Positions 1-9,814 of a stretch of DNA of 9,814 nt are shown piece by piece. A program made the position numbers and the translations under genes. Origin of the DNA: an uncultured archaeon. GTDB lineage: Archaea; Iainarchaeota; Iainarchaeia; Iainarchaeales; 0-14-0-20-30-16. Numbering within the stretch: the stretch's first letter is position 1; each line of letters begins with the position of its first letter. The notes under the pieces are model-generated. The model saw only the letters and a program-made list of their open reading frames with translations, was not told where the DNA came from and did not search any database. The stretch lies in contig CAZQQS010000009.1 of NCBI GenBank assembly GCA_964595665.1, positions 4,373-14,186 of the forward strand, given 5' to 3'.

Positions 1-1
1 C

Positions 2-133
2 TTAATTATAGGCTTAATATTATATTTTATATTTAGGCCTAAAAAGGAGTTAGATTTTATCACTATAATTCCTAATAATAGCTCAAATAATTCTGATAGT
101 CCTAGTATAGATCAAATATTTAAACAGATATAA
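2..133 (+). CDS. 3' end of a gene entering from the left edge; hypothetical protein C-terminal fragment (LIIGLILYFIFRPKKELDFITIIPNNSSNNSDSPSIDQIFKQI*)
   Basis: Hand translation of frame 2 is open from the window edge to TAA at 131-133. It shows a hydrophobic TM-like stretch, then a basic RPKK and a polar tail. It is convergent with the 150..923 gene across a 16-nt gap. Only 43 codons are visible, so support is weak. Confidence 0.35.
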   Translation, partial: LIIGLILYFIFRPKKELDFITIIPNNSSNNSDSPSIDQIFKQI

Positions 134-149
134 TTGTATTTGTATTATT

Positions 150-923
150 TTATCTAATATATGTTGGTTTAGCTTCATTTTCAGTTATTTTTGAGCTTTC
201 TGCAACTTGTTTTAATTCTTTAACAACTTGTTTAAAAGCTTTAGATATTTTTTCAGCTTCTTGTTCTATTTCTTTCATATCAAATTTGAATTTAAAATAT
301 TTTTGTACAAATAATAATGTTTTTTTAGCACTTTCAAAATCACCATATATTTTTGCAGACGTTTCGCTTAACAAACAAGCACTAGGTATATTTAATTGTT
401 CACACTCTATTAATATTAATCCTGCAATTCCAGAAATAGTGGTATTTTCTGAAACTACTTTAATATATTTAGTTAGTTCTGAATCCTTATAATATTTATT
501 TTTTGCAAAATGAATTTCTGGATTCTTAGTAATTCTACTATCTCCTAAATTCATGCCTGCAAAAGAATAAACTTCTTTAGCATTAATTCTTTTTAAAAAT
601 TGAGCAATTTCTTTTGCAAATATATAATGATGTGGAAAAGAATTTATAGAATCTAAATTAGGTTGGAAATCTCCACCAATAAAAATATAATCTTGAGTTT
701 TAGATTTGTATAAATGAATTTCATTTTGAGAGATTTTTGCCAAACCTTTCTTATCTATAAAAACCATTGGTGGAAAAAAATCTCCAGATATTTTTCCAAT
801 TTCTTTAGCTTTCAATTTGTTTGTTAAAGTATCTAAAACTATTTTTCCAACTAATCCCAAACCTGGTAAACCAATAAATACTATTGGGTTTTTAATATTT
901 TTAGTTTGGCAAGTTATTTCCAT
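150..923 (-). CDS. PAC2-family proteasome assembly chaperone (archaeal PbaA/PbaB-like, COG1938 type)
   Basis: 257-aa ORF. The N-terminal PIVFIGLPGLGLVGKIVLDTL matches the G-[FL]-P-G-x-G-x-V-G opening signature of PAC2 proteins. Size is typical, and there is a long charged helical C-terminal tail ending PTYIR. The ATG lies 4 nt after the aIF-2 alpha stop. Confidence 0.8.
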   Translation of the reverse strand: MEITCQTKNIKNPIVFIGLPGLGLVGKIVLDTLTNKLKAKEIGKISGDFFPPMVFIDKKGLAKISQNEIHLYKSKTQDYIFIGGDFQPNLDSINSFPHHYIFAKEIAQFLKRINAKEVYSFAGMNLGDSRITKNPEIHFAKNKYYKDSELTKYIKVVSENTTISGIAGLILIECEQLNIPSACLLSETSAKIYGDFESAKKTLLFVQKYFKFKFDMKEIEQEAEKISKAFKQVVKELKQVAESSKITENEAKPTYIR

Positions 924-927
924 ACTC

Positions 928-931
928 TCAC
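928..931 (-). promoter_or_regulatory. GTGA Shine-Dalgarno-like element containing the aIF-2 alpha TGA stop, 4 nt upstream of the PAC2 ATG
   Basis: The minus strand reads AAAAGTGAGAGTATG. GTGA is complementary to the UCAC of the archaeal 16S 3' end (AUCACCUCC). Confidence 0.5.
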
Positions 932-1689
932 TTTTCTCTTTTTATATCTATAGTTCCTAATTTAGAGAAATATTTTTGTAAATAGTCATTAATGGTTGCA
1001 AAATATTTTTCAATTGTTTTATAATCTTTAGCTTCAGTTTTAACCATATATTTACCATTACCTTGGTATTTTATTGTACTAATAACATTTTTATCTTTTG
1101 GTAAATCTTTAAATCCTTTTTTAATCAAATTTAATCCGTCTTCTTTTTGGGTTTCAATTTTAACAATTTGAATAATGCTTTTATCATTAATTGTAACATT
1201 TTTATCAATTATATCAAATAAAACTTCTCTATATTCTTTAGGAATATCTTCAAAGAAATCTTTTCCATTTCTTTTTAATTCTTGGAAACCTTCTAATACT
1301 GTATTGTATTTTGTTAAAATTGGTTCTGTAATTTTATCCCAGATTTTATCTAAATCTAAATTTAATTCTTTTGCAACTAAACTTAATAATTGTTGAACTC
1401 TTTTTGTTTGTCTCCATTCAGATAATCTTTGTTCTTCTTTAGCTTTTGGCACCATTGCAAAAGATAAGTTAACTTGGTTTTTTTCAAAATTAATATATAT
1501 TACTTTTGCAACTCTAATTTGATTATTTTTTACAAAGTTTCTAATATTTTTAACCCAACGAGCAGCAACTTGTCCCAAAGGTATAAACCCTTTTTGTCCA
1601 GGGTATTCTTCTAATTTAACTTCTACACCATAATCTAATATTTTTTCAACAGTACAAACAACAAACTCGTCTCTTTCAGGTAAATTCAT
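928..1689 (-). CDS. eif2a: Translation initiation factor aIF-2 alpha subunit
   Basis: 253-aa ORF. The N-terminal S1/OB domain (LPERDEFVVCTVEKILDYGVEVKLEEYPGQKGFIPLGQVAARWVKNIRNFVK) is near-textbook aIF-2 alpha, followed by the helical and alpha-beta C-terminal domains at the right length. Confidence 0.92.
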   Translation of the reverse strand: MNLPERDEFVVCTVEKILDYGVEVKLEEYPGQKGFIPLGQVAARWVKNIRNFVKNNQIRVAKVIYINFEKNQVNLSFAMVPKAKEEQRLSEWRQTKRVQQLLSLVAKELNLDLDKIWDKITEPILTKYNTVLEGFQELKRNGKDFFEDIPKEYREVLFDIIDKNVTINDKSIIQIVKIETQKEDGLNLIKKGFKDLPKDKNVISTIKYQGNGKYMVKTEAKDYKTIEKYFATINDYLQKYFSKLGTIDIKREK

Positions 1690-1693
1690 ATAA

Positions 1694-1697
1694 TCAC
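1694..1697 (-). promoter_or_regulatory. GTGA(T) Shine-Dalgarno-like element containing the GINS TGA stop, 4 nt upstream of the aIF-2 alpha ATG
   Basis: The minus strand reads AAAGTGATTATATG. Confidence 0.5.
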
Positions 1698-2236
1698 TTT
1701 ATTTCTTTTCCAATCTCTTTTTTAATAAATATTTTTGCTATAGACTCTATTAATTCAATTTCAGAATCTTTTTCATAAGGGCCATATTCTTTCATATCTG
1801 TTCCAATAAATTTTGGAACATCTTGTAATATCTTTAGTTTTACAACTTTTTTAGATATTTCTTCTATTTGGTCTTCAAAAGAACCTTTTACTAACATTTG
1901 ATAACTATGTAAAATATTTATTAATTTATAATAAATTTTTTGTTCTTCTAAAATCATATTTTTAATGTCATCTTCATTTGTTTTTATTTTCAATATTGCT
2001 TTATTTATAATTTTTTTCTCTCGCCAAGAAACTATATCTAATAACATATTTTTCATATTTTGTATTTTTCTAATAACTGAATCATCAAGATTTTTTTTCA
2101 TATCTTGTAATTTTGTTTTTTCTTCTTCGATAAATTCAGGAATTTCACTAAAAAAGTCATTATCGATTTTTACTAATTCTGTAGAATCTTTTTCTTGTCT
2201 ATGAATACTTCTAATAAGTTCATAAGATAATTTCAT
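1694..2236 (-). CDS. gins15: DNA replication complex GINS subunit, Gins51 (Gins15) type
   Basis: The A-domain begins YELIRSIHRQEKDSTELVKIDNDFFSEIPEFI. The C-terminal B-domain is LKILQDVPKFIGTDMKEYGPYEKDSEIELIESIAKIFIKKEIGKEI, the typical V-P-x-F-x-G-x-D-x-x-x-YGP-[FY] pattern. The gene sits beside priS, as is known for gins15. I moved the start to the internal ATG at 2236-2234 (M26 of the 205-aa track ORF), because GGGTG lies 6 nt upstream of it and the extra 25 residues lie inside priS. This gives 180 aa. Confidence 0.8.
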   Translation of the reverse strand: MKLSYELIRSIHRQEKDSTELVKIDNDFFSEIPEFIEEEKTKLQDMKKNLDDSVIRKIQNMKNMLLDIVSWREKKIINKAILKIKTNEDDIKNMILEEQKIYYKLINILHSYQMLVKGSFEDQIEEISKKVVKLKILQDVPKFIGTDMKEYGPYEKDSEIELIESIAKIFIKKEIGKEIK

Positions 2237-3449
2237 TTCCAGCACCCTTTGCAAGCAAATATAGGCCAATTTCATAAGGTAGTTCGACAATTTCATTGTC
2301 GTAAGGGCCATAATATTCCTTATTTAATAATAACTTTGGAACTTTTTTTAAATGAATCTTTATGGTTTTTTCATTTGAAGGCAATTTAGCATCCCTAAAT
2401 GGGGAGAAATCATCCAATTTATCCAAATCTATGTCTTTGGCTAATAACATTGCTCCTCCATGAATAGTATTGGGAACTCTTAAGATTTTGTAAATGTCTA
2501 TTGTTGTTTGCCTATCAATATACAATTTTTGTTTTTCTTTTATTGATTCTAAAGCAAAATACCATAAGTCTTCTGAATTGGCTTTTAATTTATAAAACTC
2601 ATTTTTGTCTAAAAGTTCTAATATAGCCAATTTATTTTTTATTAATTTATTAAATACAATTTTAGAGGTATCTTCTGGAAAATACTCTTCTAATTTTTGA
2701 ATCTCTGAATTATTAATTATTGTTTTTACCAAATTCAAATATTTTATTCCTTTACCATAGTTTAATCCTGTGTAAACTAAACTACCTTTATTATTTTCTA
2801 CAAATCCTAATTCTTTAAAATTTAATCCTGCTTCAGAAACATAATCTATTAATTCTAATCTTTCATTTTTTTTCAAGTGTTTTATTTTATTTGAAGAAAT
2901 ATAAACATGATATCCTTTATGTCCAGAGAAATTAATTTGTAATTCTTCTTCTGTAAATCCTAATTCATCTATTAATATTTTAATTAATCTTTTTGTTTGT
3001 TTTTTTGTTGCATTTAAACATTGGTCACAAACCCACTCACTTAATTTAGTTTTCATATTACATTCTGGGCATTTCATTATATGACCTTTTCCTTCCGCAC
3101 CACATTTTTCGCAATACCAAGAATCATGTATTTTCTTACAAGCTGTAGGAATATCGTCAGCATCAAATTCAAACATAAAATCGCTTTCCAACATATTTTT
3201 TGCAGTAGTTGGGGATGCATCTGGGAATTCATATTTTCCAATTGATTTTGATAAATAAAAAGGAATCTTATTTCTTAAAAAATCGTTTAAATCATAATTG
3301 TCTTTAAATTGAATATTTCGATTAGCAATTTTTTTGTTGTAAACTCCATATCCAAATTCATATTTTTCTATATCCTTAAGTTCTATAAAGGTTTTAGTAT
3401 AATAGTCCTTTATTTTAGAGGTTAAATATTCCTCTGCTTTAATAATCAT
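2220..3449 (-). CDS. priS: DNA primase small (catalytic) subunit PriS
   Basis: 409-aa ORF containing the archaeo-eukaryotic primase motifs. Motif I is FMFEFDADD (D96/D98). The Zn knuckle is CEKC...CPEC, plus CDQC (C113-C144, about 3018-3113). Motif II is FSGHKGYHVY and motif III is LRVPNTIHGG. The C-terminal domain resembles a GINS B-domain. Confidence 0.93.
   Translation of the reverse strand: MIIKAEEYLTSKIKDYYTKTFIELKDIEKYEFGYGVYNKKIANRNIQFKDNYDLNDFLRNKIPFYLSKSIGKYEFPDASPTTAKNMLESDFMFEFDADDIPTACKKIHDSWYCEKCGAEGKGHIMKCPECNMKTKLSEWVCDQCLNATKKQTKRLIKILIDELGFTEEELQINFSGHKGYHVYISSNKIKHLKKNERLELIDYVSEAGLNFKELGFVENNKGSLVYTGLNYGKGIKYLNLVKTIINNSEIQKLEEYFPEDTSKIVFNKLIKNKLAILELLDKNEFYKLKANSEDLWYFALESIKEKQKLYIDRQTTIDIYKILRVPNTIHGGAMLLAKDIDLDKLDDFSPFRDAKLPSNEKTIKIHLKKVPKLLLNKEYYGPYDNEIVELPYEIGLYLLAKGAGNEIIL
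2243..2247 (-). promoter_or_regulatory. GGGTG Shine-Dalgarno element for the GINS gene, embedded in the 3' end of priS
   Basis: The minus strand reads AAAGGGTGCTGGAAATG, with a 6-nt spacer to the ATG at 2236. Confidence 0.5.
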
Positions 3450-3464
3450 ATAGAAATAGGAAAG

Positions 3465-3479
3465 AATATATATAAATAA
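3465..3479. promoter_or_regulatory. Back-to-back TATA block shared by divergent priS and the pyruvate-kinase homologue
   Basis: AATATATATAAATAA is the only TATA-like element in the 44-bp spacer 3450-3493. The positions about 26 nt upstream of each ATG (around 3467 for the plus gene, around 3475 for the minus gene) both fall inside it. Neither ATG has an SD, which suggests leaderless mRNAs. Confidence 0.5.
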
Positions 3480-3493
3480 GTTATCAATATATC

Positions 3494-4210
3494 ATGTCAA
3501 AAACTAAAATAATTGCAACTTTGGGGCCTTCAAGTAGTTCTTTGGAAATAATTGAAAAGCTTATTAAAAATGGAGCAGATATTTTTAGAATTAATACTAA
3601 ATATGGTTCAGAAGAAGAATATTTGCAATTAATTGATAGTATTAATTTGGCAAAGAAAAAATTGAATAAAAAAACTAAAATTCTTTTTGATATTAAAAAT
3701 CAAAAATTAATTCCATTTTTGCGAGAAATAAAATTTGATTATTTGGCTGTTGCATTTGCAGAATCAAAACAACAAATTAATGCAATTAAAAAAAAGTTAA
3801 AAAATGATAAAATTAAAATTATTTCTAAGATTGAGACTAAGAAAGGTTTTAAGAATTTAAGCGAATTAATTAATTGTTCTTTTGGCATTATGGTTGCCAG
3901 AGGCGATTTAGGTAAAAATGTTCCGTTACAAAAATTGCCAATTTATCAAAAAGAAATTATTTCTATTTGCAATAAGAAAAATGTTTTTGTTATTACTGCT
4001 ACAGAAATGCTTTTGTCAATGCAATTTAATAAATTGCCTACAAAAGCAGAAGTTACAGATGTTGCAAATGCTGTTTTAGATGGTTCCAATGCAATAATGC
4101 TTTCTGAAGAAACTACTATTGGTAAATATCCTGAATTGGCAGTTAAATTTATGGATAAAATTATTTTAGAAATTGAAAAATGGAATAAAAAATTTAATTG
4201 TCTGGAATGA
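3494..4210 (+). CDS. pyk: Pyruvate kinase homologue reduced to the A-domain (beta/alpha)8 barrel; lacks the B (lid) and C (regulatory) domains
   Basis: 238 aa. SKTKIIATLGPSS, GADIFRINTKYG, ILFDIKNQ, KIISKIETKKG, GIMVARGDLG, VITATEMLLSM, PTKAEVTDVANAVLDGSNAIMLSEETTIGKYP are collinear with the PK signatures KTKIvcTiGP, mRLNFSHG, LDTKGPEIR, iISKIEn.eG, GIMVARGDLG, atQML.SM and PTRAE..DVANAvlDG.D.vMLSGEta.GkYP. The roughly 100-aa B domain between DxK and the next barrel strand is replaced by a few residues. The ORF stops just after barrel helix 8. Confidence 0.85.
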   Translation: MSKTKIIATLGPSSSSLEIIEKLIKNGADIFRINTKYGSEEEYLQLIDSINLAKKKLNKKTKILFDIKNQKLIPFLREIKFDYLAVAFAESKQQINAIKKKLKNDKIKIISKIETKKGFKNLSELINCSFGIMVARGDLGKNVPLQKLPIYQKEIISICNKKNVFVITATEMLLSMQFNKLPTKAEVTDVANAVLDGSNAIMLSEETTIGKYPELAVKFMDKIILEIEKWNKKFNCLE

Positions 4211-4874
4211 AAAACTTAATTATAAATAATGCAATTCCCACAATCAAAAATATAACTCCATAAGTTAATAATGTATTAGTAAAATTTGAAAGTATAGTAG
4301 TAATTAAAGAACCAAATTCTGGAAGTTTTTCTAAAATTAAATTATTTAAAGTATATTTTGTAACAAAAGTAAATATTATTATTGGGATTGTTGCAATTAT
4401 TAAATTTGTAGATAGCCAAGAAACTATTTCTTTTGGATTTCTTGAGAATATACTTACTATTCCGATTAAAAGGATCGCTAAGATTAATCCAAGTATTCCT
4501 ATTAATCGTCCAATACTGTAACTTGATTTTAATTTATTTAAAGTTTCGGATAAATTACTTTGAAAAGAATTTAATAATAAATTTGATTCCATGGTATTTC
4601 CAGAAACATTTATATCTAATCGTTTATCTTTTATAAAATCTATACTCTGAGAGACGTATATTTTTATGCTCAAAATAATGTCTTCTTTTACCATTGTGTT
4701 TAAGTCTATTGGAACATCTTCAAAAAGGTTTTCTGAATAATTATCTACTAATGTTTGATATGGTTCAGCAACAATTAAAGTATTATCTAAAACTAACCAA
4801 GTTAATGCTGTAGAAAATCCTACTATAAAAAAGAACCCAAATATTGCAAACAAAAACTTTTTTAAGAAATTCAT
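4194..4874 (-). CDS. Hypothetical integral membrane protein (N-terminal TM, extracytoplasmic region of about 110 aa, three C-terminal TMs)
   Basis: 226-aa ORF with clear hydrophobic segments (FLFAIFGFFFIVGFSTALTWLVL; LIGILGLILAILLIGIVSIF; LIIATIPIIIFTFV; LLTYGVIFLIVGIALFIIKFF). I recognise no family. Its 3' end overlaps the pyk homologue by 17 nt. Confidence 0.7.
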   Translation of the reverse strand: MNFLKKFLFAIFGFFFIVGFSTALTWLVLDNTLIVAEPYQTLVDNYSENLFEDVPIDLNTMVKEDIILSIKIYVSQSIDFIKDKRLDINVSGNTMESNLLLNSFQSNLSETLNKLKSSYSIGRLIGILGLILAILLIGIVSIFSRNPKEIVSWLSTNLIIATIPIIIFTFVTKYTLNNLILEKLPEFGSLITTILSNFTNTLLTYGVIFLIVGIALFIIKFFIPDN

Positions 4875-4892
4875 AAAATATGTATAACAGGC

Positions 4893-4903
4893 AAATATTT
4901 AAA
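4893..4903. promoter_or_regulatory. Central A/T palindromic TATA block in the 49-bp divergent spacer 4875-4923
   Basis: AAATATTTAAA. The expected TATA centres for leaderless transcripts starting at ATG 4924 (+) and ATG 4874 (-) are about 4897 and about 4900, both inside this block. There is no SD before either ATG. Confidence 0.4.
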
Positions 4904-4923
4904 CTTTACATTGTTTTATACTT

Positions 4924-5112
4924 ATGAATAAAATAAGTAGAATAATTACAGGATTAGTATTTATACTTGGCAGTTTAGCATTAATAATTTATTCTTTTTT
5001 AAGTGCAAAAATTGATTATGTCTCAATAGTTTTTGGTTTTGGCATATTAATTTTAGGACTGTTTATATTTTTTAACAAAGATGAAGATAAAATTGAAAAA
5101 GCAAAAGGGTGA
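4924..5112 (+). CDS. Small hypothetical 2-TM membrane protein
   Basis: 62-aa ORF with two hydrophobic helices (IITGLVFILGSLALIIYSFL; VSIVFGFGILILGLFIFF) and a charged tail. It is first in an operon, and its TGA stop lies inside the SD of the next gene. Confidence 0.55.
   Translation: MNKISRIITGLVFILGSLALIIYSFLSAKIDYVSIVFGFGILILGLFIFFNKDEDKIEKAKG
5107..5112 (+). promoter_or_regulatory. GGGTGA Shine-Dalgarno element containing the upstream TGA stop, 4 nt before the YbjQ-family ATG
   Basis: The sequence is AAAAGGGTGAAATTATG. Confidence 0.55.
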
Positions 5113-5116
5113 AATT

Positions 5117-5434
5117 ATGTTATTGGCAACTATAGATGAAATACCTGGGAAAAAAATTGATAAGATTTTGGGTGTAGTAAAAGGAAGTACTGTAAGATCA
5201 AGAAATGTTGGTCGAGATATTGGTGCGAGTTTTAAAAGTATTATTGGTGGAGAAATTAAAACTTATACTGAAATGACTATTGATGCGAGAGAAGAGGCAT
5301 TTAATAGAATGATAAATGAAGCTGTTAAATTAAAAGCAGATGCTATTGTAGGTATAAAATTTAATACTTCTATGGTAATGCAAGGTGCATCAGAAATGTT
5401 AGCTTATGGCACAGCAGTAAAACTAAAGAAGTGA
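5117..5434 (+). CDS. YbjQ/UPF0145 family protein (putative heavy-metal-binding domain family)
   Basis: LATIDEIPGKKIDKILGVVKGSTVRSRNVGRDIGASFKSIIGGEIKTYTEMTIDAREEAFNRMINEAVKLKADAIVGIKFNTS...GTAVKL aligns along its whole length with E. coli YbjQ-type proteins. I moved the start to ATG 5117 (M13 of the track ORF), which is SD-preceded and does not overlap the upstream gene. This gives 105 aa. Confidence 0.9.
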   Translation: MLLATIDEIPGKKIDKILGVVKGSTVRSRNVGRDIGASFKSIIGGEIKTYTEMTIDAREEAFNRMINEAVKLKADAIVGIKFNTSMVMQGASEMLAYGTAVKLKK

Positions 5435-5435
5435 T
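5431..5435 (+). promoter_or_regulatory. GTGAT Shine-Dalgarno-like element containing the YbjQ-family TGA stop, 4 nt before the tmk TTG start
   Basis: The sequence is AAGTGATATTTTG. Confidence 0.5.
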
Positions 5436-5438
5436 ATT

Positions 5439-6041
5439 TTGGAATACGAAAATTTAATTGTTTTTGAAGGCTTAAATGGTTCTGGCAAAGCTACTCAAAC
5501 AAAATTATTAGTAGATTATTTAAAAGTTAAAAATAAAGCTGTAGAAACAATTGAATTTCCAATTTATGATTCAGTTATTGGTAAATTAATAAAAGAATAT
5601 TTAAGTGAGAAAAAAACACAAGATACTTATTTTATATCTTTGATGTATGAATTAGATCGATTTCAAGTTAGAACAAAGATGTTAGATGTTTTAAATTCAG
5701 GTAAATTTTTAGTTTTAGATAGATATTTTTATTCCAATTTAACGTTTCAAAAAGTTTTATCTAATGATGATGATTTTATGCCTTGGATTGAGAATGTTCA
5801 AAAACCTTTGCCCAAACCCAAATATAAAATTTATTTAAAAATGCCATTAGAATATACTATTGAAAACATGAAAAATAAAAATAAAGATTGGCATGAACAA
5901 GATTTAGAATTTATGCAAAAAGTTTATGATGAATATATTGCATTAACAAAAGATTGGATAGTAATTGAGTGTGTCAAAGAAAACAAATTAAGGGCTATTG
6001 AAGATATACATAACGAAATAGTTATGCGATTAAAACTATAA
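5439..6041 (+). CDS. tmk: Thymidylate (dTMP) kinase
   Basis: 200-aa ORF. P-loop IVFEGLNGSGKATQ (Tmk pattern FEGxDGxGK[ST]T), DRY motif LVLDRYFYSNLTFQ, a LID-like MKNKNKDWHEQDLEF, and typical size. The start is TTG: an in-frame TAA at 5424-5426 leaves no upstream ATG, and the P-loop begins at residue 9. Confidence 0.75.
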   Translation: MEYENLIVFEGLNGSGKATQTKLLVDYLKVKNKAVETIEFPIYDSVIGKLIKEYLSEKKTQDTYFISLMYELDRFQVRTKMLDVLNSGKFLVLDRYFYSNLTFQKVLSNDDDFMPWIENVQKPLPKPKYKIYLKMPLEYTIENMKNKNKDWHEQDLEFMQKVYDEYIALTKDWIVIECVKENKLRAIEDIHNEIVMRLKL

Positions 6042-6046
6042 ATAGT

Positions 6047-6056
6047 TTTATATAAA
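6047..6056 (+). promoter_or_regulatory. TATA box for the 6077 gene (leaderless geometry)
   Basis: TTTATATAAA is centred about 26 nt upstream of ATG 6077. There is no SD. Confidence 0.4.
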
Positions 6057-6076
6057 CTTTTATTCAAATAATTAAT

Positions 6077-6268
6077 ATGGCATATGATTTCATATTCTTT
6101 ACTGTTCAAAATCCACTTTATCTATGGTTGTTTTTTGCAATTGTGGTTATAGGGTTTATTTTGTATAAAGATAATTTGAAATTAAGCAATTTAACTGATG
6201 ATAAGTTAAAACTATTTTTGTATATTCTTTTAATTATACTTTTATTTTACGTTTTTATTTATATGTAA
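6077..6268 (+). CDS. Small hypothetical 2-TM membrane protein
   Basis: 63-aa ORF with two hydrophobic helices (LYLWLFFAIVVIGFILY; LFLYILLIILLFYVFIY). A TATA box lies at the correct distance. I recognise no family. Confidence 0.5.
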   Translation: MAYDFIFFTVQNPLYLWLFFAIVVIGFILYKDNLKLSNLTDDKLKLFLYILLIILLFYVFIYM

Positions 6269-6273
6269 GCTAG

Positions 6274-6283
6274 CTTTATAAAT
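6274..6283 (+). promoter_or_regulatory. TATA box (CTTTATAAAT) upstream of the antiporter gene
   Basis: This is the same 10-mer as at 7950-7959. The predicted TSS near 6305 would give a leader of about 13 nt carrying AGGTG (6308-6312), 5 nt before ATG 6318. Confidence 0.4.
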
Positions 6284-6317
6284 TTAATATACTTTATTAA
6301 TACAATTAGGTGTATTA

Positions 6318-7613
6318 ATGGATCCAATTATTGTTTTAATTTTAATTAGTTTAATTATTTTATTAGGGGCTGTTGGAGAATTCTTTTTTCGAAAGACTGG
6401 TATTCCAGATGTTTTATGGCTTTTAGTTTTTGGTTTTGTTATTGGACAATTTACTAATTTAGATAGTAGTTTAGCAATTATGGATTTAATTCCAATATTT
6501 ATTGCATTAACTTTAGTAATCATTTTATTTGATGGTGGCTTAAATCTAAAATTAGGAAGTTTAGTTAAGAATTCTGCTTTGGGTTCAGGTATAGCAATAT
6601 TGTACTTTTTAATTTGTACTGCATTTGTTTTTTGTGTTACTTTCTTGTTACATTTTATAGGTGTATTTCCAGAATGGAGTATTTGGACTGGTTTAGTTTT
6701 GGGTATGATTTTAGGGGGCACAAGTTCAATAATAGTTATGCCTTTAGTTAATTTGGCTAAATTGGAAGATAAAATTAAAGATGTTTTAAGTGTTGAATCT
6801 GCTTTTACTGATGCCTTGTGTATTGTTGGAGTATTAACAGTTATAGATTATTTAACTAATCCTGGAACGGATTTATTAATGATTTTTAAAAATATAGTTG
6901 GAAGTATTTCTATAGGTTTGTTAGTAGGTTTATTAATTGGATTAATTTGGATTTATTTTTTGAAAAAATTATCTTCAGAAGAATCTTTAATTCAATATTT
7001 TTATGTTTTTACTTTGTCTTTAGTTATTTTCTTATATGTGTTTGTAGATTTTTTTGGTGGGGCATCGGCTATTGCTGTATTTGCTTTTGGTTTGGTTTTA
7101 GGTTCAGGCGTATTATTAAACAAGATATTCAAAACAAATTTTTATTCTTTGGACAAAGATATTGTTGTAATTAACAAGCAATTAGCATTTTTAATTAAGA
7201 GTTTCTTTTTTGTATTGATAGGTATGTTGTTTGTATTTATAGTAAAATCATTTATTGTTGCTTTAATTTTAGCTTTGTTTTTGTTTATTGCAAGATATTT
7301 GGTAATGAATACTTTTTCACAAACAAGATCTTTAGAATCTTCGCAAAAGAACTTATTATATTTATTTGCACCAAGGGGTTTGGCAGCAGGATTATTAGCA
7401 ATTTCTGTTACTCAATTAAATGTAATTCCTGGATCTTCAGAATTTAAAAATATAGTTTTTAGCGTTATAATTATTACTGTTATTGTATCTACAATTGCGC
7501 TTTTAATTTACAGATTTAAAAATAAAGAAATAGTTAAAAATGATGTTAAGAGTGATAATAAGAAAATAATCTCAAAAAAACCAATTTCTAAAAAAGTGGC
7601 TAAAAAATCGTAA
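6318..7613 (+). CDS. Cation:proton antiporter, CPA superfamily (Na+/H+ exchanger family fold)
   Basis: 431-aa polytopic ORF. FFFRKTGIPDVLWLLVFGFVIGQ, LVIILFDGGLNLKL, GGTSSIIVMPL and ESAFTDALCIVG correspond to the conserved TM1, TM3, TM5 and TM6 signatures of Na+/H+ exchanger family proteins. The C-terminal tail is Lys-rich and cytoplasmic. Confidence 0.85.
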   Translation: MDPIIVLILISLIILLGAVGEFFFRKTGIPDVLWLLVFGFVIGQFTNLDSSLAIMDLIPIFIALTLVIILFDGGLNLKLGSLVKNSALGSGIAILYFLICTAFVFCVTFLLHFIGVFPEWSIWTGLVLGMILGGTSSIIVMPLVNLAKLEDKIKDVLSVESAFTDALCIVGVLTVIDYLTNPGTDLLMIFKNIVGSISIGLLVGLLIGLIWIYFLKKLSSEESLIQYFYVFTLSLVIFLYVFVDFFGGASAIAVFAFGLVLGSGVLLNKIFKTNFYSLDKDIVVINKQLAFLIKSFFFVLIGMLFVFIVKSFIVALILALFLFIARYLVMNTFSQTRSLESSQKNLLYLFAPRGLAAGLLAISVTQLNVIPGSSEFKNIVFSVIIITVIVSTIALLIYRFKNKEIVKNDVKSDNKKIISKKPISKKVAKKS

Positions 7614-7618
7614 AATAG

Positions 7619-7879
7619 TTAGTATTCTTCTTCAGTTTCCAAATCTTCAATTATTGGCACATCTAAATTCTCAGTAAATCTTTGAATTATGCTTATTTCT
7701 AATTTTAAAGCATCAAATTTAAATTTACTTATTTCATTTAAATGTTTTTTAGTTGTTTTTTCATATTTTATTTTTTTAGGTTTAGAATTAATAATTTTCT
7801 TTGGTTTTGTTAATTTAGTGTTTTTTTCAGTTTTAACCTTGCTTTTTTTAGTTTTAATAATTTTACTTTCTTTAACCAT
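7619..7879 (-). CDS. Small hypothetical protein: Lys-rich N-terminal half, helical middle, acidic C-terminal tail (…DVPIIEDLETEEEY)
   Basis: 86-aa ORF. A TATA box at 7901-7908 is centred about 26 nt upstream of its ATG. The C-terminal 40 aa are not low-complexity. The competing plus-strand ORF 7689..7907 has no promoter or SD and looks like the Phe/Leu-rich mirror of a Lys-rich frame. Confidence 0.5.
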   Translation of the reverse strand: MVKESKIIKTKKSKVKTEKNTKLTKPKKIINSKPKKIKYEKTTKKHLNEISKFKFDALKLEISIIQRFTENLDVPIIEDLETEEEY

Positions 7880-7900
7880 AATAATTGTAATAATAAAATA

Positions 7901-7910
7901 TTTATAAATC
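7901..7910 (-). promoter_or_regulatory. TATA box (TTTATAAATC copy 1) for the 7879 minus-strand gene
   Basis: The palindromic core TTTATAAA is centred about 26 nt from ATG 7879. There is no SD, which suggests a leaderless mRNA. Confidence 0.5.
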
Positions 7911-7950
7911 AGTTCTATCTTTAATTATTTGAATTAATTTTAGAGATTAC

Positions 7951-7960
7951 TTTATAAATC
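7951..7960 (+). promoter_or_regulatory. TATA box (TTTATAAATC copy 2) for the 7999 plus-strand gene
   Basis: An exact 10-nt repeat of 7901-7910, placed 50 bp away. The predicted TSS near 7981 would give a leader of about 18 nt carrying the SD. Confidence 0.45.
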
Positions 7961-7987
7961 TTTTATTATAATATATATAACTGAAAT

Positions 7988-7993
7988 GAGGGG
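7988..7993 (+). promoter_or_regulatory. Shine-Dalgarno element GAGGGG, 5 nt upstream of ATG 7999
   Basis: The sequence is AAATGAGGGGTATTTATG. The in-frame TGA at 7987-7989 fixes 7999 as the first possible start. Confidence 0.55.
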
Positions 7994-7998
7994 TATTT

Positions 7999-8085
7999 AT
8001 GAATTATAATAATTTTTCAATTAAAGTAGTAAGTTTTTTATCAATTTTTTTATTAAGTTTTTTGTTTTTGGGTTTCGTTAATGCT
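7999..8085 (+). other. Signal peptide (29 aa), predicted cleavage after VNA
   Basis: It has a short polar n-region containing Lys, a hydrophobic core of about 17 residues, and a small-x-small (V-N-A) site followed by Glu. Confidence 0.7.
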
Positions 8086-9814
8086 GAAACTGTTAAAATA
8101 AAATATTATTCTATTGCTTCTGGTAATATTGATTCTATTTATTGTTTTGATTCTAAACCTAAATTTGATGGTCATGCATTAAGTACTCCTGATTTGGTTA
8201 GACAAACTATGCCTAGTCCATACAATAGGCAATATTGTTATTATAGACATTGGGCTAATATTGCTGTGGATTATAAATTAGAATTATTACCAAATAAAAT
8301 TTCTGAAAGTTATATTAAAGAAGGAGAAATAAAGAATCCTGGAATTAATTATTATGTTGATGAAGTATTTACTACTTTAAAATTAACTTCTGGACCTACT
8401 ACTAATTTAGGTGCATATCCTGTTAATTGGTATAAGGGGAAATATAGCACTTATGGTGTAATAAATTCAAATGGTGTTGAAAAATTAGTTTTAGATGTTA
8501 GTTTATATCCTAAATATACTACTGAGTTAGTTAGAAAAAAATCTATTTTGCCAACAGGTGCAAAATATTTTGTATATGCTCATTCTGGAAGTAGGGCGTA
8601 TAATATTTATGACTCAAAAGGTACATTTTTGGGAATTTATTCTATAGGTAATGGTGAAGGCACTGAAGACGATACTTTTAATGAAGCTTCATATTCTGTA
8701 AAAGAATTACCTTTGGTTTCAGGTCAAACTCCAGTTCAAGAGCCTGTTAAAGTTGTTGGTGCTGATACACAACAAATTGTTCCAGAAGATGAATCTGTTC
8801 AAGAAGCTGATGTTTCAGTACAACCCGCAGCTATAATGTCTGTTTCTGAAGATGGTATTACGAAAGGCGTATCTTTAGGTTTAGGGCAAACTGAATGTGA
8901 TTATGTTACAAATTTAACTAATTTTAATGTTTTAAATTATGATGTAATTTCTAAAAATGTTGGTTCTGCAGCATCAATTAATTTTCCTTTAGCTGATTCT
9001 AAAAATATTACAATAAATCTTAAAGGGGAAAAAAGTGTTTTGTTTAATGGATTATCAAAATGTTATTTAAAAGACATAGGTAAAGTTTATGTTGTTGAAG
9101 GTTATTATTTTAAATACAATACAATTGAAGAAATATTATTTTACAAATCTAAATTAGATACTACTTGTTTAGCACAAAAATTAAATTTAGTTAAAAAAGA
9201 AGAATCTAAAATTGCTTATTGTGTAAATACAACTTGTTCTATATTAAATTCTGTAAATGTTTCCAAAATAAATCAATCGGAAATTGAAGGTTTAGAAAAA
9301 TTTATGTGTTATTCTCAAGATTTAAAAGAAGCTGAGTTTATTGGAAATAGAACAATTGTTTTTTCAGAAGATGTAAAAAATTATGTTTGGGATGAAACAA
9401 AAACCAAATATGTATTTAATGCAAATTTTATTAATCAAGATGTTGTTTCAGAGGTAGATTCAGAAGAAGAGGTTATGAATTTAACTATAGCGCCAGGTCA
9501 AACTATACCCATAATTTTAAGAACTGTTGATTTTAATGTTGATTATAGTAAAGCTAAAGAATATGGTTTAATTTATCCTTTAGTTGAAGGAGCTAGTGTT
9601 TGGAGAGTTTTGTATAATGCTGATCCATCAGTTAATGCTATAGGATATTTTTGGCCAGAAAAAGAATGTGTAGAAGAAGAAGCAAATTCAATTTGGTATT
9701 CAAAAAATATTAATATGAAAAATCATTCCGAATTTGATGGTGAAAATAAAGTAGTTGGATTAGTATTTTCTGACTGTGGTCAAATAAATGGTAGATGGGC
9801 TCAAAATAGTATTT
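7999..9814 (+). CDS. Large secreted/surface protein of unknown family; 5' partial that runs off the right edge (at least 605 codons)
   Basis: This gene is not in the supplied ORF track. I translated it by hand: ATG at 7999, then 604 further sense codons with no stop up to the window end, in DNA where every other frame closes quickly. The N-terminus MNYNNFSIKVVSFLSIFLLSFLFLGFVNA/ETVKI is a classic signal peptide. The mature part has 10 Cys. A Q/E/V/P-rich linker separates two globular regions. Confidence 0.88.
   Translation, partial: MNYNNFSIKVVSFLSIFLLSFLFLGFVNAETVKIKYYSIASGNIDSIYCFDSKPKFDGHALSTPDLVRQTMPSPYNRQYCYYRHWANIAVDYKLELLPNKISESYIKEGEIKNPGINYYVDEVFTTLKLTSGPTTNLGAYPVNWYKGKYSTYGVINSNGVEKLVLDVSLYPKYTTELVRKKSILPTGAKYFVYAHSGSRAYNIYDSKGTFLGIYSIGNGEGTEDDTFNEASYSVKELPLVSGQTPVQEPVKVVGADTQQIVPEDESVQEADVSVQPAAIMSVSEDGITKGVSLGLGQTECDYVTNLTNFNVLNYDVISKNVGSAASINFPLADSKNITINLKGEKSVLFNGLSKCYLKDIGKVYVVEGYYFKYNTIEEILFYKSKLDTTCLAQKLNLVKKEESKIAYCVNTTCSILNSVNVSKINQSEIEGLEKFMCYSQDLKEAEFIGNRTIVFSEDVKNYVWDETKTKYVFNANFINQDVVSEVDSEEEVMNLTIAPGQTIPIILRTVDFNVDYSKAKEYGLIYPLVEGASVWRVLYNADPSVNAIGYFWPEKECVEEEANSIWYSKNINMKNHSEFDGENKVVGLVFSDCGQINGRWAQNSI
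8719..8832 (+). other. Low-complexity Q/E/V/P-rich interdomain linker within the secreted protein
   Basis: The translation is SGQTPVQEPVKVVGADTQQIVPEDESVQEADVSVQPAA. It has no aromatic or Cys residues, unlike the flanking regions. Confidence 0.5.

What the first reader, a model, noticed from the sequence alone, without database searches (positions are those of the whole stretch)
3494..4210. Miniature pyruvate kinase: the A-domain barrel alone, with the B (lid) and C (allosteric/tetramer) domains cleanly absent
Canonical pyruvate kinases are about 450-500 aa with A, B and C domains. This ORF is 238 aa, yet it is collinear with the whole A-domain TIM barrel.

The residues I recognise as catalytic or metal ligands are retained:
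- the R and N of (R)LN(FSHG), here FRINTKYG
- the D and K of LDTKGP, here FDIKNQ
- the K and E of SKIE
- the D of ARGDLG
- the T of ATQML, here ATEML

The roughly 100-aa B-domain insertion is replaced in frame by a few residues (about 3692-3733, DIKNQKLIPFLREIKFDYLAVAF). The EIR arginine that contacts the nucleotide is therefore gone. The ORF terminates right after barrel helix 8 and overlaps the convergent neighbour by 17 nt, so there is no room for a C domain.

This looks like a selected minimal protein rather than a truncated pseudogene. Without a lid, ADP binding and active-site closure must work differently. The protein might be a constitutive, non-allosteric PK. It might depend on a partner protein. 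Or it might have moved to another PEP/pyruvate chemistry, such as the oxaloacetate decarboxylase side activity or another activity of the PEP/pyruvate-binding barrel superfamily.
Basis: partly seen in the sequence, partly recalled or inferred. Interest (0 to 1): 0.66.

Follow-up and report, generated by a model that had tools for sequence, protein, structure and literature searches.

The report
Lid-less, barrel-only pyruvate kinase homologue
This 238-residue archaeal protein is a pyruvate kinase reduced to its catalytic barrel, with no lid and no regulatory domain; it belongs to a large, well-conserved family in ultra-small archaea and bacteria that I found no paper describing, and it raises the question of how the enzyme works without a lid thought to be needed for catalysis.

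Summary
ORF 3494..4210(+) encodes a 238-aa protein that matches the pyruvate kinase (PK) barrel in two collinear pieces. About 107 lid (B-domain) residues are replaced by 2, and there is no C domain and no room for one.

It is not a pseudogene:
- The AlphaFold model is a complete (β/α)8 barrel (pLDDT 93) that superposes on PK A domains (TM 0.90-0.92).
- dN/dS against a syntenic 90%-identical orthologue is 0.10.
- All 120 best database relatives are 222-277 aa. The named ones are mostly DPANN archaea.

Every PEP, Mg2+ and catalytic residue is invariant across 128 barrel-only members. The family has its own signature: RINTKYG (the K+-ligand Ser76 is Lys, and the adenine-pocket His77 is Tyr), ATEMLL and LSEET.

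A second, independently reduced barrel-only type in CPR bacteria is fused to phosphoglycerate mutase in at least 119 clusters. This shows that such minimal barrels work in lower glycolysis.

Most likely this is a constitutive, non-allosteric, K+-independent PK. Its activity, phosphoryl acceptor and oligomeric state are untested. I found no paper describing these proteins. They score below the curated PK thresholds, so genome surveys may miss them.

The parts
3494..4210 (+). Barrel-only pyruvate kinase homologue, 238 aa plus stop
   Evidence: ORF. PF00224 E=2e-61 with no PK_C hit. AF2 pLDDT 93.2 with 8 strands and 8 helices. Foldseek matches PK A domains at TM 0.90-0.92.
3494..3709 (+). Barrel strands beta1-beta3 (residues 1-72), collinear with PykF residues 1-72
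   Evidence: phmmer alignments; tblastn.
3587..3607 (+). RINTKYG loop. R32 corresponds to rabbit R72 and N34 to N74. K36 replaces the K+ ligand Ser76. Y37 replaces the adenine-pocket His77.
   Evidence: Among 128 barrel-only members, K36 is present in 97% and Y37 in 94%. Lid-bearing PKs have S in 80% and H in 95%. Residue roles are from PMC4374775 and PMC8835810.
3686..3697 (+). FDIK at the end of beta3. D66 corresponds to rabbit D112, a K+/phosphate-site ligand.
   Evidence: Alignment. D66 is invariant in alignment A1.
3710..3715 (+). Lid excision point. Residues I73-P74 stand where about 107 residues of B domain sit in PykF (73-179). The lid residues R119, K206 and D177 (rabbit numbering) are absent.
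   Evidence: The junction length is uniform: 15 residues between D66 and D82 in 123 of 128 members.
3824..3838 (+). SKIET. K112 corresponds to the catalytic K269 and E114 to the Mg2+ ligand E271.
   Evidence: Both are 100% conserved in 128 members.
3896..3913 (+). ARGDLG. D138 corresponds to the Mg2+ ligand D295.
   Evidence: Invariant.
3998..4021 (+). ATEMLLSM. T170 corresponds to T327. The family-specific E171 stands for Q328 and L174 for E331.
   Evidence: E171 is present in 99% and L174 in 91% of barrel-only members. Lid-bearing PKs have Q in 80% and E in 59%.
4100..4114 (+). LSEET. S204 corresponds to S361 and E206 to E363. The family-specific E205 stands for G362.
   Evidence: E205 is present in 128 of 128 barrel-only members. 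Canonical PKs have G, A or E.
3450..3493 (.). 44-bp AT-rich intergenic region shared with the divergent PriS gene. It contains TATATAAATA about 20 nt upstream of the ATG.
   Evidence: Sequence. A promoter function is inferred only; in a 24% GC genome such strings are common.
4194..4874 (-). Convergent 226-aa membrane-like protein with no Pfam hit. Its 3' end overlaps the PK gene by 17 nt, which leaves no room for a C domain.
   Evidence: The same convergent neighbour is present in L001-L003.
2220..3449 (-). Divergent neighbour: DNA primase small subunit (PriS), heading a PriS-GINS-aIF2alpha-PAC2 block.
   Evidence: Pfam. The synteny is conserved in L001-L003 (90% identity) and L087 (60% identity).

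Best explanation
The gene encodes a genuine, selected, single-domain descendant of pyruvate kinase. It keeps the complete A-domain (β/α)8 barrel with the full PEP/Mg2+/phosphoryl-transfer site. The lid (B domain) has been excised to a 2-residue linker, and the allosteric/tetramerisation C domain is absent.

It most likely still transfers the phosphoryl group of PEP to a nucleoside diphosphate, giving pyruvate + NTP. It would do so as an unregulated enzyme at the end of a short lower-glycolysis or nucleoside-salvage route in a DPANN archaeon.

Inferred mechanism (not shown):
- Lys36 sits where the K+-ligand Ser76 normally is. It supplies a built-in positive charge at the K+/phosphate site, which would make the enzyme K+-independent and partly replace the lost lid cations R119 and K206.
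- Tyr37 replaces His77 as the wall of the base pocket.
- The family-specific acids E171 and E205 on the barrel rim may take over the role of lid residue D177 towards the nucleotide-bound Mg2+.
- The active site would be either permanently open or capped by a neighbouring subunit.
For: Shown:
- Two-piece collinear PK match with the lid skipped and no C domain.
- A confident, complete barrel model that superposes on PK A domains at rmsd 1.3-1.6 A.
- Purifying selection: dN/dS 0.10 against an orthologue in the same gene order in three assemblies.
- 128 barrel-only relatives of 221-277 aa. R32, N34, K112, E114, R136, D138, T170, S204 and E206 are 99-100% conserved in the 128, and D66 is invariant in alignment A1. 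Invariance of the phosphate-binding R32 and K112 argues that PEP is still the substrate.
- The nucleotide/K+ loop is not drifting. It is fixed as T-K-Y (87%, 97%, 94%).
- The clade has 87/100 bootstrap support.
- An independent barrel-only lineage in CPR bacteria is fused to dPGM-type phosphoglycerate mutase in at least 119 clusters, with no room for a lid or C domain. This ties minimal PK barrels to lower glycolysis.

Literature:
- Woesearchaeales almost always carry enolase and PGK (preprint 10.64898/2026.05.13.725050).
- A Pacearchaeota 'pyruvate kinase' was detected by metaproteomics (PMC11537232).
- Residue roles come from PMC4374775 and PMC8835810.
Against: - No activity data exist for any member.
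- In rabbit PK the lid residues R119, K206 and D177 contact the nucleotide, and a mutant whose lid cannot close (T120L) is nearly inactive (PMC8835810). A lid-less PK is therefore expected to be a poor kinase unless something compensates.
- The PGM-fusion evidence concerns the CPR 'stub' type. That type keeps a GPR arginine and Ser76, unlike the window's type.
- Lys at the Ser76 position also occurs in 9 lid-bearing PKs. It is a lineage trait, not proven compensation for lid loss.
- I could not inspect model coordinates, so the positions of K36, Y37, E171 and E205 relative to the substrates are inferred from alignment only.
- No glycolytic gene lies near the gene in nine different contexts.
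- I could not test whether the same genomes also carry a full-length PK. At least one Nanoarchaeia MAG has one (L024).
- PEP synthase is common in these lineages and could already serve the PEP/pyruvate step.
Confidence: 0.55

Rival explanations
1. The barrel still binds PEP or pyruvate, but the reaction has changed. With no lid to bind the nucleotide and exclude water, it may act as a PEP phosphatase, as an oxaloacetate decarboxylase or enolpyruvate-handling enzyme, or it may phosphorylate a non-nucleotide acceptor.
For: - All three lid residues that contact the nucleotide are gone.
- Three of the four residues of the NFSH nucleotide/K+ loop are changed.
- Family-specific changes sit next to the catalytic Thr and Ser (E171, L174, E205).
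- PEP synthase could cover the PEP/pyruvate step.
- A sub-branch is fused to a LOG/SLOG nucleotide-binding domain rather than to a glycolytic enzyme.
Against: - The phosphate-binding R32 and K112 and both Mg2+ ligands are invariant. A pure decarboxylase would not need them.
- The changed loop is strictly conserved as T-K-Y, with an aromatic residue and a cation. That is what a rebuilt nucleotide site would look like.
- The independent barrel-only lineage is fused to a glycolytic enzyme.
- A futile PEP phosphatase is hard to reconcile with strong conservation in energy-limited cells.
Confidence: 0.2
2. It is a PK core whose lid function is supplied in trans, either by a neighbouring subunit of a homo-oligomer or by a separate partner protein. 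The partner could itself be the phosphoryl acceptor, as in the lid-less PEP-binding barrels of enzyme I and PPDK, which phosphorylate a His domain.
For: - The active site is predicted to be uncovered in the monomer, with only a 2-residue linker where the lid was.
- The family is unusually well conserved (50-65% identity across DPANN phyla), which is compatible with constrained interfaces.
Against: - No conserved neighbouring gene appears in nine distinct contexts.
- There is no lid-like ORF in the window.
- Oligomer modelling could not be run.
Confidence: 0.15
3. It is a non-catalytic or moonlighting remnant, for example a metabolite sensor linked to DNA replication, given its conserved divergent pairing with PriS-GINS.
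For: PriS-GINS-aIF2alpha-PAC2 | PK synteny is kept down to 60% protein identity.
Against: - The pairing is absent from most family members.
- Invariance of every catalytic and metal residue argues for catalysis.
Confidence: 0.05
4. It is a truncated pseudogene, an assembly artefact or a frameshift product.
For: None found.
Against: - The same intact gene occurs in three independent assemblies.
- dN/dS is 0.10.
- There are 128 relatives of the same size with a uniform junction.
- The barrel model is complete.
- No B or C coding exists in any frame.
Confidence: 0.01

Closest known systems
Canonical pyruvate kinase (e.g. E. coli PykF, S. aureus PK 3T05, rabbit/human PKM), EC 2.7.1.40
   Same: It has the same A-domain barrel (36-40% identity, rmsd 1.3-1.6 A) and the same PEP, Mg2+ and catalytic residues: R72, N74, D112, K269, E271, D295, T327, S361, E363.
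   Different: - There is no B (lid) domain, so R119, K206 and D177 are absent.
- There is no C domain, so no allosteric site and no C-C tetramer interface.
- Ser76 is Lys, His77 is Tyr, Q328 is Glu and G362 is Glu.
- The length is 238 aa against about 470-530 aa.
C-domain-less pyruvate kinases (NCBIfam PRK06739 model, 352 positions; A+B proteins of 323-375 aa seen here)
   Same: These are natural PKs that have shed the regulatory C domain.
   Different: They keep the lid. The window protein scores 161 bits against that model's cut-off of 564.
CPR/Patescibacteria 'stub' barrel-only PKs and their phosphoglycerate-mutase fusions (L009-L011, L018; P0156, P0425-P0543)
   Same: They have a barrel with no C domain and no functional-size lid, occur in ultra-small organisms, and are of similar size (264-269 aa).
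   Different: They form a separate clade (93/100 bootstrap). They keep Ser76 and a DLPGPR arginine (the R119 equivalent), with a stub of about 35 residues in place of the lid. They are commonly fused to PGM. The window's type has none of these features.
K+-independent pyruvate kinases (Lys117 type, e.g. M. tuberculosis PK; PMC8835810)
   Same: An internal Lys is proposed to take the place of the K+ charge at the active site.
   Different: In those enzymes the Lys is at position 117, in the A-B hinge. That hinge is deleted here. The candidate Lys is at position 76, which is itself a K+ ligand position. This is untested.
PEP-binding barrels of enzyme I / PPDK / PEP synthase (PEP-utilising enzymes)
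   Same: They are a lid-less PEP/pyruvate-binding (β/α)8 barrel that carries out phosphoryl transfer from PEP.
   Different: They belong to a different family with a different acceptor (a His on a swivelling domain). No sequence-level membership was found; the only significant Pfam hit is PK. The analogy is from general knowledge.

Membership tests
Pyruvate kinase (PF00224 barrel; EC 2.7.1.40) | A-domain (β/α)8 barrel matching the PK barrel profile | tested here: met
   PF00224 E=2e-61, 208 bits against a cut-off of 30. The AF2 model has 8 strands and 8 helices. Foldseek TM 0.90-0.92 to PK A domains.
Pyruvate kinase (PF00224 barrel; EC 2.7.1.40) | PEP/Mg2+/catalytic residues R72, N74, D112, K269, E271, D295, T327, S361, E363 (rabbit numbering) | tested here: met
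   The corresponding residues R32, N34, D66, K112, E114, D138, T170, S204 and E206 are present. All but D66 are 99-100% conserved in 128 relatives; D66 is invariant in alignment A1.
Pyruvate kinase (PF00224 barrel; EC 2.7.1.40) | B (lid) domain inserted between beta3 and alpha3, carrying the nucleotide contacts R119, K206 and D177 | tested here: not met
   PykF residues 73-179 have no counterpart, only a 2-residue linker. There is no lid coding in any frame of the window.
Pyruvate kinase (PF00224 barrel; EC 2.7.1.40) | C-terminal alpha/beta domain (PF02887) with the allosteric site and tetramer interface | tested here: not met
   No PF02887 hit. The ORF ends about 10 residues after the barrel and overlaps the convergent gene.
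Pyruvate kinase (PF00224 barrel; EC 2.7.1.40) | Monovalent-cation site formed by N74, S76, D112 and the T113 carbonyl | tested here: not met
   Ser76 is replaced by Lys36, in 97% of the family. N34 and D66 are kept.
Pyruvate kinase (PF00224 barrel; EC 2.7.1.40) | Score above the curated equivalog cut-off (TIGR01064) | tested here: not met
   256.5 bits against a cut-off of 306.4. All other NCBIfam PK models are also below their cut-offs.
Pyruvate kinase (PF00224 barrel; EC 2.7.1.40) | Catalysis of PEP + ADP -> pyruvate + ATP | not testable with these tools
   This needs an enzyme assay.
DPANN-type barrel-only PK clade (defined here) | Length 221-277 aa, lid fully excised (15 residues between D66 and D82), RxNTKY[GA], ATEMLL, LSEET | tested here: met
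   The window protein has all of these features. The clade has 87/100 bootstrap support.
CPR 'stub' barrel-only PK / PGM-PK fusion | DLPGPR arginine, RLNF[SF]W, a lid stub of about 35 residues, often a His_Phos_1 fusion | tested here: not met
   The window has FDIKNQ and RINTKYG, no stub and no fusion. It falls in a separate clade.
HpcH/HpaI aldolase (PF03328), another barrel of the PEP/pyruvate superfamily | Profile match above the gathering score | tested here: not met
   No PF03328 hit for the window protein at E<=0.01. Some relatives have only weak secondary hits.

The most novel reading that the evidence does not exclude
The lid-less barrel is not a self-sufficient ADP kinase. It is a PEP-dependent phosphotransferase whose 'lid' or acceptor comes in trans, from a neighbouring subunit, a partner protein or a non-nucleotide substrate. 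In that case DPANN and CPR cells would use a new PEP-driven phosphoryl-transfer reaction built on the PK active site.
Probability: 0.15. Interest if true: 0.85.

Novelty: new variant of a known kind. Interest (0 to 1): 0.6.

Why it matters
- Enzymology. Lid closure, which brings R119, K206 and D177 onto the nucleotide, is regarded as integral to PK catalysis. A 230-residue, lid-less, C-less PK that is strongly conserved across DPANN archaea would define the minimal catalytic unit of a textbook enzyme. Two independent reductions (DPANN type and CPR stub type) show how the lost contacts might be rebuilt on the barrel rim.
- Genome interpretation. These proteins score below the curated PK thresholds. 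Surveys report PK as 'patchy' in CPR and DPANN (PMC7304191; preprint 10.64898/2026.05.13.725050). Unrecognised barrel-only and PGM-fused forms may change conclusions about whether these organisms can make ATP by substrate-level phosphorylation.
- Engineering. A small, unregulated PK would be a useful ATP-regeneration module.

Tried and rejected
- Hidden B or C domain, or a frameshift: rejected by six-frame tblastn with full-length PKs, the convergent overlapping neighbour and intact syntenic orthologues.
- A separately encoded lid or partner next to the gene: nine distinct neighbourhoods share no gene. The PriS-GINS-aIF2alpha-PAC2 pairing is lineage-specific synteny.
- Stepwise loss (B first, then C) via the lid-less barrel+C proteins: the NJ topology suggested it, but bootstrap support is 7/100 or less, so I do not claim it.
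- Ser76-to-Lys as a strict correlate of lid loss: rejected. Nine lid-bearing PKs (RxNxKHN + DLQGPEIR) also have it.
- Literature: six full-text searches found no description of natural lid-less or barrel-only PKs or of PGM-PK fusions. This covers the held library only.
- Taxonomic names for the closest relatives: not available. The 'Gracilibacteria' label of P0100 could not be confirmed or refuted from its contig.
- tRNA and Rfam scans of the window: nothing found.

Full report
**Observation**

The window is about 24% GC and archaeal in gene content: PriS, GINS51, aIF2alpha, PAC2, thymidylate kinase, YbjQ and a Na+/H+ exchanger. ORF 3494..4210(+) encodes 238 aa. Pfam gives the PK barrel (PF00224) at E=2e-61 in two stretches and no PK_C. 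Against solved structures, residues 1-72 align without gaps to E. coli PykF 1-72, and residues 75-224 align to PykF 180-332. The lid (B domain, about 107 residues) is therefore replaced by two residues, and the protein ends just after barrel helix 8.

Six-frame tblastn with four full-length PKs finds only these two pieces in the window. Nothing corresponds to lid or C-domain residues. The 3' end overlaps a convergent membrane-protein gene by 17 nt. One refinement: most of its 'replacement segment' is the ordinary helix alpha3, and the linker itself is only 2-3 residues.

**Is it real and selected?**

- An AlphaFold2 model built on 43 family members is confident (pLDDT 93.2, pTM 0.90). It has eight strands and eight helices, which is a complete barrel.
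- Foldseek places it on PK A domains with query-normalised TM 0.90-0.92 and rmsd 1.3-1.6 A.
- A 90%-identical orthologue lies in the same gene order in three independent assemblies. Nei-Gojobori dN/dS between the two genes is 0.10, with dS 0.64.
- The 120 best hits among 5.8 billion proteins are all 222-277 aa and 51-100% identical. Those that carry a name are Woese-, Pace-, Micr- and Nanoarchaeota or Diapherotrites, with two bacterial or ambiguous labels.

The pseudogene and artefact readings are excluded.

**Anatomy of the family**

I fetched 263 sequences and sorted them by domain layout:

| Layout | Number | Length |
|---|---|---|
| Barrel-only | 128 | 221-277 aa |
| A+B+C | 102 | 435-589 aa |
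| A+B (no C) | 21 | 323-375 aa |
| Lid-less with a C-terminal extension: 9 with a C domain, plus the LOG fusion P0126 | 10 | 349-448 aa |
| Short lid stub, no C domain | 2 | 268 and 483 aa |

In the barrel-only class, R32, N34, K112, E114, R136, G137, D138, T170, S204 and E206 are 99-100% conserved, and D66 is invariant in alignment A1. These correspond to rabbit R72, N74, D112, K269, E271, R293, G294, D295, T327, S361 and E363. The junction has a uniform length.

Family-specific conserved residues are:
- T35, K36 and Y37, where canonical PKs have F, S and H;
- E171 and L174, for Q328 and E331;
- E205, for G362, present in 128 of 128;
- E90 and Q94, at the beta4 rim.

According to the literature, Ser76 is one of the four K+ ligands (PMC4374775). 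His77 bounds the adenine pocket. The lid residues R119, K206 and D177 move 7-10 A to contact the nucleotide, and a mutant whose lid cannot close is almost inactive (PMC8835810).

**Relatives and independent reductions**

An NJ tree on barrel columns with 100 bootstraps supports two groups:
- a DPANN-type barrel-only clade (87/100), which also contains bacterial CPR members (L008, and P0126 and its relatives, whose contigs carry bacterial genes);
- a separate CPR 'stub' clade (93/100).

The stub type (L009-L011, L018; 264-269 aa) keeps Ser76 and a DLPGPR arginine, and has about 35 residues where the lid was. It is fused to a dPGM-type histidine phosphatase in 119 of the 120 best clusters found with P0156. 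These clusters go down to 51% identity and come from Paceibacterota, Nomurabacteria, Parcubacteria and Minisyncoccia. Motif spacing shows no full lid and no C domain in 105 and about 107 of those 119, respectively.

A fusion of phosphoglycerate mutase with a minimal PK barrel is strong evidence that such barrels act in lower glycolysis. A small branch of the DPANN-type clade is instead fused at its C terminus to a LOG/SLOG domain. This occurs in five clusters, one of them named Parcubacteria.

The relationship between the lid-less barrel+C proteins and the barrel-only clade is unsupported. Lys at the Ser76 position also occurs in nine lid-bearing PKs.

**Context**

The divergent PriS-GINS-aIF2alpha-PAC2 block is kept with the PK gene down to 60% identity (L087). 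Six other family members have unrelated neighbours. No glycolytic gene and no candidate lid gene recurs.

**Most likely function**

Every residue that binds PEP's phosphate and carboxylate, both Mg2+ ligands and the proton-relay residues are invariant. The rebuilt nucleotide loop is itself strictly conserved. I therefore think the protein most likely remains a PEP:NDP phosphotransferase, that is, a constitutive and non-allosteric PK (confidence about 0.55).

I infer, but have not shown, the following:
- Lys36 provides the charge normally given by K+, and in part by R119 and K206.
- Tyr37 replaces His77.
- E171 or E205 substitutes for D177.

Rivals are a changed acceptor or chemistry (about 0.2), a lid supplied in trans by oligomerisation or a partner (about 0.15, not mutually exclusive with the main reading), a moonlighting role (about 0.05) and a pseudogene (about 0.01).

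**Comparison with what is known, and novelty**

It works like a PK and derives from one. It fails several defining features of the family as curated: lid, C domain, the K+-site Ser and the equivalog score (256.5 against 306.4 bits). Sources label the sequences 'pyruvate kinase' or 'hypothetical protein'.

Six literature searches found no description of lid-less or barrel-only PKs or of the PGM-PK fusion. Genome surveys count PK by HMM thresholds and report it as patchy. It was found in about one third of CPR genomes (PMC7304191), and in 39 of 123 Woesearchaeales and 9 of 54 Pacearchaeales (preprint). The passages I read in these papers say nothing about domain architecture. One metaproteome lists a Pacearchaeota 'pyruvate kinase' among the few detected proteins (PMC11537232).

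I rate it a new variant of a known kind, with interest 0.6.

**Limits**

- There is no biochemical evidence.
- No oligomer modelling was possible.
- There is no whole-genome co-occurrence test.
- The fusion evidence comes from the sister type, not from the window's own type.

Noticed in passing
L009:9995-10798, L010:9995-10795, L011:9794-10603, L018:9995-10789; proteins P0156, P0425-P0543: There is a second, independently reduced barrel-only PK type in Patescibacteria/CPR. It keeps DLPGPR and RLNFSW and has a lid stub of about 35 residues. It is fused to a dPGM-type phosphoglycerate mutase in at least 119 clusters at 90% identity. A minority have the reverse domain order. I found no paper describing this fusion.
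   Followed up: partly
P0126, P0306-P0309; L091:8001-9368: A fully lid-excised barrel-only PK is fused at its C terminus to a LOG/SLOG domain (PF03641/PF18306), on bacterial (Parcubacteria-like) contigs. The nucleotide-binding LOG domain sits exactly where the allosteric C domain would be. It may be an analogous regulatory replacement or a link to nucleotide salvage. When the two halves are unfused, LOG is not adjacent to the PK gene (L092, L093).
   Followed up: partly
P0131, P0141, P0144, P0172, P0201, P0202, P0225, P0244, P0266: These are lid-less PKs that retain the C domain (349-388 aa; PF00224 + PF02887). One is named Parcubacteria. Most also carry Lys at the Ser76 position. Their relationship to the barrel-only clade is unresolved (bootstrap 7/100 or less).
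   Followed up: partly
P0136, P0157, P0187, P0227, P0231, P0232, P0234, P0248, P0251: These are lid-bearing PKs with Lys at the K+-ligand Ser76 position (RxNxKHN). Six of them also show DLQGPE[IL]R, that is L113/Q114, the pair typical of K+-independent PKs, but with Glu117 retained. This may be an undescribed route to K+ independence.
   Followed up: no
window 150-3449 (-) with 3494-4210 (+); L001, L087, L089: The PK gene is divergently paired with a PriS-GINS51-aIF2alpha-PAC2 block. The pairing is conserved down to 60% protein identity (L087). In L089 the PK gene is followed directly by PAC2. Other family members lack the pairing, so it is probably inherited synteny rather than functional coupling.
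   Followed up: partly
window 3494-4210: The protein scores below every curated NCBIfam PK cut-off (TIGR01064: 256.5 against 306.4 bits). Relatives are named either 'pyruvate kinase' or 'hypothetical protein'. Threshold-based metabolic surveys of DPANN and CPR may under-count this enzyme.
   Followed up: partly
window 7990-9814 (+): A long open frame of at least 608 codons, with a signal-peptide-like N-terminus, runs off the window end. In the otherwise syntenic L001 this position holds a 140-aa ORF and a class II aminoacyl-tRNA synthetase on the other strand, so synteny breaks here. No domain search was run.
   Followed up: no
window 4194-4874 (-): A 226-aa multi-pass membrane-like protein with no Pfam hit is conserved as the convergent, 3'-overlapping neighbour of the PK gene in L001-L003.
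   Followed up: no
L094 (P0100, GCA_028704165.1): A K36-type barrel-only PK lies on a contig that its source labels Gracilibacteria. The neighbouring genes (UvrB, AlaRS, a FolC-like ligase, VTC, CotH) do not settle whether the contig is archaeal or bacterial. It may be inter-domain transfer or mis-binning.
   Followed up: partly
L024:7778-9118: A Nanoarchaeia MAG encodes a canonical 446-aa PK with lid and C domain. Full-length and barrel-only forms therefore both exist within DPANN. Whether they ever co-occur in one genome is unknown.
   Followed up: no

Follow-up and report, generated by a model that had tools for sequence, protein, structure and literature searches.

A syntenic, mosaic archaeal locus encoding an orphan multi-module protein with a predicted export signal

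The last 1.8 kb of the 9,814-nt stretch of DNA analysed here (the window) encode the beginning of a large secreted protein, and the locus that it occupies is hypervariable, a site at which close relatives carry wholly different secreted proteins, which points, on the sequence comparison, to a fast-changing protein of cell-surface contact. Positions 7999–9814 are the 5′ ~40% of one gene of ~4.2–4.5 kb, truncated by the window edge, with a product of roughly 1,400–1,500 residues, and this product belongs to an orphan family within the known phenomenon of variable surface-protein loci. Judged by its sequence features, the product is best explained as an acidic protein (pI ~5) that an AT-rich archaeon exports by the Sec route and that is built of several modules, stabilised by disulfides and located outside the cell.

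The open frame, its promoter region and the source organism

Translation of the forward strand from the ATG at 7999 gives 605 sense codons without a stop, plus one spare base, up to the window edge, and an in-frame stop at 7987 leaves this ATG as the sole possible start. Given the local base composition, each codon has a probability of 0.093 of being a stop, so that 605 open codons would be expected by chance with a probability of ~2e-26, and the five other frames over 7999–9814 contain 36–89 stops, with a longest open run of 49 codons. The frame is missing from the ORF track only because the ORF lister drops frames that run off the source, and the original prediction that it represents a real gene is borne out. 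Tandem repeats inside the gene are trivial AT-rich ones only.

The gene was also predicted to have its own TATA box and Shine-Dalgarno (SD) motif, and both are found. A TTTATAAA box of the archaeal TATA-like type lies at 7951–7958 (+), 48 nt upstream of the ATG, and is invariant in the three aligned loci, and a GAGGGG SD-like motif lies at 7988–7993 (+), 5 nt before the ATG; such a motif accompanies only two of the 11 window genes, the large gene and NhaP, and the equivalent gene starts in the related locus L002 have AGAGGG and GAGGTG. The TTTATAAA sequence occurs five times in the whole window, three of these at a promoter-like distance from gene starts. One copy, at 7901–7908 on the reverse strand and invariant across the window, L001 and L002, forms the other half of a divergent promoter region, 29 nt upstream of a small Lys-rich gene (86 aa; 7619–7879, –) that stands in divergent orientation to the large gene and marks the upstream boundary of the variable locus. 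This small gene is called at the equivalent position in L001 and L002, with tblastn identities of 66% in L002 and, over its C-terminal half, 69% in L001, and it has no Pfam or PHROG match. Because it occupies part of the interval 7614–7998, only a 119-bp spacer remains, and the statement that the large gene adjoins the longest non-coding spacer of the window was wrong, the spacers at 6042–6317 (276 bp) and 4875–5080 (206 bp) being longer.

The archaeal origin of the window is proven by the neighbouring genes for aIF2-alpha, GINS51, PriS and PAC2. The GC content is 24% (range 21–30%) and the genes are tightly packed, a truncated PK is conserved, and a gene for an SLT lytic transglycosylase lies two genes upstream of the L003 homologue. 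A DPANN archaeon (Pacearchaeota/Woesearchaeota-like) or small-genome episymbiont is plausible as the source. Of the original description as a small-genome episymbiotic archaeon, "archaeon" stands, while "small-genome episymbiotic" goes no further than consistency with the GC content, the gene packing and the L003 SLT gene.

Relatives, modules and the variable locus

Only six relatives were found among >5.8 billion proteins; all six are encoded at the equivalent locus. An exhaustive profile search of 1.84 billion representatives returned P0001 and P0002 only, a word-indexed profile search added no further relatives, and neither a genome-collection scan with the window protein nor two metagenome scans yielded any. 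In L004, P0004 is an intact, collinear orthologue of 1,411 aa that ends in a stop and is followed by FKBP and aaRS genes, and the L003 protein, in the same neighbourhood, has 1,683 aa, so the product is indeed large, as had been supposed, but "giant" was an overstatement.

The orthologue in L004 also bears on whether the frame is one functional gene at all. An assembly chimera or an open pseudogene fragment might be suspected from the homologous locus L001, which is full of frameshifts, and from P0002, which starts at an internal position, but this explanation is effectively refuted by that intact, collinear relative, by the length of the open frame, by the conservation of Cys residues and motifs, and by the fact that the L001 frameshifts hit all L001 genes and accompany a coverage of 0.61x.

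Behind the signal peptide lies module A (residues 30–242; 8086–8724, +), which is Tyr-rich and predicted to be beta-rich, with Tyr making up 11.8% of residues 30–215 compared with 4.2% in pooled cytoplasmic neighbours, and which is 49% identical to residues 30–226 of P0001/P0004. No further protein carrying module A was found in the searches, and it gave no profile–profile match to the other variable N-terminal regions. The Q/E/V/P-rich linker that had been described as joining two regions of the protein is recovered from alignment and composition at 8719–8832 (+), with residues 216–300 enriched in V, E, Q and P, and it is also a module junction: at this position P0004 has an extra module of 146 aa, which resembles residues 110–212 of P0003 (hhalign 87%; blastp 24%, E 1e-7). 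Module B (residues 264–549; 8788–9645, +) is 44% identical to residues 373–640 of P0004, and its C-terminal third is weakly common to the L003 protein, which aligns from its residue 746 with P0004 from residue 551. Module C starts at residue 550 (residues 550–605, FWPEKEC...SDCGQINGRW; 9646–9814, +) and is cut by the window edge. Its start aligns with P0004, P0003 and the L003 protein and is 74% identical to residues 1–67 of P0002, which matches the last 68 residues of the window protein and extends 870 aa beyond the window end; across the relatives the module goes on for ~500–870 residues further.

The Cys residues number two in the N region (49 and 80, both conserved in module A) and eight in the C region (300, 355, 390, 408, 413, 437, 557 and 593), the first six of which are the conserved Cys of module B and include the CVNTTC motif at residues 408–413. 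These counts and the motif are as earlier described, and the proposal that the Cys are structural is supported by the comparison with P0004, in which all ten are reciprocally conserved at an overall identity of 49.6%. N-glycosylation sequons in the window protein are not significantly enriched, with nine observed and 6.6±2.3 expected.

The absence of a recognisable family was likewise correctly predicted. Neither the window protein nor its relatives have a match in Pfam, NCBIfam or PHROGs, the NCBIfam match to RNA polymerase subunit L being noise (18 bits against a cutoff of 103), and sequence searches and two profile searches of the PDB gave nothing, the sole match, a de novo helix bundle at E 0.014, having been dismissed. 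Adhesion-type domains (Ig, LamG, cohesin, beta-helix, lectin) were not found by Pfam or PDB searches. AlphaFold2 gave no usable model, with a pLDDT of 30.4 for the window protein (2-sequence MSA) and 36.8 for P0002 (4-sequence MSA). A viral or mobile-element protein was rejected, given the absence of a PHROG match, of relatives in IMG/VR with either profile and of terminal repeats, and given the housekeeping flanks. The target of a DGR was also rejected, since no RT is found among the neighbours in the window, L001, L002 and L004 or, by Pfam, in the scanned part of L003. No repeat pairs of ≥30 nt with high identity occur in the window, L002 or L004, for which ~10–15 kb per locus were examined.

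The locus is syntenic and mosaic. Its chromosomal position is fixed, with PriS-PK-YbjQ-Tmk(-NhaP) and the small reverse gene on its upstream side and FKBP and a class II aaRS on its downstream side. Window positions 1919–7779 are 83.7% identical to L002 at the DNA level, and the neighbour proteins are 66–96% identical; the 605-aa sequence has no match in L002 by tblastn, and L002 carries instead three signal-peptide-bearing genes (588, 882 and 435 aa), with modules C and D on separate genes. Module C is 41–46% identical between genomes, compared with 85% for the neighbours, and at this divergence a "constant scaffold" is only relatively constant. Among the variable N-terminal regions, all pairs were negative by hhalign except for the P0004 insert and the N-terminal region of P0003. 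In this family of six sequences the modules may have been replaced by recombination, the mechanism that we prefer, or may have diverged rapidly. The cassette-like variable site, which is the main feature of the region, was missed in the original prediction.

The export signal and the placement of the protein

The signal peptide comprises residues 1–29 (MNYNNFSIKVVSFLSIFLLSFLFLGFVNA; 7999–8085, +), with predicted cleavage at VNA/E, and residues 5–34, a stretch that ends in VNA/E, form the sole hydrophobic segment of the window protein and the only one with KD>1.6. By a heuristic test the n/h/c layout is present, with K9, an h-region at residues 10–26 and VNA/E at 27–30, and the sequence has, on these heuristic grounds only, the positive n-region, the h-region of 10–20 residues and the small residues at –3/–1 of a Sec/SPase I substrate. 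The same signal peptide is kept in P0004 and also in P0003, whose N-terminus is otherwise unrelated, and the Sec-type signal peptide with VNA/E cleavage that had been predicted is in this heuristic sense upheld. A type IV pilin-like or archaellin-like class III signal was rejected, as the ...SIK-VVSF... sequence has no K/R-G/A cleavage motif ahead of the h-region and the canonical VNA follows it. At the DNA level the signal-peptide sequence is ~85% identical, by eye, to the start of P0003 in L002, and this identity is lost immediately past the Ala29 codon, which places a breakpoint at the cleavage site.

In the complete relatives P0004, P0002 and the L003 protein no C-terminal TM helix, PGF-CTERM or cell-wall anchor was found; the check covers these relatives, and the C-terminus of the window protein itself lies beyond the window. 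The C-terminal TM or PGF-CTERM anchor that the original prediction had proposed to look for is therefore absent from these relatives. In all members of the family a single hydrophobic segment lies at the N-terminus, no second TM segment is seen, the pI is 4.7–5.3 and Cys are numerous. If the N-terminal segment stayed uncleaved as a signal-anchor and so tied the product to the membrane in type II orientation, the missing C-terminal anchor would be explained, and an h-region of 17–18 residues, enough to span the membrane, which is the sole hydrophobic segment in every member and is kept at the DNA level where the remainder is replaced, would suit such a role. We nevertheless regard this as improbable, since a canonical –3/–1 site of small residues (VNA/E, VSA/L) is conserved directly behind the h-region.

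Since the complete relatives have neither a membrane nor a cell-wall anchor, the protein could simply be released. A signal peptide without an anchor is what would be expected of a freely secreted effector or enzyme acting on neighbouring cells, whether in polysaccharide or cell-wall degradation or as a toxin, with variable modules that differ in substrate or target specificity; the SLT gene upstream in L003 is in keeping with this, and the Tyr/Trp-rich module A might be compatible with carbohydrate binding. Such an effector has little likelihood, however, because no member has a catalytic or toxin domain by Pfam, NCBIfam, PHROGs or PDB searches, and because polymorphic toxins have their variable part at the C-terminus, the opposite of the N-terminal variability seen here.

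A further alternative is that the protein is the main structural protein of the envelope (S-layer or sheath) in this lineage. Its variability between strains would then have been driven by viruses or predators that target an abundant lattice protein, and not by host binding. Its signal peptide, acidic pI, large size and lack of a TM anchor recur in many S-layer proteins of archaea that rely on a partner to stay in place, one such locus is found per genome fragment and at a fixed position, and the dedicated, conserved TATA box and SD suggest strong expression. S-layer genes are hypervariable between strains, which fits as well. On the other hand, archaeal S-layer families (S_layer_N/S_layer_C, DUF1608-type and halobacterial PGF-CTERM glycoproteins) were rejected for the window protein, P0001, P0002 and P0003 for want of a Pfam/NCBIfam match, neither PGF-CTERM nor a TM anchor is found, and a high Cys content such as that seen here is unusual in S-layer proteins. 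The three-gene split in L002, together with the complete replacement of N-terminal modules, is moreover hard to square with conserved lattice contacts, and an S-layer role is in our view rather unlikely.

A proposed role in surface contact

Tentatively, and as our preferred reading though at slightly less than even odds, we propose a surface contact protein with conserved C-terminal and exchangeable N-terminal modules, the latter replaced by recombination. The constant parts would be the signal peptide and the C-terminal modules C and D, which lie mostly beyond the window, and the exchangeable parts would be the N-terminal modules A and B. The protein would be displayed on, or released at, the cell surface, where the conserved C-terminal modules may retain it in the envelope or as part of a complex and the variable N-terminal modules may make the outward contact, probably by binding a partner or host surface. 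Recombination would swap whole modules, and one of its conserved crossover anchors would be the DNA that codes for the signal peptide. Host attachment is plausible, the hypervariable, mosaic locus lending it circumstantial support. In a more specific version, which we think doubtful, the locus would serve a DPANN-like archaeal lineage as a dedicated cassette site for partner specificity: the export signal and C-terminal scaffold would be kept, the outward-facing N-terminal modules would be exchanged between strains by recombination via the signal-peptide DNA, each variant would recognise another host or partner surface and so set the host range, and modules could also be spread over two or three co-transcribed genes whose products assemble into one surface complex.

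In bacterial flagellin, phage tail fibres and strain-variable S-layer proteins, conserved ends that serve export or assembly act as recombination anchors, and the exposed segments are replaced wholesale. The window protein would share this logic of conserved ends and a variable exposed part, but these are other families in other organisms, and here the variable part follows directly after the signal peptide and the modules can be split into separate genes, as in L002.

In Nanoarchaeota symbionts, no class of proteins diversifies faster than the hypothetical cell-surface proteins, and these have been read as proteins of host recognition or evasion (Jarett et al. 2018, PMC6142677). Like these, which outpace the remainder of a small symbiont genome, the family described here is lineage-specific, secreted and domain-less and diversifies far faster than its neighbours; it differs in that there is no sequence homology, that the symbiotic lifestyle is putative, and that whole modules are replaced between related genomes at one fixed locus, whereas that study concerned SNP density within populations (PMC6142677). 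Large extracellular proteins have also been proposed as contact devices of DPANN archaea (PMC6642349; PMC8204110). The SPEARE proteins of Nanohaloarchaeota, a proposed host-contact device, are similar in being large and mostly extracytoplasmic and in combining an outer portion that varies with a remainder that is better conserved (Hamm et al. 2019, PMC6642349). However, most named SPEARE members have 3,300–8,500 aa, with adhesion domains (LamG among them), serine-protease and toxin-like regions, a TM helix near the C-terminus and, in the cytoplasm, a type III restriction-enzyme domain (PMC6642349), all of which are absent from the window protein family; membership was rejected, as the window protein has no Pfam domains and its relatives no TM helix. 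Lineage-restricted extracellular proteins of small-genome DPANN archaea have been proposed to attach to a (bacterial) partner (2021, PMC8204110), and the present system resembles that one in its lineage-restricted extracellular protein and in the SLT-domain gene near the homologous locus L003, though in the window protein itself, unlike those proteins, neither an SLT domain nor any other is recognisable.

The means by which small-genome archaea that have not been cultivated recognise and attach to their partners are poorly understood, and most of the candidate proteins are unannotated orphans. The locus described here offers a testable handle, being a single syntenic site whose secreted product is exchanged in modules between genomes that elsewhere share ~84% DNA identity, and one breakpoint coincides with the point of cleavage by signal peptidase. 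Should the variable modules not bind partners, the protein would simply join the lineage-specific, secreted orphans that are very common in genomes of this kind; if they do, comparing alleles with co-occurring hosts could reveal determinants of host range without cultivation.

The open frame and its relatives

The open reading frame at 7999-9814 (+) is a real gene for an exported, Cys-stabilised, multi-module protein. Its only possible start is ATG 7999, with an in-frame stop at 7987, and from there translation gives 605 sense codons and no stops; at the local base composition one stop is expected per ~11 codons and the probability of 605 open codons is ~2e-26, while each of the remaining five frames of the interval has 36-89 stops and the longest open run among them is 49 codons. 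This bears out the original prediction of a genuine ORF and makes an artefact a negligible prospect. The frame was missing from the ORF track because the ORF lister omits ORFs that run off the source.

Residues 1-67 of the C-terminal homologue P0002 match window residues 538-605 with 74% identity, and P0002 then runs 870 residues further. An intact version of the gene, encoding P0004 (1,411 aa), ends at a genuine stop and is followed by FKBP and class II aaRS genes on the opposite strand, and a distant 1,683-aa relative in a GTDB genome (locus L003) has the same neighbourhood, with aIF2-alpha, GINS, PriS and PK upstream and FKBP and aaRS downstream. From the lengths of these relatives and the continuation in P0002, the window would therefore contain ~40% of a ~1,400-1,500-aa protein: the gene is cut by the window edge, and the full product is predicted to be roughly 1,400-1,500 aa, which is large but not the giant protein first proposed. 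In the related locus L001 (ENA contig NODE_6507, coverage 0.61x) there are frameshifts throughout, and the PK, YbjQ and large genes are each broken up. Two database proteins from this locus, P0001 (655 aa) and P0005 (433 aa), are pieces of one 1,411-aa gene (that of P0004), and the counterpart of window residues 551-596 resumes in another frame beyond the apparent stop of P0001.

Promoter and neighbouring genes

The remaining genes of the window belong to the archaeal core (PAC2, aIF2-alpha, GINS51, PriS, a short PK-like gene, YbjQ, thymidylate kinase and a Na+/H+ exchanger), the GC content of the window is 18-32%, and it contains no tRNA or Rfam elements. An 86-aa reverse ORF at 7619-7879 (-), with 25.6% lysine, separates the large gene from the exchanger and is conserved in L001 and L002, where it likewise lies directly upstream of the variable locus in divergent orientation; it has no family match and was not detected in L003 by tblastn. 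Its small product could bind nucleic acids or regulate the adjoining gene. Since this ORF is conserved in two related loci, the true spacer upstream of the large gene is 119 bp, which is only the third longest in the window rather than the longest, as had been claimed. Within it, TTTATAAA boxes are found at 7901-7908, 29 nt upstream of the small reverse gene, and at 7951-7958, 48 nt upstream of the large gene, both unchanged between the window, L001 and L002, and GAGGGG stands 5 nt before ATG 7999, such a motif occurring among window genes only here and at NhaP. The TATA box and SD ascribed to the gene are thus supported by conservation, beyond pattern matching in AT-rich DNA.

The annotated pyruvate kinase at 3494-4210 (+) is 238 aa and matches only the end of the PK barrel (Pfam positions 181-328/328); L002 and L003 keep the short form, at 236 and 249 aa respectively, which shows that this truncated PK-like protein is genuine and no product of assembly error. 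The listed GINS51 ORF at 1694-2311 (-) overlaps the end of PriS at 2220-3449 (-) by 92 nt, and as the L003 GINS orthologue has 180 aa and a 17-nt overlap, the true start is probably a later ATG. The Na+/H+ exchanger gene at 6318-7613 (+) is present in the window and L002 and absent from the syntenic L001 and L003 loci, and is a second presence/absence polymorphism, adjoining the variable locus.

Module mosaicism at a fixed locus

With P0004 as reference, the signal peptide (residues 1-29) is conserved in the window protein and in P0003 from L002. Module A (30-226) corresponds to window residues 30-242 with 49% identity and module B (373-640) to window residues 264-558 with 44% identity, and both are found only in the window protein and P0001/P0004. 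Between them P0004 has an extra module (227-372), which has a counterpart in P0003's N-terminal region (hhalign 87%) and in place of which the window protein has its Q/E/V/P linker. Module C (638-1157) is shared with P0002 (7-551) and P0003 (318-852), the L003 protein also aligning here at 24-25%, and module D (1190-1403) with P0002 (584-792) and a 435-aa L002 protein (219-406).

The closest genome is that of L002, which aligns with window 1919-7779 at 83.7% DNA identity and whose neighbouring proteins are 66-96% identical, and tblastn found no match in it for the 605-aa window protein. Following the small reverse gene, L002 has a row of three + strand genes whose products all begin with a signal peptide of their own: a 588-aa secreted, Cys-rich orphan (6040-7806 (+), 14 Cys) unrelated to the window protein and with no homologue at the other loci or in any database searched; the gene for P0003 (882 aa), in which module C follows a different N-terminal region; and the gene for the 435-aa protein, with another N-terminal region and then module D. 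As an insertion, the 588-aa gene separates the P0003 gene, which starts 12 bp after it with its own SD, from the conserved TTTATAAA promoter, and this promoter would therefore drive the 588-aa gene in L002. The P0003 signal peptide, MDRNFSIKIISLISIFLISFLFLGFVSA, is nearly identical to that of the window protein (~85% DNA identity, judged by eye), and the DNA similarity ends right behind the codon for the alanine of the predicted cleavage site. In L003 about five repeats of ~88 aa in tandem, each with four conserved Cys (…C[ED]GY…YKC…(S/D)(F/I)C…), make up the N-terminal part (7388-9300 (+)) together with a Thr-rich linker after them, and this part has no Pfam match. The variable regions of the family members have no detectable mutual relationship. 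At the sequence level there is module-level mosaicism, with gene fission as well as fusion, and homology breaks off sharply where the signal peptide ends. A DGR or mobile-element origin of the variability was considered and is argued against: the ~10-15 kb covered per locus showed neither a reverse transcriptase nor template/variable or terminal repeats, and searches for viral relatives gave none.

Export, family and likely function

The one hydrophobic segment of the window protein is N-terminal, ends VNA|E and is recognized as a Sec signal peptide by heuristic criteria. Its Cys residues (49, 80, 300, 355, 390, 408, 413, 437, 557 and 593, with CVNTTC at 408-413) fall as two in the N region and then eight; the N region has 11.8% Tyr vs 4.2% in the pooled cytoplasmic neighbours, and a V/E/Q/P-rich linker lies at about residues 241-278, all in agreement with the original description. 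All 10 Cys align with Cys of P0004, and reciprocally, at an overall identity of 49.6%, and the last two are kept in P0002 too, which supports structural disulfides, or possibly metal sites. Complete relatives are all acidic (pI 4.7-5.3) and rich in Cys, and none has a second hydrophobic segment or the C-terminal anchor that had been suggested as a check. A freely secreted enzyme or effector is quite improbable; a contact protein held by a type II anchor at its N-terminus is distinctly unlikely.

No match to the window protein was found in Pfam, PHROGs or PDB sequences, nor in PDB profile searches using family alignments, and a single sub-threshold NCBIfam match was dismissed as noise, in keeping with the absence of a recognisable family noted at the outset. 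AlphaFold2 gave a mean pLDDT of 30.4 with the window protein and 36.8 with P0002, confidence so low that fold matches to such models would be meaningless. A word-indexed search of 5.8 billion proteins gave one relative, P0001, and with an exhaustive profile search, run over 1.84 billion representatives, the one addition was P0002; this is an orphan family of six proteins, confined to a single chromosomal site in a single archaeal lineage. Compared with S-layer families, SPEARE, DGR targets, pilins and viral proteins, the window protein belonged to none, and an S-layer-type structural role for this large exported protein is possible, if unlikely.

Genomes of this kind very commonly encode secreted orphan proteins, and the function of this one is putative. 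The mosaic pattern is one typical of surface proteins that experience diversifying pressure. In Nanoarchaeota symbionts no class diversifies faster than the hypothetical cell-surface proteins (PMC6142677), and the large extracellular SPEARE proteins of other DPANN archaea (PMC6642349) and the murein-transglycosylase proteins of Pacearchaeota and Woesearchaeota (PMC8204110) are proposed host-contact devices. At L003, in an archaeal genome, an SLT lytic transglycosylase gene at 4791-5831 (-) (Pfam E 1.4e-20), with a lipobox-like, lipoprotein-like leader (…LLFSLSAC…), lies two genes upstream of the homologous large secreted protein; by analogy with small Pacearchaeota and Woesearchaeota (PMC8204110), this peptidoglycan-cleaving enzyme hints at interaction with bacteria, and it fits the picture in those lineages while being no proof of taxonomy.

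From the variable-surface-protein pattern and this literature precedent, a variable cell-surface contact (putative binding) protein is therefore the reading we tentatively favor. Functionally, the window protein resembles strain-variable surface proteins as a general class, in which the segments for export or assembly are conserved; the protein family is new and the phenomenon already known, the arrangement appearing to be a new variant with a fixed locus, an N-terminal cassette swap whose start coincides exactly with the cleavage site, and a distribution of modules over co-oriented genes. In such a contact protein the constant parts would serve export plus retention or assembly, and the swappable N-terminal modules, presumably replaced by recombination between conserved anchors, may form the outward-facing contact surface.
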